This document shows, one piece after another, positions 1 through 51,262 of a stretch of DNA of 51,262 nucleotides. Within the stretch, counting starts at the first letter, position 1. Every line of letters begins with the position of its first letter. The notes beneath the pieces were generated by a model, which was given only the letters and a program-made list of their open reading frames with translations, made no database searches and was not told where the DNA came from. The position numbers were made by a program, and so were the translations under genes. Origin of the DNA: Coriobacteriia bacterium (GTDB lineage: Bacteria; Actinomycetota; Coriobacteriia; Anaerosomatales; PALSA-660); assembly GCA_025361505.1 (NCBI GenBank), contig JANYKZ010000077.1, forward strand, positions 1-51,262, read 5' to 3'.

Positions 1-19
1 TGTTGCTCCTATGTCAATC

Positions 20-1102
20 CTACACGGCGACGGCGACCTCCGCCGCCCGGAAGCGACCCGTGACGACGCGCCCCGATGCGGCCGATCGCTCAGCCCGAAG
101 CATCGTCTTGAACACGACCCTGGCCAGCTGCCGCTTCAGACACCGCAGCGCCTCGCGGTAGCTCATGCCTGCCGCCTGCTTGCGCTGCATGTAGGTGATC
201 GCCGGCGGGTGCATCCGCGCCTGGGTGACGGCGATCATGTGGATGGTGGAGTTCAGGCTTCGGTTGCCGCATCTGTTGAGGCGGTGACGGTTGCTTTGCC
301 CTGACGAGGCCGGCAGTGGCGCCACCCCGACGTGCATCGCGAACGCCGCCTCGCCACTGAAACGCGAGGCACCCGCGGTCTGTCCCACGAGCTGCGCGGC
401 GCACAGCGCCGAGCATCCCGGGATCTCAAGCAGCGCCGGAGCGAGCTCCTGCATCCGGATGGCGATCTCGCGCTCGAGTGAGCGGATCTCTTTCGTCAGC
501 TCGCGGCACCGCATCAGCTGGTCGAGCGCGATGCGGCGGCGGACGCTCTCGGGAAGGGCCACCAAGACGTCTTGGAGGCGATCGAGCCACACGTAGCGGT
601 CGAGCACCCGGGGCGGCAGTATGAGCCCGATCTCGAGGTCGTGACAGTTCCAGCGCAGCCTCTTCTGGATGCGTTTGCGCTCGTCGACCAGGGTGTCGCG
701 GTGGTCGACAAGCAGCCGGACGTCGTGTTCTGGGCCGGTCAGTGACGCCTCGGGAAGGCTCGGCTCCCGCAGGGCTGCTCTGGCCACGCACTCGGCGTCG
801 ATCGGGTCGGACTTGCCGTAGCAGCGCGCGGAGTGCCTGGCTCCCGCCATCATCTTGGGTGGCACCCGCACGACTCGCTCGCCCCTCGGGATCAGGTGCC
901 GCTCGAGGCGCCCCGAGACGTGCCGGCAGTCCTCGATGGCGAAGTAGTGGTCGCCGGGAAGCGCGCGTGCCCACACAAGCAACTCGTCGTGTCCGGCGTC
1001 GGAGCAGGTCACCGTCCGCTCGCCGAGTGCGCGGCCCGTGGCTGCGTCGAGCGCCACGGCGGTGTGGGTCTTCATGTGCGGATCGATCCCGATTACGATC
1101 AT
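20..1102 (-). CDS. IS110-family transposase/recombinase (DEDD RuvC-like domain plus C-terminal Tnp domain)
   Basis: MIVIGIDPH, AIED, GKSDPIDA, IPG, GVAPLPASSG and RLNRCGNRSL motifs. SD-like GGAAGGGG before the ATG at 1102. Confidence 0.95.
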   Translation of the reverse strand: MIVIGIDPHMKTHTAVALDAATGRALGERTVTCSDAGHDELLVWARALPGDHYFAIEDCRHVSGRLERHLIPRGERVVRVPPKMMAGARHSARCYGKSDPIDAECVARAALREPSLPEASLTGPEHDVRLLVDHRDTLVDERKRIQKRLRWNCHDLEIGLILPPRVLDRYVWLDRLQDVLVALPESVRRRIALDQLMRCRELTKEIRSLEREIAIRMQELAPALLEIPGCSALCAAQLVGQTAGASRFSGEAAFAMHVGVAPLPASSGQSNRHRLNRCGNRSLNSTIHMIAVTQARMHPPAITYMQRKQAAGMSYREALRCLKRQLARVVFKTMLRAERSAASGRVVTGRFRAAEVAVAV

Positions 1103-1109
1103 GCCTGCC

Positions 1110-1325
1110 CCTTCCGTCGGCCTTACCCGATGGTGGGGACCGCTGGCGGACACGCCTTAGCGGGGGCCTATTGGCCAGGCTCCTATCAGGTCACGTCGGC
1201 GACCCCTCGGTTCCCGGCGACGGAGGACGAAACAGCGGAAGGTCAACCCCACAAGGGGTGACAGAAGCGATTCGGGTCACTCCGTCGTCGGGACCGAGGC
1301 TACCTGACTCAAGGTCAGGAATCCC
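1110..1325 (-). ncRNA. Putative IS110 bridge RNA
   Basis: 5' hairpin (1303-1319), long stem with large internal loop (1205-1299), and a second loop carrying ATAGGAGCCT and CTAAGGC, which match the predicted circle junction ATAGGAGCCTTAG. RNA ends are approximate. Confidence 0.7.
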
Positions 1326-1347
1326 ACGAGCGCAGAGTGACACTAAG

Positions 1348-1363
1348 GATGCGCTTGTTCTGC
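1348..1363 (-). other. attC site, 5' part (R'' and start of L''), interrupted by IS110; remainder at 1-4 and beyond the window
   Basis: GCAGAAC-AAGCG-CATC resembles the sibling sites. R'' GCAGAAC is the exact complement of GTTCTGC at the start of this cassette. Confidence 0.8.
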
Positions 1364-1382
1364 ACGGCGGAATCGCACGCTA

Positions 1383-1703
1383 CTACCCAGCCGCAGTCGA
1401 GTATCCCTCATCGTGAAGCGCCTGGAGCAGCGCCTTGCGGTTGAAACTCCAGAAGAGAACATAGGGCGGGACCTTCGAGGAATCGTGCACTACCACGACT
1501 CCGTGGAAACCCGGAGGCGACCAAGCTGGGCCGAGGAGTCTGACCCGTCGTACTTGGGCGTGCGGAAGTCGGTACTCGGTCCCGCTGAGTCTCACCGTGA
1601 TGGCATCAGACCCGACGCAGAAGGTGGCGAACGGCCAAGTCGCGCCATGAGAGGACCAGAATCCTCGTCCGACTCGCGCTCCACCCCGCTGGATAAGACT
1701 CAA
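1383..1703 (-). CDS. Gene-cassette hypothetical protein (cassette 3)
   Basis: TTG start with G-rich SD just after the attC core at 1722-1728; fills the cassette. Confidence 0.7.
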   Translation of the reverse strand: MSLIQRGGARVGRGFWSSHGATWPFATFCVGSDAITVRLSGTEYRLPHAQVRRVRLLGPAWSPPGFHGVVVVHDSSKVPPYVLFWSFNRKALLQALHDEGYSTAAG

Positions 1704-1721
1704 GATGCCCCCGGTCGTCCT

Positions 1722-1807
1722 GCAGAACGTTGGGCGCGTCAGCGGTGGACTGCGCCGTTTCCTTGTTGCTCAGAGCCTACGCCACCCGCTGGACGCGCTT
1801 GTTCGGT
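1722..1807 (-). other. attC recombination site (86 bp)
   Basis: ACCGAAC AAGCG CGTCCAGCGG...CCGCTGACGCG CCCAAC GTTCTGC: imperfect palindrome with R''/L''/L'/R' layout and an extra base in L''. Confidence 0.85.
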
Positions 1808-2080
1808 GAGCGCCTCGTGCTCGTGGAGCCAGGTAGCTCCGTTCTTGGTGATCCGCAGATATGGGACGAAGACAATCTCCGCGTGCTTCCCCACGGCAGC
1901 ATCGTACTCAGCCACCGCGTAGGTCGGCCCGCACTCGCGCCACTGCACGCAGGGGGCCTGGTTCGGAGGCTCGTCCCAGGGAATGGTCGCGAGGCGTTCA
2001 AGTTCAGCCATGGCCTCGGCAAACGACTCGAACTCCCCAAAGCCCCAGGCATCATGCATCTCGTCGATGATCACGAACAC
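1739..2080 (-). CDS. Gene-cassette hypothetical protein (cassette 2)
   Basis: GTG start after AGGAAGGGGG; acidic protein with PWDEPPNQAPCVQWRECG; stop codon lies inside its attC. Confidence 0.7.
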   Translation of the reverse strand: MFVIIDEMHDAWGFGEFESFAEAMAELERLATIPWDEPPNQAPCVQWRECGPTYAVAEYDAAVGKHAEIVFVPYLRITKNGATWLHEHEALTEQARPAGGVGSEQQGNGAVHR

Positions 2081-2107
2081 CGCAACACCACCCCCTTCCT
2101 GCGTCGC

Positions 2108-2193
2108 ACCGAACGTCTGGCGCGTAACCTCCGCGCTCATTTCCCTGCATTGTGCGCTTGCCAAGACGCGTGAGGTTGACGCGCTTGTTCGAC
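2108..2193 (-). other. attC recombination site (86 bp)
   Basis: GTCGAAC AAGCG CGTCAACCTC...GAGGTTACGCG CCAGAC GTTCGGT: same architecture as 1722-1807. Confidence 0.85.
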
Positions 2194-2208
2194 GTGCTCG
2201 GTGCAGCC

Positions 2209-2472
2209 CTACCTGGGTGCAACGCTCGAGAGAAGAGCGAACAGGACCCCGGCCAGAATCGCCCAAACGACGATCTTGCCCACCAGACCGGCGCGCTTGA
2301 TCGCAACGTACTGGAAGAACCCAGCGTCGCGCATGCGCTCGCCCATCCAGCCGCCGTACGCCTCAGACACTACGATCTCGTCCCTGGTGAGGTCACGCTC
2401 GGGATGAGGAACCGGGCGCTCGGCAGGCGGCGGCTCGGCGCTGCTATCTCGGTTCCAGAAGTCGTCGTCCAT
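2209..2472 (-). CDS. Gene-cassette small membrane protein (cassette 1)
   Basis: ATG after GGGGGAC; MDDDFWN start; C-terminal hydrophobic helix IVVWAILAGVLFALL. Confidence 0.65.
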   Translation of the reverse strand: MDDDFWNRDSSAEPPPAERPVPHPERDLTRDEIVVSEAYGGWMGERMRDAGFFQYVAIKRAGLVGKIVVWAILAGVLFALLSSVAPR

Positions 2473-2499
2473 CGAGTCCCCCGACCATGCCAGTGTCAC

Positions 2500-2535
2500 G
2501 TCGAACAATGCTTCTACGGTCTGGATAACAACCAA
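2500..2535 (-). other. Candidate attI-like site at the head of the cassette array
   Basis: GTTCGAC (2506-2500) complements R'' GTCGAAC of the first cassette's attC. The sequence upstream is AT-richer and not an attC hairpin. Confidence 0.5.
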
Positions 2536-2549
2536 GATTCCCCAGAGCC

Positions 2550-2578
2550 ACTATGGCGGTTGCCATGTAAGAAGTCAC
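2550..2578 (-). promoter_or_regulatory. Candidate cassette promoter (Pc-like)
   Basis: GTGACT-N17-CATAGT pointing into the array. Confidence 0.3.
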
Positions 2579-2800
2579 TCGAAGTCCTGATCCATCCGCC
2601 TTCCTCGTCGCCGACTCGCCACGATCGGCCGGCATGGACCGGACCCGATCGCCCGCGAGACCGTGTGCGACCTGCCGGCGGCGAGAGATCGATGTCGTGG
2701 TCGGCCTGAAACCTGCGTCGCTCGGGGACGATGCGCTGTGGCAGGAATCGGGAATCTCATCTGGGACGGACGAGAAGACTCAGGAAGCGAGGCGGTTCCC

Positions 2801-2989
2801 GTGAGCGACAACATGAACAGAGGTGCGCAGGCAGGTGGCGGCGCGGTCTACGGCTTGGGAATGATCGGCGCGGCCGTGTACTTCATCCAGCACGCTGCGA
2901 GCTTCGGCGACGGGGTGCTGGGCGTCCTGAAGGCGATCGTCTGGCCGGCGTTCCTCATCTACCAGGCGCTAGGCGCCCTCAAGATGTAG
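2801..2989 (+). CDS. Small two-helix membrane protein
   Basis: GAGG then GTG (alternative ATG at 2813); [19 protein letters not shown]...[14 protein letters not shown]; typical high-GC3 codon usage. Confidence 0.75.
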
Positions 2990-3362
2990 GACCCGGCAGC
3001 CGTTCGGCCCTTCGCTCGACCACGCGGTTCGCGCCGTCCACGAACACGGCACACGGCTTCCAGACCCGCGCCTCGGCGTCGTCGAGCGAGACGAAGGTGG
3101 CGATGATCACGAGGTCGCCGGCGTGCACGAGGTGGGCTGCTGCTCCGTTGACGCAGACCACACCGGAGCCGCGCTCCCCTGCCAGGGCGTAGGTGGTCAG
3201 GCGCGCGGCGTTGGTGACGTCCCAGATCTCGACGGCCTCGCCCTCGAGGATCCCCGCGGCGTCGAGCAGGTCCCGGTCGACGGTGACGCTGCCCTCGTAG
3301 TCCAGGTCCGCTGCGGTCACCGTGGCGCGGTGGATCTTGCCTCCCAGCATCGTGCGTCTCAT
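2979..3362 (-). CDS. panD: Aspartate 1-decarboxylase
   Basis: [12 protein letters not shown] autocleavage site, [16 protein letters not shown]. Confidence 0.95.
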
Positions 3363-3399
3363 CGAGTCCCCTTTCCCGGGTACCCGCCGCGCCGCGGTC

Positions 3400-3460
3400 G
3401 AGTCTCGGTCTCAGGTACGGATCGTTCGCGTGCAGCCCAACGGGCGACCGAGCCGGGCCG
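3400..3460 (-). ncRNA. Possible pan-motif-like cis-regulatory RNA upstream of panD
   Basis: CTCGGTC/GACCGAG stem enclosing a GCCC-GTT-GGGC hairpin and GATCCGTACCTGA, in the 5' leader of a pantothenate gene. Family match is from memory. Confidence 0.4.
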
Positions 3461-3518
3461 TGTCATCAGCAAACGAGGGGCCGCCCGCCGCGCGAAGGCC
3501 ACTCGCCTCGTGCCGACG

Positions 3519-4148
3519 CTACCGGATCCCTCCGGCTCCCGCCCGCATCGCGAGCACCCCGAACACCGCGAGCGCGGCGCCCGACACCCTCGTGACCCAC
3601 AGCAGCGTGCGCTCCCCGACCCGCTCGCGCAGCGCGCCCACGGCGGTGACGAGTACCAGCCACCACAGGAGGGAGCCGCCGAACACGCCGGCAACGGTCA
3701 CTGCGGGCACCGCCCAGCCGCCTCCCGACACGACCAGCCCCGCCCCCGCGAAGATCCCTGCGAAGGCCAGGATCGTCTGCGGGTTGGCTAGCGTGAGCCC
3801 GAGCGCCGAGCCGTAGACGCGCAGGAGCGGCTTCGCGCCGTCGTCCTCGACGCAGGGTCGCGGGTGGGACAGCATCGCTCGAACGCCCAGGTACACGAGG
3901 AACGCGCCGCCGACGAGCCGCACCCACGGCTGCGCTCCGGTGAGCGCGCCGGTGAGCGCGGTCAGCCCGAACGCGGCGATCGCCGCGTAGAGCGCGTCGG
4001 CGGTCGCGATGCCGGCGCCCGTCGCGTACCCGCTCGCCCGCCCGCGCGACAGCGTGCGCTCGACGCAGCGCAGCGCCATCGCCCCTACAGGCGCGGCGAC
4101 GAGCAGTCCGATCCCGAGCGCCCGCGCGAACGCGGAGGCGAGCGTCAC
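3519..4148 (-). CDS. LysE/RhtB-family amino acid exporter
   Basis: AAPVG, G.ATADALY, GGAFLVYLG, LTLANP; about six TM helices. Confidence 0.9.
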   Translation of the reverse strand: MTLASAFARALGIGLLVAAPVGAMALRCVERTLSRGRASGYATGAGIATADALYAAIAAFGLTALTGALTGAQPWVRLVGGAFLVYLGVRAMLSHPRPCVEDDGAKPLLRVYGSALGLTLANPQTILAFAGIFAGAGLVVSGGGWAVPAVTVAGVFGGSLLWWLVLVTAVGALRERVGERTLLWVTRVSGAALAVFGVLAMRAGAGGIR

Positions 4149-4606
4149 GGCCGCGCCTCGGGAAGCCGGACGACGACCGACTCCTTCACCGTCGACAGCA
4201 CGACCGTCGTGCGCGTGCGCGCCACGCCGGGCACTCCCTTGAGCACGTTGCTCACGAGGTGCTCCAGCTCGGCGGTCCCTCCGCAGCGCACCTTGAGGAC
4301 GTAGTCGTCCTCACCCGCGGTGTGATGGCACTCCTGGACTTCAACGGTGTCGTTCACCAGCCGCAGGAACTCGGCGCGCGCGTCGGGACCGCTCAGGCTC
4401 ACCGCGACGAGCGCCGTCAGATGCGCTCCCACGGTCGCGCCGTTCACGAGCGCCGCGTATCCCGTGATCACACCGCGTTCCTCGAGCCGGTGCACGCGCT
4501 CGGCGACGGCGGGAGCCGACAGCCCGGTGCGCTGCGCGAGGTCAGCCCAGGACATGCGGCCCTCCTCCATCAGCGTGGTGAGGACCTCACGGTCGATGGT
4601 ATCCAT
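4145..4606 (-). CDS. Lrp/AsnC-family transcriptional regulator
   Basis: MDTIDREVL...LSAPAVAERVHRLEERGVITGY; ECHHTAGEDDYVLKV. Confidence 0.95.
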   Translation of the reverse strand: MDTIDREVLTTLMEEGRMSWADLAQRTGLSAPAVAERVHRLEERGVITGYAALVNGATVGAHLTALVAVSLSGPDARAEFLRLVNDTVEVQECHHTAGEDDYVLKVRCGGTAELEHLVSNVLKGVPGVARTRTTVVLSTVKESVVVRLPEARP

Positions 4607-4647
4607 GGCGCGCTTCCTTCGAATCGTTTGTGCTATTGCCCTACACC

Positions 4648-5112
4648 CTACGATTCGATGTTGGCAGCGTCAACCACTCTCAGGTCCGCAGCCGTGGCCC
4701 GGTCCTTCCGGATGCCCCGGATCGACCGAACCGAGGCCACGATGAGCAGGATCACCAGGATGAGGAGCTCCAGCGCGTAGATCGAGGTCAGCCGGCTGAG
4801 CGTGTCGTTACCGGGCCAGCGCTGAGTGAGCATCCATGCGTACCACGGGATCCACTGGACGACCATGAATCCCGCCAGTGCGGCGGTCACGAGGGACCAG
4901 CGCATCGACACCCCGCTCCATCGCCGGGTCAGCAACGCCAGCGCGATGGCGAGGACGGGAGTGAAGTCGGCGAGCGGGCCGATCCCGGCCGCCACGGCCA
5001 TCGTGGTCAGCATGGACCAGACCACGAACGGGATCGCCAAGCCGAACAGCCACACGCCCCAATGCGGTGCAGGGTGCCGCGCGGCAGACTCCCTCGGACC
5101 GGCCATGGCCAC
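4648..5112 (-). CDS. Hypothetical membrane protein
   Basis: About four hydrophobic segments; collinear with its neighbours. Confidence 0.6.
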   Translation of the reverse strand: MAMAGPRESAARHPAPHWGVWLFGLAIPFVVWSMLTTMAVAAGIGPLADFTPVLAIALALLTRRWSGVSMRWSLVTAALAGFMVVQWIPWYAWMLTQRWPGNDTLSRLTSIYALELLILVILLIVASVRSIRGIRKDRATAADLRVVDAANIES

Positions 5113-5150
5113 ATCCCTCTATGTCGTCGTATCCCTACGCGACAGCACGC

Positions 5151-5975
5151 TCAGAACGAGACGATGATCCCGCCCTCGCCGGCGTACGTCGCCATCGCAG
5201 CGCCCATCTCGTTGACGACCAGACCGCGCGGATGGCAGCACTCGGTGATGGAGGCCCTGAGGGCCTCCACGTCCTCGAGGTTCCCGCAGTGCGTGATGCC
5301 GACCTCGCGGTCGGACAGGTCGGGGCGCAGGTCGCGCATCCGCGCCATCGCACGCTCCATCAGTCTCCGTCGACCGTGCACCTTCTCCAGCAGCACGACC
5401 TCGCCCTCGTCGTTGTGCAGCAGCACGCGGATGTCGAGCACCTTGGACACGCTCCCCTGGAAACGGCTCAGGCGACCGCCCCTCACGATGTTCTCGAGCG
5501 TGTTGAGCAGCACGAGCGTGTTCAGGGAGTCCCGGTACGCGGTGAGCTCGGCCACGATCTCGGGCACGGGGCGCCCCGCCGCAGCCAGCTCGCAGGCCGT
5601 GAGCACCTGAAGACCGTGACCGATCGACGCGCTGAGGGTGTCGAAGACCGTGACGTCCGCGCCCGAGAGGGCCGCGGCGAGGCCGGCCGTCTGGTACGTC
5701 CCGCTCAGCTTCGACGAGACGGTGAGGCACAGGATCGGACCGTCGGCCCCGAGAGCCTCGAACGTCTCCTCGAACGCCGCAGGTGACGGCTGTGACGTCT
5801 TGGGCAGCTGCGCGCTGTGCGACATCTTCGCGAGGAACTCCGCGGGAGTGATGTCGACGCCCTCGAGGTAGTCGACGCCGTCGATCTCCACCGCCATAGG
5901 GACGACGGCTACGCCCCATCGTTCCAGCAGGCCCTTCGGCAGGTCGCACGAACTGTCGGTGACGATGCGTGTCAT
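5151..5975 (-). CDS. DegV-family fatty acid-binding protein
   Basis: IVTDSSCDLP, PKTSQPS, SSKLSGTYQ, GGRLS. Confidence 0.95.
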   Translation of the reverse strand: MTRIVTDSSCDLPKGLLERWGVAVVPMAVEIDGVDYLEGVDITPAEFLAKMSHSAQLPKTSQPSPAAFEETFEALGADGPILCLTVSSKLSGTYQTAGLAAALSGADVTVFDTLSASIGHGLQVLTACELAAAGRPVPEIVAELTAYRDSLNTLVLLNTLENIVRGGRLSRFQGSVSKVLDIRVLLHNDEGEVVLLEKVHGRRRLMERAMARMRDLRPDLSDREVGITHCGNLEDVEALRASITECCHPRGLVVNEMGAAMATYAGEGGIIVSF

Positions 5976-6076
5976 CCCGGCTCCCCCGTCCGCTTCCTCC
6001 CTGACAGGGTACCCCTCCTTAGGACGGCGCCTTTGCAAGGGCTATGATTCCCACTTCACACAGCGAAAGGGATCCC

Positions 6077-6664
6077 ATGAAGAAGTCGCTCGGAGCCAAG
6101 ACGCTCCTCTACCCCACCCCCGTCCTCGTGGTCGGCACCTATGACGAGAACGGTCGCGCGAACGCCATGACCGCCGCCTGGGGCGGCGTCGCGTCCTCCC
6201 GGCCGCCGTGCGTATCAGTGTCGCTTCGGGCGGCGACCGCTTCCCACGGCGCCATCATGGCGCGCCGCGCGTTCACGATCAGCATCCCGGGTGAGAGCGA
6301 CGCCGCGGCCGCCGACTTCTTCGGCATCGTGTCGGGCCGTGACCACGACAAGTTCGCGGAGAGCGGTCTCACGCCCGTGCGAAGCGACCTCGTCGACGCG
6401 CCCTACGTGGGCGAGTTCCCCTTGGTGCTCGAGTGCAGAGTCGTCGAAGTGCACGAACTCGGCCTCCACACGCAGTTCATCGGCGAGGTCCTCGACGCGA
6501 AGATCGACGAGTCCATGCTCACCGGAGACGGACACGTGGACGTCGAGCGTCTCCGCCCGATCCTGTTCGCCATGAACCCCGGGACGTACTACGGGATCGG
6601 CGAACTGGTCGGGAAGGCGTACACGATCGGCAAGGAAGTCGGAGGGTCGACTCCCGGCGAGTAG
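6077..6664 (+). CDS. Flavin reductase-like (flavoredoxin/DIM6-NTAB) protein
   Basis: LYPTPVLVVGT, NAMTAAWGG, SGRDHDKF, LEC, HTQFIGEV. Confidence 0.9.
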   Translation: MKKSLGAKTLLYPTPVLVVGTYDENGRANAMTAAWGGVASSRPPCVSVSLRAATASHGAIMARRAFTISIPGESDAAAADFFGIVSGRDHDKFAESGLTPVRSDLVDAPYVGEFPLVLECRVVEVHELGLHTQFIGEVLDAKIDESMLTGDGHVDVERLRPILFAMNPGTYYGIGELVGKAYTIGKEVGGSTPGE

Positions 6665-6684
6665 CGACAGCGCGGCCGAGAACC

Positions 6685-6714
6685 GTAAGGTTGGCGCGGG
6701 GATTGCGTCTTACC
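6685..6714 (+). promoter_or_regulatory. Putative ECF sigma promoter (autoregulatory)
   Basis: GTAAGG-N15-CGTCTTACC, repeated at 8079-8108. Confidence 0.65.
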
Positions 6715-6721
6715 GGACATC

Positions 6722-8053
6722 ATGGCCGCACAGACACAGATACTCAGCGCGCGGAACGCCCGCAGGCTTCCGGACGAGAACGTCTTCGACCGGACTCTGC
6801 GAGGGGATCCCATCGCCTTCTCCGAGGTCTACCGCCGTTACCAGAAGCGCATCTACGGCTTCTGCCTCGCGCGGTCGCTCGACCCCGAGACGGCTGCCGA
6901 CGCGACACAGGAAGTCTTCATGAAGCTGCTGCGCGCCGAGCCGGGCAGCATCGACCACCCGCGCGCCTGGCTGTTCACGGTCGCGCGCAACGTCGTGATC
7001 GACACCGTGCGCAAGCGCACACGCACGCCCGAGGACTCCGGCATCGAGGAGGAGTCGGTCGCGTGGGACAAGCTGAAGTCGGCCGACACCGCCGATGAGG
7101 TCCTCGCCCGCTCCGACGCGCGCAACGTGTTCCTCGCGCTGCGCACGATGCGCCCCCGCTACCGCACGGCACTCATCATGCGCGAGATCCACGGCGAGTC
7201 TGCCAACGACATGGCCGAGGCTCTCGAGACGAGCCCGGGAGCCGTGGACACGCTGGTGAGCAGGGCCCGCGACGCCTTCGGCGTGGCCTACGCCTCGGTG
7301 GGGGACCTGCCCGCAGTCTGCCGCACCAACATCGAACTCGTCTACCGCAACCTCGGGACGGGCATCACGCCGAGCGAGCGAGCATCGCTGGACGCTCATC
7401 TCGAGGGCTGCGAACGGTGTCGCGCCGAGGCGAAGCGGGCGGAGAGCCCCTCCCATCTGGCCGCGCTGCTGCCGTTCCTCGTTCCCGCGAACGTGCTGGC
7501 CCACGGTCTGCTCGGACGCGCGGCCCTGACGGTCCGCAAGTTCCCGGATGCCGTCGCTCAGCACGGAGCCGTGGTGCTCTCGCAGCCGCACACCTGGAAC
7601 CTGGCGACCAAGGTCGCCGCGGGTTTCCTCGCCGCCGCCCTCGTCACCGCCCCGATCGTCGCGACGACCGCGAGGCACGCGGCTCCGGCGCCGGCTCGCA
7701 CGGTGGCCTTCGTTCCGACGCCGCGGACCGCATCTCCCGGAGGCGCCTCCCCCATGGCCGCCTCTCGCTTCTCGGCGCTGATGAGCCGGCCGACAGCCGC
7801 TCCGACGAGCGCCATGATGGCCGTCACCCCGCGCGTCGCGTCGAGCGCCAACCCCAAGACCCCGCCGATGATGAGCGCTCCCCGGACCACCGCCGGGCCG
7901 AGCGGCTCCGCTCCCACGAAGCCCGCTCCGGCCGGCTCGACCACCACGGACATGCATCGCGGCACCACTCCCGCGTCCTCGGTCGGCGCGTCCTCCATGG
8001 GAGGGTCGTCACCGACCGGAGGGACATCCTCCATGGGCTCCGGCACCCCGTAG
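6722..8053 (+). CDS. ECF sigma factor fused to a ZAS zinc-finger, a TM helix and a Met/Pro/Ser/Thr-rich tail
   Basis: Sigma2 (DATQEVF, AWLFTVARN), sigma4 (LVSRAR), HLEGCERC (HxxxCxxC), hydrophobic VAAGFLAAALVTAPIVA. Confidence 0.9.
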   Translation: MAAQTQILSARNARRLPDENVFDRTLRGDPIAFSEVYRRYQKRIYGFCLARSLDPETAADATQEVFMKLLRAEPGSIDHPRAWLFTVARNVVIDTVRKRTRTPEDSGIEEESVAWDKLKSADTADEVLARSDARNVFLALRTMRPRYRTALIMREIHGESANDMAEALETSPGAVDTLVSRARDAFGVAYASVGDLPAVCRTNIELVYRNLGTGITPSERASLDAHLEGCERCRAEAKRAESPSHLAALLPFLVPANVLAHGLLGRAALTVRKFPDAVAQHGAVVLSQPHTWNLATKVAAGFLAAALVTAPIVATTARHAAPAPARTVAFVPTPRTASPGGASPMAASRFSALMSRPTAAPTSAMMAVTPRVASSANPKTPPMMSAPRTTAGPSGSAPTKPAPAGSTTTDMHRGTTPASSVGASSMGGSSPTGGTSSMGSGTP

Positions 8054-8078
8054 CCGCCCTCGTCCCCAAACCGTTTCT

Positions 8079-8108
8079 GTAAGGTTCCGCGAGCGGCGGC
8101 GTCTTACC
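8079..8108 (+). promoter_or_regulatory. Second copy of the ECF promoter
   Basis: GTAAGG-N15-CGTCTTACC with identical boxes and spacing. Confidence 0.65.
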
Positions 8109-8191
8109 TCCCGAGTCGCTCGATGACTCACACCCCCGAAGTCCGGACGCACCACTCCCCTGTCCGGCAGAAGCGAAAGCAGGTGTATGCA

Positions 8192-8860
8192 GTGAAGAGA
8201 AGCAAACTCGCGATCATCGTCGCCGGTGCCCTGGTCGCCGGATTGACCCTTGGCGGACTCGGCATCGCGGACGCAGCCGTCCGCAACGCGCACAAGACGG
8301 TCGCCTCCAAGTCGGCCAGCGTCGCGAAGGGCGTCAGCCCCGTTGCAACGCTGTCGCGCATGACCAAGCTGTCCGTCAAGCGGATCATGGCGCTGCGTCA
8401 CCAGGGCAAGTCGTTCGCCAGCATCGCCGCGAGCATGGGCGTCGATCCGGCAGCCGTCGTCGACCAGATGGTCGCCGCGCGTCAGGCGCACCTCGACGCG
8501 ATGGTCGCCGCCGGTCGAATGACCGCCGCGCAGGAGCAGGCCATGCTCGCCGTCATGCGCACGACCGTCGGCACCATGATGGGCCTGGTGCCCGGTTCCG
8601 GCAGCGGCATGATGTCCGGTGACACCACGCAGTCCGCCACCGGGATGCCCGGCAACGGCTACGGCGGCGGCAACGCGGGCACCGGCATGACCCCGGGTCA
8701 GGGCAACGTCCCGACGATGATGAACGCTCCGGCTCCGACCGATCCCGGTACGGCCCCCGCCGCGACGCCCGCCCCTGCCTCCACGCCCGCGCCCCGCACG
8801 GGCATGATGGGCTCCGGCTCGACGAACGGCTCGGGCATGATGGGTTCGACGAGGCCGTAA
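8192..8860 (+). CDS. Secreted Met/Gly-rich protein
   Basis: GTG start after AGGTG; signal peptide ending ADA; GKSFASIA helical module; several GMMG/GMMS motifs. Confidence 0.8.
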   Translation: MKRSKLAIIVAGALVAGLTLGGLGIADAAVRNAHKTVASKSASVAKGVSPVATLSRMTKLSVKRIMALRHQGKSFASIAASMGVDPAAVVDQMVAARQAHLDAMVAAGRMTAAQEQAMLAVMRTTVGTMMGLVPGSGSGMMSGDTTQSATGMPGNGYGGGNAGTGMTPGQGNVPTMMNAPAPTDPGTAPAATPAPASTPAPRTGMMGSGSTNGSGMMGSTRP

Positions 8861-8901
8861 CGCCTGCCGCTCCGCGGCATGTGGCACGGATCTCACGCAG
8901 G

Positions 8902-8930
8902 GCCGGGACCCGATCGGGTCCCGGCTCTTT
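8902..8930. terminator. Probable bidirectional terminator
   Basis: Perfect palindrome GCCGGGACCCGATCGGGTCCCGGC followed by TCTTT, between convergent genes. Confidence 0.75.
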
Positions 8931-8936
8931 CGCGTG

Positions 8937-9542
8937 CTACCGATCCTCGGTCGGGTCGATCACCTTGACGCCGATGTCCTCCGCCAACCCGACGACCTGC
9001 CGGGTCGTCAGCACGATGCCGTACGGGCCGTTCCGCAGGTCGAGCCCTCTGATGCTCGAACCGCGCAGGTCCGTGTCGCGCGTCCGCACCCCGGTCCAGT
9101 CGGCGTCCGTCAGGTCGCAGTTCACGAGGCTGGCGTCGGTCAGATCGGCGCCGTAGAGGTCACACTCCCTCATGGAGCAGCCGGAGAACTCCGTGTGGGT
9201 CAGGTCGACTCCCCGGAAGAGCGCGTAGTCGAGGTTGGTGTTGCTGAACGTCGACGATCCGAGGCGGGTCCCGCGACGGAAGTCGAGACCGATCATCTTG
9301 CACTCCTCGATCGCCGCGCCGAAGAACCCGGCGCCCTGGACCGCGGCACCCTCGAACTGGCACCGGCGGATGGTCGCAGCGTTGAACTTCGCGTCGGTCA
9401 GCACGCACTCGGCGAACGAGCAGTCCTCGATGACCCGGTCGGCGAAATCGAACCCAACGAGCCGCAGCCCGTCGAAGGACAGGTCGCTCAGCGCCTCGAG
9501 TCCCTCGAGCCCCGCGAGGTCGGACGGGGTCACCTGCCTCAC
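8937..9542 (-). CDS. Pentapeptide repeat protein
   Basis: Tandem ADLTD/ASLVN/CDLTD-type pentapeptides. Start uncertain. Confidence 0.9.
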   Translation of the reverse strand: MRQVTPSDLAGLEGLEALSDLSFDGLRLVGFDFADRVIEDCSFAECVLTDAKFNAATIRRCQFEGAAVQGAGFFGAAIEECKMIGLDFRRGTRLGSSTFSNTNLDYALFRGVDLTHTEFSGCSMRECDLYGADLTDASLVNCDLTDADWTGVRTRDTDLRGSSIRGLDLRNGPYGIVLTTRQVVGLAEDIGVKVIDPTEDR

Positions 9543-9661
9543 GAGCCACCCGCCTTCTGATCGTCGAGCCGTGATCGCAAACGTGCGACGCAAGGATACC
9601 CGTGCGCCGCGCGTCGAAGGGGTATCAAGTGAGCAGAGGCCGCGAACGGAAGGGGCTACCG

Positions 9662-9979
9662 ATGGGCTGTTGTCTTGGAGTGATCCTGCTGGCCGGGGCG
9701 CCGCGCCTCGGGCTCGGGCTGTGGTGGTTCATGGACCCGGCACGCATCCTCTCGGCGTTCAGCGGCTGGTCGACCACGGTCGGCAGCTTCACGGCCCCGA
9801 TGTGGATCTGGCCGCTCGCCGGCCTGCTCCTGCTCCCCTGGACCACGATCGCCTGGGTGTTCGTGTCGCCGGGTGGCGTCACGCCCCTCGAGTGGGTCAT
9901 CCTCGGGATCGCCCTGCTTCTCGACCTCGGGACCCACGGCGGGGGCGGTCGCGCGTATCAGCGGCGGTACGCCTCCTGA
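9662..9979 (+). CDS. Small membrane protein
   Basis: SD GAAGGGG; MGCCLGVILLAGAPRL...GLLLLPWTTIAW; three TM segments. Confidence 0.8.
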   Translation: MGCCLGVILLAGAPRLGLGLWWFMDPARILSAFSGWSTTVGSFTAPMWIWPLAGLLLLPWTTIAWVFVSPGGVTPLEWVILGIALLLDLGTHGGGGRAYQRRYAS

Positions 9980-10067
9980 CCGAGCGGGACGATCGCGAGC
10001 CCATGCGTTTCCCAGCGCCCGGCGCCTGTGCGACCATGCGGTACCGCGAATCGGAGGGAGAGGGCCC

Positions 10068-11522
10068 ATGGCGCAGCTGATCGCGAACTTCTACTGGATC
10101 GGCTACGTGCTGCTCGCCCTCTACTGGATCGTCGCCGTCGTGGCGATCGTCGCCGAGCACCGCGACCCGACGGCCACGCTCCTGTGGATCACGATCCTCA
10201 TCGTCCTGCCCGGAGTCGGGTTGCTCGTCTACTTCTTCGCGGGCCGGGACTGGAAGCGGATCCACGCTCGGCAGCGCTGGGTCGCGGACCTGCGCGCGCT
10301 GCGCGAACCGTTCATGGAGCCGTTCTACGACCGGTACCGGGAGTTCTCGGACGCGGCGGTCGCGGCGTACCGCGGGACCCCGACCGAGCGGCTCATCCGG
10401 GCGATCTCGACGGAGCGCGGCAACGGACCGCTCCCGGTCAACGACCTCGAGATCTTTCCGAGCGGCGCCGAGTACTTCCCGCGTCTCATCGACGACATCT
10501 CGAAGGCGCAGCGATCGATCCACATGCAGTACTACACGTGGGAGCGCGACGAGCTGACCACCGAGATCTGCGCAGCGCTGATGGAGCGGGTGCGGGCCGG
10601 CGTCGAGGTCCGGATCCTCAACGACTTCCTAGGCAGCTTCCGCTACCGCAAGGACCAGCTCGACGCGCTCAAGGCCGCCGGCGCGCACGTCGGATCGGAC
10701 ATGACGCAGATCGGCAGGGTCAACTACCGCGATCATCGCAAGATCACCGTGATCGACGAGGTGATCGGCCACACCGGCGGCATCAACATCGGTCAGGAGT
10801 ACATCGATGGTGGCGCCAACTTCCCATCGTGGCGCGATACCGGCATGCGCGTCACCGGTCCCGCCGTCGGCGAGCTCCAGAAGCTGTTCGCCGACCGCTG
10901 GTACGAGGTGTTCCGCGAGAACCTGTTCAAGCCGCGCTACTTCCCGGCGCCGGACACCGCTGTCGTCGCGAAGCCGATCATGACCCACGTGGTCGCTCAG
11001 GGCGTGGAGGAGCGCTGGTCGTCCTCGACGCGCGCGCACGAGATCGCGATCTCGGGTGCGCGGAGCCGGGTGTCGATCCAGTCACCCTACTGGGTGCCCG
11101 ATCCCACCATGCTCGACGTCTTCATCAACGCGGCCCTGTCGGGAGTCGACGTTCGCTTCATGATGACGGGCCTGCCCGACAAGAAGCTGGCTTACAACGC
11201 CGCGGAGTCCTACTGGGAGCCCGTGCTGCGCGCGGGGGGCCACGTCTACCTCTACATGGCGGGGTTCATGCACGCGAAGACCATCGTCATCGACGGAACC
11301 GTCTCCGCCGTCGGCACGATGAACCTCGACATCCGCAGCCTCAGGCTCAACCAGGAGCTCATGGTTTGGATCTACGACGAGGCCGTGGCGCGGCGCCAGG
11401 AGGAGATCTTCGAGGCCGACCTGGAGAAGTGCGTCGAGGTCACCCTGGAGGTCATCGCGTCGTGGAGCGCGTTCAAGCGCTTCAAGCACTCGGCGAGCCG
11501 GCTCGGCTCGAACCTGCTGTAG
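10068..11522 (+). CDS. cls: Cardiolipin synthase
   Basis: N-terminal PLDc_N TM helices; two HKD motifs (HRKITVID, HAKTIVID); QSPY; GTMNLDIRS. Confidence 0.92.
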   Translation: MAQLIANFYWIGYVLLALYWIVAVVAIVAEHRDPTATLLWITILIVLPGVGLLVYFFAGRDWKRIHARQRWVADLRALREPFMEPFYDRYREFSDAAVAAYRGTPTERLIRAISTERGNGPLPVNDLEIFPSGAEYFPRLIDDISKAQRSIHMQYYTWERDELTTEICAALMERVRAGVEVRILNDFLGSFRYRKDQLDALKAAGAHVGSDMTQIGRVNYRDHRKITVIDEVIGHTGGINIGQEYIDGGANFPSWRDTGMRVTGPAVGELQKLFADRWYEVFRENLFKPRYFPAPDTAVVAKPIMTHVVAQGVEERWSSSTRAHEIAISGARSRVSIQSPYWVPDPTMLDVFINAALSGVDVRFMMTGLPDKKLAYNAAESYWEPVLRAGGHVYLYMAGFMHAKTIVIDGTVSAVGTMNLDIRSLRLNQELMVWIYDEAVARRQEEIFEADLEKCVEVTLEVIASWSAFKRFKHSASRLGSNLL

Positions 11523-12173
11523 CTACTCCCCCGCCTCGGCCCGGCGCAGCCAGTGCCGCACCGGAACGCTCAACGCCATTACAGCGGAGAGCGACCCGAG
11601 CATCATGACGAGAGCGGCGACCTTGAACGCGACGTCGGGCGACGACGCGATCGCGGACGCCGGGTGTATGTCCTGCCCCACCGGGCCGAACTCGATCCAC
11701 GCCAGGCCGACGGCCATGGCGAAGGCGCTCACCACCTGTCCCGCCGCGCCGATGCGACGCTTCTCCTGGAACAGCGCCACCATGAGTGCGATGGCCGCCA
11801 CGACCATGTACGCGAGGCTCATGACCATGCGCCGTTCCGTGAGGTTCCACGCGTTCCAGACCAGCCGCGCGGACACCGCCCCGACCAGCGTCGCGAGCGC
11901 CCACAGCGGGAGCAGCGCGACCTGCAGGGCGCGCGCCCACTCGTAGACGCGGTCCCGGCCGGTCGCGAGGTACGCCACGGCGACGACGCCCATGCCGAAG
12001 ATGCCGATGACGCACGCCACGATGAGCATCCCGTGCCAGATGACGAAGCGCACCCAGGCGCCCAGTTGCGCGTCCTGCGGCGCGAGCAGTGCGGCCACGA
12101 TCGAGACGGCCACGCCGATGGCGGCGACGGTGTAGGCGGTGCGGTCGGAGACACGATCCAGCCGGTCGAGCAT
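11523..12173 (-). CDS. CcmC/CcsA-like cytochrome c assembly membrane protein
   Basis: About six TM helices, flanking His residues (VIWHG, IHP) and a degenerate Trp-rich motif GAVSARLVWNAWNLTERR. Confidence 0.55.
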   Translation of the reverse strand: MLDRLDRVSDRTAYTVAAIGVAVSIVAALLAPQDAQLGAWVRFVIWHGMLIVACVIGIFGMGVVAVAYLATGRDRVYEWARALQVALLPLWALATLVGAVSARLVWNAWNLTERRMVMSLAYMVVAAIALMVALFQEKRRIGAAGQVVSAFAMAVGLAWIEFGPVGQDIHPASAIASSPDVAFKVAALVMMLGSLSAVMALSVPVRHWLRRAEAGE

Positions 12174-12189
12174 GGTGGTCCTTTCGGTC

Positions 12190-12759
12190 CTACTCCTGAG
12201 CTTCGGACGCCAGGATGACGGCCTCGGCCACGTCTCGCAGCGTCTTGCGGCGGTCCATCGCGGCCTTCTGCAGACGACCGAACGCTTCGGGCTCGGTCAT
12301 CCCCCGCTTCATCAGCAGCCCCTTCGCCCGCTCGACGAGCTTGCGCGTCTCGAGACGGTCCTCGAGGGTCGCGACCTCGTCCTCCAGGGCGCGCGCCTCG
12401 GCGAAGCGGGCGACCGCGACCTGCATCGCCGGCAGGACGTCCTTCTTGGAGAACGGCTTCACGAGGTAGCCCATCGCACCCGCGGCCGAGGCCTCCTCGA
12501 CGTAGGTGCTCTGAGAGAACGCGGTGACCATGACGACGGGGGCGATGCGCTCCGCGCCGATCACCGCGGCCGCCGCGATGCCGTCGAGGCCGGGCATCTT
12601 GACGTCCATGAAGATGACCTCGGGCCGAAGCGCGCGCGCCAGTTCGATGGCCTCCGCACCGTCGCGCGCCTCGCCGACGACCTCGTGGCCCTCTTCGGTG
12701 AGCATCTCCCGCATGTCCATGCGGATGAGCGCTTCGTCTTCGGCGATCAACACGCGCAT
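12190..12759 (-). CDS. pdtaR: ANTAR-domain response regulator (PdtaR-like)
   Basis: REC domain (AEDE, MDVKMP, YLVKPF) plus ANTAR (ETRKLVERAKGLLM...EAF..LQKAAMD). Confidence 0.9.
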   Translation of the reverse strand: MRVLIAEDEALIRMDMREMLTEEGHEVVGEARDGAEAIELARALRPEVIFMDVKMPGLDGIAAAAVIGAERIAPVVMVTAFSQSTYVEEASAAGAMGYLVKPFSKKDVLPAMQVAVARFAEARALEDEVATLEDRLETRKLVERAKGLLMKRGMTEPEAFGRLQKAAMDRRKTLRDVAEAVILASEAQE

Positions 12760-12927
12760 CGGCGACAACTCCGTGGGTCACGGCCGGCGGCTCCGGCGCC
12801 TTCAGGCGCCCAGCCTACCATGCGGCGCGAGCATGCAAACGGCCTTGGTAAGGAAACGGTAAGGGTCTGGGAATATGCTGCGAGACCGTGCGGCCTCCGC
12901 ACGGAAACGGACTCACGAAGGAACCGC

Positions 12928-13095
12928 ATGCCCGAGCGCCCGGAACGTCCTCTCCCCGACTACTTCATCCTGATCATCGTCGTGGTGCTGGCCGCCCTAG
13001 CGCTCGTGCCGCGGTGCGTTCCCGGCGTCCTGCCGCAGTCCTTCTTCGCCAGCAGCACGGCGAGCACGCGCTCGGGAGCCAAGCTCGCGCACTAG
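12928..13095 (+). CDS. Putative 55-aa single-TM small protein
   Basis: SD GAAGGA and ATG; hydrophobic YFILIIVVVLAALALV; upstream TATGCT -10-like box. Confidence 0.55.
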   Translation: MPERPERPLPDYFILIIVVVLAALALVPRCVPGVLPQSFFASSTASTRSGAKLAH

Positions 13096-14498
13096 GATTC
13101 GAGCGGCACCGAGATGGAGACGGTCGTCCCCCTGCCGCTGCGGAAGTCGAGCGTGCCGCGCAGGTCGTCCTTCACGATGGTCCGCACGATCGCCAGGCCC
13201 AGTTGCGCGGACATCGCGGGGTCGAACCCTTCGGGCAGTCCGGTCCCGTCGTCCCGGACCGACAACTGCAGTTCGTCGGGCAGGCGCCGCATCTTCACCA
13301 CGACGCGTCCGGCCCCCCGCTCCCCGATCCCGTGCTCGATCGCGTTGTGGACCAGCTCGGCTGTCACGAGCGCCAGCGAGGTCGCGACCGAGGCGGGGAC
13401 ACTGCCGAGCGTCCCCTCGACGTCGACCGCGACGTCGGCGCTGCGCCCCGACAGCCCCTGGCGCACCATGTCGACCACCGTGCGCGCCGCCGCGCCGAAG
13501 TCCACCGTCTCGTCCGTCGAGGTCGAGAGCATCTCGTGCACCACGGCCATCGAACCGACGCGCTCGACGGCCTCGGCGAGCGAGCGCTGTGTCTCCGGCG
13601 AGTCGGATCGGCGCGACTGAATGCGCAGCAGTGACGAGATCGTCTGCAGGTTGTTCTTCACGCGATGGTGGACCTCGCGGATCGTCGCTTCCTTGACCTT
13701 GAGCTCCGCGTCGCGGCGGCGGGCGTCCGTGATGTCCTCCACGAGGACGGCGGCGCCCGTCTTCAGCGCGACCGTGCGATAGAGCAGCACGCGCCCCGCG
13801 ACCGCGACCTCGCACTGCAGCGCGCCCGCGGACTCGAGCACGGGGCCGACCGCCTGCGCGCCCCCGGGCATGTCGACCGCGACCGTGCCGGTGAGTGCGC
13901 CCTCCACTCCGGCGAGCCGGAGGATGTTCACGGCGTTCGGGCTGGCGTAGGCGACGCGCCCCGTCTCGTCGACGCGCATGACCCCGTCGCCGGCCCGGCG
14001 CGTGGTCCAAAACGGCGCGCCCGTGCCGACGTCGATGAGCGGACCTGCGCCGAGTACTTCGAGCAGGTCCTCGGCGAGCGCCATGAACTGGCGCTCCATC
14101 GTGCCGGGGGCGTCAACGACCTGCTGCGTGAGATCGCGGACGACGACCGCGAACGCGGGCACACCGATCGGATGCGCCGAGGTGACGTACTGCATGCCGC
14201 GGGTGGTACGGCGCCGGTCTCCCGCCACCGCTTCACCCGTGTGCAGCGCGCGATAGGCCTCCGGTTCCTCGTGCGAGGTGAGCGTCTTGCCCGTGCGGCT
14301 CGTGGCGACGGCCGCCACGGCCGTCATCGGACGCGCATCGGCGAGCACATCGAGCGAGCCCTGGGGCGTCCGGACGGCGAGCGCCACGTCGCCGTAGCCG
14401 AGGTCGGCGACGAACTGCAGGTTGCGCGCGACGTTGTCGAGGTGCGCGCGGGGGCCTTCTTCGAGCCAGGCCGGCAGCGCTGCGGGGACTTCTTCCAT
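13092..14498 (-). CDS. pdtaS: Soluble sensor histidine kinase (PdtaS-like; GAF, PAS, HisKA_2, HATPase)
   Basis: LQFVADL N-terminus, IREVHHRVKNNLQ, ELVHNAIEHG, DDGTG, LGLAIV. Confidence 0.9.
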   Translation of the reverse strand: MEEVPAALPAWLEEGPRAHLDNVARNLQFVADLGYGDVALAVRTPQGSLDVLADARPMTAVAAVATSRTGKTLTSHEEPEAYRALHTGEAVAGDRRRTTRGMQYVTSAHPIGVPAFAVVVRDLTQQVVDAPGTMERQFMALAEDLLEVLGAGPLIDVGTGAPFWTTRRAGDGVMRVDETGRVAYASPNAVNILRLAGVEGALTGTVAVDMPGGAQAVGPVLESAGALQCEVAVAGRVLLYRTVALKTGAAVLVEDITDARRRDAELKVKEATIREVHHRVKNNLQTISSLLRIQSRRSDSPETQRSLAEAVERVGSMAVVHEMLSTSTDETVDFGAAARTVVDMVRQGLSGRSADVAVDVEGTLGSVPASVATSLALVTAELVHNAIEHGIGERGAGRVVVKMRRLPDELQLSVRDDGTGLPEGFDPAMSAQLGLAIVRTIVKDDLRGTLDFRSGRGTTVSISVPLES

Positions 14499-14700
14499 GC
14501 GGCGATTCTAGCGCACGGCCGATGACGGCCCCGTGCCCACACGCCTTTGGTCGCTTCCAGCGGCCCGTTCGTCGTCGGGCGCGCGAGCGCTGGGCGATAC
14601 TGCTCGATGAAGGAGTAGAGACCGCGCACCGCGCGGCCCCTGTTCGTCGCGCGACCGGAAGGACCGTCGTATGCGTGGAGGTATCGTTCGTCCGCCGCAG

Positions 14701-15936
14701 ATGAGCACCCTGGATGCCGCGATCTGGATCACCGTCGCGGTCGCGGCCGTGGCCACCCTCGGCAACGCGATGATGGCGATCCTCATCGTCGCTCCGAGCG
14801 AACTCCCGTTGATGGCCCTGTGCACGGTCGTGCTGGTGGTCGCCGGAGGACTCGCGGCGTGGCGCCACCTCCGGGCCATCGCCGCGGCCAACGAGGCCCG
14901 CAACGAACTGGCCGTCACCAAGGGCGACGAGCTCTCCGCCCGCGATCGCCTCTCGTTCGCCCGCCACTCCGCGTCCCTGATGTCCACGCTCCCCCAGGGG
15001 GAAGGCATCTTGGCGGTCCTCACCGAGTCGCTCACCCGCTTCCACGCTCAGGCCGCCGCGGTGGTGGGCCGTGACGTCGCGCTCGCGACCGGGGAAGGCG
15101 TCGACGCCGACGAGGCGCGCGCCGCGGTACTTCGACTGGCGGAGGAGACGGTGAAGTCCGGACGCTCGGTGACCGTCGCCGACGCCGAATCGCAGGTCGC
15201 CGCGCTGACCGCTCCCCTGCGCATCCGCGACGACCGCACGGACGTCCTGGTGCTGTGGCGGCACGGGCACCGGTTCCGGCTCGACGACCTCGACGGGCTG
15301 AGCCTCGTCGCGCGCATCGTGGAGCTCTCCATGGAGAACACCGCGCTCGTCGATGACGTGCGCTCCCAGCTGGGCGGCACGCTGCACGCCATGGTCGACC
15401 TGGTCGAACAGCGCCTCCCGAACTACATCCCGCACTCCAGCCGCGTCGGCGCCTACGCCGCCGCGCTCGCCCAGGCCATCGGTCTCGCCGACGAGGAGGC
15501 CGAGCAGCTTCGCGTCGCGGCGATGTTGCACGACGTCGGCATGCTCGAGGTCCCCGAGGCGATCCTGAACGCGCCGCGCTCCCTCACGGCCGACGAACAG
15601 CTCGCGCTGCGCGATCACCCGCGGCACGGTGCCGAACTCACGCGCTTCGCCAACTTCGGACCGCTCGTGCAGGAAGCGATCCTGGCGCACCACGAGCGCG
15701 TGGACGGCACCGGCTATCCCCGCGGCCTGAGCGGGGACGCCATCCCGCTGGCCGCTCGCATCCTCGCCGTGTGTGACGCCTACGTCGCGATGATCTCGGA
15801 CCGGCCGCAGCGGGCCCGGATCACGCCCGAGGCTGCGCTCGCGGAGCTTCGCGCGGGCGCCGGCACGGCCTACGACACGGGCGTCGTCGAGATGTTCGCC
15901 GAGGTCCGGGCAGAGGTGCCCTCCACGGGCGCATAG
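14701..15936 (+). CDS. Membrane-anchored HD-GYP phosphodiesterase
   Basis: Two N-terminal TM helices, GAF-like middle, HSSRV, LHDVG, HHERVDGTGYPRGL, ARILAVCDAY. Confidence 0.9.
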   Translation: MSTLDAAIWITVAVAAVATLGNAMMAILIVAPSELPLMALCTVVLVVAGGLAAWRHLRAIAAANEARNELAVTKGDELSARDRLSFARHSASLMSTLPQGEGILAVLTESLTRFHAQAAAVVGRDVALATGEGVDADEARAAVLRLAEETVKSGRSVTVADAESQVAALTAPLRIRDDRTDVLVLWRHGHRFRLDDLDGLSLVARIVELSMENTALVDDVRSQLGGTLHAMVDLVEQRLPNYIPHSSRVGAYAAALAQAIGLADEEAEQLRVAAMLHDVGMLEVPEAILNAPRSLTADEQLALRDHPRHGAELTRFANFGPLVQEAILAHHERVDGTGYPRGLSGDAIPLAARILAVCDAYVAMISDRPQRARITPEAALAELRAGAGTAYDTGVVEMFAEVRAEVPSTGA

Positions 15937-15955
15937 CCGCGCGGCTCCCATCGCC

Positions 15956-15961
15956 TATAAT
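15956..15961 (+). promoter_or_regulatory. -10 box for the tRNA
   Basis: Perfect TATAAT in GC-rich DNA about 40 nt upstream of the tRNA. Confidence 0.6.
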
Positions 15962-16003
15962 CGGCGCGTTCCGGCGGACGTCGTGCCGCCAGGTCATCCA
16001 ATC

Positions 16004-16089
16004 GCCCGGGTGGCGGAACGGCAGACGCGGGGGCCTCAAAAGCCTCTATGTGAAAGCATGTGTGGGTTCGAATCCCACCCCGGGCACCA
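16004..16089 (+). tRNA. tRNA-Leu(CAA)
   Basis: Acceptor stem GCCCGGG/CCCGGGC, anticodon arm GGGGC-CTCAAAA-GCCTC, long variable arm, GGTTCGAATCC, encoded CCA. Confidence 0.97.
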
Positions 16090-16165
16090 GGTTCGACCGT
16101 GGAACGGTCAGAACGCGACGACGACCCCGCCCTCACGATGAGAGCGGGGCCGTGTTCTTCGCCCG

Positions 16166-16765
16166 TCAGTGAGCGACCGTGAGCCGTGCGAGCGCACCGA
16201 GCGCCACGCTGCGCACGCGGTCGATCGGATCGCTGAACCCCACGAGGGCCAGTGCCTCCGTGGCGTGAGGATCACCGAGCTGACCGAGCGCATCTGCCGC
16301 GTCGCGGCGAACGTCCGGCTCGCCATCCTTGAGCGCGTCGACGAGCGGCCCGTACGCGTCGTGCAGTCCGAGTGCGCCCAAGGCGCGCGCCGCGAGCTGG
16401 CGCTGTTCGGAGTCGCCGTCGCGAAGCTGCCGCGAGAGGCGCTCGCAGGCCTCCTGCGGAGCGGATCCGTCACCGAGCCGGGCGCGAGCGAGCGCCGCGG
16501 CGGCGGCGACGCAGGCCTCGGGGTCATCGGCCGCCGCGCGCAGGGACGGGATGATGCGTTCGTCGCCGATCACTCCGAGCGCGGTGGCCGCCGCGGAACG
16601 GATGGCCGGGTCGCCGCTGTGGAGGAGTCCGAGCAGTTCACCCACGAACCGCTCTCCGTCGCCACGCAGACCGTTGTGCGTGGCGATGCTGATCGCGGAT
16701 GCCGGGTCGGCCGGAAGGGAGCCGTGCGGCCATGGTTCTGCCGACGCGCGCGTGCCGACGTTCAT
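16166..16765 (-). CDS. HEAT/PBS-lyase repeat protein
   Basis: Repeated D..VR..AA.ALG.LGD units. Confidence 0.85.
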   Translation of the reverse strand: MNVGTRASAEPWPHGSLPADPASAISIATHNGLRGDGERFVGELLGLLHSGDPAIRSAAATALGVIGDERIIPSLRAAADDPEACVAAAAALARARLGDGSAPQEACERLSRQLRDGDSEQRQLAARALGALGLHDAYGPLVDALKDGEPDVRRDAADALGQLGDPHATEALALVGFSDPIDRVRSVALGALARLTVAH

Positions 16766-16972
16766 CGCTACCCCCTCGAACGTGGACGTGCTCTGCTGTG
16801 CCTACTTGCCCGTACGACGCGAAGCGAGCGCGCGGCCGTGGGATGATTCCGCTCAGTGGTAGGCGCTCCCGTCGCCCGGGGTGATTCGGATACCATGCGA
16901 TACGAGCCGGTCGGGGCGCGGTGGTCACGACGGGCGGTCGCGCGACGAGCAGGACTCCGAGAAGGGCAGCAG

Positions 16973-17977
16973 ATGACTCACGAGGCGTTCATACAGCGGC
17001 TCCCGAAGGTCGAGCTGCACGTGCACCTCGAAGGCACGCTCGAGCCGGAGATGGCGTTCGAGCTCGGTCGGCGCAACGGCGTCGCCCTCCCCTACGCTTC
17101 GGCGAACGAGATGCGTGCGGCCTACGACTTCTCCGACCTGCAGTCCTTCCTCGACATCTACTACGCCTCCTGCTCCGTGCTGCGCACTGAGCAGGACTTC
17201 TACGACCTCACCCGCGCCTACCTCGACAGGGCGATCGCGGACAACGTTCGCCACGTCGAGCCGTTCTTCGACCCGCAGACCCACACGGCTCGTGGCGTCG
17301 CCTACCACGACGTCGTGAGCGGCATCCGTCGCGCGCTCGACGAAGCGCTTGAGCGCGACGGGATCACCTCGAAGCTGATCATGTGCGTCCTGCGGGACCT
17401 CAGCGAGGACGAGGCGATGGCGGCCCTGCGGACAGCGCTCTCTGACGAGACGACGATCGACGGGATCGGGATGGACTCGACGGAGATCGGCAATCCGCCG
17501 ACGAAGTTCCACTCGCTCTACGCCTTCGCCCGCGCCGCCGGCCTTCGCGCCGTCGCGCACGCGGGAGAGGAGGGCCCCGCGTCGTACATCAGGGACTCCA
17601 TCGACCTGCTGGGAGCGGAGCGCATCGACCACGGCGTCCGCTGCGGCGAGGACCCGGCCCTCGTGGGACGCCTTATCCGCGACCGGATATGCCTGACCAT
17701 CTGCCCACTGAGCAACGTCGCCCTGCGCGTGGTCGAGTCGATCGAGGACCACCCGCTGCGCGAGATGCTCGAGGTCGGTCTCGCGGTGACGGTGAACTCC
17801 GACGACCCGGCGTACTTCCGCGGCTACATCGGCGACAACTACCGCGCCGTGACCGACGCTCTCGAACTGACCGAGGACCACCTCGCCGAGCTGGCCTTCA
17901 ACGCGATCGTCGGCTCGTTCGCGGATGACGAGCGCAAGATCGAGCTGCTCGGCGAGCTCAACGCCGTGACCGGGTAG
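16973..17977 (+). CDS. Adenosine/adenine deaminase
   Basis: LPKVELHVHLEG, FFDPQTH, AHAGEE, RIDHG, CPLSN, NSDDPAYF. Confidence 0.95.
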   Translation: MTHEAFIQRLPKVELHVHLEGTLEPEMAFELGRRNGVALPYASANEMRAAYDFSDLQSFLDIYYASCSVLRTEQDFYDLTRAYLDRAIADNVRHVEPFFDPQTHTARGVAYHDVVSGIRRALDEALERDGITSKLIMCVLRDLSEDEAMAALRTALSDETTIDGIGMDSTEIGNPPTKFHSLYAFARAAGLRAVAHAGEEGPASYIRDSIDLLGAERIDHGVRCGEDPALVGRLIRDRICLTICPLSNVALRVVESIEDHPLREMLEVGLAVTVNSDDPAYFRGYIGDNYRAVTDALELTEDHLAELAFNAIVGSFADDERKIELLGELNAVTG

Positions 17978-17982
17978 ACCTC

Positions 17983-18543
17983 TCAGCCACGCCCCATCGC
18001 GTCGAGCAGGTTCAGGATCTGGCAGCTCGCTTCGAGGCAGGAGACGGCCTGATAGGCGTCCTCCAGCGATTCCCCGCGCGCGAAGGGCCCGTGTCCCCGC
18101 AGGACCGCCACCCGCCGCGCCATGAGCGCCGCCGCCAGCTTCTCCCCCGCTTCAGGCGAACCGATCGACTCAGCGGACGTCACCACGGGCACATCGGTCA
18201 GCCGCGCCTTCGACTCGGAGTCCGGCGGGACTATGACGTCCTCGAACAGCGAACGCGCGACCGTGTGGATGGCGTGCGCGTGCACGATCGCGTGGGCGTG
18301 CGTCGCGGCGTAGATGGCGCGGTGGACGACCAGTTCGACCGAGCAGCCCTCGTCGCGCGGGTCGCCGCAGGCCGAAAGCGTCGTCTCGATGATGTCGGCC
18401 TCAGTGAGACGCCCGATCATCGAGCCGGTCCGCGTGATGAGCATGCGCTCGTCGTCGAGACGGACCGACAGGTTCCCCCCGTGGCTCGAGACCGCTCCCG
18501 ACGCGTAGAGGTCCCTGCCGACCCATGCGAACTGCTCGAACAT
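17983..18543 (-). CDS. Class II aldolase/adducin family (fuculose-1-phosphate aldolase-like)
   Basis: GGNLSVR, SVELVVHRAIY, AIVHAH, LRGHG. Confidence 0.9.
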   Translation of the reverse strand: MFEQFAWVGRDLYASGAVSSHGGNLSVRLDDERMLITRTGSMIGRLTEADIIETTLSACGDPRDEGCSVELVVHRAIYAATHAHAIVHAHAIHTVARSLFEDVIVPPDSESKARLTDVPVVTSAESIGSPEAGEKLAAALMARRVAVLRGHGPFARGESLEDAYQAVSCLEASCQILNLLDAMGRG

Positions 18544-18572
18544 GCCGTGGACACCTTTCGACGGGGGTCGGG

Positions 18573-19100
18573 CTAGGGCCTGATGGTGTCGATCATCTCG
18601 TCGTATCGTACGCGGACCGGCACCGAGACCTCGACACCGCCGACGTAGTAGGGCTTGTCCGGACTGGCGTCGAAACGGGCGGCGTCGAACTCGAAGCGGC
18701 CCGGAACGCCACGGTCGGCCTGTAGCACGACCAAGACGTCCTGCGTGAGCCGAACGCCCGGATCCAGCGGGACCCTGATGTCCCGGGACTCGCCGGCGGG
18801 CACCTGCACGTAGCCGACCGGCGGGCCTGTCGCGACACCGCTCGAGCCCGCGCCGGCCATGGGGTCGGCGCTCACCAGGTACACGGCCACCCACGATCGG
18901 TCGGGCGCGACGACGCGGTCGACGAGCAGCGTCCCCCGCGCTCCGAACTGCCCGGTCGCTTCGACGGACGCACCTCCGGACGCGACGACCACACCGATCA
19001 TGGGAGCGGTGCGCGACGCCCCGGCGACCGCGAGGGCGATCAAGCCCACGGCGAGACCGATCGCCAGAACGGTTCCGATGACGGTCAGCAACCGCCTCAC
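18573..19100 (-). CDS. Membrane-anchored or secreted protein with one DUF7282-like beta domain
   Basis: N-terminal TM; VVAP..SWVAVY...ADRG...FEFD...SPDKPY shared with 19097-20065 and 33848-34684. Family name from memory. Confidence 0.8.
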   Translation of the reverse strand: MRRLLTVIGTVLAIGLAVGLIALAVAGASRTAPMIGVVVASGGASVEATGQFGARGTLLVDRVVAPDRSWVAVYLVSADPMAGAGSSGVATGPPVGYVQVPAGESRDIRVPLDPGVRLTQDVLVVLQADRGVPGRFEFDAARFDASPDKPYYVGGVEVSVPVRVRYDEMIDTIRP

Positions 19101-20065
19101 GGGCCGGACATCCCGCCGCCACCACCGGTGCCGGCCATGTTGTCGGCGCCCATGCCGTAGGCCCGCGTGAAGACCGCCTTCGAGACCTCGGCCCCGCCGA
19201 CGACGTACGGCTTGTCGGGTCCCGCGGCCGGATCGGAGGGGTCGAACTCGAAGACCGATGGCGCGCCGAGATCCGCCTGCAGCGCGATGAGTACCTTCTG
19301 CGTGAGCTCCCCACCCGCGTCGACGGGCACGACGACCCCGAGCGTCTCGCCCTTCCCCACCCGGACGGCCCCGACGCGCCGGGTCGGGGCGCCGTCATCG
19401 CCGACGAGGTACACGGCGACCCAGGAATCGGCCGGTGCGACCACGCGGTCCACGACGAGTTCGTTGATGACCGTGAGCCGGTCGGCCACCTCGATCGACG
19501 CTGAACCGGCGGGTGCGACGATCCCGGAGGTCCCGCCCGTCTGCGCAGGCGCTTCGAGCCCGGCGACGGTGGTGTCCTTGACGAGGGCGACCTGCGCGAA
19601 CGCGCCGCCGACGGTGTAGGGCTTGTCCGGGCTGGCATCGAACCTCGTCGCATCGAACTCGAACCGCCCGCGGATCCCGCGGTCCGCGTTGAGCACGAGC
19701 ACGAACTTCTGGCTCAACGCCACGTGTCCCTGCAGCGGCACGGTCACGTTGAGGGACTCACCGGCGCGCACCGGGGCCGCGCCCACGAAGGCGCCGGGTG
19801 TCCCACCGGGTCCCGCGAGGTACGCGACGACCCAGGAGTCGTCCGGCGCCACGACGCGACGCACGACCAGCGCGCCCGCGGGCCCGATCTGGTCCGTCGC
19901 CTCGATCGAAGCGGTGCCCGCCGAGGTCACCACGCCCACCATCGGTTGCTCCGTGCGCGTCGACGCGTACGAGACCCACGCGACCGCGGCCACCACGACG
20001 ATCGCCGCCAGGATGCCGGCTATGCGAAGCACGCGTGAGAGCACGACGGCCTTCCCCAAGGACAC
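19097..20065 (-). CDS. Membrane-anchored protein with two DUF7282-like domains
   Basis: Two internal copies of the same domain; start approximate. Confidence 0.8.
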   Translation of the reverse strand: MSLGKAVVLSRVLRIAGILAAIVVVAAVAWVSYASTRTEQPMVGVVTSAGTASIEATDQIGPAGALVVRRVVAPDDSWVVAYLAGPGGTPGAFVGAAPVRAGESLNVTVPLQGHVALSQKFVLVLNADRGIRGRFEFDATRFDASPDKPYTVGGAFAQVALVKDTTVAGLEAPAQTGGTSGIVAPAGSASIEVADRLTVINELVVDRVVAPADSWVAVYLVGDDGAPTRRVGAVRVGKGETLGVVVPVDAGGELTQKVLIALQADLGAPSVFEFDPSDPAAGPDKPYVVGGAEVSKAVFTRAYGMGADNMAGTGGGGGMSGP

Positions 20066-20104
20066 TGCGACGCTGTCGGCCTGATTGTAGCGGTCGCGCC
20101 GGGC

Positions 20105-20665
20105 CTACTGGACGGTGATCGTCGCGGCGTTCATCCCCATGGCGCACGTGAACTTGTAGACGCCCGGCTTCAGCGAGCCCAGGTCGATCGTGGCCATCCC
20201 GGTCGCGGTCAGGTCCGCGCTTTTGCCGAGCGACTTGAAGGTCGGCTTCGCCAGACAGCCCTTGGCCTTGCCGGTGAACACGACCTGCGTCGGGATACCG
20301 GCCTGTGCGGTGATCACGTTCGGCGCGTAGGTGCCGTTCACGAGCGCCACCTCGATCACCTGGACCCCACTCTTCACGGTGGCCGTGCCCTCGAACTTGG
20401 CAGGCATACCCTTGCCGGAGCACACGGCGCAGACCTGGACTTCGGACACCGACGTCGCGGTGCCGACGGCGCTCGGCGGGGCCGGCGCGACGGCGGCCGG
20501 CGGCGATGCGGGTGTCGGCTTGCTCGCGCTCGGCGTGCCTGCGCAGGCCGAGAGCAACACGGCGGTCGCGACAAGGGCGACGGAGAGAACGGTCGAGCGA
20601 CGGGCGCGCGCGGTCAGGAATCCGGGAAGCAGCACGGGGGTCCCCCTCAGGTCCGTGTGGAACAT
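20105..20665 (-). CDS. Cupredoxin-like domain lipoprotein
   Basis: Lipobox LSAC; CAVC; YAPNVI; GC; YKFTCAMGM. Start uncertain. Confidence 0.8.
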   Translation of the reverse strand: MFHTDLRGTPVLLPGFLTARARRSTVLSVALVATAVLLSACAGTPSASKPTPASPPAAVAPAPPSAVGTATSVSEVQVCAVCSGKGMPAKFEGTATVKSGVQVIEVALVNGTYAPNVITAQAGIPTQVVFTGKAKGCLAKPTFKSLGKSADLTATGMATIDLGSLKPGVYKFTCAMGMNAATITVQ

Positions 20666-20842
20666 ATCTCCAGCAGTTTACCCCACTCGTTCGCGGCCTA
20701 ACGAACTACCGGTCCCGGCGCCCGACCAACGGCGCGCTCACGCGCTAGAGCACGCGGTGACGCATGTCGGCCGGAGCGTTCGCGTGCCGGGTGTAGAGTT
20801 GTCGCCGACAGGCTCGCCACGTCCTGACCCGGAAGGGCCCCG

Positions 20843-21532
20843 ATGTCCGACGCACCGCGCGCTCCGCAGGCTTCGACCCTGCGCCTCTCCCGATACCACT
20901 GCTTCCTGGGCGAACTGATCCGCTCCGATGATGCACCTCGGATCAGATCGCGGGAGATGGCCGAGGAACTCGGCGTCAGCGAGGAGACCGTCCGGAGGGA
21001 CCTCTCCTACGTGGATGTGGAGGGGCGCCCCGGCGCCGGATACGACCCCTCGGAGCTCTACCTCGCGCTCGAGTCGTACCTCGGGCTGAGCGCCTCGTTC
21101 CCCTTCGTGGCGATCGGCGACCGCGACATGCTCGGGTCGCTCGCCACGATCTTCCCCGCCGAGGAGTTCGGGCTCGAGGCGGAGGCGTACTTCTCGGTGA
21201 GGCCCGAAGACGACGGCGCGGCCGTCGGCGGGGTGCCCGTCTACGCGCTGGCCGACCTTCCGTCAGTGGCCGAACGCCTGTCCGCCAAGGTCGCGGTAGT
21301 CGCATGCGTCCCGTCCAGCGTGCAGGACGCTCTCGCCCGACTCGACGAGGCCGGCATCCGGTCGGTGCTCATGCTGACCCCGACGCTGCGGCCGGTGCAT
21401 CCCGAGGGCATGGACGTCACCTATTTCCGCATCCCGTGCGCACTCAAGGCCCTGGCCGGCGCGGTGCCGCATGCCGCACCGTGCTGCACGACCTCCGGGT
21501 GCTCGGCCGAACGCGAGCGCGCCGGAGTCTAG
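20843..21532 (+). CDS. Rex-like transcriptional regulator (winged HTH plus divergent CoA-binding-like domain)
   Basis: TLRLSRY, IRSREMAEELGVSEETVRRDLSY, GRPGAGY; VACVP...GIRSVL. Confidence 0.8.
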   Translation: MSDAPRAPQASTLRLSRYHCFLGELIRSDDAPRIRSREMAEELGVSEETVRRDLSYVDVEGRPGAGYDPSELYLALESYLGLSASFPFVAIGDRDMLGSLATIFPAEEFGLEAEAYFSVRPEDDGAAVGGVPVYALADLPSVAERLSAKVAVVACVPSSVQDALARLDEAGIRSVLMLTPTLRPVHPEGMDVTYFRIPCALKALAGAVPHAAPCCTTSGCSAERERAGV

Positions 21533-21577
21533 GCCGCGACCCGCTCGCCCCGTCTCGACGCGAAGGGATGTGCGACC

Positions 21578-24500
21578 CTACGCTGCCTTTGCGGCGGCGC
21601 GTGCCGCCGCCAGCGACGGCCTGAACCGACGCAGCAGCAGCGAGCTCGTGACGACGCTCACGCTGGAGAACGCCATGGCGGCGCCGGCGATCCACGGGAA
21701 CTGCGACAGCAGGCCGACCGCGGCGACCGGGATGCCGAGGGTGTTGTAGCCGAGCGCCCAGAAGAAGTTCTGGTGGATCTTGCGCATGGTGGCGCGGGAC
21801 AGCTCGATCGCCGTCACGACGTCGCGCAGGTCGTTCTTGATGAGCACGATGCCGCCGGTCTCCATGGCGACGTCGGTGCCCGCGCCCATGGCGATGCCCA
21901 CGTCGGCCTTCGCGAGCGCCGGAGTGTCGTTGATGCCGTCGCCGACCATGGCGACGACCAGGCCCTTGTCCTGCAGCTTGGCGACCTCTTCGGCCTTGTT
22001 CTCCGGAAGCACTTCGGCCAGCACGTTCTCGGGCCTGATGCCGGCCTGGGAGGCGATGGCCTCGGCGGTCCGCCGGTTGTCGCCGGTGATCATGTAGACC
22101 GCGACGCCCATCTTCGACAGGCGCTCCACGGCCTCCTTGGAGTTGTCCTTGAGCGTATCGGCCACGGCGATGATCCCGGCCAGCTTCGCGCCGTTGACGC
22201 CGACGAGCATGACAGTCTTGCCCTGCCCCTCGAGCTCAGCGATCCGGTCCTCGAAGCGGGAGATGTCGATGCCCTCGCGGACCATCAGCCGCCGGTTGCC
22301 GAACGCGACCTTCGTGCCGCCGACCGTGCCCTCGACGCCGTGCCCGGGAACGGCCGCGAAGCCTTCGACGTCCGGGACGTCGATACCGTCGGCCTTGGCG
22401 CGCGCCATGATCGCCTCGGCCAAGGGGTGCTCGGAGTTGCGCTCCAGCGCCGCCGCGAAGGTGAACACGCGGGTCGTGTCGTGGCCCTCGGCCAACTCGA
22501 CGTCGGTGACGACGGGCTTGCCGTAGGTCAGCGTCCCGGTCTTGTCGAACACGATCGCCTTGATCTTGTAGGCGGTCTCCAGAGCGTCGCCGCTCTTGAT
22601 CAGGATGCCGTTCTCGGCGCCCTTGCCTGTGCCGACCATGATGGCCGTCGGCGTGGCGAGTCCGAGCGCGCACGGGCACGCGATTACGACCACCGCGATC
22701 CCGGCGAGCAGCGCCGCCACCCACCAACCGCTTGTCGCGGCCGCTGTCAGGATCGGGGCCAGCAACGGGAATGCGCCGGCGGGATCCGGATGAGCGCCGA
22801 ACATCAATGGGCCGGCGAACAACCAGAACAGGAAGGTCAGGAGCGCCGCGCTCACGACGGCGGGGACGAACACCGACGAGATGCGGTCCGCGAAGCGCTG
22901 CACGGGTGCCTTGGAACCCTGCGCCTCCTCGACGAGCCTCACGATCTGCGCCAGCGCGGTGTCGCGGCCGACCTTCGTGGCGCGGAAGCGCAGCGAGCCG
23001 AGCTTGTTCATGGTCGCGCCGATCACGGTGTCGCCGACGTTCTTCTCGACGGGGATGGACTCACCGGTGAGCATCGACTCGTCGACGCTGCTGTGACCCT
23101 CGATGACCAGACCGTCGATGGGGACCTTCTCACCCGGACGGACGACGACGAGGTCACCGGCCACGACCCGCTCGGACGGGATGTCGATCTCCACGCCGTC
23201 GCGCACGACGCGCGCGGTCTTGGCCGCCAGCCCCATGAGCTTCTTGATCGCGTCGCCCGTGCGTCCCTTCGCGCGGGCCTCGAGCAGCTTGCCCAGGATC
23301 ACGAAGGTGAGCAGCAGCGCGGAGGTCTCGAAGAAGACCGGCTCGCCCTGCAACTGCGGGATGAACGTGGCCGCGACGCTGTAGAAGTACGCGGCCGACG
23401 TGCCGATGGCGATCAGGGTGTCCATGTTGCCGCTCCGGCGCTTGAGCGCGTGCCAGAAGCCGCGATAGAACTGGGCGCCGGCGATGATCTGGACCGGCGT
23501 GACGAGGGCGAAGGCCATGTAGCGGCCGACCATCATCGGGTCCCAGGCGCCCCCGACGGTGGTGGCGAGCCAGCCCGCGACCGCGGCCGGGACCGCCGTC
23601 ATGAACGGCGGGACCATCGAGATCAGGAAGGCCGGGACGGCCAGCACCAGGGAGAACACGAACAGGCGGCGCTCGTGGAGCCAGTGGGCACGCTGCGCCT
23701 CACGCTGCGCGTCGTTGGGGTCCTCGCCCGCGACGGTTGCCTCGACGCGGAGCATCGCGTCGTACCCGGCGCCCCGCACTGCGCCGATGAGCGCGTCGAT
23801 GCCGAGGACGGTGGGATCGAAGGTGATGGTCGCGGTCTCGTTCGCGAGGTTGACGCTCGCCGAGGCGACGCCCTCCAGGTGATCGAGGGTCTTCTCGATG
23901 ACGGCGGAACACGATGCGCAGGTCATCCCGAGGATGCCGAGCGTGACGGTCGCCATGGTGGTGGCCGAGGGTGACGATGCGGTCGCGGCCACGCCGGACT
24001 CGAGCGGAAGGGCCCCGTAGCCGGCGCGCTTGACGGCGTCGATGATGCCGGCCTCGTCGAGCGCGGCCGGATCGTAGGAGACGGACAGGCGCTCCATGGC
24101 GAGGTTGACGTTGGCGGTGCCGACGCCCGGCAGCTTGCCGACGACCTTCTCGACGACGGCCGAGCACGAGGCGCAGGTCATGCCGGTGATACCGAAGGTG
24201 GCATCGCGCAGCGCGGGAGCGGACTCGGTGGCCCGTGCGGGCACGAGCGGGGCCGGCTCGTCCGGCGGCATGATGGGGCATGCGGCGGCGGACTCTACGG
24301 GAGCGAGCGCCACGACGTCCGGTGCGGGCACGGGCAGCGCGCCCGGCTCGAGCACGAACGGCTCGCCCGGCCGGAAGCCGGCCGCGACGACGGCGGCGGC
24401 GAGGGCGTCCAGCGAGATGTCGCCGGGGGCGAGTGTGATATCGACGAACCCCGCAGCGGCGTCGGCGGTCACCGACTCGACCCCCGGTACGTCACCGATC

Positions 24501-24583
24501 GTGCCGGACACGAGCTTCTCGCACGCGTGGCAGTGCATCCCCGTGACACTGAGGCGCACCGTCCGGTCCAGATCGTTCGTCAT
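21578..24583 (-). CDS. copA: Cu(I)-translocating P1B-1 ATPase with three HMA domains
   Basis: GMHCHAC, GMTCASC twice, TGES, CPC, DKTGT, SEHP, GDGIND, YN, MAFSS. Confidence 0.95.
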
Positions 24584-24692
24584 GGTTTGGTCCCGCCTGG
24601 CGTCGTAGCGAACCCATGGGCGTCCGCGCTCGTTTGCACGCTTGCAGCGTAGCGCATGGCGCGAGCGCGGGTTCCGGCGTACCTCGCGCCGT

Positions 24693-25787
24693 TCAGGGCG
24701 CGAGGGGCACGGAGAACCCCACGATCGCTCCTCCGTCGTGGTTGCGCGCAAACACGGTGCCACCGTGATCCTCGACGATCCGGCGTGAGACGGCGAGCCC
24801 TATGCCGCTGCCGCCCGTGTCGCGTGCCCGCGCCGTGTCCGCGCGGTAGAAGCGTTCGAACACGAACGGAAGGTCGGCCTCAGGGATCCCCTCGCCGCTG
24901 TCCACGACCTCCACGATCGCGCGCTCGTCCGATCGTTGGCATCTCACCAGGATCGTGCCCGCATCGGTGTGGCGAAGCGCGTTGTCGACGAGGTTGCGCA
25001 GCACCTGAGCGAGGCGGCCTTCATCTCCGATCACGGCGAGCGCCTCGGAGCACTCCGCCGCGACCTCCACGTCGGCGCCCGCGCGTGCCCGGGCACGCGT
25101 GACTTCCGCGTCGATGATCGGGGCCACCAGGAGGCGCTCCATCCGGTAGGTCAACCGTCCCGCATCGGCCGCCGACAGTTCCTGAAGATCGTCGACGAGA
25201 CGCGAGAGGTGCTGCGTGTCCTCCACGAGCGAGGTCAGGCGTTTCGGGTCAGGGGCTAGAACGCCCTCGGCGATCCCTTCCGCCTGCGCTCGGAGCGACG
25301 CGACCGGGTTGCGCAGTTCGTGGGCTACGTCGGCCACGAGCCTGCGCCTCAGCCCCTCGGACCGGGCAAGCGACACGGCCATCGCGTTGAACGCCTCCCC
25401 GAGCCGGCTGACCTCGAGGGGACCGCCGGTATCGACACGGTACGTCAGGTCGCCGGCAGCGACCTGCTTCGCAGCCGACGTGAGACGCTTGAGGGGACGT
25501 GTGAGGTAGTAGGCGCCTGCGGCCGCGACCACCCCCGCGAGTCCGATCGCCAGCAGCGCGCCGAGAAGGATGCCCCTGTCGACCGCCGCGAGGAACGCCT
25601 GTTCCGGCACACCCATCATGCCGCCGGCGCCCATCATGCCGCGCCCCATGCCGACGGGCAGAGTCTGCAGGTAGGCGCCGAACGCGGACGAGATCTCCGC
25701 GCGCGTGAATATCCCGGCGATGCCGACGGACAGCAACGCCACGACGACCATCGCGAGGAACGCGTACACCAGAAGAGAACGCTTCAC
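24693..25787 (-). CDS. Membrane sensor histidine kinase (HAMP; BaeS/CopS-like)
   Basis: Two TM helices with a Met-rich loop, [31 protein letters not shown]. Confidence 0.93.
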
Positions 25788-26476
25788 GGGCGCGCCTCGA
25801 CTTTGTAGCCCACGCCGAAGACCGTCTGCACGTAGCGCGGGTCCTTCGAATCGTCCCCGAGCTTCCGCCGAAGGTTCTTCACGTGCGCGTCCATCGTGCG
25901 CTCGTAGCCCTCGTACGCGACCCCCTGGGCGGCCTCCATGAGCTGCATCCGGCTGTAGACGCGACCCGGGTGTGCGACGAGGGTCGCCAGGATGTCGAAC
26001 TCCGTGCGAGTCAGAGGGATCGGCACGCCGGCGGCGCGCACGACTCGGCCGCCCCGGTCGATCTCGAGGTCGCCCAGGCTCAGGACCTTCGCGGGCTCCG
26101 CCGCTTCGGCGCGCTCCGCTCGCCGAAGGACCGCCTTAACGCGCGCCACGACCTCGCGCGGGCTGAACGGTTTGCTGATGTAGTCGTCCGCTCCGACCTC
26201 GAGTCCGATCAGACGGTCGATCTCCTCGGTCCGGGCGGTGACCAGGATGACGGGGAGATCGTAGTCGCGCTGGAATCGGCGCGTCAGTTCGATGCCGTCG
26301 ATGCCCGGCAACATGATGTCGAGCAGTGCGAGGTCGGGGCGCGCGGACTCGGCGACGGCTACCGCTTCGGGGCCGTCGGCGGCCGTGACGACGTCGAACC
26401 CCTCCTTGCGCAGGTAGGCGGTCAGTACTTCAACGATCTTCGGGTTGTCGTCGACCACGAGGATGCTCTTGGCCAC
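25784..26476 (-). CDS. OmpR-family response regulator
   Basis: VVDD, LDIMLP, GADDYISKPF, LTRTEF, TVFGVGY. Confidence 0.95.
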   Translation of the reverse strand: MAKSILVVDDNPKIVEVLTAYLRKEGFDVVTAADGPEAVAVAESARPDLALLDIMLPGIDGIELTRRFQRDYDLPVILVTARTEEIDRLIGLEVGADDYISKPFSPREVVARVKAVLRRAERAEAAEPAKVLSLGDLEIDRGGRVVRAAGVPIPLTRTEFDILATLVAHPGRVYSRMQLMEAAQGVAYEGYERTMDAHVKNLRRKLGDDSKDPRYVQTVFGVGYKVEARP

Positions 26477-26659
26477 CGCGCGCTCCTCTCAGGGTTCGTC
26501 GCCTCCATTGTGCCCCATGCCACGGCGGCCTCGTCCCAGCCGGCCCGGCGTGCCCGCACCGGCAGTATCGCGAGCCCGTGTGAAGCGCGTGTGAATGTGC
26601 GAGGGCAGTCGACGCTCGATCGGGTCACGAGTCGCTCCGGCGCGCAGGACTTGGGCACC

Positions 26660-26697
26660 TTCACGCAACGTTCACGACCGGTTCGCCTCACCTTCAC
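26660..26697 (+). promoter_or_regulatory. Tandem OmpR-type binding boxes
   Basis: TTCAC/TTCAC/TTCGC/TTCAC at 26660, 26671, 26682 and 26693 (11-bp period), followed by GATAGT at 26708. Confidence 0.65.
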
Positions 26698-26765
26698 CCG
26701 AGCACGGGATAGTGGGTTCGAGACAAGAACCCGACGGCCTTCAGGGCCGAGAACAGGAGAGCGAC

Positions 26766-27131
26766 ATGAACACCAGGACCAAGATCGTCGCCGGCGCCAT
26801 CGCAGGTGTCGTAGCGGGAGCCACCCTCATGGGTGCCGCGTTCGCCGCCCCGCAGGGACTCGGCGCCGCGGCGCCCGCCGTCTATCGGATGATGGGATCA
26901 GCGGTCACGTCCGCTGCCGCCGGGATCCCGACGGTGGCCGATATGCAGGCGTTCATGAGCCGCTACCGCACCTCGTCGGGCGCGATCGACATGAACCGCA
27001 TGCATGCCGACGTCACGGGCGGCAAGGTCACGCCGCCCTGCGTGAGCGGGTCGAGGCGGTCAGCCGGAGCATCCTCTTCCGGCCAGGCCGCGCCGGGTGC
27101 CGGCTACGGGATGATGGGCGGTTCCTACTAG
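26766..27131 (+). CDS. Secreted Met-rich small protein
   Basis: SD AGGAGA; signal peptide ending AFA; RMMG, MNRMH, GMMGG. Confidence 0.8.
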   Translation: MNTRTKIVAGAIAGVVAGATLMGAAFAAPQGLGAAAPAVYRMMGSAVTSAAAGIPTVADMQAFMSRYRTSSGAIDMNRMHADVTGGKVTPPCVSGSRRSAGASSSGQAAPGAGYGMMGGSY

Positions 27132-27261
27132 TCGACCCTGACACGGCACCCGGCACGGCCTCGAACGCGAGACCGTGCCGGGTGCCGTCGGCGTTCGCTC
27201 GATGGCTCCGCTATCGACGCGGCATGTTCGCGGCAGGCCGCACGCGTGCGTGGACGCCGGT

Positions 27262-29250
27262 TCACGACGTGACGCGCAACGTCCTTGCGTTGACGGCGAC
27301 GATGACGGTCGACGCGGACATGAGGACTCCGCCGACCGCGGGGCTGAGCAGCACGCCGAACCCCGCGAGCACTCCCGCGGCAAGCGGGATGGCGACCACG
27401 TTGTAGCCGGTGGCCCACACGAGGTTCTGCACCATCTTCCCGTAGGTGGCGCGAGCCAGGTCGATGATGGCCGCGACGTCCTCGGGATTGCTCCGGACGA
27501 GAACGATGTCGGCGGTGGCGACGGCGACGTCGGTCCCCGCGCCGATGGCTATCCCGACGTCTGCCGAGGCCAGGGCCGGCGCGTCGTTCACTCCGTCCCC
27601 GACCATCGCAACTACCTTGCCCTCAGCCTGGACGAGCCGGATGGTCGCGGCCTTGTCGGCGGGCATGACCTCGGCGAAGAACCGTCCTATCCCGAGCTCC
27701 TTCGCGATGCGCTCAGCGACCACTCGGGTATCACCGGTGAGCATGATGGGCTCGATGCCCATCTCCCTGAGCCGCGTGACGGCGCGGATCGACTCGGGCC
27801 GGACCACGTCGGCCAACGCGATCGCGGCGACGACGACGCCGTCGAGCAGCACGTGGACGACCGTCCTCCCCCCGGCGGCCAGTGCGTCCGCGCCCTCAGG
27901 CGCGGCGATGCCGTTCTCCGCCAAGTATCCGGGGCTGACGACCGCCACCTCTCGGCCATCGATCACTCCCCGAGCCCCCCTGCCGGGGATGGCGCGGAAG
28001 TCGGTCACCGGGGACTTCGACGGCGCCGCGTCCGCGATCGCTCGGGCGATCGGGTGTTCGGACAGCTCCTCGACCGAGCCGGCCAGAGAGAGTGCATCCT
28101 CGCGAGTCAGTTCGCCGTACAGCGCCACGTCGGAGATGCCGAAGCGCCCGAGCGTGAGCGTGCCGGTCTTGTCGAAGATCACGGCGCTCAGCAGGCGCGC
28201 GTTCTCGAACGCCATCCGGTCGCGTACGAGGAGCCCGGTCTTGGCGCCGAGCGCCGTGGAGAAGGCCACGACGAGCGGGATCGCAAGGCCCAGCGCGTGC
28301 GGGCAGGCGATCACCATGACCGTGACCGCTCGTTCCATCGCGAACGACAGCGGCTTGCCCAACGCCAGCCAGACCGCGAACGTCGCGGCCCCGCCGCCCA
28401 GAGCGACGATCGTCAGCCACGTGGCGGCCCGGTCAGCGAGGTCCTGCGTCTTGGACTTCGACTCCTGCGCCTCCCGTACCAGGTCGGCGACCTGGGCCGC
28501 GAACGATTCGGCGCCCATGCGCCTGACAACGACGGTCAACGCGCCCTCGCCGTTGACCGCCCCTCCGATCACGGCGTCCCCCGGTGCCTTGCCGACGGGG
28601 ACCGACTCACCGGTGAGCATCGACTCGTCGACGGACGACGCGCCGTCGACCACGTCACCGTCGGCGGGGACCTTCTCACCCGGCTTGACTACGACGACGT
28701 CGCCGGGCTGCAGAGCGCCGAGCGCGACGTCCTCGGTGCTCCCATCGGGAAGGCGGCAATGCGCCTCGGAGGGCATCAGCTCCGCGAGCGACTCGAGCGC
28801 CTTGGACGCCTCGCCGACCGACCGCATCTCGACCCAGTGGCCGAGCAGCATGATGTCGACCAGGGTCGCCAGCTCCCAGAAGAACGGCATGCCGCGCAGG
28901 CCGAGGACCGTGGCGCCGCTGTAGAAGTAGGCGACGCTGATCGCAACGGCGACCAGCACCATCATCCCGGGTTTGCGTGCGCGCAGCTCGCGGGCGAAGC
29001 CCCTGAGGAACGGCATGCCGCCGAACACGTACAGCACGGTGGAGAGCGCGAGCAGGATCAAGTCCGCCCCGGGGACCGAGAGCAAGCGCGCTTCGGGAAG
29101 GAAGGGCAACCCCTGGGACAGCAGGACGACGGGAACGGTCAGCGCGATGCTGATCCAGAACCGCCGGCGGAAGTCGGCGATCGAGTGGCCGGTGTGGCGA
29201 CCAGCCGGGTGGGGACCGGTCCCGGTCGAGTGTGCGGAGTGCTCGTCCAT
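27262..29250 (-). CDS. copB: Copper-translocating P1B-3 ATPase (CopB type)
   Basis: His-rich N-terminus, [33 protein letters not shown]. Confidence 0.93.
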
Positions 29251-29286
29251 GATCCCGGCTCTCGTCGCTGGCGGGCCGCGGCGGCG

Positions 29287-29423
29287 TCAGACTCCGAGCG
29301 TCGTGCAGATCTCCTCGTACCGTTCCTTTGTGATCTCGCCCTTCGCGTAGCGCAGTTGGCGATCGAGCACGCGTCCTCACCCGGAGGCGAAGCGGCGTGA
29401 CGCTGTCCCGACCCGTTCCGCAT
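29287..29423 (-). pseudogene. SHOCT-domain remnant, apparently frameshifted
   Basis: GEDACSIA in one frame joins LRYAKGEITKERYEEI in another at GCC AA CTG. Confidence 0.55.
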
Positions 29424-29474
29424 ACCTCGTTCATCCCCCGGCGAGCGACCTCCCATGCCGACCGGGACCCGCGC

Positions 29475-30536
29475 CTACCGCGACTCCGTCGCGTCGACCA
29501 CGACCAAGCTGCCGGACATCATGCCCATGCCGCATGTCATCGTGTAGGTGCCGGCCTTCATCGGCGGCACGAGCACGGCGGTGACTCCGTTGGCCGTGAG
29601 GTTCGCGAGCACCCCGGCACCAGGGATGCTGAGCTGAGAAGAGCACGCCACGTCCTCGCGGCGGTCGACGGAGAGGCGCACCTGAGTGCCCGCCGGGATG
29701 GTCACCCTGTCCGGGACGTAGGTCGTATTCTCGATCACGAGCGGTACCTCGACGACGCCGTCGGGGCCCGTCTTGAACCCCGCAAGGTTCGGTACGACCG
29801 CTCCGCCGACGACCGCTGTCCGAACGCTGTCGAACGTCACCGGCGAGCCCACGAGCATCAAGCCGCGGTCGAGGATGATCAGACCGAAGACCACGACGGC
29901 GACGGCCGCCACGATCTGCAACCTCGCCTGGAACCGGCGCGACAGCAGCGACGAAGCGAACCCGAAGACCAGCATCAGCGGCATCGTCCCGAGCCCGAAA
30001 CCCACCATCGCCCACGCTCCGAGCAGCGGCGAGCCGCTCTGCACCGCGCGCAGCTGCGCTGCGATCAAAGGAGCGCACGGCATCAGCCCCGTGAGCAACC
30101 CGAAGATGATCGGCGTTGCGAGCGACACGTGTCCCTCCGCGGCATCGGCCGTCGCCTTCCTCCGCTCGCTGGACAGCGCCCTGACCAGGAACCTCGGAGG
30201 GCGAGGCGTCAGATACCGGAGGGCCCTGACCCTCCCGGTCATCGAGACGCCCAGCAAGACCATGTACACGCCCGCCGCGACCATGAGCCAGTTGCGGAAC
30301 GGTGTGATGTCCACAGCGCGCCCCGCCAGCGCGACGAGCCCGCCGAGGATCAGCGCCACCGCAGCGTAGCTGAGCACCTTGGAACCTTGGTACGCAAGGT
30401 GTGGCAGGAGCCGCCGGTACCACGGACCGTCCTCGGTGCCCTTCACCGCATAGGTCAGAACGAGCCCGCCGCACATGAAGATGCAGTGGACTCCTGTCGC
30501 CAGGCCGAGCAGGAACATCGTCAGGAACAGATCCAC
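29475..30536 (-). CDS. DsbD_2/TauE-like membrane protein fused to a C-terminal cupredoxin domain
   Basis: HCIFMCGG, GLMPC, FGLGTMP; C-terminal AC...TCGMGM. Confidence 0.9.
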   Translation of the reverse strand: MDLFLTMFLLGLATGVHCIFMCGGLVLTYAVKGTEDGPWYRRLLPHLAYQGSKVLSYAAVALILGGLVALAGRAVDITPFRNWLMVAAGVYMVLLGVSMTGRVRALRYLTPRPPRFLVRALSSERRKATADAAEGHVSLATPIIFGLLTGLMPCAPLIAAQLRAVQSGSPLLGAWAMVGFGLGTMPLMLVFGFASSLLSRRFQARLQIVAAVAVVVFGLIILDRGLMLVGSPVTFDSVRTAVVGGAVVPNLAGFKTGPDGVVEVPLVIENTTYVPDRVTIPAGTQVRLSVDRREDVACSSQLSIPGAGVLANLTANGVTAVLVPPMKAGTYTMTCGMGMMSGSLVVVDATESR

Positions 30537-30698
30537 GCCGCAGACCCTCCCGCATCGTCGCCGCACGCGTCGCGTGAACGCGCCGCCATCATCATGCCTC
30601 ATCCGCCTGCGGGGGGACGTACGATACGAGGGGCGACCCTGACGAGGCTGTTGGCACCGCACTTGCGACAGCAGGGGTCCTGGCGATCGGGAGACGTG

Positions 30699-31406
30699 AT
30701 GAACAAGAGGGTACTGATCTGGCTCGCAGTGATCGCCATCTTCGGCGCGCTGCTGCTCGCCGTGACGACGCCCGCCGCGGCGGTGCTGAAGAAGGTCGAC
30801 GGCTCGGAGCTCACCCAACTGCAGGACTCCGGCGCCATGGTCGTCGACGTTCGCTCCGCGAGCGAGTACGCGTCGGGCCACATACCGGGAGCGTCCAACG
30901 TGCCGCTGGAGCAGTTGCAGCAGGCCGCGGCCACGTGGAGCAAGGACCGGGCGGTCGTGGTCTACTGCGCGACCGGCGCCCGCTCCGCGAACGCGGCGGC
31001 CTACCTCGCGGGCCAGGGGTTCAGGAAGGTGTACGACCTCACGAACGGGATGGTCGCGTGGACCGGGTCCGTCCAGGGAGGCGCGGGCGGGGTGCCGTCG
31101 GGACCCGGTACGGTGAAGACGAGCGGCAAGCCGGTCTTCATCGACTTCTCCTCCAGCACTTGACCCACCTGCATAGAGATGAAGCCTCTGGTCGAGAGGC
31201 TCGCGCAGGAGTACAAGGGCAAGATCGAGTTCCGCCGCTATGTCGACAGCGGGGATCCCGTGGGCGATCAGTTGGCGCAGACGTTCAACGTCCAGTACGT
31301 TCCGACGTTCGCGTTCGTGGATTCCGACGGCAGCCTGTCGGGGCAACTGCTCGTGGGCGGCGTCACCGAGGACGTGCTGCGGGCGCGACTCGACGTTCTC
31401 AAGTAG
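30699..31406 (+). CDS. Exported or membrane-anchored rhodanese-thioredoxin fusion selenoprotein (Sec at TGA 31161-31163, UPTC motif)
   Basis: N-terminal signal/TM; rhodanese (VDVR, GHIPGA, CATGARS); thioredoxin FIDFSSST-[TGA]-PTC continuing in frame to VQYVPTF; SECIS-like hairpin downstream. Confidence 0.88.
31161..31201 (+). promoter_or_regulatory. Bacterial SECIS element
   Basis: AGCCTCT-GGTCG-AGAGGCT 7-bp stem; the G-initiated loop starts 26 nt after the UGA. Confidence 0.8.
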
Positions 31407-31476
31407 GATCCCAGCGGGAAGGTCGTCCCGATCGATGGTGCGGCCGCGCGCTCGTGCGGCCTGAGAGGAACGGCGC

Positions 31477-32205
31477 GTGCAGGCAGGTCTTCTGGGTCTC
31501 CTCGTAGCGTTCGGCGCCGGCCTGGTGTCGTTCCTGTCGCCGTGCGTGCTTCCGCTGATCCCGGGCTACGTGTCCTTCATCACGGGGTTCAGCCCCGCGG
31601 ACCTGTCCGAGGGCAAGCCCCCTCTGAGCGCGGTCCTCATCCCCAGCCTTCTGTTCGTCGCAGGATTCGGTTTCGTCTTCGTCGCCCTCGGTGCCTCCGC
31701 GTCCGTGCTCGGCGCTCTTCTCGCTCCCTACAAGGCGACCCTGGCGCGCGTTGCCGGGGTGCTCGTGATCCTGATGGGGATCTTCCTCCTCGGCGTCATC
31801 AAGATCCCGGGCCTGTATGCGGAGAAGCGCTTCGACCTATCGAAGACGCGCTCGTTCGGTCGCGGCGCTGCCTTCGTGATGGGCATGGCGTTCGCGTTCG
31901 GGTGGACCCCCTGCGTCGGACCGATCCTGGGCGGCGTCCTCGCTCTTGCGGGCACGTCGGCCGAAGTGGGGCGCGGCGCCGCCCTCCTGCTCGCCTACTC
32001 GCTGGGCCTGGGGGTGCCGTTCGTGGTGACCGGCGTCTTCCTCGGGCGCCTGCACGGCACGCTGCGGTTCCTCAACCGGCATTCGCTGGGCCTGAACCGC
32101 GTCGCGGGGGCGCTGCTCATCGTCATGGGCCTGCTCATGATGACGGGGAGACTTGCGGCGGTGGGCGTGCTGATCCTGCGCCTGCTGCCGGCCTCCGTCG
32201 GATAG
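31477..32205 (+). CDS. ccdA: Cytochrome c biogenesis / disulfide transfer protein CcdA
   Basis: SFLSPCVLPLIPGY, GWTPCVGPILG, YSLGLGVPF. Confidence 0.93.
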   Translation: MQAGLLGLLVAFGAGLVSFLSPCVLPLIPGYVSFITGFSPADLSEGKPPLSAVLIPSLLFVAGFGFVFVALGASASVLGALLAPYKATLARVAGVLVILMGIFLLGVIKIPGLYAEKRFDLSKTRSFGRGAAFVMGMAFAFGWTPCVGPILGGVLALAGTSAEVGRGAALLLAYSLGLGVPFVVTGVFLGRLHGTLRFLNRHSLGLNRVAGALLIVMGLLMMTGRLAAVGVLILRLLPASVG

Positions 32206-32218
32206 CAGCACCGGCCGT

Positions 32219-32250
32219 GAGGACGGGGCGCCCGAAGGCGCCCCATCCTC
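32219..32250. terminator. Hairpin between convergent genes
   Basis: GAGGACGGGGCGCC-CGAA-GGCGCCCCATCCTC. Confidence 0.65.
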
Positions 32251-32278
32251 TGACCGAAACCAGTGCGTGCGAACGGAT

Positions 32279-32998
32279 CTACGCTCCGACCTTGCGGTCG
32301 GTCGGCTGCGGGGTCCACTGGTCCATCGCGGCGTTGTCGATGACGATCTTGCCGCCCACGACCTTGGCCGGGAGCTCGTCGAGCGGGTACAGCCTGCAGG
32401 CGCCGCTGATCCCCACTCCGGTCTCCGCGTCACGCGTGGTCCCGCAGGCGCTGCATCTGAGGATGCCGTCGGCCTCGAGCGTCTGCTGCTTGCCCTTGCA
32501 CGGGATGCAGAAGCTCACGCCCACGAACAGCTTGCCGGAGGGCTTCACGTACGCGACCATCGGGACCGGATCGGACCCGGCCTTCTTGTACTCGAAGTAC
32601 ACGATCTTGTTCGCGACGACGTCGGCGAGGGACACCGAGGTCTGCTTGGGCCCCTGCGCCGGCGTCGCATTGAACATCGCGACCGTCGACCCATAGGGCG
32701 CCGCCGGCGCGACCGAAGGCTCGGTGTAGGCGGCCGGCAACAGGCGGCCGATGTACTTGGCCTCTTCGGGAGGCACCGCGCCCTGCGTCGCTCCGGACGC
32801 GGCAGTCGCCCCGGGCGAAGCCGTGGCGGTAGCCCCGGTGATGCCCTTGGGCCCACCGTTGCCCACCACCACGACCACGATCGCGACTGCGACGATCGCG
32901 ACCGCGACCGCAGCCCACGTGCCGACCCCGACGCTCTTCTCCTTGGCAGGCGGAGCCGCCTTGTGGGGAACCGGACTCTTCGTCTTCTTCTTGGCCAT
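32279..32998 (-). CDS. Membrane-anchored Fe-S-type protein (DUF2318/FtrD-like)
   Basis: N-terminal TM; CIPC, CSACG, GAC..YPL. Confidence 0.75.
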   Translation of the reverse strand: MAKKKTKSPVPHKAAPPAKEKSVGVGTWAAVAVAIVAVAIVVVVVGNGGPKGITGATATASPGATAASGATQGAVPPEEAKYIGRLLPAAYTEPSVAPAAPYGSTVAMFNATPAQGPKQTSVSLADVVANKIVYFEYKKAGSDPVPMVAYVKPSGKLFVGVSFCIPCKGKQQTLEADGILRCSACGTTRDAETGVGISGACRLYPLDELPAKVVGGKIVIDNAAMDQWTPQPTDRKVGA

Positions 32999-33082
32999 CT
33001 CAGGTCTCCATCTCTCTTACCAGGTCGGGGTCGACGGGGGTCCTGCGCGCGTCGCCCGGCGATCCTTCGGACTGCGTCGGCC

Positions 33083-33520
33083 CTACTTCGCGGTGAACGC
33101 GACGGTCTGGAGGACCGGCGGGTCGAAGGGCGTGGTGTCGTTCTGGACGAGCTCGGCCTTCAGCGTGTGAGGCCCGGGAGTGACGCCGCTCAGAGCGTAG
33201 TCAGGAGTAGCGCTCATCTTGATGGGCTGAGAGTCCAGCGTGAAGTGCACGTGACCCTCACCGGGAACCAGCTTCGTGCTCGGCATCGCGAACTTCAGAC
33301 CGGTCGTCTCGAGCTTGATCACGATCTCACCGGCCTTGACCACTGCGCCGTCGAGAGGGGCGAGGACCTTGATGGTCGGACCGGCGACGACGGTTGAGCC
33401 GCCCTGTACGGGGGACGTCTGCGCGCCGGAAGTGCGCGGCGTGGCCGCGCAGCCTGCGAGTAGAACGGTGATCGTCAGGGCGATCAGGGCGATCAGCGCG
33501 CTGTAGGTGCGGCGATTCAT
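33083..33520 (-). CDS. Lipoprotein with a His-containing beta domain (DUF4399-like)
   Basis: Lipobox LAGC; GEGHVHFTLD; PGPHTL. Confidence 0.75.
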   Translation of the reverse strand: MNRRTYSALIALIALTITVLLAGCAATPRTSGAQTSPVQGGSTVVAGPTIKVLAPLDGAVVKAGEIVIKLETTGLKFAMPSTKLVPGEGHVHFTLDSQPIKMSATPDYALSGVTPGPHTLKAELVQNDTTPFDPPVLQTVAFTAK

Positions 33521-33556
33521 CGAGACCTCCGGGTGCTGGGCAGTCGGGGCACGGAG

Positions 33557-33769
33557 CTAGGCGACCTCGGCGCCATAGCCGGCGTCCTTGATCGCCGTGA
33601 CGATCTGCTCGATCGACACGAGAGCGGGGTCGAACTCGACCAGGGTGGTCCCCTTGCCGTAGTCCGCCTTGACCGAGCCGATGCCGGGCAGGTCGTCGAC
33701 GGTCATCTCGATGAGCATCGAGCACGAGCCGCAGTGCATGCCGCTGGTCTTGAGAACCGTCGATTCCAT
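33557..33769 (-). CDS. copZ: Copper chaperone (HMA domain)
   Basis: SD GAAGGAGA; GMHCGSC; AGY. Confidence 0.9.
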   Translation of the reverse strand: MESTVLKTSGMHCGSCSMLIEMTVDDLPGIGSVKADYGKGTTLVEFDPALVSIEQIVTAIKDAGYGAEVA

Positions 33770-33847
33770 TGCAGCTGGTCTCCTTCGGGTGTGGTGGGGA
33801 GCCCGGGCCCGACGCTGACTCGCGCCGGGCACGGGCGAGGGAGGGGT

Positions 33848-34684
33848 CTACTTGACGCGTACCGCGGTCGCGACCTCTGCGCCGTTCACGAAGAACGGCT
33901 GGTCCGGACTGTTGTACTTGTCCATCATGTCGAACTCGAGAGTGCCGATGACGCCACGATCGGCGTGGACCGCGACGAGCAGCTTGTCGGTGAGCGCGAT
34001 GGCGGGGTCGAGCTTGACGATCACGTTGGTGTTCGTCCCTGCGGCGATCTGCGCGAAGCCGACGCGCGCGCCGGGCTTGCCGTTGTCGTCGAGATGCACG
34101 ACGATCCACGCTCCGGTCGGGGCCACGGCCTTGGCGACCGTGATGGAGCCCCTGGCGCCGGGCTGGTCCGCCACGGTGATCGAAGCCTCGCCATCACTGG
34201 CATTGACTCCGAACGGCGGCGTCGCGACCTTGACCTCCATCGCCAACTCCATCCCGCCGACGAAATAGGGCTTGTCGGGGCTGGAGTCGAACTTGGTCTT
34301 GTCGAACTCGAACGCACCGATGATGCCGCGGTCGGCGTGAACCGCGACGATCAGCTTGTCCGTGAGCGCGACGTCGTCGATCTTGACGACCACGTTGCTG
34401 CTGTCCCCTGCCGGGATCGCCTGGAGGCCGATCCGCTTGCCGGGCATCCCGTTGTCATCGAGGTGCACGGCGATCCACGAGGGACCGGGCACGTGCACAC
34501 CCGCGACCGTGATGGTGCCCTTGGCGCCGGGCTGGTCCATCACCTCGATGCTCGCGCTCTTGGCGGTGGCGACGACGCCGACCATCTTGCCGGCGCTCGA
34601 CGCATTGGCGAACGCGTAGACGGTCATGCTCAACGTGAACAGCACACCCAGCACGACGCCGAGGGTATTGAGGAAACGCTTCAT
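33848..34684 (-). CDS. Secreted protein with two DUF7282-like domains retaining His residues
   Basis: SD AAAGGAGA; signal peptide; two copies of WI.VHLDDNG.PG...VAVHADRG...D.P(Y/F)FV. Confidence 0.85.
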   Translation of the reverse strand: MKRFLNTLGVVLGVLFTLSMTVYAFANASSAGKMVGVVATAKSASIEVMDQPGAKGTITVAGVHVPGPSWIAVHLDDNGMPGKRIGLQAIPAGDSSNVVVKIDDVALTDKLIVAVHADRGIIGAFEFDKTKFDSSPDKPYFVGGMELAMEVKVATPPFGVNASDGEASITVADQPGARGSITVAKAVAPTGAWIVVHLDDNGKPGARVGFAQIAAGTNTNVIVKLDPAIALTDKLLVAVHADRGVIGTLEFDMMDKYNSPDQPFFVNGAEVATAVRVK

Positions 34685-34710
34685 GGTTCCGATCTCCTTT
34701 CGGCGAAGAG

Positions 34711-37704
34711 CTAGGCGGCCTTCGAGAAGCTGGGCTTGAACCGGCGCAGCAGCAGCGAGCTGCTCACGACGCTAACGCTGGAGAGCGCCATGGCGGCGCC
34801 GGCCAGTTCCGGCCGGAGGAGCCCCAGCGCGGCGATCGGGATGCCGAGCGTGTTGTAGCCGAGCGCCCAGAAGAAGTTCTGGTAGATCTTGCGCATGGTG
34901 GCGCGGGACAGCTCGATCGCGGTCACCACGTCGCGCAGGTCGTTCTTGATGAGGACGATGCCGCCGGTCTCCATGGCGACGTCCGTGCCGCCGCCCATGG
35001 CGATGCCGACGTCGGCCTTCGCAAGCGCCGGCGTGTCGTTGATGCCGTCTCCGACCATGGCGACGACGAGTCCCTTTGCCTGGAGCTTGCCGACCTCTTC
35101 GGCCTTGTTCTCCGGGAGCACCTCGGCGAGGACGTTCTCGGGCCTGATGCCGGCCTGCGAGGCGATGGCCTCGGCGGTGCGGCGGTTGTCGCCCGTGATC
35201 ATGTACACGGCCACGCCCATCTTGGTGAGCCGCTCCACCGCTTCCTTGGAGTTGTCCTTCAGCGTGTCCGCCACGGCGATGAGGCCGGCGGCCTGTCCGT
35301 CGATCGCAGTGAGCATGACCGTCTTGCCCTCGGACTCGAGGCGCTCGATGCGGACCGCGAACTCGGCGATGTCGACGCCTTCACGCTCCATGAGCCTGCG
35401 GTTGCCCAGCGCGACGCGCCGGCCTTCGACGATGCCCTCGACTCCGTGACCGGGAACGGCCTCGAAGCCGGTGACGTCGCCGAGCACGAGTCCGTTCTCG
35501 TTGGCGTAGTTGACGATCGCCTCGGCCAGCGGATGTTCGCTGCTTCTCTCCAGCGCGGCCGCGAGCCGGTAGAACTCCATGCGGTCGAACGACCCGAACG
35601 GACCGAACTCCGTCACCACGGGCTTGCCGTAGGTCAGCGTGCCGGTCTTGTCGAACACGATCGCCTTGATCTTGTAGGCGGTCTCAAGGGCGTCACCGCT
35701 CTTGATGAGGATGCCGTTCTCGGCGCCCTTGCCGGTACCGACCATGATGGCCGTCGGCGTGGCGAGCCCGAGCGCGCAGGGGCAGGCGATGACGATGACC
35801 GCGGTCCCGGCGAGCAGCGCCTTCACGAACGGCGTGGCGAACGCGTAGAACGAGGCGTCAACGAAGCCCGGCACGACGAACAGCCAGATGAAGAAGGTCG
35901 CCAGAGCGATGGTGATGACGGCCGGTACGAACACGGCCGAGATCCGGTCGGCGAAGCGCTGCACGGGCGCCTTGGAGCCCTGAGCGTCCTCCACGAGACG
36001 GACGATCTGCGCCAGTGCGGTGTCCTTGCCGACCTTGGTGGCGCGGAACCTGAGCGAGCCGAGCTTGTTCATCGTCGCGCCGATGACCGAGTCACCGACG
36101 TTCTTCTCGACCGGCATGGACTCGCCGGTGAGCATCGACTCGTCGATGCTGCTGCGTCCTTCGACGACGAGGCCGTCGACCGGGACCTTCTCACCGGGGC
36201 GGACCACGACGACGTCGCCGGCCACGACCTGCTCGACCGGGATGTCGAGCTCGACGCCGCCGCGCACGACGCGCGCCGTCTTGGCGGCAAGGCCCATGAG
36301 CTTCTTGATGGCGTCCGAGGTCTTGCCCTTCGCGCGCGCCTCGAGCAGCTTGCCCAGGATGACGAAGGTGATGAGCAGCCCGGCGGTCTCGAAGAAGACC
36401 GGCTCGGCCTGCAGCGACGGGATGAACGTCGCGGCCACGCTGTAGAAGTACGCCGCCGACGTGCCGATGGCGATGAGCGTGTCCATGTTGCCGCTGCGGC
36501 GCTTGAGCGCGTGCCAGAAGCCGCGGTAGAACTGCGCGCCCGCGATGAACTGGACCGGCGTGATCAGGGCGAAGGCCATGTACTTGAGGACCATCATCGG
36601 GTCCCAGGCGCCGCCGAACGTGCTGGCGAGCCAGGTGGCCACGGCGGCCGGCACCACGGTCATGAACGGCGGCACCATGGAGATGAGGAACGCCGGCAAC
36701 GCCAGCAGCAGCGAGAACATGAAGAGCCACTGCTGGTGCTTGGTGTGCTTCGCCTGCGCGACGCGCTGGGCGTCCTCCGCGGGGGCGTCGGCGGACGTGC
36801 CGGTCTCCACGCGGAGCATCGCCTCGTAGCCGGCGCCCTTCACCGCGCCGATGAGGGTGTCCAGGCCGACGACGGCCGGGTCGAACGTCACCGTGGCGGT
36901 CTCCAGCGCGAGGTTCACGGAGGCCGACTGCACTCCGGTCACCTTGTTGAGCGTCTTCTCGATCACGGCGGAACAGGAGGAGCAGGTCATCCCGACAAGA
37001 CCGAGCGTGACCGTGCCCATCGGCGAGCCCTTACCGGATGACGCGGTGGCCGTGGTCACGGCCGGTGCCGCAGCGGGCACGGGGGCGTCGAGCGGTATGG
37101 CGCCGTAGCCGGCCTTCTTGACCGCCTCGGCGATGCGGACCTCGTCGGTGACCGACGGATCCAGCTTGACCGACATCCTCTCGGTCGCGAGATTGACCGT
37201 GACGGCCTGGACGCCGGCGACCTTGCCGACGACCTTCTCGATCACGGCGGAGCACGACGCGCAGGTCATCCCCGTGACGGCGAACGATGCGTCGCGGACC
37301 GCCGAAGCGGCGCCGGACGGTGCGGCAGGCGCGGCGGGAACCATCACGGCGACGGGCTCGGCCACGACCGGGCAGGCTGCGGGCGCTATCGCGGGGCCCG
37401 AGGCGACCCCGACCAGGGGACTCGCGGCGATCGCGACTCCCTCAGGGACGAAGCCGCAGGCCACGATGACGCGGGCGATGTCCACGTCGGTGAGGACGGC
37501 GGGATCCGCGAGGACGGACACCATTCCGGTCCGTGCATCCGCGGACACGGCGCCGACGCCGGGCTGGCGTCCGAGCGCCTCGACGAGCAGGTTCTCGCAC
37601 GAGCGGCAATCCATGCCGTCGACCCTGAGCCGGCGGAGCACCGGCCCTCGTGATGTCGCGATCTCGGGCTCCGTGCGGGAGCCTGTGAATTCGGTCGTTT
37701 CCAT
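34711..37704 (-). CDS. copA: Cu(I)-translocating P1B-1 ATPase with three HMA domains (paralog)
   Basis: GMDCRSC, GMTCASC, GMTCSSC, CPC, DKTGT, GDGIND, YN, MALSS; SD AGAGGAG. Confidence 0.95.
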
Positions 37705-37711
37705 GGCTCCT

Positions 37712-38308
37712 CTACTCTGCCGTGATGCTGCCATGCACCATGTGCATGCCGCAGCTGAAGGGGTAGACGCCGGGCTCGAGCGCGGGGATGGTGACGACCG
37801 CGCCGCCGTGGGTGAGGTCAGCCTCGATGCCGAGGCCCTCGAACACGACGGTCGCCAGACAACCGCTGCCCTCCGAGAACGTGATCTCGAGCGGGATGCC
37901 CGCGGCGACCACGATGTCGGACGGGTCGTAGTCGTCCGTGACCTCGATACGGACGCGCTGTGACAGCGAAGTCTCGACCGGGACGCGGACCGGGACGCGC
38001 GGGGGCTCCGGAGCCTCCAGCGCCACGGTCTCGGCCAGCGTGAGCGGGATCCGCTCGGTGAGCCGCTCGAACGGGGTGGCCACCACGGACTCCGGCGCGA
38101 ACCCGGCGGTGACGACCGCCTTCACGATGTCTTCGTACAGGTCGGTGTCGGCCGAAGCGAGCGCGATGAGCGTCCCCTCGTTGTTGACCGCGACGATCTC
38201 GACGCCGTCGATGTCGCGCACGAGCATGGTCGCCAGCGTCTCGCCGGACCGACAGGCTCCTTGGCCGAGCGCCACGCGGTAGACATCTTTGATGACTCCG
38301 TTTGCCAT
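37712..38308 (-). CDS. Degenerate HMA-like domain plus cupredoxin domain protein
   Basis: N-terminal ACRSG...AGF; C-terminal [18 protein letters not shown]. Confidence 0.8.
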
Positions 38309-38319
38309 GGTGTCTGCCT

Positions 38320-38901
38320 CTACTTCACGACTATGGAGCCGGACTGCATGTTCATCCCGCAGGCGAAGCCGTAGGTGCCCGCCTTGAGCGCGCCGAGCTT
38401 GATGGTCTTCGGGCCGCCGGTGAGATCCTCGGAGAACCCGAGGTCCTGCGACTGGACCTGTGAGAGGCATCCGGACGACTGCGTGAAGGTGATCTCAGCG
38501 GGGACCCCTGCCTTCAGCTGGATCGTCGCGGGGTTGTAGTAACCCTTGGTGGTGTCGACCGTGATCTTCTGCACGCCGGCGGCGATCGCGGCAGCCACCG
38601 TCTTCTGGGAACCCGCAGGCGCGCCGGCACCGCCGCCGCAGCAGCCGCCGCCTCCGGCGACGGGAGTCGCGGCTCCACCGCCGCAACAGCCGCCGCGACC
38701 GGCGGCGGGAGCGGCCGTTCCGGTGCCCCCGGCCAGCGGGGTACCCGTTGCTGACGCCGCGGACGCCGCGGACGCCGATGTCGTGGTGCTCGCCACCGCG
38801 AACCGGTACGAGGCGAAGAAGGCAAGTGCGGCGAACCCGACGATCACGGTCCAGCGAAGCGCCCTGTTCGAGTCGCCCGCGGTCTTCGTTGAGATGCTCA
38901 T
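38320..38901 (-). CDS. Membrane-anchored cupredoxin domain protein with GGCCGGG linker motifs
   Basis: SD AAAGGA; TM; two GGCCGGG; YNPATI, GC, FACGMNM. Confidence 0.85.
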   Translation of the reverse strand: MSISTKTAGDSNRALRWTVIVGFAALAFFASYRFAVASTTTSASAASAASATGTPLAGGTGTAAPAAGRGGCCGGGAATPVAGGGGCCGGGAGAPAGSQKTVAAAIAAGVQKITVDTTKGYYNPATIQLKAGVPAEITFTQSSGCLSQVQSQDLGFSEDLTGGPKTIKLGALKAGTYGFACGMNMQSGSIVVK

Positions 38902-38953
38902 GTCCGATCGTTCCTTTCGATGGTGGCCGGTCGGTCGTCCGCCGGCGCGTCGA

Positions 38954-40333
38954 CTAGTGGAAGAAGCCTCCGGATGCGAGGCCGATGACGATGGCGAGGC
39001 CGATCAGCGACGCGGCGATGCCGAGCTCCAGGGGCCGGAAGCCCCAGAGAGCGGGAGCGTGCGAGTCCGCGACGGACGGGCGTCCGGACGGCGAGCCGTC
39101 GCGCGTCGCGCCCTTCTTGCCGGACTTCGAGCGCCTCGCTTCTGCAGCCGCCTGTGCCGCTGCCGCCTCACGGCGGAGCCGGCTCGAGCGCACGCTGTGA
39201 GCGGAGAAGCCTCCTCCGACGAGCGCGACGGACCCGAGCGCGAGCAGCCATGGCGAACCGCCTCCGCTGCCGCCTCCGGACGCGCCGCCGGCGACGAGGC
39301 TGCCGGAGATCATGCCCATGCCGCACGTCAGCGTGTACGTTCCGGCCTTCGTGGCGGGGATGTCCACGACGGTCACCGCGTTGTCAGCCAGGTTCTTGAG
39401 GATCCCGAGCTGCGGGAGCGCCAGCTGCGCGGAGCACGCGTTCGCTTCCTTGCGGTCGACGATCAGCCGTACGGGCTTGTCCGCCGGGATCGAGACGGTC
39501 GCAGGGATATACGTGGCGTTCTGGATGGTCATGGGGATCTCGACCACACCGTCCGCGCCCGTCTTGTACTGCGTGCCCGACGGAGTCTGCGCAACGGAGG
39601 TGCCGACGACCGCGGCGCGGACGGTGTCGAACGTCACGGGCGAGCCGACGACCATCAGGCCGCGGTTGAGGATGACGATGCCGAAGATCATGACCGCGAC
39701 CGCGGCGACGACCTGCAGCCTCGCCTGGAACTGGCGCGAAAGCAGCGAGGACGCGAAGCCGAAGACCAGCATCAGCGGCATCGTACCCAGGCCGAAGCCG
39801 ACCATCGCCCAGGCGCCCAGCAGAGGTGAGCCGGTCGCCATGGCGGATGCCTGAGCGGCGATCAACGGAGCGCACGGCATCAGGCCCGTGAGCAGGCCGA
39901 AGCTGATCGGGGTCGCCAGTGACGTGTGCCCTTCGGCGGCGTCGGCGCTCGCCTTCCTGCGCTCGCTCGACAGCGCCTTGACGAGGAACTTCGGCGGGCG
40001 CGGCGTGAGGTAGCGCAGGACTTTGACCTTGCCGGTCATCCCGATGCCGAGCAGCACCATGTAGACGCCGGCGACCACCATCAGCCAGTTGCGGAACGGC
40101 GTGATGTCGACGGCGCGACCGAGCAGCGCGACGACGCCTCCGAGAGCGAGGGCAACGACCGCGTAGCTCAGTATCTTGGAGCCCTGATACGCGAGATGCG
40201 GGACGAGCCGCCGGTACCAGGGTCCGTCCTCGGTACCCTTGACGGCGTAGGTCAGCACGAGCCCGCCGCACATGAAGATGCAGTGGATGCTCGTCACCAG
40301 ACCGACGGCGAACAGGGACAGGAACAGATTCAC
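38954..40333 (-). CDS. DsbD_2/TauE-like membrane protein plus cupredoxin and extra C-terminal TM helices
   Basis: HCIFMCGG, GLMPC, TCGMGM; GTG start with SD GAGAGG. Confidence 0.9.
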   Translation of the reverse strand: MNLFLSLFAVGLVTSIHCIFMCGGLVLTYAVKGTEDGPWYRRLVPHLAYQGSKILSYAVVALALGGVVALLGRAVDITPFRNWLMVVAGVYMVLLGIGMTGKVKVLRYLTPRPPKFLVKALSSERRKASADAAEGHTSLATPISFGLLTGLMPCAPLIAAQASAMATGSPLLGAWAMVGFGLGTMPLMLVFGFASSLLSRQFQARLQVVAAVAVMIFGIVILNRGLMVVGSPVTFDTVRAAVVGTSVAQTPSGTQYKTGADGVVEIPMTIQNATYIPATVSIPADKPVRLIVDRKEANACSAQLALPQLGILKNLADNAVTVVDIPATKAGTYTLTCGMGMISGSLVAGGASGGGSGGGSPWLLALGSVALVGGGFSAHSVRSSRLRREAAAAQAAAEARRSKSGKKGATRDGSPSGRPSVADSHAPALWGFRPLELGIAASLIGLAIVIGLASGGFFH

Positions 40334-40342
40334 TTAGGGGAG

Positions 40343-40471
40343 CCTCTCATCCGTTGCGATCCACCCGCACGCAGGAGCGCGATGGGCGGAGCGGACTCCG
40401 GGGTGTCACGTGACACTCCGGGTGCGCGAAGACGGCCGCGGCGAAGCGGCGTCACGCGCTCAGATGAGAGG
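40343..40471 (-). promoter_or_regulatory. Anti-SD/SD sequestering leader structure
   Basis: CCTCTCATCTG (40471-40461) can pair with CGGATGAGAGG (40353-40343); internal hairpin at 40398-40421. Confidence 0.65.
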
Positions 40472-40473
40472 GA

Positions 40474-40833
40474 TCAGAGGCGGAGTACCGCGGTGAGGTG
40501 GGGCGCCCCACGAGCATCGGCGGCGAGGGCACCCGGGTGCGCCCGGCCGACAAGACTCGTCGCCGGGATGGGCGTCACCTGGACCGCGGCCATGAACGTG
40601 GCGTGGCCACTCTCCGTGGGCGTCGCATCACGCGGCTGCGCCTGCGCGGTGTGGTCACACGAGGAGTGCTGCATCGTCTGTCCACTGTCCATCGGACAGG
40701 AGACGGACGCCGTCGGCGCGCAGATCATGACGTCCCCGCACGCGGAACCGACGCACACGCTCGCGAACGCCGTTCCCGCCGTCATGGCGAGAACGAGCAG
40801 TGCGATCGTGACGATGGCGACGAACCGCTTCAT
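40474..40833 (-). CDS. Secreted Cys/His/Met-rich small protein, candidate metal-responsive leader (CutF/CruR-like)
   Basis: SD GAGGAGGGGT; signal peptide ending AFA; five Cys; C-terminus DARGAPHLTAVLRL. Confidence 0.75.
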   Translation of the reverse strand: MKRFVAIVTIALLVLAMTAGTAFASVCVGSACGDVMICAPTASVSCPMDSGQTMQHSSCDHTAQAQPRDATPTESGHATFMAAVQVTPIPATSLVGRAHPGALAADARGAPHLTAVLRL

Positions 40834-40889
40834 ACCCCTCCTCGGGTGGCTACGCGCCGAGCATACCGCAAGGTTCGTGCCAGTCCCTG

Positions 40890-42152
40890 CTAGAAACCGC
40901 ACCTATCTGACGAATCCGGTCCGCACATCTCCTCGGAGGGGCGGTTGTACTCCAGCGCGCGCGCAAGCCGGTAGAAATCGGACCGTTTGTCGATGAAGCG
41001 GACCTTCGGCCGCAGGGTCTCCGGATCGATCAGCTCGTCGAACGGGACGTACACGAGCTGGAGCTGGTCGCACACCGACACCATGTGACCGCTCAGACTC
41101 TCACGCACCAGCGCGCGGAACGCGCCGACGCCGAGCTGGCTCCCCAGAAGGATGTCGAAGGCGACCGGGTCGGCGCAGCGCGCCTCGTAGCCGATCTGCT
41201 TGCTCCTGACGCGGATCGGACTCCCCGTGCGCCGTTCCCACACCTGTTCCATCGTCTTGGCGAGGAACGCCCCGACGTGCGCGGAGCCCAGCAGCGAGTA
41301 GCCGCGCTCGTCGACCGCGCCGCCGTCGACGTCGCCCGGGAGCCGCGAAGCCAGCCCCTCGGCCACACAGACGATCCCGTACGGCTTCCCGCGCGCCGCG
41401 CGCCCGGCCATGAGCTCGACGAGCTCCCCTGCCAGGGCCTCGATGTCGAGCGTCTCGCCGGCGTCCTCCACCGAGATCATGCGCGTGGCCTCGCCGGCGA
41501 TCCCGGCGGCGTAGGTGAGCCAGCCGGCCTGACGTCCCATGAGCTCGAGGACGTACCAGGTCGAGGTCGACTGGGCGTCGGCGCCGAGGTTGCGTATCTC
41601 CTTCGCGGCGAAGTCCACGGCCGACGCGAAGCCGAAGGTCCAGTCGATGCCGAAGTAGTCGTTGTCGATGGTCTTCGGCAGGTGCACGACGGCGATGGAG
41701 CGCCTGCCCGGAACGAGTCTCCCGAACCGGTGGAGGTGGTTCGCGGTGCGCAGCGTCTCATCGCCGCCGATGGACACCAGTGCGTCCACCCCCAGCGACT
41801 CGAGCGCCGCGTGCACGGTCGCGATCGCCCCGTTGCGCGCGGGATCGAGAAGGTCGGCGTCTCCCAAGATGTCCTGGCTCGGGTTGGCGTGCGAGGTTCG
41901 CAGCAGGATGCTCTTGCGGTTGCGGATGCCCGACACGTCGGAGACGTGCAGCTCGAGGTAGTCGGTCCCCGCAACGAGCGGGCGCTCGGGCGTGTAGGCC
42001 TGCAGGCGCTCGTAGCCGTCAAGGATCCCGACGACGTCGATCCCCGCATCGAGGAACTGCAGCGCGCATGCGGAGATGACGGCGTTGGTCGCGGGCGCGG
42101 GGCCCCCGGAGAAGACGATGGCGACACGACGGATCGCAGCGGACGGGCTCAT
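40890..42152 (-). CDS. 6-phosphofructokinase family (PfkA; possibly PPi-dependent)
   Basis: SGGPAP, IGGDET, PKTIDND, ELMGR, AEG, GYEAR. Confidence 0.9.
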   Translation of the reverse strand: MSPSAAIRRVAIVFSGGPAPATNAVISACALQFLDAGIDVVGILDGYERLQAYTPERPLVAGTDYLELHVSDVSGIRNRKSILLRTSHANPSQDILGDADLLDPARNGAIATVHAALESLGVDALVSIGGDETLRTANHLHRFGRLVPGRRSIAVVHLPKTIDNDYFGIDWTFGFASAVDFAAKEIRNLGADAQSTSTWYVLELMGRQAGWLTYAAGIAGEATRMISVEDAGETLDIEALAGELVELMAGRAARGKPYGIVCVAEGLASRLPGDVDGGAVDERGYSLLGSAHVGAFLAKTMEQVWERRTGSPIRVRSKQIGYEARCADPVAFDILLGSQLGVGAFRALVRESLSGHMVSVCDQLQLVYVPFDELIDPETLRPKVRFIDKRSDFYRLARALEYNRPSEEMCGPDSSDRCGF

Positions 42153-42239
42153 GAGCGGTCGCTCCTTTGCGCGGGGCCGGCTTTCGCGGGCGCGCGTCGC
42201 GCGCTCCCCCGTGCACTGATGATACCCGCGAGGGGCGGC

Positions 42240-43211
42240 CTACCCGCCTGCGATCTCGCCGATGCGACGAAGCCGCTGGTAGCGCGAATCGGGCAGCGTC
42301 GCGCGGTCGACGGCCGAGAGCGACTCGAGTGCCGTGCCGAGCGCCGTCCGCACGCCCTCGAAGACCATCGCCGGATCGTGATGCGCCCCGCCGCGCGGCT
42401 CCGCCACCACGGCGTCGGCGAGACCGAGGCGCACGAGGTCGTCCGCGGTCAACTGCAGGCAGGCGGACGTCTCCGAGGCGCGACGCGCATCCTTGTGGAG
42501 GATCGTCGCGCACATCTCGGGGCTGATCACCGAGTAGTAGGCGTTCTCGAGCATGATGAGACGGTCGCCGAAGCCGATCGCGAGCGCTCCGCCGCTGCCG
42601 CCCTCCCCGATACCGACGACCACGACCGGGACCCGCACCGCGGAGAGCGCCGCGAGGCATTCGGCGATGGCCAGCGCCTGACCGCGGTCCTCGTCGTCGA
42701 GACCGGGATACGCGCCCGCGGTGTCGAGGAACGAGACGATCGGCAATCCGAACCGGTCGGCGAGGTGCATGAGGCGCTCCGCCTTGCGGAACCCCTCGGG
42801 GTGCGGCGAGCCGAAGTTGCGCCGGATGTTCTCGTTGGTGTTCTTGCCCTTGCGGTGCCCGAGCACGGCGACCCGACGCCCCTGGAGCGTGGCGAGTCCC
42901 GCGAACATCGACTCGTCGTCACCGAAGAGCCGGTCGCCATGCAGTTCGACGACGTCGGTGAACAGCTCCTGCAGGTAGTCGTCGGTCTTCGGACGCTCGG
43001 GATGCCGCGCGATCTGCACGCGCTCCCACGGGGTCAGCTCTGCGTAGAGCGTCTCGTGCAGGCGGGCGACCTCGGCCTCGAGCTCCGCGATCTCGGCGGC
43101 CAGTTCCGGCTGCTCCGAGACGTCGAGGTGCTTGAGCGAGGCGAGCTTGCCTTCGAGCTCGTCCAGCGGCCGCTCGAACTCCATCACGAATCTCCTCGCC
43201 ACGTCACTCAT
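42240..43211 (-). CDS. accA: Acetyl-CoA carboxylase carboxyltransferase alpha subunit
   Basis: EFERPL, ARHPERP, ELHGDR, GEGGSGGALA, YSVISPE. Confidence 0.95.
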   Translation of the reverse strand: MSDVARRFVMEFERPLDELEGKLASLKHLDVSEQPELAAEIAELEAEVARLHETLYAELTPWERVQIARHPERPKTDDYLQELFTDVVELHGDRLFGDDESMFAGLATLQGRRVAVLGHRKGKNTNENIRRNFGSPHPEGFRKAERLMHLADRFGLPIVSFLDTAGAYPGLDDEDRGQALAIAECLAALSAVRVPVVVVGIGEGGSGGALAIGFGDRLIMLENAYYSVISPEMCATILHKDARRASETSACLQLTADDLVRLGLADAVVAEPRGGAHHDPAMVFEGVRTALGTALESLSAVDRATLPDSRYQRLRRIGEIAGG

Positions 43212-44076
43212 CCCCCGCAGCCAGGTACGACAGCAGGAGCGCCACACGGTCCTTGAGTTCGCGGCGATCGACGACCATGTCGATCATCCCATGCTCGAGC
43301 AGGAACTCCGAGGTCTGGAAGCCCTTCGGCAGGCTCTTGCGGATCGTCTGCTCCACCAGCCGCGGACCGGCGAAGCCGATCAACGCGCCCGGCTCGGCTA
43401 TCAGGACGTCACCCAAGGTGGCGAACGAGGCGGTGACACCGCCCATCGTGGGATTCGTCAGCACGACGACGTAGGGGACGCCGGCGGAGGCCAGGCGGGC
43501 GGCGGCCGCGGCGGTCTTCGCCATCTGCATGAGCGACAGCATGCCCTCCTGCATCCGCGCGCCGCCCGAGGCGGTGACCAGCACGAGCGGCGTGCGCTCC
43601 GCCAGCGCCAGTTCGAACGCGCGCGTGACCTTCTCACCGACGACCGAACCCATGGACGCACCGATGAAGCGGAAGTCCATGACGCCCACGATGGCGCGCC
43701 GGCCGCCGATGGCCGCGCGTCCGCAGACGATCGCCTCGTTCAGGCCCGTCCGCTCCTCAGCGGCCGTGACCTGCTCCGAGTAGACCTTGCCGGAGGTGAA
43801 CTCCAGCGGGTCGGCCGAGCGAAGGTGTGCGTCGACCTCCTCGAACGTTCCTTCATCGACCAGCAGCGCAAGACGCTCGGGAGCCGCGAGGTCGTGGTGC
43901 CGTCCGCAGCTCGGACAGACCATCAACTCGCGTTCGAGGTCGCCCATGTAGAGGGTCCGCTTGCACCCCTCGCAGCGCACCCAGACGCCGTCGGGCACGT
44001 CGGATGGGGTGCTGGCCTCGGTCGGAGTCGTGTACTTGCGCTGTTCGCGCGCCTTGAACCAGTCGGAGATGGGCAT
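43204..44076 (-). CDS. accD: Acetyl-CoA carboxylase carboxyltransferase beta subunit
   Basis: CEGC...CPSC zinc ribbon, SMGSVVGEK, SGGARMQEG, GFAGPR. Confidence 0.95.
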   Translation of the reverse strand: MPISDWFKAREQRKYTTPTEASTPSDVPDGVWVRCEGCKRTLYMGDLERELMVCPSCGRHHDLAAPERLALLVDEGTFEEVDAHLRSADPLEFTSGKVYSEQVTAAEERTGLNEAIVCGRAAIGGRRAIVGVMDFRFIGASMGSVVGEKVTRAFELALAERTPLVLVTASGGARMQEGMLSLMQMAKTAAAAARLASAGVPYVVVLTNPTMGGVTASFATLGDVLIAEPGALIGFAGPRLVEQTIRKSLPKGFQTSEFLLEHGMIDMVVDRRELKDRVALLLSYLAAGDE

Positions 44077-44246
44077 GCTGTCCGTCTCGTAGTCGTCGGG
44101 TCGTGGGGCGCCCGCGGGAGGCGGGCGGACCGCATGATGATACCACCGTGAACCACGCATCAAGCGGACGTGTACGGAGCGCAGAACGGCCCGCCGGCGA
44201 GGTCGCCGGCGGGCCGTGGAACACGAGCGGAGACGCGTGCCCGCGC

Positions 44247-45185
44247 CTAGATGGAGAAGTCCTTCTCGCCCTTGAAGACCGCGACGGCTTCGGCCAGGCC
44301 GGCGTCGCCGAGCGTGATGGCGCTGATCGCCTTCGTGAGGCGGATGGCCTCCTGCAACGGACGCTGGTGGATGTTGCGCCCGGTCGCGTTGCCGACGGCC
44401 CCGCCGTCGTGGATCTGCTCCCACAGCTGGTTCAGGAAGACCTCGGCGTCGACGGTCGAGCCGCCCGCGCACACGAGCCCGGTGCGCCCCGCGGCCTTGG
44501 TGGCCTGCTGCAGCAGGATCGCGGACGAACCCGCCTCCGTGCCCTTGGGCGGATTGACCTTCACGAAGTCCGCGCCGACGCAGCACGCGACCCCGGCGGC
44601 TCCGGCGATCAGGCCGGGGGCCTTCTCGTCATCGACGGCCTTGCCGCGCGGGTAGATCCACAGCACGACCAGCAGGCCCACGGAGTGCGCGCCGGCGATG
44701 AGCTGCGACGCCTCGGCCATCATCTGGGCCTCGTACTCGCTGCCGAGGTAGATGGTGTAGCCGATGCCCACGATGTTGACGCCGTTGTCGCGCAGGTCGA
44801 GCACCGTCTCGAGATCGTAGAGCTGCGGCGAGTACGGATCCTCCTGAGCGGTCTTCACCAGGTCGGTCTTGCTGTTCATCTTCACGAGGTAGTTGATCTC
44901 GGGGTAGTCGGCGGCGTACTGCGCGATGAGGCCGCGCTGGCCGGCGAGGATGCCGATCGTGCCCTTCGATCCGATCTCGAACAGGTGCAGGGGGCTTGCG
45001 TCGTCGTCAGCGATGCCCTCGCCGTAGAAGTCCTTGTTCAGGTGCTCGATCTTCTGGTCGCAGGCGAAGAGCATGAGACGACCGGTCCCCCGCGTCGCCT
45101 TCAGGTAGTTCTCGACGTAGATCTCGTAGGCGTCGGCCGGAACGTCGGCCGGGACGCGCACCTGCTCGGCAGTGATCCTGGGCAT
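44247..45185 (-). CDS. Class I (DhnA-type) fructose-bisphosphate aldolase
   Basis: DQKIEH, TIYLGSE, WIYPRG, GADFVK, AGG, GRNIHQ. Confidence 0.9.
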   Translation of the reverse strand: MPRITAEQVRVPADVPADAYEIYVENYLKATRGTGRLMLFACDQKIEHLNKDFYGEGIADDDASPLHLFEIGSKGTIGILAGQRGLIAQYAADYPEINYLVKMNSKTDLVKTAQEDPYSPQLYDLETVLDLRDNGVNIVGIGYTIYLGSEYEAQMMAEASQLIAGAHSVGLLVVLWIYPRGKAVDDEKAPGLIAGAAGVACCVGADFVKVNPPKGTEAGSSAILLQQATKAAGRTGLVCAGGSTVDAEVFLNQLWEQIHDGGAVGNATGRNIHQRPLQEAIRLTKAISAITLGDAGLAEAVAVFKGEKDFSI

Positions 45186-45290
45186 GCGATTCCCTCCTCT
45201 AGACTTGTCGCGGGCGGCGTGGCCGCCGCCCGACACGAAGCACCCACACAGGGTAGGCGAATGCGGCAGTCTTTTCCACCGCGTCCGGGC

Positions 45291-45761
45291 TTACAGAGCC
45301 CGTTCCATCCTGACGTGCTTCAGGTACGTCCTACCCATCCGGAACGGGCCTTGCACAACGCGGAACCCGAGCCGCTCGTAGATGCCGACAGCGTTCTCTC
45401 GAGCGTTCAGGAACGCGAACGGCAGGCCCAGAACGCATGCGCGTTCGAGTGCCGAGGTGACGAGGGCGGCGGCGATCCCCCGGCGGCGGTAGGCGCTTGT
45501 GACACTCACCTGCCGCACGTGGGCGCCTCCCCCCTCGGCGATCAGCCGCACGTAGCCGACGAGCCGCTCGCCGTCGAGGGCCACCAGGTGCGTGGAGGCA
45601 GGGTCGGTCTCGTTCCACGTGTCGTTGCGCGGCACGCCGAACGGCCGGTGCAGCGTGTCGTAGCACAGGTCCGCGACACCGCGCAGCACGGGATCTCGGC
45701 CGTCGACGACCGCCACGACGATGCCGTCATCGCGGCGCAGGACCTCCCGCCGGTCCATCAT
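45291..45761 (-). CDS. GNAT-family acetyltransferase
   Basis: VSVTSAYRRRGIA, NARENAVGIYERLGF. Confidence 0.88.
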   Translation of the reverse strand: MMDRREVLRRDDGIVVAVVDGRDPVLRGVADLCYDTLHRPFGVPRNDTWNETDPASTHLVALDGERLVGYVRLIAEGGGAHVRQVSVTSAYRRRGIAAALVTSALERACVLGLPFAFLNARENAVGIYERLGFRVVQGPFRMGRTYLKHVRMERAL

Positions 45762-45768
45762 CCCGCGC

Positions 45769-47367
45769 CTAGCCGCGGTAGCGGTTGGTGACGGGCATAC
45801 GGCGGTCCTTGCCGAAGGCTTTGGGGGTGACGCGGATGCCCATCGGCCCCTGCCGGCGCTTGTACTCGGCGGCGTCCACCATGCGCGCCACGCGCATGGC
45901 CAGCTCGCGGTCGACGCCCGACGCCACGATCTCGTCGACCGAACGGTCATCCTCGACGTAAGCCTGAAGGACCCGGTCGAGCAGCCCGTAGTCGGGAAGC
46001 GAGTCCGTGTCGGCCTGGTCGGGCCGAAGCTCGGCCGAAGGGGGCTTCTCGATGCTGGACACCGGGATGACCTCGCGGACCCGGTTGCGCCAGCGCGCCA
46101 GGTCGTAGACGTGCGTCTTGTAGAGGTCCTTGATCGGGGCGAAGCCGCCTACCATGTCGCCGTAGAGCGTCGAGTAACCGACGGACAGCTCCGACTTGTT
46201 GCCCGTTGCGAGCACGATCCACCCGAACTTGTTGGACAGCGCCATCAGCAGCGTCCCGCGCACGCGGGCCTGCAGGTTCTCCTCGGTGACGTCGGGCTCC
46301 AGCGTCTCGAACGACAACGCCAGCGTGCCGAGCAGGGCGGAGAAGCCGGCCTCGATCGGCAGCGTCCGGTAGTCGATGTCGAGGTTGCGCGCGAGCGCCT
46401 CCGCGTCGTCGAGGCTGCCCGGAGACGAGTAGCGCGACGGCATGGCCACTCCGTGTACGTGCATCGCGCCGAGAGCGTCGACCGCGAGCGCGGCCGTGAG
46501 CGCCGAGTCGATGCCGCCGGAGAGGCCGAGCACCGCGTCGGTGAACCCGTTCTTGCGGAAGTAGTCGCGCACTCCGAGGACCAGCGCGCCCCAGACTTCC
46601 TCGTGCCCACCGCTGAGCGGGTCCTCGTGGGCGGCGGTCGGAGCGGCGGGTACTTCGGTGATCAGCAGGTCGCGGTCGAAGGCGGCGGCCCGCGCCATGA
46701 CGTTCCCGGAGGGGTCGATCACGACCGAGCGACCGTCGAACACGAGCTCGTCCTGCCCCCCGACGAGGTTGCAGTAGACGAGGTGGACGCCGTTGTCCGC
46801 CGCGCGTTCGCGCAGCATCTCCTCGCGCTCGCTCCCCTTCCCCGCGTGGAACGGCGACGCCGAGATGTTGAGCACCACGGTGGCGCCCGCGGCGGCGGCT
46901 TCCGCGACCAGCTCGGGAACCCAGATGTCCTCGCAGATCGTCACCGCGCACGTCTCGCCCACGACGTCGACGAGCAGCGGCCCGCCGCCGGGCTCGAAAT
47001 AGCGCTCCTCATCGAACACGCCATAGTTGGGAAGGCGCCGCTTTCGGTAGACCGCGGTGACCTTCCCGTCGGCGCAGACGGCCGCCGAGTTGTGCAGCGC
47101 GCCGTCGTGACGCTCGACGAAGCCGACGACGGCGGTGATGCCGACGCACGTCGACGCGACGCGGTCGAGCATGGCGGTCACATCGTCGATGAAGTGGTCC
47201 TTGGCGACGAGGTCCTCGGGCGGGTAGCCCGCCAGAGCCATCTCCGGCGTCAGCACGAGATCGGCGCCCTGAGCGTGTGCGGCGCGGACCGCGTCGGTGA
47301 TGAGGCCGGCGTTGCGTGCGATGTCGCCGACCGTGCAATCGAGCTGCGCGAGCGCGATGCGAGGCAT
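45769..47367 (-). CDS. nadE: Glutamine-dependent NAD+ synthetase
   Basis: CN-hydrolase domain (PEM, YRK, ICEDIW) plus LSGGIDS, ENLQAR, GNKSE, YSTLYGD, PPSAEL. Confidence 0.95.
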   Translation of the reverse strand: MPRIALAQLDCTVGDIARNAGLITDAVRAAHAQGADLVLTPEMALAGYPPEDLVAKDHFIDDVTAMLDRVASTCVGITAVVGFVERHDGALHNSAAVCADGKVTAVYRKRRLPNYGVFDEERYFEPGGGPLLVDVVGETCAVTICEDIWVPELVAEAAAAGATVVLNISASPFHAGKGSEREEMLRERAADNGVHLVYCNLVGGQDELVFDGRSVVIDPSGNVMARAAAFDRDLLITEVPAAPTAAHEDPLSGGHEEVWGALVLGVRDYFRKNGFTDAVLGLSGGIDSALTAALAVDALGAMHVHGVAMPSRYSSPGSLDDAEALARNLDIDYRTLPIEAGFSALLGTLALSFETLEPDVTEENLQARVRGTLLMALSNKFGWIVLATGNKSELSVGYSTLYGDMVGGFAPIKDLYKTHVYDLARWRNRVREVIPVSSIEKPPSAELRPDQADTDSLPDYGLLDRVLQAYVEDDRSVDEIVASGVDRELAMRVARMVDAAEYKRRQGPMGIRVTPKAFGKDRRMPVTNRYRG

Positions 47368-47474
47368 GGTGATCCATCTCCTCGAGGCGGGACGGGGAAC
47401 GCTATCAAGCGTACCATTCCCCCAAGGGGGTACTTCATCTAGGGCAGGCGCGCATTCGGCGAAGGGCGGCTTCG

Positions 47475-48098
47475 ATGGCCTCGGTCTTCTACACATCCGA
47501 CGCGAGCTCGCTGAGGCGCACGTGGGTGCCTCTGGTGGCGTGGGGCACGCTCATCGCCGCCTTCGGGATCATCGTGGCCGCGTACCCGGGGCTGACAACC
47601 AGTGCGCTGGTGTTCATGGTCGGATTGGGATCGGTGCTCGCCGGTCTGGTGTGGGTGTCGTGGATCATCTCCCTGCGGCGGCTCACCGGGGCGTGGTGGC
47701 TCGTCTCCCTCGTCCCCGGCCTGCTGCTGCTCGCGTTCGGCGTCTACGCGCTGCTCAACCCCACCACCCTCGCACGGTTCTTCGTCACCGTCGTCGGCGC
47801 GCTGGTGGCGCTCGGCGGACTCGCGGACATGGCGGCGGCCTGGCGCTGGCGCTCGTTCTTCGGAGCCTGGTGGCTTCGGCTGCTGCGCGGCCTGCTCGTC
47901 GCCACGATCGGCGTGCTCGTCCTGCTGATGCCGGAGACCGGAGTCGCCACGGCCGGGCTGCTGCTCGGGTTCGGACTCCTGGTGGTAGGCGCCGTCACGA
48001 TCGCGCTCGGGTTCGCGGCGTGGCGTCTGCCGAAGGGCGGCGCCACGGTCATCGTGAACGCGCCCCCGACGGACCGCGGGCCGCTCCCGCTCGCCTGA
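47475..48098 (+). CDS. HdeD/DUF308-like membrane protein
   Basis: Six TM helices in repeated G.....G.....P hairpins. Confidence 0.75.
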   Translation: MASVFYTSDASSLRRTWVPLVAWGTLIAAFGIIVAAYPGLTTSALVFMVGLGSVLAGLVWVSWIISLRRLTGAWWLVSLVPGLLLLAFGVYALLNPTTLARFFVTVVGALVALGGLADMAAAWRWRSFFGAWWLRLLRGLLVATIGVLVLLMPETGVATAGLLLGFGLLVVGAVTIALGFAAWRLPKGGATVIVNAPPTDRGPLPLA

Positions 48099-48239
48099 CG
48101 CCGCCCGTCGCGACACCTTCATCGTTCGTCGGAATCGGCCTCCGGGCCGCGTTCCCGCCTCCCCGTGGCGCGGGTATCAACCTCGCCGGAGTCTCTGGAA
48201 CCGCCGGAGACGATGGGTCGCTGAAGGAGGTGGAGAGTC

Positions 48240-48722
48240 ATGGCGATGCAGAGATGGGACCCGTTCGCCGGGTTGGGCACGCTCGAGCGCGACATCGACC
48301 GGCTGTGGTCGCGGACGCTCACGCCGTCCGCGAAGGACCGGCGCGTCCAGGCCGGCATCTTCGCTCCCACGACGGACGTCCTCACGCGCGGCGACGACAT
48401 GGTCGTGCGCGTCGAGTTGCCCGGCGTGATGGAGAAGGACATCGACATCTCGATCACGGACGACATCCTGTCGATCACGGGCACGCGTGAGGAGCAGACG
48501 GAGACGACCGAGCAGGGTGGGTACCTGGTGCGCGAGTCGTTCCGCGGCAGCTTCGAGCGCAGCATGTCGCTTCCGGCGGGCGTCGACGCCGACGCGATCG
48601 TCGCGAAGTACGAGGACGGCGTCCTCGAGGTCGTCGTTCCGAAGGCCGCCGCGATGCACGAGCGCCGCACGCGCCACATCGAGCTGCAGTCCGGCGAGCG
48701 GAAGGCGATGGAGGGTCGGTAG
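48240..48722 (+). CDS. Hsp20/alpha-crystallin small heat-shock protein
   Basis: SD AAGGAGGT; RWDPF, ELPG, GSFERS, YEDGVLEVVVPK. Confidence 0.95.
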   Translation: MAMQRWDPFAGLGTLERDIDRLWSRTLTPSAKDRRVQAGIFAPTTDVLTRGDDMVVRVELPGVMEKDIDISITDDILSITGTREEQTETTEQGGYLVRESFRGSFERSMSLPAGVDADAIVAKYEDGVLEVVVPKAAAMHERRTRHIELQSGERKAMEGR

Positions 48723-48746
48723 GCCGTCCGTTGGGACCGCTCGCAG

Positions 48747-48778
48747 AAGGGCCCGGCCGTTCGCTCGCCGGGCCCTTT
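48747..48778 (+). terminator. Intrinsic terminator
   Basis: AAGGGCCCGGC...GCCGGGCCCTTT after hsp20. Confidence 0.7.
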
Positions 48779-48975
48779 CCGCACCCACGCATGTCGTATG
48801 GTGGTGCAGGGACGGCTTCGGGGGGATCTCGGCGCGCGACGCGCCTTCACGGATTCTTGATGCACTCCCAAGCGTTCTCTATGCGTTCTTAACGCGCGAC
48901 CGAGTAGCGTGACGGATCGTGATCCAAGAGCGCGATGCAGCGATGCGCGCGGACGACGTGGGGGAAGGGACGAAC

Positions 48976-51234
48976 ATGTTCGATGTGGGTGCGCTGACGA
49001 CGATCGCGTTCTGGATCGTCGGGGTGATCGCGGTCCTCGTGATCGCGTTCAAGGCGATAGGCGTTCGCGTCATCAGCTCGAACCAGACCGGGATCGTCGA
49101 GAAGTGGTGGTCGCCGAGGGGGTCTCTCAAGGACTCGATCATCGCCATGAACGGCGAGGCGGGCTATCAGCCGGAGGTGCTGCGAGGCGGCATCCACTTC
49201 CGGTCGCCCTTCATGTACCGCGTACGGATCATGCCCCTCGTGACCATCCCGCAGGGCAAGATCGGCTACGTCTTCGCCCGCGACGGCATCCCGATGAAGC
49301 CGGAGCAGACGCTGGCCAGCGTGGTCGAGTGCTCCACGTTCCAGGACGTCGCCGCGTTTATGGCCAACGGCGGCCAGCGGGGGCCGCAGCGCGCGATCAT
49401 GCGCGAGGGGACCTACGCGCTGAACATGGCGCAGTTCATGGTCATCACCGAGAGCCACGTCTACTACCTCCCGATGGGCAACGCCGAGGAGGAGGCCACC
49501 GTCATGTCCATGGCCTCCCATCTCACCAGCGTCGGCGGCTTCACACCGGTGCTCATCAAGGGGTCCGAGGACAAGGTCGGTGTCGTGACAGTCCAGGACG
49601 GCCCCTCCCTGCCGATGGGCGACATCATCGCACCGCCCGTGGGCGACGAGGCCGGCGGCCCGAACTACCACAACAACTTCCAGAACCCCGAGGCGTTCCT
49701 GAGCGCCGGCGGATACCGGGGCCGCCAGTACCAGGTGCTGACAGAGGGCACCTACTTCATCAACCGGCTGTTCGCCACGGTCGAGCTCATCGAGAAGACG
49801 ATCGTCCCGGTCGGCTACGCCGGCGTCGTCGTGAGCTACTACGGCCCCAAGGGCGCCGACATCTCCGGCGAGGAGTACCGCCACGGGGAGCTCGTAACCA
49901 CGGGCAACCGGGGCGTGTGGAGCGAGCCGCTCATGCCGGGCAAGTACGCGTTCAACCTCTTCGCCGGCAAGGTGATCCTCGTCCCGACGACCAACATCAT
50001 CCTGAAGTGGATCAAGGGAGAGGTCGGGGCGCACAACTTCGACGCCAACCTCGCCGAGATCGGCCTCATCACCAAGGACGCGTTCGAGCCGTCGCTGCCG
50101 CTGTCGGTGGTCATCCACATCGACTACAAGAAGGCGCCGCTCGTGATCCAGCGCTTCGGCGACATCACGATGCTCGTCAACCAGACGCTCGACCCGATGG
50201 TGTCGAGCTACTTCAAGAACGTCGGCCAGACCAAGACCCTCATCGAGCTCATCCAGCAGCGCAACGAGATCCAGGCGCGCAGCAGCGAGGACATGAAGGA
50301 GCGTTTCGGCCGCTACAACCTCGAGCTGGAAGAGGTACTGATCGGCACCCCGCGCTCCCCCGAGGGCGACACCCGCATCGAGACGATCCTGACCCAGCTG
50401 CGCGACCGGCAGATCGCCTTCGAGAAGCTCGAGACGTTCGACAAGCAGAAGATCGCGGCGGACAAGGAGCGCGAGCTCAAGGAGGCCATGGCGGTCGCCG
50501 AGCAGCAGACGATGCTCACGCAGTCCGAGATCAACATCAAGGTCCAGGAGAACCAGGGTCGCGCCGAGCTGCAGCGGGCCGCGCAGGACGCCGAGCGGGT
50601 CAAGACGCTGGCGCGAGGCGACGCCGAGAAGGTGCGCACGCTGGCGGCCGGTGAGGCCGACAAGGTCAAGCTGATGGCCGGCGCCGAGCAGGCCCGCATG
50701 AAGATGCTGGCCGACGCGGACGCGACGCGCATCCGCGTCACCGCCGAGGCGGATGCCGACCGCGAGGCCCGCGTCGGCATCGGCAGGGCCATCGCCATCG
50801 AGGAGCAGGTCAACGCCTACGGCGGCCCCCAGCTCCAGCTCGCGCAGGACGTCATGACCAAGATGGCGCAGGCGATCGAGACCTCCAAGGTGCCGATCGT
50901 CCCGCAGACCGTGGTCAACATGGGTGGCGGCGGCGAGGGCGGCGACTCGGGCGCGAACAACAACGCGTTCGGCCTCCTGCTGGCGCTGCTCACCTCCGAG
51001 AAGCTCGGCGCGCCGGTGGTACGCCCGGTCGACACCGGGCGCTCTGCCAGCGCCGACGCGCTGCGCGCCTCCGTCATGGAGGGCGCGACCAAGACGCCGG
51101 AGAACACCGGCACCGGGGCGAAGGCTGCCGAGGAGAAGGCTGCCCGTCCCGCCGCGCGCCCGATGGAGACCCGATCGCTGCCGGACACGCACCCGACGAG
51201 CGAGAACGCCACCGAGCCGCCCAAGAAGCCGTAG
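48976..51234 (+). CDS. Long SPFH/band-7 (flotillin-like) membrane protein
   Basis: N-terminal TM, repeated G.Q..VL..G.Y units, ITKDAFEP, AEA-rich coiled coil. Confidence 0.85.
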   Translation: MFDVGALTTIAFWIVGVIAVLVIAFKAIGVRVISSNQTGIVEKWWSPRGSLKDSIIAMNGEAGYQPEVLRGGIHFRSPFMYRVRIMPLVTIPQGKIGYVFARDGIPMKPEQTLASVVECSTFQDVAAFMANGGQRGPQRAIMREGTYALNMAQFMVITESHVYYLPMGNAEEEATVMSMASHLTSVGGFTPVLIKGSEDKVGVVTVQDGPSLPMGDIIAPPVGDEAGGPNYHNNFQNPEAFLSAGGYRGRQYQVLTEGTYFINRLFATVELIEKTIVPVGYAGVVVSYYGPKGADISGEEYRHGELVTTGNRGVWSEPLMPGKYAFNLFAGKVILVPTTNIILKWIKGEVGAHNFDANLAEIGLITKDAFEPSLPLSVVIHIDYKKAPLVIQRFGDITMLVNQTLDPMVSSYFKNVGQTKTLIELIQQRNEIQARSSEDMKERFGRYNLELEEVLIGTPRSPEGDTRIETILTQLRDRQIAFEKLETFDKQKIAADKERELKEAMAVAEQQTMLTQSEINIKVQENQGRAELQRAAQDAERVKTLARGDAEKVRTLAAGEADKVKLMAGAEQARMKMLADADATRIRVTAEADADREARVGIGRAIAIEEQVNAYGGPQLQLAQDVMTKMAQAIETSKVPIVPQTVVNMGGGGEGGDSGANNNAFGLLLALLTSEKLGAPVVRPVDTGRSASADALRASVMEGATKTPENTGTGAKAAEEKAARPAARPMETRSLPDTHPTSENATEPPKKP

Positions 51235-51262
51235 GGCGGTCCGCGGCGCGAGAAGTGGGGGG

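Follow-up and report, generated by a model that had tools for sequence, protein, structure and literature searches.

The insertion sequence at the left end of this Coriobacteriia contig abuts half of an integron attC site, naturally raising the question of whether the element came to lie there by chance or belongs to a lineage that seeks out attC sites, and by what means such sites would be recognised. From our analysis of the window (the whole 51,262-nt stretch of contig JANYKZ010000077.1) and of related loci, it is very probably an IS110-type element in the narrow sense, carrying a bridge RNA at its left end, whose clade inserts one-way into the R''-L'' arm of attC sites.

The element and its junction with attC-1

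The features at the left end of the window are as follows.

2-1346, minus strand: IS110-type element insert, 1345 bp, with ends set by comparison of 77 copies
1103-1346, minus strand: left-end non-coding region, predicted bridge RNA gene, 244 nt, conserved across 60 distinct copies
20-1102, minus strand: DEDD transposase/recombinase gene, 360 aa, ATG at 1102, stop codon TAG at 22-20
1347-1363, minus strand: retained 5' part of attC-1, with R'' box GCAGAAC at 1363-1357 and spacer AA at 1356-1355
1348-1354, minus strand: L'' half GCGCATC of attC-1, followed by the putative target-derived crossover base at 1347
1, minus strand: sole retained base of the far (3') part of attC-1

Read on the minus strand, the element starts with TTAGTG... 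at 1346 and finishes with ...GGAGCAAC at 2. The transposase matched Pfam families PF01548 (E 5.9e-16) and PF02371 (E 2.7e-18) as well as the NCBIfam model NF033542, 'IS110 family RNA-guided transposase' (176.2 bits, cut-off 140), and with both domains present the element is a member of the IS110 family in the ISfinder sense. The first-pass annotation had described an IS110 element between two quoted flanks; the stretch 2-1346 is indeed an intact element of this family, and its anatomy is established by the comparison with relatives. A metagenome scan yielded 79 related loci and a genome scan 45, from which 77 distinct complete copies, the window's included, were compared. When the flanks of these homologues were aligned, the AAC of an R'' box was found 9-11 nt upstream of the element in 64 of the 73 copies whose left flank extends to 16 nt or more, in one orientation throughout, while the other nine lacked it. 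A strict downstream test (complement of L' plus GTT) was passed by 44 of the 66 evaluable copies and failed by 22. Insertion into attC is therefore specific for both site and orientation, the orientation being sense.

As to the exact junction, the first-pass annotation had taken GCAGAACAAGCGCATC and CAACA as the two flanks and had rejoined them through one shared C to restore a precisely interrupted attC site. Both sequences are present, GCAGAACAAGCGCATC as the reverse complement of 1348-1363 and CAACA as that of 1-5, and the R''-L'' arm is interrupted, but the junction was wrong by three to four bases. After ...GGAG, the right end continues with CAA in 73 of 77 copies and with C as the fourth base in 70 of 77, and the attC stem resumes only past the three CAA bases in 32 of the 44 sites with an identifiable L' box. 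A search for empty sites in 493,875 bases of neighbouring arrays revealed no uninterrupted site of the rejoined form, from which the unoccupied attC sites there differ, and we rejected that form. Because CAAC is near-constant among the 77 copies, the stem resumes after CAA and the rejoined form is absent, we assign CAAC to the element rather than to the far flank, which in the window is therefore reduced to base 1. The resemblance of the rejoined junction to the sibling site's CGTCAACC is then in part a coincidence.

The retained part of attC-1 corresponds to columns 1-17 of an attC covariance model. For this model we used 28 unoccupied attC sites, all from other genomes and none from the window, in arrays that adjoin true integrases. 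Column 16 of the model is an unpaired (extrahelical) C, and the insertion point appears to lie in the R''-L'' arm directly 3' of this extrahelical C of the L'' box. Base 1 of the window is also the first base of the contig, and therefore the remainder of attC-1 is unreadable. The contigs of runs X1 and X3 end at base 1 too; that of X7 reaches 5 letters past it, and in the same run the contig of the element terminates at 1346. Neither element ends nor a fitting attC half were found on other contigs of the assembly, and with the far half absent from it the target of this copy is known from one side.

Predicted bridge RNA and its guides

RNAalifold, applied to the left-end region of the 60 copies, gave 51 pairs, 7 of them with compensatory changes. 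The predicted parts of the RNA are listed below, all on the minus strand.

1218-1290: target-binding loop, outer stem 1290-1276 with 1228-1218
1264-1272: left target guide
1242-1262: inner hairpin of the target loop
1231-1238: right target guide
1155-1187: donor-binding loop
1179-1187: left donor guide
1165-1179: hairpin of the donor loop
1155-1161: right donor guide

Two stems enclose the target loop, an internal loop, and at pair 112/126 of its inner hairpin 35 of the 60 sequences have GC and 20 have AU. The fold of the donor loop is likewise predicted and is less certain than the rest of the structure. An Rfam search of the whole window at gathering score returned a tRNA only, and no family in the left-end region. 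The 20 sequencing runs listed for this stretch are all DNA.

Guides and flanks were then compared across 54 distinct combinations. The left target guide was identical to its own left flank at 6.69 of 9 positions on average, against 5.77 +/- 0.13 (maximum 6.24) after shuffling, and the right target guide matched its own right flank at 6.82 of 8, against 6.32 +/- 0.07 (maximum 6.61); in both tests the observed value was reached in 0 of 10,000 shuffles, which overstate independence because related copies have guides and host arrays in common. In the window copy, 7 of 9 positions of the left guide match the flank, and more than two mismatches of this guide occur in 15 of the 54 combinations. The left donor guide has the sequence of the element's right end and the right donor guide is complementary to its left end; over four bases the donor guide and the left end match exactly in 63 of 67 copies, against 30.8 on average and 45 at most in 10,000 shuffles. 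Covariation of the guides with flanks and element ends is thus established, in line with the RNA guidance suggested by the first-pass annotation, and the predicted RNA would qualify as a bridge RNA or seekRNA, the sides of its loops matching and covarying with target and donor. Within the RNA, the left target guide, which reads in the sense of the left flank, is 5' to the right one, which is antisense to the right flank. As far as PMC11208160 describes IS621, its left guides pair with the bottom strand and its right guides with the top strand, and the strand rules of this element's guides agree with those of IS621.

A different view would be that attC is recognised by protein or as a folded single-stranded hairpin, with the guide-like matches arising as by-products. 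The insertion point abuts the extrahelical base, attC sites serve the integrase as folded single strands, and 2-3 guide mismatches are tolerated in many copies, all of which would suit such recognition. However, both target guides covary with the flanks and the donor guide with the element end, and the architecture and strand rules equal the experimental ones reported in PMC11187229 and PMC11208160, as far as described there, for ISEc21 and IS621, making recognition without guides improbable.

In the RNA-guided reading that we prefer, the target loop would present two guides, one of 9 nt that reproduces the attC spacer and L'' half (AA GCGC WTC) and one complementary to the roughly five bases that follow (AGCNG), and the donor loop would present guides for the element's own right and left ends. 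Once this RNA is expressed and the element circularised, as we infer, the recombinase would join the circle to attC at a one-base crossover, which apparently falls one base after the constant CAA and differs from the CT dinucleotide of IS621. Inspection by eye for a junction promoter found none convincing, the TTGACA at the right end having no well-spaced -10. Insertion would leave the halves of the attC hairpin 1.3 kb apart, so that the integrase should be unable to use the site and the cassette (cassette 3 of the first-pass annotation) would probably lose its mobility.

Family placement

The IS110 type has been split from IS1111 by Siddiquee et al. 2024 (PMC11187229) and Durrant et al. 2024, according to the descriptions available from both. 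In the element, non-coding DNA amounts to 244 nt upstream of the transposase gene versus 17 nt after its stop codon, as the first-pass annotation had pointed out in assigning it the IS110-group layout, and the upstream-long arrangement is repeated in 67 copies with a placeable start codon, whose left ends are mostly 245-253 nt. Sub-terminal inverted repeats, which in IS110 types are absent or else short and imperfect, are limited here to a longest exact inverted match of 5 bp (TGTCA) between the ends, at offsets 4 and 9. The order of the guides, bottom-strand pairing before top-strand pairing, agrees with that given for the IS110 types covered by Siddiquee et al. (PMC11187229). Furthermore, the transposase is 33% identical to an ISEc21-like IS110-type protein over its full length (364 columns, E 2e-40) but only weakly similar to that of IS4321 from the IS1111 family (23% over 177 aa, E 2e-5), in a comparison with one reference per type and no tree, IS4321 serving as a stand-in for the IS1111-attC group. 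Layout, repeats, guide order and protein establish the family placement. Like IS621 and ISEc21 as far as these have been described, the element has a left-end RNA with two internal loops, left guides in top-strand sense and right guides in antisense, and short repeats; in contrast to this clade, which targets attC, IS621 and ISEc21 have linear sites as targets (for ISEc21 a conserved stretch of IS3-family genes, according to the account in PMC11187229).

Elements targeting attC are already known from the IS1111-attC group (ISPa21, ISPst6, ISKpn4 and ISPa25), whose members are described as guided by an RNA that their own non-coding region encodes and as likely to freeze cassettes (PMC11187229, PMC3001079 and PMC11616780, within what these sources describe). 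That the element is an ordinary member of this group is nevertheless very unlikely. It has in common with the group a DEDD recombinase, the ISfinder super-family, the kind of target and, as far as PMC3001079 describes it, the fixed position near the attC 5' end, yet the IS1111-type transposase, downstream RNA region and 11-13-bp sub-terminal repeats that structurally mark IS1111-attC elements are not found here. The non-coding region lies upstream instead of downstream, the inverted repeat is 5 bp long instead of the 11-13 bp given in PMC11187229, the guide order is the IS110 one and opposite to that described for IS1111-attC, and the transposase resembles the ISEc21-like protein over its full length rather than IS4321. 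In addition, the transposase lies in sense to the cassettes, whereas ISPa21 and ISPst6 are antisense in the description of PMC3001079, and the reported hosts of IS1111-attC are Proteobacteria while those of this clade are Actinomycetota. The separation from IS1111-attC is judged here through the IS4321 stand-in and the published descriptions of that group. Group IIC-attC introns are likewise attC-specialised mobile elements that insert near the 5' end, as far as described in PMC3001079, but they are retroelements with a reverse transcriptase, machinery unrelated to that of this element.

Apparently, the element is part of a deep clade whose hosts are mostly uncultured Actinomycetota, both Coriobacteriia and other lineages. 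About 75 relatives occupy the same attC spot and therefore seem to form a second lineage of cassette-array parasites, separate from IS1111-attC. The first-pass annotation had proposed such a separate lineage; its observation is partly confirmed, and its interpretation is supported, since targeting, layout, guide order and protein all favour it. A literature search, with ISfinder and the supplementary target tables of PMC11208160 and PMC11187229 outside its scope, found no published IS110-type element that targets attC. The cassette-array parasites known before comprise one RNA-guided IS group (IS1111-attC) and the group IIC introns, and a second RNA-guided lineage with opposite architecture at the same attC arm suggests that this arm is a recurrent weak spot. 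We consider it likely that an IS110-type lineage acquired attC targeting independently and has diversified together with the integrons of uncultured Actinomycetota, its guides tracking the local attC type. Since the guides appear to track local attC sequence, the clade would constitute a natural series of reprogrammed guides at the extrahelical-base region, offering about 75 natural guide-target pairs for the study of bridge-RNA reprogramming.

The cassette array and its hosts

The interrupted site belongs to an array on the minus strand, with the following features.

1383-2505: three cassettes with orphan ORFs
2500-2506: array start, R'-type box GTTCGAC standing alone, without an attC behind it or a model match
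2114-2505: cassette A, read from 2505, ORF 2472-2209
2108-2193: attC-3, intact, 86 bp (cmsearch 47.5 bits, E 1.9e-9, full length)
1728-2113: cassette B, read from 2113, ORF about 2080-1739
1722-1807: attC-2, intact, 86 bp (cmsearch 43.4 bits, E 1.8e-8, full length)
from 1727: cassette C, ORF 1703-1383

The sibling sites to which the first-pass annotation had compared attC-1 proved to be true attC sites, because the covariance model from other genomes matches both. They are the two full-length model matches in the window, the next best having E 2.1, and no other site matches among the candidates scored in their own genome, 150 of 4056. Both attC-2 and attC-3 fold as hairpins, that of attC-2 having one additional G in the plus-strand 3' arm; as imperfect hairpins that have both box pairs (R''/R' and L''/L') and carry an extrahelical base in the R''-L'' arm, these are integron attC sites. 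The outer 7-mers are complementary across cassettes (2506-2500 with 2193-2187, 2114-2108 with 1807-1801, 1728-1722 with 1363-1357), and of the 9 occurrences in the 1.9-Mb genome of a 10-mer common to the three sites, 3 fall within 1351-2190. That the hairpins are something other than integron attC sites, or that the element inserted there by chance, is scarcely credible: the window's genome yielded no integrase gene and a loose, unspecific regular expression for attC arms matched 46 places genome-wide versus 9-15 in shuffles, but the model from integrase-adjoining arrays matches both sites at E about 1e-8 and nothing else below E 2, the outer boxes pair across cassettes, and 64 of 73 copies sit at one position.

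The search for an integron integrase in the window's own genome gave a best score of 76.2 bits, against a TIGR02249 cut-off of 265, and none was found on this contig; a complete integron, with an integrase beside the array, is therefore not present in this genome as assembled. The MAG is about 90% complete and the array is cut by the contig end, so that an integrase may be missing from the assembly. A CALIN, reportedly a term of Cury et al. from 2016, is said to be a cluster of attC sites lacking an integron integrase. With two intact attC sites, one split site and no integrase in the assembled genome, the array resembles a CALIN, but differs in being truncated by the contig end, in a MAG whose assembly may have missed the integrase. 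Among the genomes holding relatives, all 5 of 5 have an integron integrase above the cut-off (397-473 bits versus 265), against none of 14 control genomes. In 4 of these 5 genomes the copies are located 4-65 kb downstream of the integrase gene, and in the fifth about 140 kb from a split integrase match; in 37 of 38 cases the attC matches have the same orientation as the transposase. True integrons, with integrase and arrays, are thus present in MAGs of Coriobacteriia and other Actinomycetota, contrary to surveys of complete genomes up to 2022, which, as far as their accounts go, describe Actinomycetota as having no complete integrons (PMC4889954, PMC9024848). The first-pass annotation had also guessed at an actinobacterial host, which has indirect support: 41 of 45 genome records with relatives are titled as Actinomycetota lineages, and a copper ATPase encoded in the window has a counterpart of 81-84% identity in a Coriobacteriia MAG.

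A Pfam search of the three cassette ORFs returned no match. At the other end of the array, the box at 2500-2506 is complementary to R'' of attC-3 and may be a secondary site or one that resembles attI; beyond it lie core genes, panD among them. One contig of run X3 joins 2109 to 2502 (short side 25 letters), which corresponds to the precise absence of the 392-bp cassette A.

An interrupted attC site at the contig end

The window, 51,262 bases long, opens contig C102 of a 1.9-Mb genome bin of 109 contigs. A 10-mer found near the element occurs nine times in the genome, three of them within the 850 bases to the right of the element, and two of these copies lie in DNA that folds as an imperfect hairpin of 86 bases, whose plus-strand 3' arm has one extra G. 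As an independent test we used an attC covariance model made from 28 unoccupied sites in arrays of other genomes. The model matched two sites over its full length, attC-2 and attC-3, with the third-best match in the window at E 2.1, and these two were the sole matches in the genome among the 150 candidates scored out of 4056 first-look candidates.

Features of the window
1102..20, minus strand: transposase gene, 360 aa, both IS110-family domains
1807..1722, minus strand: attC-2, full-length model match, 43.4 bits, E 1.8e-8
2193..2108, minus strand: attC-3, full-length model match, 47.5 bits, E 1.9e-9
2500-2506: array start, lone R'-type box, adjoining panD and genes for a LysE exporter, an AsnC regulator and DegV
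16004-16086: tRNA gene
21578-24763, minus strand: copper-type heavy-metal P-type ATPase gene with N-terminal metal-binding repeats
34711-37734, minus strand: second gene of this kind, also with the repeats

The outer 7-mers are complementary across cassettes and not within sites (2506-2500 with 2193-2187, 2114-2108 with 1807-1801, and 1728-1722 with 1363-1357), which is the mark of cassette boundaries made by an integrase. The top strand of the array is the minus strand; three orphan ORFs run in the same sense, and none of the three had a match in a Pfam search. A profile search found no integron integrase in the genome as assembled, and because its best match stayed at 76 bits, where 265 is the cut-off, we describe the array as small, integrase-less and severed by the contig end. 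In run X3, a contig joins 2109 to 2502 through a shared CGAAC, so that exactly the 392-bp first cassette is missing; with a shorter side of 25 letters and a depth of 3.6, this is a weak hint that the integrase is active or that the population is polymorphic for the cassette. Run X7 holds several short contigs that are 90-97% like attC-2 over 1725-1803, with a summed depth of ~130 and differing continuations, as expected of one attC type common to many cassettes.

The transposase scored 176 bits against the NCBIfam model 'IS110 family RNA-guided transposase' (cut-off 140). Non-coding DNA amounts to 244 bases 5' of the ATG versus 17 bases from the stop codon to the element end, and the inverted repeat common to the two ends is only 5 bp. 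In X7, a run of another study, one contig matches the element with two differences in 1230 bases and terminates at 1346, the element's first base. Contigs of the source study terminate at window base 1. In run X1 the element has a depth of 18.9 versus 11.2 for the cassettes, which fits an element present in more than one context. A 177-base X1 contig matches 1044-1219, from the left end to the transposase start, with 13 differences and a depth of 139.8; this diverged copy is far more abundant in the sample than the window's genome.

Relatives and the exact insertion point

A metagenome scan returned 79 loci with transposases 62-91% identical to that of the window, and a genome scan, limited to one genome per species, returned 45. 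Titles of 41 of the latter name Actinomycetota lineages, including Coriobacteriia, Anaerosomatales, Thermoleophilia and 'Actinomycetes'; the other four are two short contigs labelled Gammaproteobacteria and two partial matches in Eubacteriales. From both scans we obtained 77 distinct complete copies, the window's included. Once flanks were aligned, as the first-pass annotation had proposed, AAC was found 9-11 bases upstream of the element in 64 of the 73 copies with a left flank of at least 16 bases, the usual flank being an R'' box, two bases and then GCGC-W-TC. On the attC model the insertion point immediately follows column 16, which is the C left unpaired in the L'' box; this bears out the original proposal of a precise insertion in that box. 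A strict test, which required GTT after an L' box that complements the left flank with at most one mismatch, was applied to the 66 copies whose two flanks were long enough, and 44 passed; by eye, many of the 22 others look attC-like and a few do not. Orientation is uniform, with the transposase in the cassette sense in all copies, and at nine related loci 37 of 38 attC model matches are co-oriented with the transposase, the exception being a locus stored in contig orientation.

The first-pass annotation had further claimed that the flanks rejoin through one shared C, in parallel with a sibling site; the 77 copies and the unoccupied sites argue against this. After ...GGAG the bases are CAA in 73 of 77 copies and then C in 70, whatever the attC, and in 32 of 44 sites the L'-arm stem partner begins only past these three bases. 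The first base past the left flank varies between C (46 copies), G (27) and A (4); near-identical copies in a single array have C or G at the junction, and their unoccupied neighbours vary likewise. In unoccupied sites of the same arrays, GCGC-W-TC is followed by a single variable base (C, G or A) and this by AGCNG or the like, and the rejoined form that had been proposed does not occur as an uninterrupted site in 493,875 bases of related arrays. Because CAA(C) is constant and unoccupied sites vary alike at the base past the left flank, we take CAAC as part of the element and the variable base as target-derived. On this sequence comparison the inserted DNA was assigned to window 2-1346, and base 1 would be all that the window holds of the attC's far side. 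The likeness to the sibling's ...CGTCAACC is partly coincidence.

Two loci (L044 and L045) have a common right flank without attC features, and a left flank that is an attC R'' box in one and unrelated DNA in the other, suggesting rearrangements at the element's ends. The nearest plasmid-borne relative, 54% identical and located on plasmid pR1CP1 of Rhodococcus opacus, has the right-end motif of the window clade, ...GAGGAGCAA; it interrupts, at the centre, a long inverted repeat with arms of ~75 bases, which is not an attC.

Integrons and hosts of the clade

All five genomes examined with relatives (G001-G005) have an integron integrase match of 397-473 bits against the cut-off of 265, and none of 14 control genomes exceeded it. 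In four of the five, element copies follow the integrase gene at a distance of 4-65 kb downstream and share its orientation; in G003 the integrase match is in two pieces, ~140 kb from the element. Likewise in four of them, the integrase gene is upstream of and co-oriented with the cassettes, and attC sites begin ~1 kb past its 3' end. On a single G001 contig, a ~23-kb stretch downstream of one integrase gene holds four near-identical copies (L087, L110, L089 and L088). Every copy occupies an attC of its own, and the left-junction base is C or G, as it is at unoccupied sites nearby. Complete integrons are present in these Actinomycetota MAGs (L135-L139, L086-L099); passages of complete-genome surveys report no complete integron in Actinobacteria (PMC4889954, PMC9024848). 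For the window itself an actinobacterial host is likely, as first proposed, because a copper ATPase of the window is 81-84% identical to one from a Coriobacteriia MAG and because of the lineages of the relatives (41 of 45 titles).

Family placement and the predicted bridge RNA

In passages of Siddiquee et al. (PMC11187229), IS110 and IS1111 elements are split by non-coding position, sub-terminal repeats, transposase and guide order, and passages of Durrant et al. describe the left and right ends of the two types likewise. The window element has the IS110 type of all four separating features. In BLASTP, its transposase is 33% identical over the full length (E 2e-40) to an ISEc21-like protein, itself 83.6% identical to an element annotated as ISEc21 family. 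To the transposase of IS4321, an IS1111 element from plasmid R751, its identity is 23% over 177 aa (E 2e-5). The attC-targeting elements ISPa21, ISPst6, ISKpn4 and ISPa25 are IS1111 members with a downstream RNA in the published passages (PMC3001079 among the sources), where ISPa21 and ISPst6 are antisense to the cassettes (PMC3001079); the window clade, in contrast, has its transposase in the cassette sense. Since the comparison was made through IS4321 as a stand-in and through their descriptions, we infer that the window clade is separate from these four.

The left end is conserved among 60 distinct copies, and RNAalifold predicted an internal loop with an outer stem on one side and an inner hairpin on the other. 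This hairpin has compensatory changes, with one pair GC in 35 sequences and AU in 20, and 7 of 51 predicted pairs are changed on both sides. The predicted target loop carries on its 5' side a 9-mer in the left-flank sense and on its 3' side the right-flank complement. Left guide and flank co-vary (variants CAGCGCATC, CCGCGCTTC, CATGGCATC and CCTGGTTTC), as do right guide and flank (AACAGC, AACACC and AAGAGC). Among 54 combinations, the left guide matched its own flank at 6.69 of 9 positions on average (shuffled 5.77 ± 0.13, maximum 6.24), with 9 exact, 26 with at most one mismatch and 39 with at most two; the right guide matched at 6.82 of 8 (shuffled 6.32 ± 0.07, maximum 6.61), with 13, 38 and 50, respectively. 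The donor guide matched the element's left end exactly in 63 of 67 (shuffled mean 30.8, maximum 45). In each case 0 of 10,000 shuffles reached the observed value, counts that are not probabilities because related copies are non-independent. A second region of the RNA gene has the element's right-end sequence on one side and the left-end complement on the other, and TTAG, TTGG and TTAA at the element's end occur together with CTAA, CCAA and TTAA, respectively, in the RNA gene.

In passages on IS621 (Durrant et al., PMC11208160), the bottom strand is the partner of the left guides and the top strand that of the right guides, core included; the window clade follows the same strand rules. The mechanism would be the published bridge/seek-RNA one. 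Together, the like placement of 64 of 73 copies, guide covariation and the IS110-type features support the first-pass proposal of a separate RNA-guided lineage on cassette arrays. The novelty lies in finding IS110-type architecture, an attC target and Actinomycetota hosts together; a literature search, with supplementary target tables outside its reach, found no description of an IS110-type attC-targeting element. There is a further match between the right target guide and the last two bases of the element itself, recalling the 'handshake' pairing reportedly described in a companion structural paper on IS621. In the window copy the left guide agrees with the flank at 7 of 9 positions, and, judged from the right guide, the missing flank should begin with approximately AGCGG, like attC-2.

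Follow-up and report, generated by a model that had tools for sequence, protein, structure and literature searches.

The superintegron of Vibrio cholerae, with its VCR repeats, is a sedentary chromosomal integron with homogeneous attC sites. Published surveys present the Actinobacteria as essentially integron-free, and Neron et al. (2022; PMC9024848) reported "a few CALIN" in this group. Regarding insertion sequences found in attC sites, the IS1111-attC group is treated in PMC11187229 with reference to Tetu & Holmes (2008) and Post & Hall (2009). The locus described in this work lies near one end of the window, that is, the whole stretch of 51,262 nucleotides that was analysed (assembly GCA_025361505.1, contig JANYKZ010000077.1). 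It belongs to an already known kind of system, the integron cassette array. We are highly confident that positions 1347-2579, on the minus strand, form the attI-proximal section of a chromosomal integron cassette array carried by a member of the Coriobacteriia (Actinomycetota), in which an attI site is followed by three promoterless single-gene cassettes, each with an attC site of a family found throughout the order. The features are the following:

2-1346, minus strand: IS110-family insertion sequence of 1345 bp (Pfam, NCBIfam and comparison with relatives).
23-1102, minus strand: transposase ORF of the IS110-family element (Pfam DEDD_Tnp_IS110 and Transposase_20).
1103-1346, minus strand: 244-nt non-coding left end of the element, candidate guide (bridge/seek) RNA (fold z = -3.4).
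1347-1363, minus strand: attC3 remnant, with R'' GCAGAAC and the start of L'', AAGCGCATCC, cut by the insertion sequence at the bulged-base position (sequence; same junction in relatives).
1383-1703, minus strand: ORF-C, gene of cassette 3, 106 aa, TTG start, with a GGGGG run 4 nt upstream (ORF list).
1727 to 1347, minus strand: cassette 3, truncated (sequence).
1722-1807, minus strand: attC2, 86 bp, R'' ACCGAAC to R' GTTCTGC (nhmmer, 49.1 bits; member of the attC alignment).
1739-2083, minus strand: ORF-B, gene of cassette 2, about 114 aa, GTG start, with AGGAAGGGGG before the start (ORF list and sequence).
2113 to 1728, minus strand: cassette 2, 386 bp (sequence).
2108-2193, minus strand: attC1, 86 bp, R'' GTCGAAC to R' GTTCGGT (nhmmer, 50.1 bits; member of the attC alignment).
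2209-2472, minus strand: ORF-A, gene of cassette 1, 87 aa, with a hydrophobic C-terminal stretch and an ATG start after GGGGGA (ORF list).
2505 to 2114, minus strand: cassette 1, 392 bp (sequence).
2500-2579, minus strand: putative attI site, with core GTTCGAC (2506 to 2500), proximal box CAGACCGTAGAAGCATT and distal box GAGTGACTTCTTACATGG (2579 to 2562) (homology and position).

The three ORFs (87-114 aa) are all encoded on the minus strand, the complete cassettes measure 386-392 bp, and a Shine-Dalgarno-like run and a start codon appear soon after each core. At its 3' end, ORF-B extends into attC2, which contains its last 22 codons, and a promoter scan of positions 1300-3000 found no sigma-70-like promoter. 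The GC content of the array is 63.5%, compared to 69.0% for the genome, and its GC3 ranges from 0.67 to 0.80, compared to 0.87-0.93 in the neighbouring core genes. A direct repeat (1689-1711 and 2521-2543) was judged to be due to chance. The start signals of the minus-strand ORFs, the overlap of ORF-B with attC2, the attI site and the cut of attC3 by an IS110-family element are features additional to those of the preliminary description of this DNA.

That description had claimed three single-gene cassettes, each starting with a core that is the 7-nt complement of its own downstream R'', and recounting of the coordinates bore this out. Read on the minus strand, the core GTTCGAC (2506 to 2500) complements the R'' GTCGAAC (2193 to 2187), GTTCGGT (2114 to 2108) complements ACCGAAC (1807 to 1801), and GTTCTGC (1728 to 1722) complements GCAGAAC (1363 to 1357). 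The complementarity is exact over 7 nt in 3/3 cassettes of the window and extends to 12 nt in cassette 1, and the R' and R'' boxes inside one attC are inexact complements with two mismatches per pair. The chance of three matches in three cassettes is roughly 1 in 1000, as estimated from about 7.9/83 under random pairing at the four variable positions. The description was equally right about the 86-bp length and shared sequence of both complete attC sites (2108-2193 and 1722-1807) and about the C at position 4, which is present in all cores of the window. Both complete sites contain GAACAAGCGCGTC, and the third copy reads GAACAAGCGCATC. With regard to the definition of an array by at least two attC sites with inverse cores, the locus has two complete 86-bp sites and a truncated one.

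The same family of sites was found in relatives of the host. An nhmmer profile built from the two window sites led to 99 sites, namely the 2 of the window and 97 others distributed over ten loci in eight relatives, and the resulting family profile recovered, at E<=1 in the own genome, the two complete window sites alone. Each array of the relatives runs in one direction, with spacing mostly of 400-1000 bp and with 10-26 attC sites per array examined, the largest holding at least 26. As in the window, R' of one site tends to be the complement of R'' of the next: over the four variable positions this boundary rule holds in 50/83 adjacent pairs, counted in the relatives and the window, as opposed to a match between R' and R'' of the same site in 11/92, and 10,000 shuffles gave a mean of 7.9/83 and a maximum of 20/83. 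Several of the 33 pairs that break the rule span gaps of more than 2 kb, where an attC site was probably missed. The boundary rule throughout the family, together with the intI-linked arrays of the relatives, supports the earlier proposal of an integron array whose cassettes were integrated from circles.

It might be argued that these sequences have no connection with integrons and are intergenic hairpins of the REP or terminator type, with core complementarity arising by chance, a view in keeping with GC-rich hairpins placed after ORFs and with the lack of an integrase gene nearby. We consider it very improbable, since the three copies in the genome all lie within one locus, the copies of the relatives occur only in one-directional arrays beginning at an attI downstream of intI, and the boundary rule is obeyed in 50/83 pairs against a shuffle mean of 7.9. 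The genome-wide search proposed in the preliminary description locates the motif GAACAAGCGC[AG]TC three times in the 1.9-Mb genome, 3/3 at this locus. That description had also named REP-like repeats with no cassette shuffling among relatives as the finding that would speak against an integron; the first cassettes differ at an identical attI box between the window genome and two others of its genus (G007 and G008), hence in three same-genus genomes. For an integron cassette array, we hypothesize that each cassette may have been inserted in circular form through recombination catalysed by IntI at G|TT, with its folded attC and attI as partners, in which case the newest cassette would be the one nearest attI.

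The preliminary description further suggested a lineage-specific attC family with GTTC cores. An attC family common to the order of the host does exist, but GTTC does not define it: position 4 of R' is C in 30/92 sites, A in 44, G in 16 and T in 2, and the commonest core of the family is the textbook GTTAGGC. The GTTC core is therefore a common variant and not a new attC class. AAC and GTT are retained in at least 87/92 sites, and a bulged G is conserved in at least 90% of those aligned. In an alignment of 71 sites, the L helix reaches 94% pairing, and both sides have changed in 13/16 of its pairs; the covariation score was reached by 0/500 shuffles, and slid controls were at most 39% paired. 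The + strand of attC1 is predicted to form a DNA hairpin of -28.8 kcal/mol (z = -3.6). The predicted hairpin of attC2 is no stabler than shuffled sequence (z = -0.05; 88/200 shuffles fold as well), and the structural case therefore rests on covariation rather than on energy. According to the model that we favor, the + strand of the window would be the bottom strand of attC and would fold into a hairpin composed of an R-box stem, an unpaired spacer and a covarying L-box stem, probably with two bulged bases on the R''/L'' arm. A search of window positions 1-3000 against Rfam 15 gave no match at E<=1, attC and the RNA of the insertion sequence lying outside Rfam coverage.

At the head of the array, positions 2500-2579 probably correspond to attI, as judged by homology and position. 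The proximal 20-nt box plus GTT is identical to the cassette start site downstream of intI in G007 and G008, and in another family of the order 20/22 positions are matched. Compared to G007:C3 and G007:C7, the window attI displays 77-78% identity over 76-78 nt. Upstream of attI, local DNA alignment in search of an intI remnant matched only the attI box. The C-terminus of an ORF at 2575-2814 (minus strand) was considered as an IntI tail and rejected, as the homology with G007 and G008 begins only at the distal attI box.

These same-genus comparisons also bear on the origin of the contig. Since many phyla have IntI relatives with 60-70% identity and the contamination of the metagenome-assembled genome is estimated at 2%, the contig could in principle be a binning contaminant from another phylum and the integron not actinobacterial. 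Such an origin is hardly credible to us: the flank is syntenic with same-genus genomes, with the LysE homolog 75-79% and the panD region 76-87% identical; a homolog of window positions 9420-11522 is 77% identical in same-genus genomes; the LysE, panD and 9420-11522 homologs each adjoin arrays that belong to this attC family; two same-genus genomes have exactly this attI box; and the contigs that carry the integrons of the relatives reach 1.8 Mb. The actinobacterial host suspected in the preliminary description is thereby supported, the same-genus genomes being labelled Coriobacteriia, phylum Actinomycetota.

Taking the array as actinobacterial, its integrase must be considered. An IntI gene adjacent to the array, as in a complete integron, is present in relatives and missing from the window genome. 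No intI was found in the window or in the assembly, which is 90% complete (1.9 Mb in 109 contigs), the best TIGR02249 match being Xer-like (76 bits). A tblastn search of the own genome with a same-genus IntI likewise returned two Xer-like genes only, with noise in the window. Therefore, no recombination can be attributed to the window genome. The same-genus IntI reaches 467.8 bits on TIGR02249 (cut-off 265), and its residues 13-321 align with VchIntIA (PDB 2a3v) with E = 6e-87. An intI above this cut-off is present in 6/9 same-genus genomes, in 28/41 genomes of one set of relatives and in 96/146 genomes of the order, and, in an even sample of the phylum that includes the unpublished genomes G227 and G293, in 23/401, concentrated in few families. 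In 6/6 of the intI-holding loci of relatives examined, the array begins on the downstream side of intI and is oriented like it, and in two same-genus genomes a toxin-antitoxin pair is placed between intI and attI. Several intI-adjacent arrays sit on contigs of 0.19-1.8 Mb, which makes a chimeric assembly unlikely.

Arrays lacking an adjacent intI are not restricted to the window genome. In G008, one 193-kb contig carries a complete integron and, at a distance of 130 kb, another array that has no intI and lies beside a LysE homolog; in G007, an intI-less attI array lies beside LysE (C7) and intI-attI is on a separate contig (C3); and G001, a same-genus genome assembled into one 1.8-Mb contig, contains three arrays and gave no intI match at E<=1e-20, which suggests that arrays in the genus can persist without intI. 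A simple deletion of intI as the whole story was rejected, since the regions upstream of intI in G007, G008, G004 and G009 are unlike the window flank and the intI-less arrangement recurs within the genus. Considering that the array beside LysE recurs without intI in two same-genus genomes that have intI elsewhere, the window array may be served by an integrase encoded elsewhere or may now be frozen.

The first of these readings, a complete and active integron whose intI is unassembled or unbinned and whose array recombines through an IntI that the same cell encodes elsewhere, is one to which we assign slightly less than an even chance. The incompleteness and fragmentation of the assembly, the frequency of intI in the genus (6/9) and the pairing of an intI-less LysE-side array with intI elsewhere in G008 and G007 argue for it, while the failure to find intI in the assembled 1.9 Mb and the three arrays that G001 keeps without intI argue against it. 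Some further support, although weak, came from run X2, in which one contig connects 2109 with 2502; the 392 nt that it omits correspond exactly to cassette 1 in size and position. The joint is found in a single contig at a depth of 3.6, compared to 11-16 for the main form, with 25 nt on the shorter side and intervening letters possible, so that this contig is a weak hint of recent activity. Two other joints, in run X7 (1359 to 2148 and 1360 to 1725), were taken as attC sites of other organisms, given their short sides and 90% likeness.

The second reading supposes a fossil array, in which intI has disappeared from the species and the three cassettes persist as frozen, decaying remnants, the IS insertion being a first step. 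It draws on the failure to find intI in the window genome, on the disruption of attC3 and on the presence of only two intact attC sites in the genome, compared to 10-26 per array examined in relatives. Conversely, all three ORFs are intact and have kept their start signals, both attC sites and attI are still near the family consensus, and an allele devoid of cassette 1 possibly exists in the population. On balance, we regard the fossil array as a serious possibility that falls a little short of being probable.

Regarding the cassette genes, ORFs A, B and C gave nothing significant in Pfam, NCBIfam and PADLOC, and a homolog search in the 145 other genomes of the order was negative for ORF-B and ORF-C. 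A protein atlas offered only leads: ORF-B scored 0.88, and ORF-C scored 0.95 against clusters without a name, in one of which 68% of the members carry bPH_11.

The third attC site is interrupted after 17 nt by the 1345-bp element, whose ends were set by comparison with five full-length relatives and read TTAGTG...GCAAC on the minus strand. Its transposase matches NCBIfam NF033542 (IS110 family RNA-guided transposase) with 176 bits (cut-off 140), and the element has the traits that identify the IS110 family, namely DEDD and Transposase_20 domains, an upstream non-coding region and site-specific insertion. The identical left junction, in an attC-like L'' context, was observed in 7/7 copies including that of the window, and the rest of the attC was present at the right junction in the five complete relatives. 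attC3 has probably been inactivated by this element, which would target sites of this attC family at a single fixed point.

Beyond this locus, we tentatively propose, with confidence just under one half, that sedentary chromosomal integrons have a major, previously undescribed reservoir in this order of environmental Coriobacteriia, with IntI encoded in about two thirds of the species-level genomes. The traits of the system would be an order-wide attC family with frequent GTTC, an intI in the same direction as the cassettes, separated from attI in some genomes by a toxin-antitoxin pair, satellite attI arrays that lack an adjacent intI and for which a distant gene may provide the integrase, and an IS110-type RNA-guided parasite programmed for the L'' of attC; Coriobacteriia integrons may be among those tabulated by taxon in the supplements of PMC9024848 and PMC13323075 and of a 2026 cassette-recovery preprint. 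If this reading is true, the repeated statement that Actinobacteria are essentially integron-free would be overturned, the barrier to integrons that has been supposed for high-GC, Gram-positive bacteria would not be general, and integron biology would gain a tractable set of natural partners (attC, attI and IntI) from a distant phylum. The window itself is of smaller value, as a three-cassette, integrase-less array of genes without assigned function.

Compared to known systems, these loci share with the sedentary chromosomal integrons, such as that of V. cholerae (PMC4889954), long arrays of mostly single unannotatable ORFs and attC sites alike within a lineage, as well as R''/R' with AAC/GTT and a structured hairpin with bulged bases. 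The IntI of the relatives also belongs to the TIGR02249 family and has full-length similarity to VchIntIA. They differ in the host, which is one of the Coriobacteriia (Actinomycetota) and not of the Proteobacteria, in the lack of intI at the window locus, in the intI of the relatives being co-directional with the cassettes, and in the C at position 4 of R' in a third of the sites. Co-directional intI and cassettes, with attI downstream of the intI stop codon, are shared with the inverted-type integrons in the 6/6 loci of relatives examined, to which two same-genus genomes add the toxin-antitoxin pair between intI and attI. Formally, the window locus is a CALIN, having at least two attC sites and no intI nearby (Cury et al., 2016, PMC4889954; Neron et al., 2022, PMC9024848), but it differs from a CALIN in retaining an apparently intact attI and in that other species of the genus, with intI elsewhere, have the LysE-side locus at this chromosomal position as well. 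Finally, the insertion sequence resembles the IS1111-attC group (ISKpn4, ISPst6), as presented in PMC11187229, in being an element with a DEDD transposase inserted at one fixed position and orientation in attC and in having a non-coding region with candidate guides that match the target, whereas its non-coding region is upstream of the transposase (IS110 type) and not downstream (IS1111 type), its hosts are Coriobacteriia, and it is inserted at the bulged base of the L'' box.

The minus-strand locus in the window is a genuine integron cassette array in a Coriobacteriia genome, formally a CALIN (an attC cluster without integrase) that retains an attI site, and its family of chromosomal integrons, classical in architecture, extends across the order. 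The parts read from the sequence are as follows:

2506 to 2500, minus strand: first core, GTTCGAC
2472 to 2209, minus strand: ORF-A
2193 to 2108, minus strand: attC1, R'' GTCGAAC and R' GTTCGGT
2083 to 1739, minus strand: ORF-B
1807 to 1722, minus strand: attC2, R'' ACCGAAC and R' GTTCTGC
1703 to 1383, minus strand: ORF-C
1363 to 1347, minus strand: start of attC3, R'' GCAGAAC

Each of the three short ORFs has, within about 30 nt on its 5' side, a 7-nt core together with a purine-rich run, and is trailed by a repeat opening with ..GAACAAGCGC[G/A]TC. The preliminary description had noted that cassette starts complement their own R'', and this is exact over 7 nt in all three cassettes, extending to 12 nt in cassette 1 (inverted pair I9); within one attC, R' and R'' differ at 2 positions. 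The recounted coordinates likewise agree with the length of 86 bp given for both complete sites, attC1 and attC2. A 13-nt attC motif has 3 copies in the 1.9-Mb genome, all at this array, which together with the three exact complements confirms that the core complementarity is real and beyond chance. The last 22 codons of ORF-B lie within attC2 (1739-1807), and its predicted C-terminus is uncertain.

The source genome (109 contigs, 90% complete, 69% GC) contains the window as one entire contig. When the DNA of 40 relatives was searched, only the two 86-bp elements were matched, never the ORFs, and the matches clustered in genomes of the same genus and order. An nhmmer profile grown iteratively from the two attC sites of the window and run on ten fetched loci of relatives found 99 sites, 97 of them from relatives; all sites of a given locus share one strand, with a spacing of mostly 400-1000 bp. 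The same profile (E<=1) recovered from the own genome the two sites of the window and no others, and therefore the element is not REP-like, a possibility ruled out by this confinement and by the clustered one-strand arrays of relatives. At position 4 of R', the 92 sites carry A (44), C (30), G (16) or T (2); the commonest core is GTTAGGC (18 sites), followed by GTTCGAC (13 sites). Therefore, the all-C cores of the window are a frequent variant of an otherwise canonical family, and the "non-canonical" GTTC core does not mark a separate class.

The attC structure, drafted from folds of the two sites of the window, was tallied over an alignment of 71 bottom-strand sites, drawn from the 75 that had both boxes and a score of 30 bits or more (four long ones from G026 were omitted for compactness). 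Pairing reaches 80% in the R helix, where it is lowest at the three positions that come from different cassettes, and 94% in the L helix, with both sides changed in 13 of 16 pairs; none of 500 shuffles matched the covariation score, and slid registers were 28-39% paired. Folding energy by itself is weak evidence, because attC2 gave z = -0.05 against shuffles despite z = -3.6 for attC1. Two bases on the R''/L'' arm are unpaired; one of them, a G, is kept in at least 90% of sites, and the other is usually T. In pattern, they resemble the bases that stay extrahelical in canonical attC sites.

IntI cleaves between G and TT. Therefore, the last six bases of R' belong to the next cassette and are expected to complement the R'' of that cassette. 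Of 83 adjacent pairs, 50 showed this at each of the four variable positions, against a mean of 7.9 and a maximum of 20 pairs in 10,000 rounds of shuffling; R' and R'' of the same site were complementary at those positions in 11 of 92 sites. Some of the exceptions are pairs separated by over 2 kb, in which an intervening attC was probably missed. This boundary rule bears out the earlier suggestion that the cassettes were integrated from circles. Four sequencing runs from a single study contain 94-95% of the words sampled across window 1-2700. A contig of one run (X2) joins 2109 to 2502, with 5 nt of ambiguity, and the skipped 392 nt are exactly cassette 1, removed at both points between G and TT. 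The joint, a hint of array activity, is found in one contig at depth 3.6, versus 11-16 for the main form; its shorter side is 25 nt, and other letters may lie between the two sides.

Integrases were called with the curated integron-integrase model TIGR02249 (cut-off 265 bits). The own genome gave no match above 76 bits, and matches in 28 of 41 relatives reached up to 491 bits. One same-genus IntI scores 467.8 bits, and its residues 13-321 align with Vibrio IntI4, an integrase of known crystal structure (PDB 2a3v, E = 6e-87). In all six fetched intI-bearing loci (G009, G008, G004:C34, G007:C3, G026 and, with a partial gene, G027) the array starts downstream of intI in the same direction, a layout that matches "inverted integrase" integrons. 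Such one-strand arrays, together with the boundary rule, uphold the reading as an integron cassette array. The true intI stop lies about 60-200 nt upstream of the attI core in other relatives; in G009:C104 (L026 4681-4742) the 3' end of the gene is N-masked, giving a false read-through ORF that ends in the attI core. In two same-genus genomes, Pfam matches place a type II toxin-antitoxin pair between the intI stop and attI: BrnT with a CopG-type antitoxin (L030 2955-3579, G007:C3) and a HigB-like protein with an HTH protein (L027 2556-3163, G008:C7).

On the upstream side of the first core, the sequence is CAGACCGTAGAAGCATT, followed by GTT, identical letter for letter to the cassette start point in G007 and G008. 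This attI box with GTT matches another family of the order at 20 of 22 positions, and the distal attI box is also common to the compared genomes. Cassette variability among relatives, to which the preliminary description had looked, was found: the first cassettes at the identical box differ among these three same-genus genomes, and ORF-B and ORF-C have no homologs in 145 other genomes of the order. No intI remnant was found upstream of the attI of the window; on this side lie a small ORF, panD by its Pfam match, and a LysE-like ORF. The small ORF (2813-2989, plus strand), between attI and panD, encodes about 58 aa from ATG with two hydrophobic stretches and has no Pfam match. On contig C7 of G007, 78 bp from a LysE homolog, there are two attC sites and a single cassette, along with an attI that shares 78% identity with that of the window; the intI-attI of this genome is on another contig. 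A second array of G008, with at least 7 attC sites, starts about 3 kb from a LysE homolog; the complete integron of this genome lies on the same contig of 193 kb, at a distance of 130 kb. The recurrence of these LysE-side arrays without intI argues against a fresh intI deletion and for a conserved satellite array at the locus of the window. That intI is still encoded elsewhere in this species, or that the species lacks it, appear to us about equally probable. The second array of G008 (L131, G008:C7:165000-184900) is loosely spaced, holds a related IS and gave no attI-like box by pattern search. In G004:C8 (L129 413-6000, taken from G004:C8:76000-82000), a panD homolog (4299-4695) lies between attC sites 4174-4253 and 4762-4840, and a 2.1-kb homolog of window 9420-11522 between two further ones; thus core-like genes appear as cassettes or interleaved with the array.

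The proposed actinobacterial host was corroborated, since the same-genus genomes with loci G004:C34 (L036) and G009:C104 (L037) are labelled as Coriobacteriia, a class of Actinomycetota. IntI exceeds the cut-off in 96 of 146 genomes of the order (79 of 98 high-quality genomes match at E<=1e-60) and in 23 of 401 genomes of an even phylum sample, a count that includes the unpublished G227 and G293. In that sample no IntI was found among the 19 other same-class genomes listed, nor in families f26, f27 and f28 (0/13, 0/2 and 0/12). Outside the order, matches over the cut-off are concentrated in two Actinomycetota families, f36 (6/10) and f38 (7/21), with the unpublished G227 and G293 among the genomes counted, and IntI relatives include Thermoleophilia and Actinomycetes records. 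These counts run counter to the literature on the phylum, which in its accessible text describes Actinobacteria as essentially integron-free; one review, in the part available, counts Actinobacteriota among phyla with detected integrons (PMC8618304). No publication was found on integrons with attC in Coriobacteriia, which supplementary taxon tables may already list. Searches for integrons in OPB41 returned an unrelated review only; none of the matches listed for integrons in Anaerosomatales, Thermoleophilia or Coriobacteriia was relevant, and publications on IntegronFinder and CALIN in Actinomycetota, judged by title and abstract, included none on such a lineage.

The interest of the locus lies mainly in this host lineage and in the attC-targeting IS110-family element in attC3, which is complete at window 2-1346. 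Its relatives, full length at 75-80% identity plus one fragment, occur at six loci (L117, L118, L119, L125, L120 and L122) in five other genomes of the order (G020, G008, G010 with two copies, G018 and G005). The left junction is the same in all 7 copies, including that of the window, with an attC-like L'' context, and the rest of an attC follows the right end in all 5 complete relatives. Every copy has inserted in one orientation and at the position of the bulged base, following ..GCGC(A/T)TC(C/A). A near-identical IS, with 2 differences over 1230 nt, is present in runs from a second study, where it too abuts an attC start. The upstream non-coding region of the IS contains a hairpin with a short segment on each side. 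The first of these guide-like segments resembles the left target flank (GCGCTTC matches 7/7 in G010), and the complement of the second tracks the right flank by attC subtype (TCCGCTG/AGCGGA, TCAGGTG/ACCTGA, TCAGCTG/AGCAG or AGCGG). These matches, varying with attC subtype, suggest that the upstream RNA is a candidate bridge/seek RNA programmed to attC, and the segments fit the target-loop arrangement as far as it is described in the available text of PMC11208160 and PMC11187229. The attC-targeting IS elements known so far are, according to the portions of the literature at hand, of the IS1111 type, with a non-coding region downstream of the transposase; the element of the window differs from these in being of the IS110 type, with an upstream non-coding region.

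What the first reader, a model, noticed from the sequence alone, without database searches (positions are those of the whole stretch)
30699..31406. Hidden selenoprotein: exported rhodanese fused to a UxxC thioredoxin
Seen: the ORF track splits this gene at TGA 31161, which falls exactly on the first Cys position of the thioredoxin motif (FIDFSSST-U-PT-C). The frame continues to the cis-Pro motif VPTF, and a perfect SECIS-like hairpin follows. The downstream 75-aa ORF alone lacks an active site. The rhodanese keeps its catalytic Cys (CATGAR). Known: Sec thioredoxin-like and Sec rhodanese proteins exist separately. I do not know of a characterised signal-bearing rhodanese-Trx(Sec) fusion; novelty is unverified.
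Basis: partly seen in the sequence, partly recalled or inferred. Interest (0 to 1): 0.85.

Follow-up and report, generated by a model that had tools for sequence, protein, structure and literature searches.

The report
Membrane-anchored rhodanese–thioredoxin selenoprotein gene
This gene, cut short in database annotations, most likely encodes one protein that joins a sulfur-transfer domain to a thioredoxin domain whose active site uses selenocysteine, an unlisted but unsurprising addition to bacterial selenoproteins.

Summary
ORF 30699-31406 (+) has one in-frame TGA (31161-31163) at the first position of the thioredoxin redox motif (T-U-P-T-C). A perfect 7-bp hairpin with loop GGUCG follows (31183-31201).

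Read through, the product is 235 aa: an N-terminal membrane helix, a rhodanese domain (CATGAR), a flexible linker and a thioredoxin fold (cis-Pro VPTF).

The genome carries tRNA-Sec, selA, selB and selD. TGA sits in the same column in 51 of 51 readable related loci from 50 genomes of the same order (uncultured Coriobacteriia, some labelled Anaerosomatales). The hairpin keeps pairing through compensatory changes, including a synonymous Pro-codon change that covaries with an Arg/Gly change. Coding constraint continues past the TGA. Cys-containing rhodanese-thioredoxin fusions exist elsewhere, with Cys aligned to U.

Public protein entries stop at about 156 aa and are named 'rhodanese-like'. No NCBIfam model reaches its cut-off, and a 2026 inventory of 119 selenoprotein (sub)families lists no such fusion.

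The function is inferred. I read it as an extracytoplasmic selenol/thiol reductase acting on the tethered rhodanese, or on other substrates, recycled by CcdA, which is encoded next door here but in only 4 of 52 loci.

Verdict: a real, conserved and mis-annotated selenoprotein. It is a new member of a known kind, of moderate interest.

The parts
30699..31406 (+). Whole selenoprotein gene (235 codons plus TAG stop). ATG 30699 is preceded by GGGAG; the in-frame TGA is read as Sec.
   Evidence: Orthologues align from M1 to the C-terminal LDALK.
30705..30767 (+). N-terminal hydrophobic helix (residues 3-23), a membrane anchor or signal sequence. K3/R4 lie on the N side, so both domains should face outward.
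   Evidence: AlphaFold2 models helix 3-23 with block pLDDT 84-93. A hydrophobic N-terminus is present in all orthologues. Topology is inferred from the positive-inside rule.
30807..31064 (+). Rhodanese domain (residues 37-122). The catalytic loop is Y-C90-A-T-G-A-R-S, with the Cys codon at 30966-30968.
   Evidence: Pfam PF00581, E 2.1e-21. Cys is kept in 50 of 52 related loci. Foldseek gives TM 0.84-0.86 (normalised to the target) to the single-domain rhodaneses 3iwh, 3mzz and 3gk5.
31068..31130 (+). Gly/Ala/Pro-rich flexible linker (about residues 124-144).
   Evidence: pLDDT is below 50 for residues 129-134, and pTM is 0.56 despite a mean pLDDT of 92.4. Length and sequence vary among orthologues.
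31113..31385 (+). Thioredoxin-fold domain (residues 139-229) with redox motif U155-P-T-C158 and cis-Pro loop V201-P202-T203-F204 (31299-31310).
   Evidence: Pfam PF00085, E 1.3e-10. C155(U), C158 and P202 are invariant in 52 aligned sequences. Foldseek gives TM about 0.8 to thioredoxin m.
31161..31163 (+). In-frame UGA read as selenocysteine (residue 155).
   Evidence: TGA is invariant in 51 of 51 loci. Cys is aligned to it in 5 Cys-form homologues.
31183..31201 (+). Bacterial SECIS-type hairpin inside the coding sequence. Stem 31183-31189 pairs with 31195-31201; the apical loop GGUCG is at 31190-31194. It lies 19 nt after the UGA.
   Evidence: 97.5% of cells paired; pairs 33-43 (UA 37, CG 14) and 34-42 (GC 37, CG 11, AU 2, UA 1) covary with no unpaired cell.
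31477..32205 (+). ccdA (DsbD_TM family), 70 nt downstream on the same strand. It is the probable membrane electron donor for the thioredoxin domain in this genome.
   Evidence: Pfam PF02683, E 4.8e-17. It is the only DsbD_TM match in G000. It is adjacent in only 4 of 52 related loci.

Best explanation
30699-31406 is one gene for a 235-residue selenoprotein. The ribosome reads UGA 31161-31163 as selenocysteine, because SelB with Sec-tRNA(Sec) binds the hairpin at 31183-31201 inside the coding sequence. My odds that the UGA is decoded this way are about 0.93.

The product is held in the membrane by an N-terminal helix. A rhodanese domain (Cys90) and, after a flexible linker, a minimal thioredoxin fold (Sec155-Pro-Thr-Cys158) sit on the outer face. 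Topology is inferred.

The most likely chemistry is also inferred, with odds of about 0.4 for this exact scheme.
1. Cys90 takes up sulfane sulfur, for example from thiosulfate or polysulfide, to form a persulfide, or it becomes oxidised.
2. The Sec155 selenolate of the tethered thioredoxin domain attacks it. This releases sulfide or restores the thiol, and Cys158 resolves the intermediate to a Se-S bond.
3. CcdA re-reduces that bond with electrons from cytoplasmic thioredoxin. CcdA is encoded directly downstream here.

In this window the gene sits in a metal-handling neighbourhood, so surface thiol/sulfide chemistry linked to metal stress is a plausible local use.
For: Shown:
- One in-frame TGA at the first position of the redox motif, and both Pfam domains above their cut-offs.
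- tRNA-Sec, selA, selB and selD lie together on contig C93 of the same genome.
- 49 of 61 genomes of the same order carry the fusion with exactly one TGA. One more has the Sec-thioredoxin part without a rhodanese part.
- TGA is invariant in 51 of 51 loci and in 47 of 47 complete orthologues.
- The hairpin shows 97.5% pairing, against 25-49% in slid controls. Across 51 sequences, CCU pairs with AGG (37) or CCC with GGG (14) and never mixes, so a synonymous Pro change tracks an Arg/Gly replacement. CUG..GAG, GUG..GAC, AUC..GAU and UUG..GAA all stay paired.
- Codon-position divergence downstream of the TGA is 0.37/0.31/0.47, the same coding pattern as upstream (0.43/0.37/0.55).
- C158, P163, V165, L168, V201, P202, G220 and L234 are invariant after the TGA in the 20 closest orthologues.
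- Cys forms with the same architecture exist.
- The ATG of the 75-aa ORF is CTG, GTC or ATT in 3 of 51 relatives and GTG in a fourth, so a separate start there is not conserved.
- AlphaFold2 gives mean pLDDT 92.4 with a TM helix, two folded domains and a disordered linker.
- ccdA is adjacent and is the only copy in this genome. All 61 of 61 relatives have a DsbD_TM gene somewhere.

Background:
- The E. coli rhodanese GlpE has been studied for its interaction with thioredoxin. I saw only the title of Ray et al. 2000, in the reference list of PMC2593051; that thioredoxin accepts the sulfur is recalled.
- Reduction of a periplasmic rhodanese persulfide to H2S by a dithiol protein was proposed in PMC2593051 (passages).
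Against: - No direct evidence of Sec insertion. No RNA run holds the stretch, there are no proteomics, and Rfam has no matching model (0 matches).
- In the window alone the hairpin is only z = -2.34.

Against the specific relay:
- AlphaFold2 does not dock the two domains (pTM 0.56).
- One orthologue (L058) has Tyr in place of the rhodanese Cys yet keeps the TGA and the hairpin.
- One relative (G007) has the Sec-thioredoxin part without rhodanese.
- A stand-alone Sec-thioredoxin paralogue exists in this genome. The Sec domain can therefore work without Cys90.
- ccdA adjacency holds in only 4 of 52 loci.
- The DsbD_2-cupredoxin neighbour is found in 1 of 52 loci.
- Most relatives have unrelated neighbours: Amt and P-II downstream, and a large gene without a Pfam match upstream.
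- In E. coli, loss of PspE did not change Cd sensitivity (PMC2593051, passage).
Confidence: 0.85

Rival explanations
1. Same selenoprotein, different job. The Sec-thioredoxin domain is a general extracytoplasmic reductase for other proteins, as ResA, CcmG or TlpA-type proteins fed by CcdA are. The rhodanese domain would be an accessory, sensing or substrate-binding module, not its redox target.
For: - The Sec domain persists where the rhodanese Cys is lost (L058) or the rhodanese domain is missing (G007).
- Stand-alone Sec-thioredoxin paralogues with the same hairpin exist.
- AlphaFold2 gives no fixed inter-domain contact.
- In relatives, several thioredoxin-like genes lie just beside DsbD_TM genes. 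For example G055:C4:33841-34116, with one TGA, lies next to 34185-34742.
Against: - The fusion with an intact rhodanese Cys is kept in 50 of 52 loci across 25 families. The same fusion recurs with Cys in other lineages. Both argue that the two active sites work together.
Confidence: 0.3
2. Same selenoprotein, acting on metals or metalloids. The selenol/thiol pair and the rhodanese Cys would handle selenite, tellurite, arsenate, Hg or Cu at the cell surface, either by reducing or binding them or by producing sulfide that precipitates soft metals. This would form part of the metal island.
For: - The window neighbours are two P-type ATPases, at 27262-29250 and at 34711-37734 (the latter with 3 HMA domains).
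- Also nearby are a DsbD_2-cupredoxin protein (29475-30560), an FtrD-like protein and a two-component system.
- The window-type copy forms a fully supported clade that also contains extra copies from two other families. That fits a mobile island.
- The sulfide-precipitation idea is in print (PMC2593051).
Against: - The metal context is not conserved: DsbD_2-cupredoxin is found in 1 of 52 loci and ccdA in 4 of 52.
- The rhodanese loop is the 6-residue sulfurtransferase type (CxxGxR), not the 7-residue arsenate-reductase or phosphatase type. That distinction is recalled.
- The E. coli PspE test for Cd was negative.
Confidence: 0.15
3. UGA is a true stop. The gene ends at 154 aa as a membrane-anchored rhodanese, and the thioredoxin part is either untranslated or made separately from ATG 31179.
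For: This is how every public annotation reads it. All 120 listed hits are at most 187 aa, cover at most 66% of the query, and carry only PF00581. When selenium is scarce a truncated product is expected from any selenoprotein gene.
Against: - The TGA, the reading frame and the residues after it are conserved in 47 of 47 orthologues, with a coding pattern of divergence.
- The 75-aa ORF lacks the redox motif. Its ATG is CTG, GTC or ATT in 3 of 51 relatives and GTG in a fourth.
- A covarying hairpin sits at the right place.
- Cys forms are continuous proteins.
Confidence: 0.04
4. The TGA is an artefact or a recoding of another kind: a sequencing error, a pseudogene, or UGA read as Trp, Gly or Cys.
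For: The genome is an uncultured-organism assembly in 109 contigs at 90% completeness.
Against: - The same TGA occurs in 50 independent genomes.
- Two runs hold contigs identical over the stretch, though they may be the source of this DNA.
- TGA serves as an ordinary stop in about 43% of long, coding-like ORFs of this genome and ends 8 of the 52 orthologues.
- Trp or Gly at the nucleophile position would kill the motif.
Confidence: 0.02

Closest known systems
Thioredoxin-fold UxxC selenoproteins: Thioredoxin (PF00085, experimentally verified) and 'thiol:disulfide interchange protein' (PF13098, predicted), as listed in Table 1 of PMC13188914
   Same: Same fold, with Sec at the N-terminal nucleophile position of the CxxC motif, decoded by a hairpin just after the UGA. 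Pfam PF00085 and PF13098 are both above cut-off.
   Different: Here the domain is the C-terminal half of a membrane-anchored fusion with a rhodanese. The motif is U-P-x-C rather than the classical C-G-P-C, and the location is extracytoplasmic. The NCBIfam thioredoxin equivalogs score far below their cut-offs (31.5 against 96.8 bits).
Cys-containing rhodanese-thioredoxin fusion proteins (P0136, P0269, P0205, P0209, P0242, P0253)
   Same: Same order of parts: a hydrophobic or lipoprotein-type N-terminus, then rhodanese, then thioredoxin. Cys aligns with U155. Identity to the window protein is 26-34%.
   Different: They use Cys (WCPGC, WCVPC, WCAPC, WCKPC, SCPAC). Close Cys forms are rare: 2 of 17 hits at E<=1e-20.
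TsoB, rhodanese/DsbD fusion-like selenoprotein (NF045694), and rhodanese selenoproteins forms 1-5
   Same: These also combine a rhodanese domain, DsbD-type membrane redox chemistry and selenocysteine (PMC13188914 Table 1).
   Different: In those families Sec lies in or beside the rhodanese domain (UxxS, UxxG, CxU, UxxxxU). Here the rhodanese keeps Cys and Sec is in the thioredoxin domain. The DsbD-type protein is a separate gene. Scores are 52.4 bits against a cut-off of 805 for TsoB, and 49.2 against 115 for NF041203.
CcdA-fed extracytoplasmic thioredoxin-like reductases (ResA, CcmG/DsbE, TlpA, Etrx; recalled)
   Same: A membrane-tethered thioredoxin fold faces outward, and a ccdA gene lies beside it in this window. 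The C-P-x-C-type motif resembles the CcmG motif, which I recall as WCPTC.
   Different: Those proteins use Cys, have no rhodanese domain, and carry insertions that this minimal fold of about 95 residues lacks. ccdA adjacency is seen in only 4 of 52 loci.
E. coli single-domain rhodaneses PspE (periplasmic) and GlpE
   Same: Single rhodanese domain with a CxxGxR loop. The PDB profile search hits GlpE (1gmx, E 2.7e-15) and PspE (2jtq, E 4.3e-14). A GlpE-thioredoxin interaction has been studied (title of Ray et al. 2000 only, seen).
   Different: Those are separate proteins. Here the reductant is fused to the rhodanese and carries Sec.

Membership tests
Bacterial selenoprotein gene (SelB/bSECIS-decoded UGA) | In-frame UGA with conserved coding sequence on both sides | tested here: met
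   TGA is in the same column in 47 of 47 orthologues. Divergence by codon position downstream is 0.37/0.31/0.47.
Bacterial selenoprotein gene (SelB/bSECIS-decoded UGA) | Stem-loop immediately 3' of the UGA, with G in the apical loop, conserved as a structure | tested here: met
   A 7-bp stem with loop GGUCG; 26 nt separate the UGA from the loop. Two pairs covary, 97.5% of cells are paired, and 0 of 500 shuffles match. The spacing and loop rules of bSECISearch are recalled; that program was not available.
Bacterial selenoprotein gene (SelB/bSECIS-decoded UGA) | selA, selB, selC and selD in the same genome | tested here: met
   All four lie on contig C93.
Bacterial selenoprotein gene (SelB/bSECIS-decoded UGA) | Homologues with Cys aligned to Sec | tested here: met
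Bacterial selenoprotein gene (SelB/bSECIS-decoded UGA) | Selenium found in the protein (75Se labelling or mass spectrometry) | not testable with these tools
   No proteomic data are available, and no RNA run holds the stretch.
Thioredoxin fold, PF00085 | Profile match above cut-off, a CxxC-position motif, a cis-Pro loop and the fold | tested here: met
   41.7 bits against a cut-off of 23.5. U155-x-x-C158 and P202 are invariant. Foldseek gives TM about 0.8 to thioredoxin m.
Rhodanese, PF00581 (sulfurtransferase type) | Profile match and a catalytic Cys in a six-residue CxxGxR loop | tested here: met
   76.7 bits against a cut-off of 22.2. The loop is C-A-T-G-A-R, with Cys in 50 of 52 loci. Enzyme activity cannot be tested here.
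TsoB rhodanese/DsbD fusion-like selenoprotein (NF045694) | Score above the curated cut-off, a UxxxxU motif and a fused DsbD part | tested here: not met
   52.4 bits against 805, over the rhodanese part only. There is no UxxxxU motif, and DsbD_TM is a separate gene.
Rhodanese-related (seleno)protein NF041203 (CxU) | Score above cut-off, with Sec in the rhodanese loop | tested here: not met
   49.2 bits against 115. The rhodanese loop has Cys only.
Thioredoxin-like (seleno)protein SaoT (NF040730) | Score above cut-off | tested here: not met
   18.3 bits against 65.
CcdA-dependent extracytoplasmic reductase | Outward-facing thioredoxin fold with a linked ccdA gene, and electron transfer from CcdA | tested here: inconclusive
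   The TM helix and an adjacent ccdA are present in the window. Adjacency holds in 4 of 52 loci, although 61 of 61 genomes have a DsbD_TM gene. Electron transfer cannot be tested here.

The most novel reading that the evidence does not exclude
This is a family that depends almost wholly on Sec, with hardly any Cys forms. It would act as a cell-surface sulfane-sulfur (thiosulfate or polysulfide) reductase. The rhodanese persulfide would be cleaved by the tethered selenolate to release sulfide outside the cell. In the window's lineage the gene was packaged with its own CcdA into a metal-resistance island and moved between families. When selenium is short, the same gene would yield a rhodanese-only anchor, so selenium supply would switch the enzyme between sulfur carrier and sulfur reductase.
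Probability: 0.12. Interest if true: 0.65.

Novelty: new member of a known kind. Interest (0 to 1): 0.4.

Why it matters
A whole order of uncultured subsurface and sediment Coriobacteria carries a conserved selenoprotein that every public annotation cuts off at the UGA and labels 'rhodanese-like'. Metabolic reconstructions of these organisms therefore miss an outward-facing selenol redox enzyme. The family could be added to selenoprotein inventories and annotation models.

It is also a clean textbook case of an RNA structure constraining protein sequence: a synonymous Pro codon covaries with an Arg/Gly replacement. It gives a natural fused system for asking how a thioredoxin-type reductant works on a rhodanese persulfide, and why Sec rather than Cys is kept there.

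It does not change what is known about how Sec is decoded.

Tried and rejected
**Neighbourhood as a guide to function.** I first took a DsbD_2-cupredoxin gene to be a conserved divergent neighbour, from ORF clustering. A direct tblastn showed it in only 1 of 52 loci, because antisense ORFs had chained the clusters. The upstream gene conserved in most relatives has no Pfam match in any tested frame. By eye it carries an EWLLDN-type motif. Downstream, Amt and P-II appear to be unrelated to this gene's function.

**Cys forms inside the order.** The full-length hits without a stop (L146-L149) turned out to be paralogues lacking both the rhodanese Cys and the CxxC. They are not Cys forms.

**Rfam.** There was no match at E<=10 on 31100-31300, and only a tRNA at gathering threshold in the whole window. 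This says nothing either way, since no matching model exists.

**Promoter and terminator scan.** Nothing was found in 30400-32400.

**Expression.** No RNA holder was listed. The laid contigs from 4 DNA runs only show that the stretch exists; two runs are identical to it and may be its source.

**Structure.** The AlphaFold2 model gives no fixed domain arrangement. Foldseek and the PDB sequence search found no chain covering both domains.

**Stop-codon bias.** The gene ends in TAG in 42 of 52 loci, against 53% TAG in a crude genome count. The loci are related to one another, so I draw no conclusion.

**Tree.** Only the quick tree finished.

**Literature.** Searches found no paper describing this fusion as a selenoprotein or linking OPB41/Anaerosomatales with selenoproteins. 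Subscription journals and supplementary files were not searchable, so a mention there may have been missed.

Full report
**What is in the sequence.** On the + strand an ATG at 30699, preceded by GGGAG, opens a frame that runs to TAG 31404-31406 with a single in-frame TGA at 31161-31163. Standard ORF calling therefore gives a 5' piece ending at 31163 and a 75-aa piece from ATG 31179. Read through, the 235-residue product has these parts:
- a hydrophobic N-terminus;
- a Pfam Rhodanese domain at residues 37-122 (E 2.1e-21), with the loop Y-C90-A-T-G-A-R-S;
- a Gly/Ala/Pro-rich linker;
- a Pfam Thioredoxin domain at residues 139-229 (E 1.3e-10).

The TGA falls exactly at the first position of the redox motif (S-S-T-U-P-T-C), and the cis-Pro loop is V-P-T-F. 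Nineteen bases after the TGA lies a perfect 7-bp hairpin, AGCCUCU-GGUCG-AGAGGCU, at 31183-31201.

**Is it more than chance?** In the window alone the hairpin region folds only moderately better than shuffles: z = -2.34, with 5 of 200 shuffles as good. The comparative evidence is what decides.

A six-frame search of 61 genomes of the same order (25 families) found the same two-domain gene with exactly one TGA in 49 genomes. In three of these it is interrupted by withheld bases. A Sec-thioredoxin part without a recognisable rhodanese part turned up in one more genome, G007. Two genomes have two copies, which gives 52 loci in all.

In 51 of 51 loci with readable sequence the TGA occupies the same column. 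In 47 of 47 complete orthologues the codon aligned to residue 155 is TGA.

Residues after the TGA are conserved: C158, P163, V165, L168, V201, P202, G220 and L234 are invariant in the 20 closest orthologues. Pairwise divergence by codon position downstream of the TGA is 0.37/0.31/0.47. That is the same coding pattern as upstream (0.43/0.37/0.55), so the region is translated in this frame.

**The hairpin is an RNA element.** Over 51 sequences, 97.5% of the stem cells form standard pairs, against 25-49% when the 3' arm is slid by 1-3 columns. None of 500 column shuffles reaches the observed pairing or covariation score.

Two pairs change on both sides.
- The third base of a Pro codon (CCU or CCC, a synonymous change) pairs with the first base of the codon three positions on (AGG Arg or GGG Gly). 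The counts are 37 U-A and 14 C-G, with no mixed case.
- The next pair runs through C-G, G-C, A-U and U-A, as CUG..GAG, GUG..GAC, AUC..GAU and UUG..GAA.

A synonymous change that tracks an amino-acid replacement elsewhere has no protein-level explanation. The loop begins with GG in 45 of the 51 sequences. By recall this matches the G-containing apical loop of bacterial SECIS elements, and the 26-nt distance from UGA to the loop lies within the range used by bSECISearch. That program was not available. Rfam holds no model that matches.

**Machinery and Cys homologues.** Contig C93 of the same genome holds:
- selD (E 1.8e-107, itself with one TGA followed by its own hairpin with a GGC loop);
- selA (E 2.6e-155);
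- selB (wing domain E 2.9e-20);
- a tRNA-Sec (63.1 bits; ARAGORN calls it SeC with anticodon tca).

A profile search of 1.84 billion representative proteins returned five full-length, single-stretch matches among the best 150. These are P0136, P0205, P0209, P0242 and P0253. All have a hydrophobic or lipoprotein-type N-terminus, then Rhodanese and Thioredoxin domains, and a Cys aligned with U155. A further close Cys form, P0269, was found with P0136 as query.

Thus every classical criterion for a predicted bacterial selenoprotein is met except direct chemical proof.

**Who has it.**
- Full-length relatives in the species-representative genome collection are uncultured Coriobacteriia or Actinomycetota assemblies. 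One is labelled Anaerosomatales and one 'Coriobacteriaceae bacterium EMTCatB1'.
- In 150 other genomes sampled across the phylum, none has a match at E<=1e-25.
- Close Cys forms are rare, 2 of 17 hits at E<=1e-20. The stop-free full-length hits inside the order are paralogues that have lost both active sites.

So within this clade the active protein is, as far as sampled, always the Sec form.

**Annotation status.**
- In the 5.8-billion-protein collection, all 120 listed hits are at most 187 aa, cover at most 66% of the query and carry only the rhodanese Pfam domain. Where named, they are 'rhodanese-like domain-containing protein' or 'rhodanese-related sulfurtransferase', and a few 'phage shock protein E'.
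- No NCBIfam model reaches its cut-off. The nearest selenoprotein-specific models are TsoB (52.4 bits against 805), NF041203 (49.2 against 115) and SaoT (18.3 against 65).
- The 2026 review PMC13188914 lists 119 (sub)families. Its five rhodanese entries all have Sec in or beside the rhodanese domain, and no rhodanese-thioredoxin fusion appears (term search over the whole text; part 1 of 3 of section 7 read).
- Searches for the clade names together with 'seleno' found nothing relevant.

**Structure.** AlphaFold2 with 52 aligned sequences gives a mean pLDDT of 92.4 but a pTM of 0.56. It models a helix at residues 3-23, a rhodanese fold, a linker with pLDDT below 50 at residues 129-134, and a minimal thioredoxin fold. 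Foldseek matches single-domain rhodaneses (TM 0.84-0.86 normalised to the target) and thioredoxins (about 0.8) separately, and no solved chain covers both. The domains are therefore two beads on a flexible tether. With K3/R4 before the helix, they should face outward, but that topology is inferred.

**How it probably works.** The decoding step is well supported. The chemistry is inference.

A rhodanese Cys forms a persulfide, and the literature has discussed rhodaneses together with thioredoxin and with periplasmic dithiol proteins that could reduce that persulfide to sulfide (PMC2593051, passages). A thioredoxin domain fused to the rhodanese, with the more nucleophilic Sec at the attacking position, fits a built-in resolving partner. 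After attack, Cys158 would close a Se-S bond, which needs re-reduction from the cytoplasm.

In this genome the only DsbD_TM/CcdA gene lies 70 nt downstream on the same strand. All 61 related genomes have such a gene somewhere.

**What speaks against a strict intramolecular relay.**
- There is no confident domain docking.
- One orthologue has Tyr at the rhodanese Cys but keeps an intact TGA and hairpin (L058).
- One relative lacks the rhodanese part (G007).
- Stand-alone Sec-thioredoxin paralogues use the same hairpin.

I therefore give about 0.4 to the relay, about 0.3 to a more general outward-facing reductase role, and about 0.15 to a metal or metalloid role.

**Context.** Around the gene the window carries a metal-type neighbourhood:
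- a P-type ATPase (27262-29250, -);
- a DsbD_2-cupredoxin membrane protein (29475-30560, -);
- an FtrD-like protein (32279-32998, -);
- a P-type ATPase with three HMA domains (34711-37734, -);
- a two-component system (24693-26476, -).

This context is not conserved. ccdA follows the gene in 4 of 52 loci, and the DsbD_2-cupredoxin gene is found in 1 of 52. Most relatives have unrelated neighbours.

A quick tree places the window copy in a fully supported clade with its four same-genus copies. That clade also holds extra copies from two genomes of other families, which additionally keep a 'native' copy. This hints at transfer of an island, or at mis-binning.

**Verdict.** This is a real, strongly conserved and systematically mis-annotated selenoprotein gene. 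It uses the ordinary bacterial Sec mechanism and the most common selenoprotein design, a UxxC thioredoxin fold, in an architecture already seen with Cys. It is new as a listed family but not new in kind. Interest is moderate.

Noticed in passing
G000 contig C66:16414-16665 (-) and C17:4822-5130 (-): The same genome has a small stand-alone thioredoxin-like gene with TGA at the same motif (FTSDT-U-PSC) and the same hairpin (GGCCCGU-GGUCG-ACGGGCU). A second copy on C17 has an extra in-frame TAG and a mismatched stem, so it is probably a decaying copy.
   Followed up: partly
G000 contig C93:3239-12455: selD, selA, selB and tRNA-Sec lie together on one contig. selD is itself a selenoprotein (TGA at codon 11 of the match), with a hairpin whose loop is GGC.
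   Followed up: partly
window 24693-37734: A metal-handling neighbourhood: a two-component system (24693-26476, -), a P-type ATPase without HMA (27262-29250, -), a DsbD_2 plus cupredoxin protein with a C-terminal TCGMGMM motif (29475-30560, -), an FtrD-like protein (32279-32998, -), and a P-type ATPase with 3 HMA domains (34711-37734, -).
   Followed up: partly
L058 (G018:C17): This orthologue has Tyr instead of the rhodanese catalytic Cys (YYATGSRS) but keeps the TGA, the U-P-S-C motif and a paired hairpin with loop GGUUC.
   Followed up: no
L064 (G007:C22): A same-genus relative has the Sec-thioredoxin half (71% identical over residues 124-235) with no recognisable rhodanese domain upstream, although the contig continues.
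   Followed up: no
L146-L149 (G042, G019, G025, G044): These are lipoprotein paralogues with the same rhodanese plus thioredoxin-like layout that lack both the rhodanese Cys and the CxxC. They appear to be redox-dead versions.
   Followed up: partly
L015 (G023:C141), L016 (G052:C139) versus L046, L048: Two genomes of other families each carry a second copy that nests inside the window's genus clade (SH-aLRT 100, quick tree). L015 also has ccdA downstream. This is either horizontal transfer or mis-binning.
   Followed up: partly
stop codons of the 52 orthologues; whole G000: The gene ends in TAG in 42 of 52 loci. In a crude count of 758 long, coding-like ORFs of this 68% G+C genome, TAG (53%) outnumbers TGA (43%), which by recall is unusual for a high-G+C actinobacterium.
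   Followed up: partly
upstream of the gene in at least 35 related loci (e.g. L026:1-1386, -): A large, divergently transcribed gene with good codon bias, conserved among relatives and carrying an AEWLLDN(H/Y)YL motif, has no Pfam match at E<=0.001 in the part held.
   Followed up: partly
window 16004-16086 (+): An ordinary tRNA gene (Rfam tRNA, 54.8 bits).
   Followed up: no

Follow-up and report, generated by a model that had tools for sequence, protein, structure and literature searches.

The copper operon carried by the minus strand of the window, the 51,262-nucleotide stretch of DNA from an uncultured Coriobacteriia bacterium that was analysed here, is headed by a conserved 119-codon ORF and by a structured leader RNA that pairs bases following the ORF stop codon with the first operon gene's Shine-Dalgarno sequence (SD). 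This leader may be a three-part switch of the operon in which translation-dependent unmasking of the SD is controlled by the nascent chain, an interpretation to which we give an even chance. Judged from its sequence, the arrangement appears to resemble known copper-sensing leader peptides, but its parts differ from theirs and have not been described before. All features of the leader and of the operon lie on the minus strand.

Organization and distribution of the operon

The first operon gene (38954..40333, GUG start at 40333) codes for a 459-residue protein with a DsbD_2 membrane domain and a cupredoxin domain (Pfam E-values of 5.8e-44 and 7.5e-15, respectively), and its SD GAGAGG is found 9 nt before the GUG. 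The rest of the operon (34711..38901) codes for two Cupredoxin_1 proteins, one of 193 residues and one of at most 252 residues whose start is uncertain, and for a 1007-residue P1B ATPase (CopA) with HMA domains. The gene order is kept in related loci, and in all those long enough to include it the DsbD_2-cupredoxin gene comes next after the leader. The window also contains a paralogous DsbD_2-cupredoxin gene, which lacks both ORF and leader. Of 41 genomes searched for the ORF 6 carry it, and the RNA is present in 6 of 121 genomes from the order, the six carriers being the same. ORF and RNA adjoin in all six, with one copy each, and the RNA occurs in none of the 115 other genomes.

The leader ORF and its protein family

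The leader ORF (40474..40833; ATG at 40833, UGA stop at 40476-40474, SD GAGGAGG at 40843-40837) is a real, conserved gene. The 119-residue product, its signal peptide, its Cys pattern and its C-terminus DARGAPHLTAVLRL were re-found exactly as in the original prediction and now define a family of 103 homologous clusters, none of which has a Pfam domain; its relatives in a collection of 1.84 billion proteins amount to 35 representatives. A longer frame of 142 residues starting at GTG 40902 does not correspond to the conserved form.

The amino terminus (MKRF...AFA/SVC) features a candidate Sec-type signal peptide (40762..40833, codons 1–24), with MKR, a hydrophobic core and AFA followed by S, which was assigned by eye from the sequence and the conservation profile and would lead to export of the protein. 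AF2 yields a confident helix only at residues 2–28 and predicts no fold for the mature peptide beyond the signal peptide (mean pLDDT of 58). The Cys cluster (40651..40755, codons 27–61) comprises C27, C32, C38, C46-P-M and C59-x-H61, spaced as C27-x4-C32-x5-C38-x7-C46(PM) and then H56-S-S-C59-D-H61. Conservation among 93 aligned full-length members is 100% for C27 and C59, 99% for C32, 96% for C46 and 92% for C38. A metal-binding role of the cluster, which may be directed to copper, is putative. The cluster is followed by a linker (40519..40650, codons 62–105) whose length is kept while its sequence is not (column entropy of ~3 bits, few gaps). D106 lies 45–48 residues from C59, the final conserved Cys, in 75 of the 103 proteins, this simple count being confounded by extra Cys within the linker in the remaining 28.

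The C-terminus DARGAPHL-x-x-V-x-R-x (40477..40518, codons 106–119) is a candidate nascent-chain effector. ARGAP is found in 103/103 proteins; the penultimate R is equally invariant and the Pro is followed by exactly 8 more residues in every one of them. Each invariant residue uses 2–4 synonymous codons among 20 loci, which shows that selection acts on the peptide and not on the RNA. The stop codon is UGA in 19 of these 20 loci and UAA in one.

RGAP as a candidate arrest core

RGAP was originally viewed as a variant of the RAPP/RGPP arrest motifs. Its Arg and Pro are invariant in all 103 proteins, and none of the published cores has Ala in third position. The published R-x-x-P arrest cores include RAGP, RAPP, RGPP and RAPG, to which RGSP of MsSecM is to be added; the latter is the natural core nearest to RGAP. 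Published mutational data report that ApcA and ApdA lost arrest whenever the Pro in third position was replaced, and that ApdP tolerates only Gly, partly. Published arrest activity of RGAP was not found in the literature and the motif is unmentioned in the EMBO J paper on RAPP/RGPP. RGAP is a possible, not a proven, arrest core. Note that the 8 conserved residues past the Pro are unexplained by a classical RAPP-type arrest.

Avoidance in the proteome does not single out the motif. The crude CDS set of the source genome (1121 frames) contains 13 occurrences of RGAP, with 22.4 expected (ratio of 0.58), and the control tetrapeptides AGAP, RGAG and RAAP have ratios of 0.64, 0.58 and 0.48 in the same set; the controls being similarly depleted, RGAP does not appear to be specifically avoided. 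PP is absent from the family (0/103). A distant homologue (P0114), known as a single sequence from a single contig, carries GPPP in place of GAPH, and a search for relatives of this variant retrieved only itself.

Structure and covariation of the leader RNA

The original prediction of pairing between an anti-SD and the SD was recovered in full: helix P1 is formed by CCUCUCAUCUG (40461..40471), which begins 2 nt past the ORF stop, after UC, and by CGGAUGAGAGG (40343..40353), which contains the SD GAGAGG (40348-40343). The arms, separated by 107 nt, make 11 pairs of which one is G-U. A lone inverted repeat of 9–11 nt is nothing unusual in DNA this rich in GC (16 pairs in 621 nt), but the present helix recurs across related loci, as described below. 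The minimum-energy fold of 40320-40500 contains the helix, with P1 closing three hairpins in a four-way junction (-85.9 kcal/mol, z = -5.45) that none of 200 shuffles equals in stability. Hairpin P2 (40424..40459) corresponds to helices 2-3 of the covariance model described below, with 12 of 13 pairs changed on both sides. It is followed by P3 (40395..40423), in which 7 of 11 pairs are changed on both sides, and by P4 (40357..40393; helices 5-6, 14 of 15 pairs), which is preceded by the conserved junction GUCCG. The near-palindrome GGAGUGUCAC/GUGACACCCC of P3 was considered as a DNA operator and rejected: its letters vary among loci and the pairing is kept, so P3 behaves as an RNA stem.

Alignment of 20 leaders with MAFFT followed by RNAalifold gave only 6 pairs, the variable hairpins being misaligned, and was replaced by folding each sequence on its own and by a covariance model whose seed comprised 3 sequences. 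Independent folding of the 20 related loci encloses the three hairpins in all of them, and in 19 the minimum-energy solution has P1 closing over the SD, defined as a start 1–3 nt past the stop and pairing of no fewer than 4 of the 5 bases in the SD core; the exception (L031) leaves the SD core unpaired in P1. The cells of the alignment, which was fitted to the model and is thus biased towards the structure, are paired at 89.4% versus 72.5% in shuffles and 35–44% in slid controls, and 37 of 50 pairs are changed on both sides versus 21.6 in shuffles. In P1 (helix 1), pairing extends to 90% of cells and both partners have changed in 4 of the 11 pairs; the helix of anti-SD and SD is conserved, with some compensatory changes. 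Strong covariation of the whole leader as RNA implies that anti-SD and SD are on one transcript.

In an alternative reading the four-way junction would do the sensing itself, as a riboswitch or as an RNA bound by a protein: a ligand or protein would shift P1 stability, the ORF being a neighbour that supplies only the 5' strand. Junction bases are conserved beyond the need of pairing (GUCCG-C-UUCC and C-N-CAAC), the three-hairpin architecture is fixed within a length of only 140–152 nt (140 nt at the source locus), and the fold is far stabler than shuffles. We nevertheless consider such a sensor improbable: the Rfam 15 covariance models gave 0 matches to 40200-41000 at E-values up to 10, the RNA is never seen without the ORF in its 6 carriers or elsewhere in the order, the start of P1, 1–3 nt past the stop at 19 of the 20 loci, points to a terminating ribosome, and a ligand that stabilises P1 would turn a detoxification operon off.

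Ribosome position and modelled unmasking of the SD

The reading of the leader as a translation-dependent switch was explored by modelling ribosome positions on it. The probability of the SD being unpaired is 0.005–0.06 in the free leader and rises in the model up to 0.38–0.52 when the stop codon and 12–13 nt are blocked. The SD remains closed (median of 0.02) for a ribosome that has the Pro codon in its A site, as opposed to 0.38 for a ribosome on the stop. Translation-dependent unmasking is thus well supported in silico. The original prediction that a ribosome paused at the ORF end would cover the anti-SD, and so free the SD, holds in these calculations for a ribosome on the stop codon but not for one stalled at RGA/P. 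Since the latter is predicted to leave the SD closed, the relevant pause would not be a classical RGA/P arrest acting by occlusion.

The same calculations are compatible with plain translational coupling, in which a secreted copper-binding peptide or chaperone partners the DsbD_2-cupredoxin protein, P1 does no more than link the production of the two, the C-terminus is a tag for docking, sorting or degradation instead of a ribosome effector, and there is no co-translational sensing. Any ribosome that reaches the stop unmasks the SD, making arrest unnecessary; the 8 residues past the Pro are conserved as protein, which suits a role of the finished chain; and both the apparent lack of specific RGAP depletion and the constant association of the ORF with the same downstream gene can be read in this way. 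Such coupling is possible, yet we hold it to be rather doubtful. No fold is predicted for the mature part; a 44-residue linker kept in length and not in sequence, the reported signature of CruR, is unusual for a folded partner; the 140-nt covarying junction exceeds what simple coupling needs; and the paralogous DsbD_2-cupredoxin gene in the window does without ORF and leader.

Putative promoter and probable transcriptional control

A sigma-54-type element, TGGCAC-N5-TTGC (40868..40882), ends 34 nt before the ORF start. Elements of this type, with GG-N10-GC, are found at a fixed short distance upstream of the ORF: GG[CT]A[CT]-N5-TTG[CT] is present, 32–41 nt ahead of the ORF, at 18 of the 19 loci examined, where the lone miss (L032) begins within the ORF and a further locus (L028) was left out as too short. 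The element is a candidate sigma-54-type promoter. The source genome codes for rpoN, a PAS histidine kinase and an NtrC-type regulator in one operon, the regulator being its single true NtrC-type activator. The rpoN gene is also present in 4 of the 5 other carrier genomes, the fifth genome being 91% complete. A scan of 40200-41000 for sigma-70 promoters and terminators, which is weak for a high-GC actinobacterium, gave none. The only RNA library found, one metatranscriptome run, contained 6% of the sampled words; its contigs are 85–95% alike and so come from relatives. One contig of 164 nt spans positions equivalent to 40303-40466 and thus joins leader and downstream gene. These contigs show neither transcript starts nor strand and DNA carry-over is possible.

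The window contains neither CsoR-family nor MerR-family genes, as originally stated for CsoR and CueR; matches in the genome sit on other contigs, among them a CsoR-family gene. A regulator-free window would not imply absence of transcriptional control, and the presence of rpoN, an NtrC-type activator and a CsoR-family gene in the genome indicates that such control probably also exists. Purely transcriptional regulation, by sigma-54 with the NtrC-type two-component system and/or by a CsoR-family repressor while ORF and helix are non-regulatory, would draw on the conserved promoter element and on these genes. It is very improbable as the whole explanation: it leaves the invariant tail, the ruler-like linker and the covarying helix that sequesters the SD unexplained, and transcriptional control can coexist with a leader mechanism.

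Proposed mechanism

In the switch that we favour, the sigma-54-type promoter would start the transcript ~25 nt before the 119-codon ORF, whose product would be exported and otherwise disordered, with a Cys/Met/His cluster, a fixed spacer (~48 residues) and an invariant 14-residue C-terminus. The closing helix of the four-way-junction RNA would tie the post-stop bases to the SD of the first gene and keep it closed unless a ribosome sits on the last codons of the ORF or on its stop. Translation of the DsbD_2-cupredoxin gene would then depend on ribosomes finishing the ORF and on their dwell time at its end. The invariant C-terminus would most likely act as a nascent-chain effector within the ribosome, and the exported Cys cluster at fixed distance would most likely make this step responsive to copper outside the cytoplasm, after the manner of CruR and CutF.

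Two variants of this mechanism can be envisaged. In the first (a), arrest at RGA/P would keep ribosomes off the stop, the OFF state, and copper-induced folding or pulling would relieve it to give the ON state, following the logic of CruR with a different output. In the second (b), the full 14-residue chain would slow termination at UGA and lead to longer SD exposure. A two-step combination of both would make the invariant 14-residue tail the first of a novel type of arrest peptides: RGAP arrest relieved by copper binding to the exported Cys cluster, followed by slow, nascent-chain-dependent UGA termination holding the ribosome on the anti-SD, with the junction and its conserved bases as a second input (ligand or protein) that sets the rate of P1 re-closing, thereby integrating extracytoplasmic copper, a cytoplasmic signal and sigma-54 activation. 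This elaborate scheme we regard as a long shot.

If arrest takes place, the alphabet of arrest cores would widen to Ala at the P-site position, and the leader would provide a natural case of conserved post-arrest residues with a large structured RNA taking part. The design would then have arisen in a monoderm lineage, or have diverged there until no longer recognisable, with a sigma-54 promoter in front. Should arrest not be borne out, the leader would still be a covariation-supported case in which termination upstream opens an SD that is sequestered at long range.

Comparison with known systems

TnaC and SpeFL are termination-stage arrest peptides that sense small molecules in the tunnel and are not exported. 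The leader peptide resembles them in its ~13-14 conserved C-terminal residues running to the stop, which would fill the upper tunnel with the stop in the A site. It has no sequence likeness to them.

The analogy with CutF and CruR made in the original prediction stands for the conserved ORF, the fixed-length linker and the SD helix, but not for the protein domain, as DUF2946 is not matched, nor for RGAP as a proven core. The DUF2946 model (PF11162) gave 0 matches to 39 family members at E-values up to 10 and none in the source genome, and it is above cut-off in 0 of 201 genomes of the phylum. An Atlas cluster with 23% of DUF2946 members (score of 0.93) was noted as a lead only. Neither CXXC nor CxxxC is conserved in the family.

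CruR of Bordetella pertussis (Bp2923, DUF2946) is likewise a signal-peptide uORF that heads a copper-related operon, with a Cys motif ~45 residues from a C-terminal R-x-x-P and a long, GC-rich intergenic region (162 nt). Its ruler of 45 residues between Cys motif and C-terminal motif is conserved within 1–2 residues, and a spacing of ~45 residues from Cys to C-terminal motif is found in the present family too. The CruR nascent chain is described as perceiving copper, which changes (relieves) the ribosome arrest, and arrest was observed in vitro; its action is independent of its signal peptide. CruR differs from the present leader by its DUF2946 domain, by RAPP instead of RGAP, by 3 residues past the motif instead of 8 conserved ones, and by CXXC instead of five Cys with CPM and CxH. 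The proposed output here is SD unmasking and the target an efflux/detoxification-type operon, whereas CruR acts through Rho termination on an uptake receptor.

CutF of Rhodobacter capsulatus (DUF2946) is closer in its output: it is described as an exported Cys-containing leader with a C-terminal stalling motif, and the gene that follows, which serves copper detoxification, has its SD hidden by structure in the mRNA. CutF has a PPP/proline-rich motif with EF-P and a simple stem-loop near the stall site, whereas here the Pro codon precedes the stop by 27 nt and the helix begins past the stop.

With the RAPP-like peptides (SecM RAGP, MsSecM RGSP, ApdA/ApdP RAPP, ApcA RAPG) the family shares an invariant Arg three positions before an invariant Pro, and the placing of the motif close to the C-terminal end in a small secreted protein, followed by a gene on the same strand; it differs in the Ala at the third position and in the conserved residues past the motif. 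RAPP/RGPP uORFs before metal genes are already published for Actinomycetota, and SLIV_16130 of S. lividans, which arrests in vitro, is similar in coming from an actinomycete, in its conserved Cys/His and in its position upstream of a metal gene.

CutF and CruR are recent discoveries, and the surveys looked for PP, RAPP, RGPP and DUF2946, of which the RGAP family has none. The CutF searches demanded that a PP motif occur among the last 15 residues, so that the family would have been filtered out. The lists of CutF-like and RAPP/RGPP uORFs (CutF, CruR and EMBO J supplements) might still hold relatives of it. The RGAP family nonetheless repeats the whole design of these systems: signal peptide, Cys cluster, fixed spacer, invariant R-x-x-P tail and masked SD.

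The Leader ORF and the Copper Operon

The copper operon on the window minus strand is headed by a 119-codon ORF that, as read from the sequence, runs from ATG 40833, preceded by GAGGAGG, to UGA 40476-40474; the end of a phosphofructokinase gene lies just upstream of this region. The ORF product has a signal-peptide-like amino terminus (MKR-hydrophobic-AFA|S), cysteines at positions 27, 32, 38, 46 (followed by P-M) and 59 (followed by x-H), and the carboxyl terminus DARGAPHLTAVLRL. The first operon gene, starting at GUG 40333, codes for a DsbD_2 membrane domain fused to a cupredoxin and is followed by genes for two Cupredoxin_1 proteins and a 1007-aa HMA-bearing P-type ATPase. The anti-SD CCUCUCAUCUG (40471-40461) begins two bases past the ORF stop and is complementary to CGGAUGAGAGG (40353-40343), which contains GAGAGG 9 nt upstream of GUG 40333. 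The original prediction was accurate in its description of the ORF, its Cys pattern, its carboxyl terminus and the anti-SD/SD pairing.

The 193-aa Cupredoxin_1 protein (38320-38901, minus strand) carries after its membrane anchor two GGCCGGG stretches, paired cysteines in a Gly/Ala-rich segment that may serve as a further metal site. A paralogous DsbD_2-cupredoxin gene (353 aa, 29475-30536, minus strand) has its own GGGAGGG SD, and both the leader ORF and the junction RNA are absent there.

Distribution and Conservation of the Leader Peptide

The leader ORF family is small and lineage-restricted. Of 41 related genomes six carry it, all belonging to a single genus (the genome of the window and 5 of the 9 others); it also turned up in 15 metagenome loci and, within a species collection, in 5 of the 113 stretches that matched a pattern. 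Its proteins form 103 clusters among 8000 candidates scored, every one of them unnamed or "hypothetical" and devoid of Pfam domains; 35 family representatives were found at E up to 0.001 in a library of 1.84 billion proteins. Conservation of RGAP in homologues, which had been put forward as a check, is complete: ARGAP, the exactly eight residues after its Pro and the penultimate Arg are kept in 103/103 proteins, and DARGAPH in 101/103. Among the 93 members of 110-131 aa that were aligned (10 shorter or longer ones omitted), C27 and C59 are present in 100%, C32 in 99%, C46 in 96% and C38 in 92%; entropy is ~3 bits over residues 62-105, which are nearly gap-free, and residues 106-119 are almost invariant. 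The last conserved Cys is separated from D106 by 45-48 residues in 75 of the 103 proteins, additional linker cysteines confounding this simple count in the remaining 28. Across 20 loci, each invariant residue is encoded by 2-4 synonymous codons (e.g., four for Arg and four for Gly), and selection therefore acts on the peptide rather than the RNA. With a 39-row alignment, AF2 was confident for the signal-peptide helix alone (residues 2-28), the mature part having pLDDT values of ~45-59. Note that the singleton distant homologue P0114 ends in ...ALGPPPRATVLRI, with polyproline GPPP in place of GAPH and without the RGAP Arg; we regard it as a lead only.

Leader RNA and Predicted Masking of the SD

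For a 181-nt stretch, the computed fold (-85.9 kcal/mol; z = -5.45; 0/200 shuffles equally stable) has three hairpins, P2, P3 and P4, closed by the predicted anti-SD/SD helix, P1. An Rfam search with E up to 10 gave zero family matches for this RNA. The leader was compared over 20 distinct loci, L025 being dropped as identical to L003 over this stretch and L009-L013 being the same contigs as L002-L006. Its length is 140-152 nt. Separate single-locus folds enclose three hairpins in all 20 loci and form P1 in 19, with 9-15 pairs, 1-3 nt past the stop, and at least 4/5 SD-core bases paired, the exception being L031. A covariance model from three seed sequences recovered 19/20 loci at E up to 0.001, L031 being missed once more. 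In its alignment 89.4% of cells are paired versus 72.5% in shuffles (0/500 reach 89.4%) and both sides change in 37/50 pairs versus 21.6 (slid controls 35-44%), figures that are biased towards the structure by fitting to the model, a bias from which the single-sequence folds are free. P1 varies little (double changes in 4/11 pairs), as is to be expected of an SD. The hairpin sequences vary freely, including a near-palindrome in P3, which argues against the latter as a DNA operator. When 121 genomes of the order were searched with a second model, built from 19 loci, six had the RNA, as a single copy adjoining the ORF; these are exactly the six ORF carriers.

The anti-SD region (40461-40481, minus strand) is a near-tandem pair of CCUCUGAUC, comprising the last codons and stop, and CCUCUCAUC. 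Each of the two is complementary to the SD strand (inverted repeats I5 and I10), so that there is a second pairing register, which overlaps the stop codon. The junction bases GUCCG-C-UUCC (40385-40394, minus strand), which separate P3 from P4, are nearly invariant although the consensus leaves them unpaired; once P1 is open, its 3' strand offers CGGAU as a possible partner for GUCCG. That the junction RNA is itself the sensor appears improbable.

Transcription of the Operon

A sigma-54-type element, TGGCAC-N5-TTGC (40882-40868, minus strand), ends 34 nt before the ORF ATG, and 18 of the 19 loci examined have a relaxed form 32-41 nt upstream of the start; the one without it, L032, begins within the ORF, and for L028 the upstream sequence is too short. 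In the same genome, contig C108 (35037-40900, locus L033) carries rpoN (483 aa) followed, in one operon, by genes for a PAS histidine kinase (507 aa) and an NtrC-type response regulator (450 aa). Among the Sigma54_activat matches in the 1.9-Mb genome, this regulator is the only strong one (2.2e-72; three others are weak, 1e-7 to 7e-5). Of the five other carrier genomes, four have rpoN. The window has no CsoR or CueR gene, as originally stated, and this is no proof that transcriptional control is lacking: C108 has a CsoR-family gene, ~1.2 kb upstream of the rpoN operon on the other strand, and three MerR-family genes are on contigs other than that of the window. Covariation across the whole leader implies that anti-SD and SD share one RNA and speaks against a transcription start downstream of the anti-SD; contigs of relatives in one metatranscriptome, one spanning the leader into the downstream gene, are weak evidence for such a transcript. 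Purely transcriptional control is very improbable.

The genome has seven strict sites versus ~3.7 expected from base-composition arithmetic, three of them within the window. The second of these (30652-30666, plus strand) lies ~33 nt before the ATG of a gene for a secreted rhodanese-domain protein (30699-31163, plus strand; Pfam 9e-22), from which the paralogous DsbD_2-cupredoxin gene diverges. The third (24748-24762, minus strand) is probably a chance match; it falls within a long ORF, at the 3' end, where the translation looks to us, by eye, like a histidine kinase carboxyl terminus. Another site, at C108:40877, is just past the NtrC-type regulator gene.

Ribosome Position at the ORF End

Ribosome occupancy was modelled by barring covered bases from pairing, with the median P(SD core unpaired) as readout. 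Two runs gave 0.005 and 0.06 for free mRNA and 0.52 and 0.38 with the stop codon in the A site; with the RGAP Pro codon there, the second run gave 0.02. From the sequence and this modelled opening it follows that translation of the first operon gene would depend on ribosomes reaching, and dwelling at, the ORF end. We favour, with about as much doubt as confidence, a co-translational copper sensor, because the tail, the spacer and the Cys cluster, with its predicted export, agree with the designs reported for CruR and CutF. Plain coupling of a genuine secreted copper-binding peptide to the first operon gene is a distinctly less probable explanation. For the favoured sensor, two stall sites are conceivable. 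A RAPP-like arrest at RGA|P would hold ribosomes off the stop (OFF) and copper would be needed to relieve it (ON), the right sign for a detoxification operon. Alternatively, a termination pause with the entire 14-residue tail inside the tunnel would explain the conservation of eight residues past the Pro.

Comparison with Known Copper Leader Peptides

The observation behind the original prediction was confirmed, and its interpretation as a CutF/CruR-like sensor is supported in part, by the peptide, spacer and SD-helix design; RGAP as an arrest core and a relationship to DUF2946 are not supported. This domain (PF11162) matched 0/39 family members, was without a match in the genome of the window and gave none above cut-off when 201 genomes of the phylum were scanned. 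Published arrest cores do not include RGAP; the EMBO J paper does not mention it, and a literature search did not find "RGAP" together with "translation arrest". In the published accounts, replacement of the third-position Pro abolishes arrest in ApcA and ApdA, and in ApdP Gly alone is partly tolerated; RAGP (SecM) and RGSP (MsSecM) occur naturally, so that a small residue at the third place may be compatible with arrest. RGAP has no specific depletion in the CDS set, a crude one, of the genome.

As reported, CruR keeps its CXXC-RAPP spacing of 45 residues within 1-2 and copper relieves its arrest; in CutF, stalling is enhanced by copper and a stem-loop over the SD melts. The leader ORF product shares with CruR an invariant tail, a fixed-length unconserved spacer and a Cys cluster, whose export is predicted here, and its design also matches CutF. 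RAPP/RGPP uORFs upstream of Actinomycetota metal genes are already described, with in vitro arrest demonstrated for S. lividans SLIV_16130, and the CutF survey, in a figure legend, includes Actinomycetota in the phyla where CutF-like proteins occur. The published filters demanded PP, RAPP or RGPP, and the leader ORF family would have escaped them.
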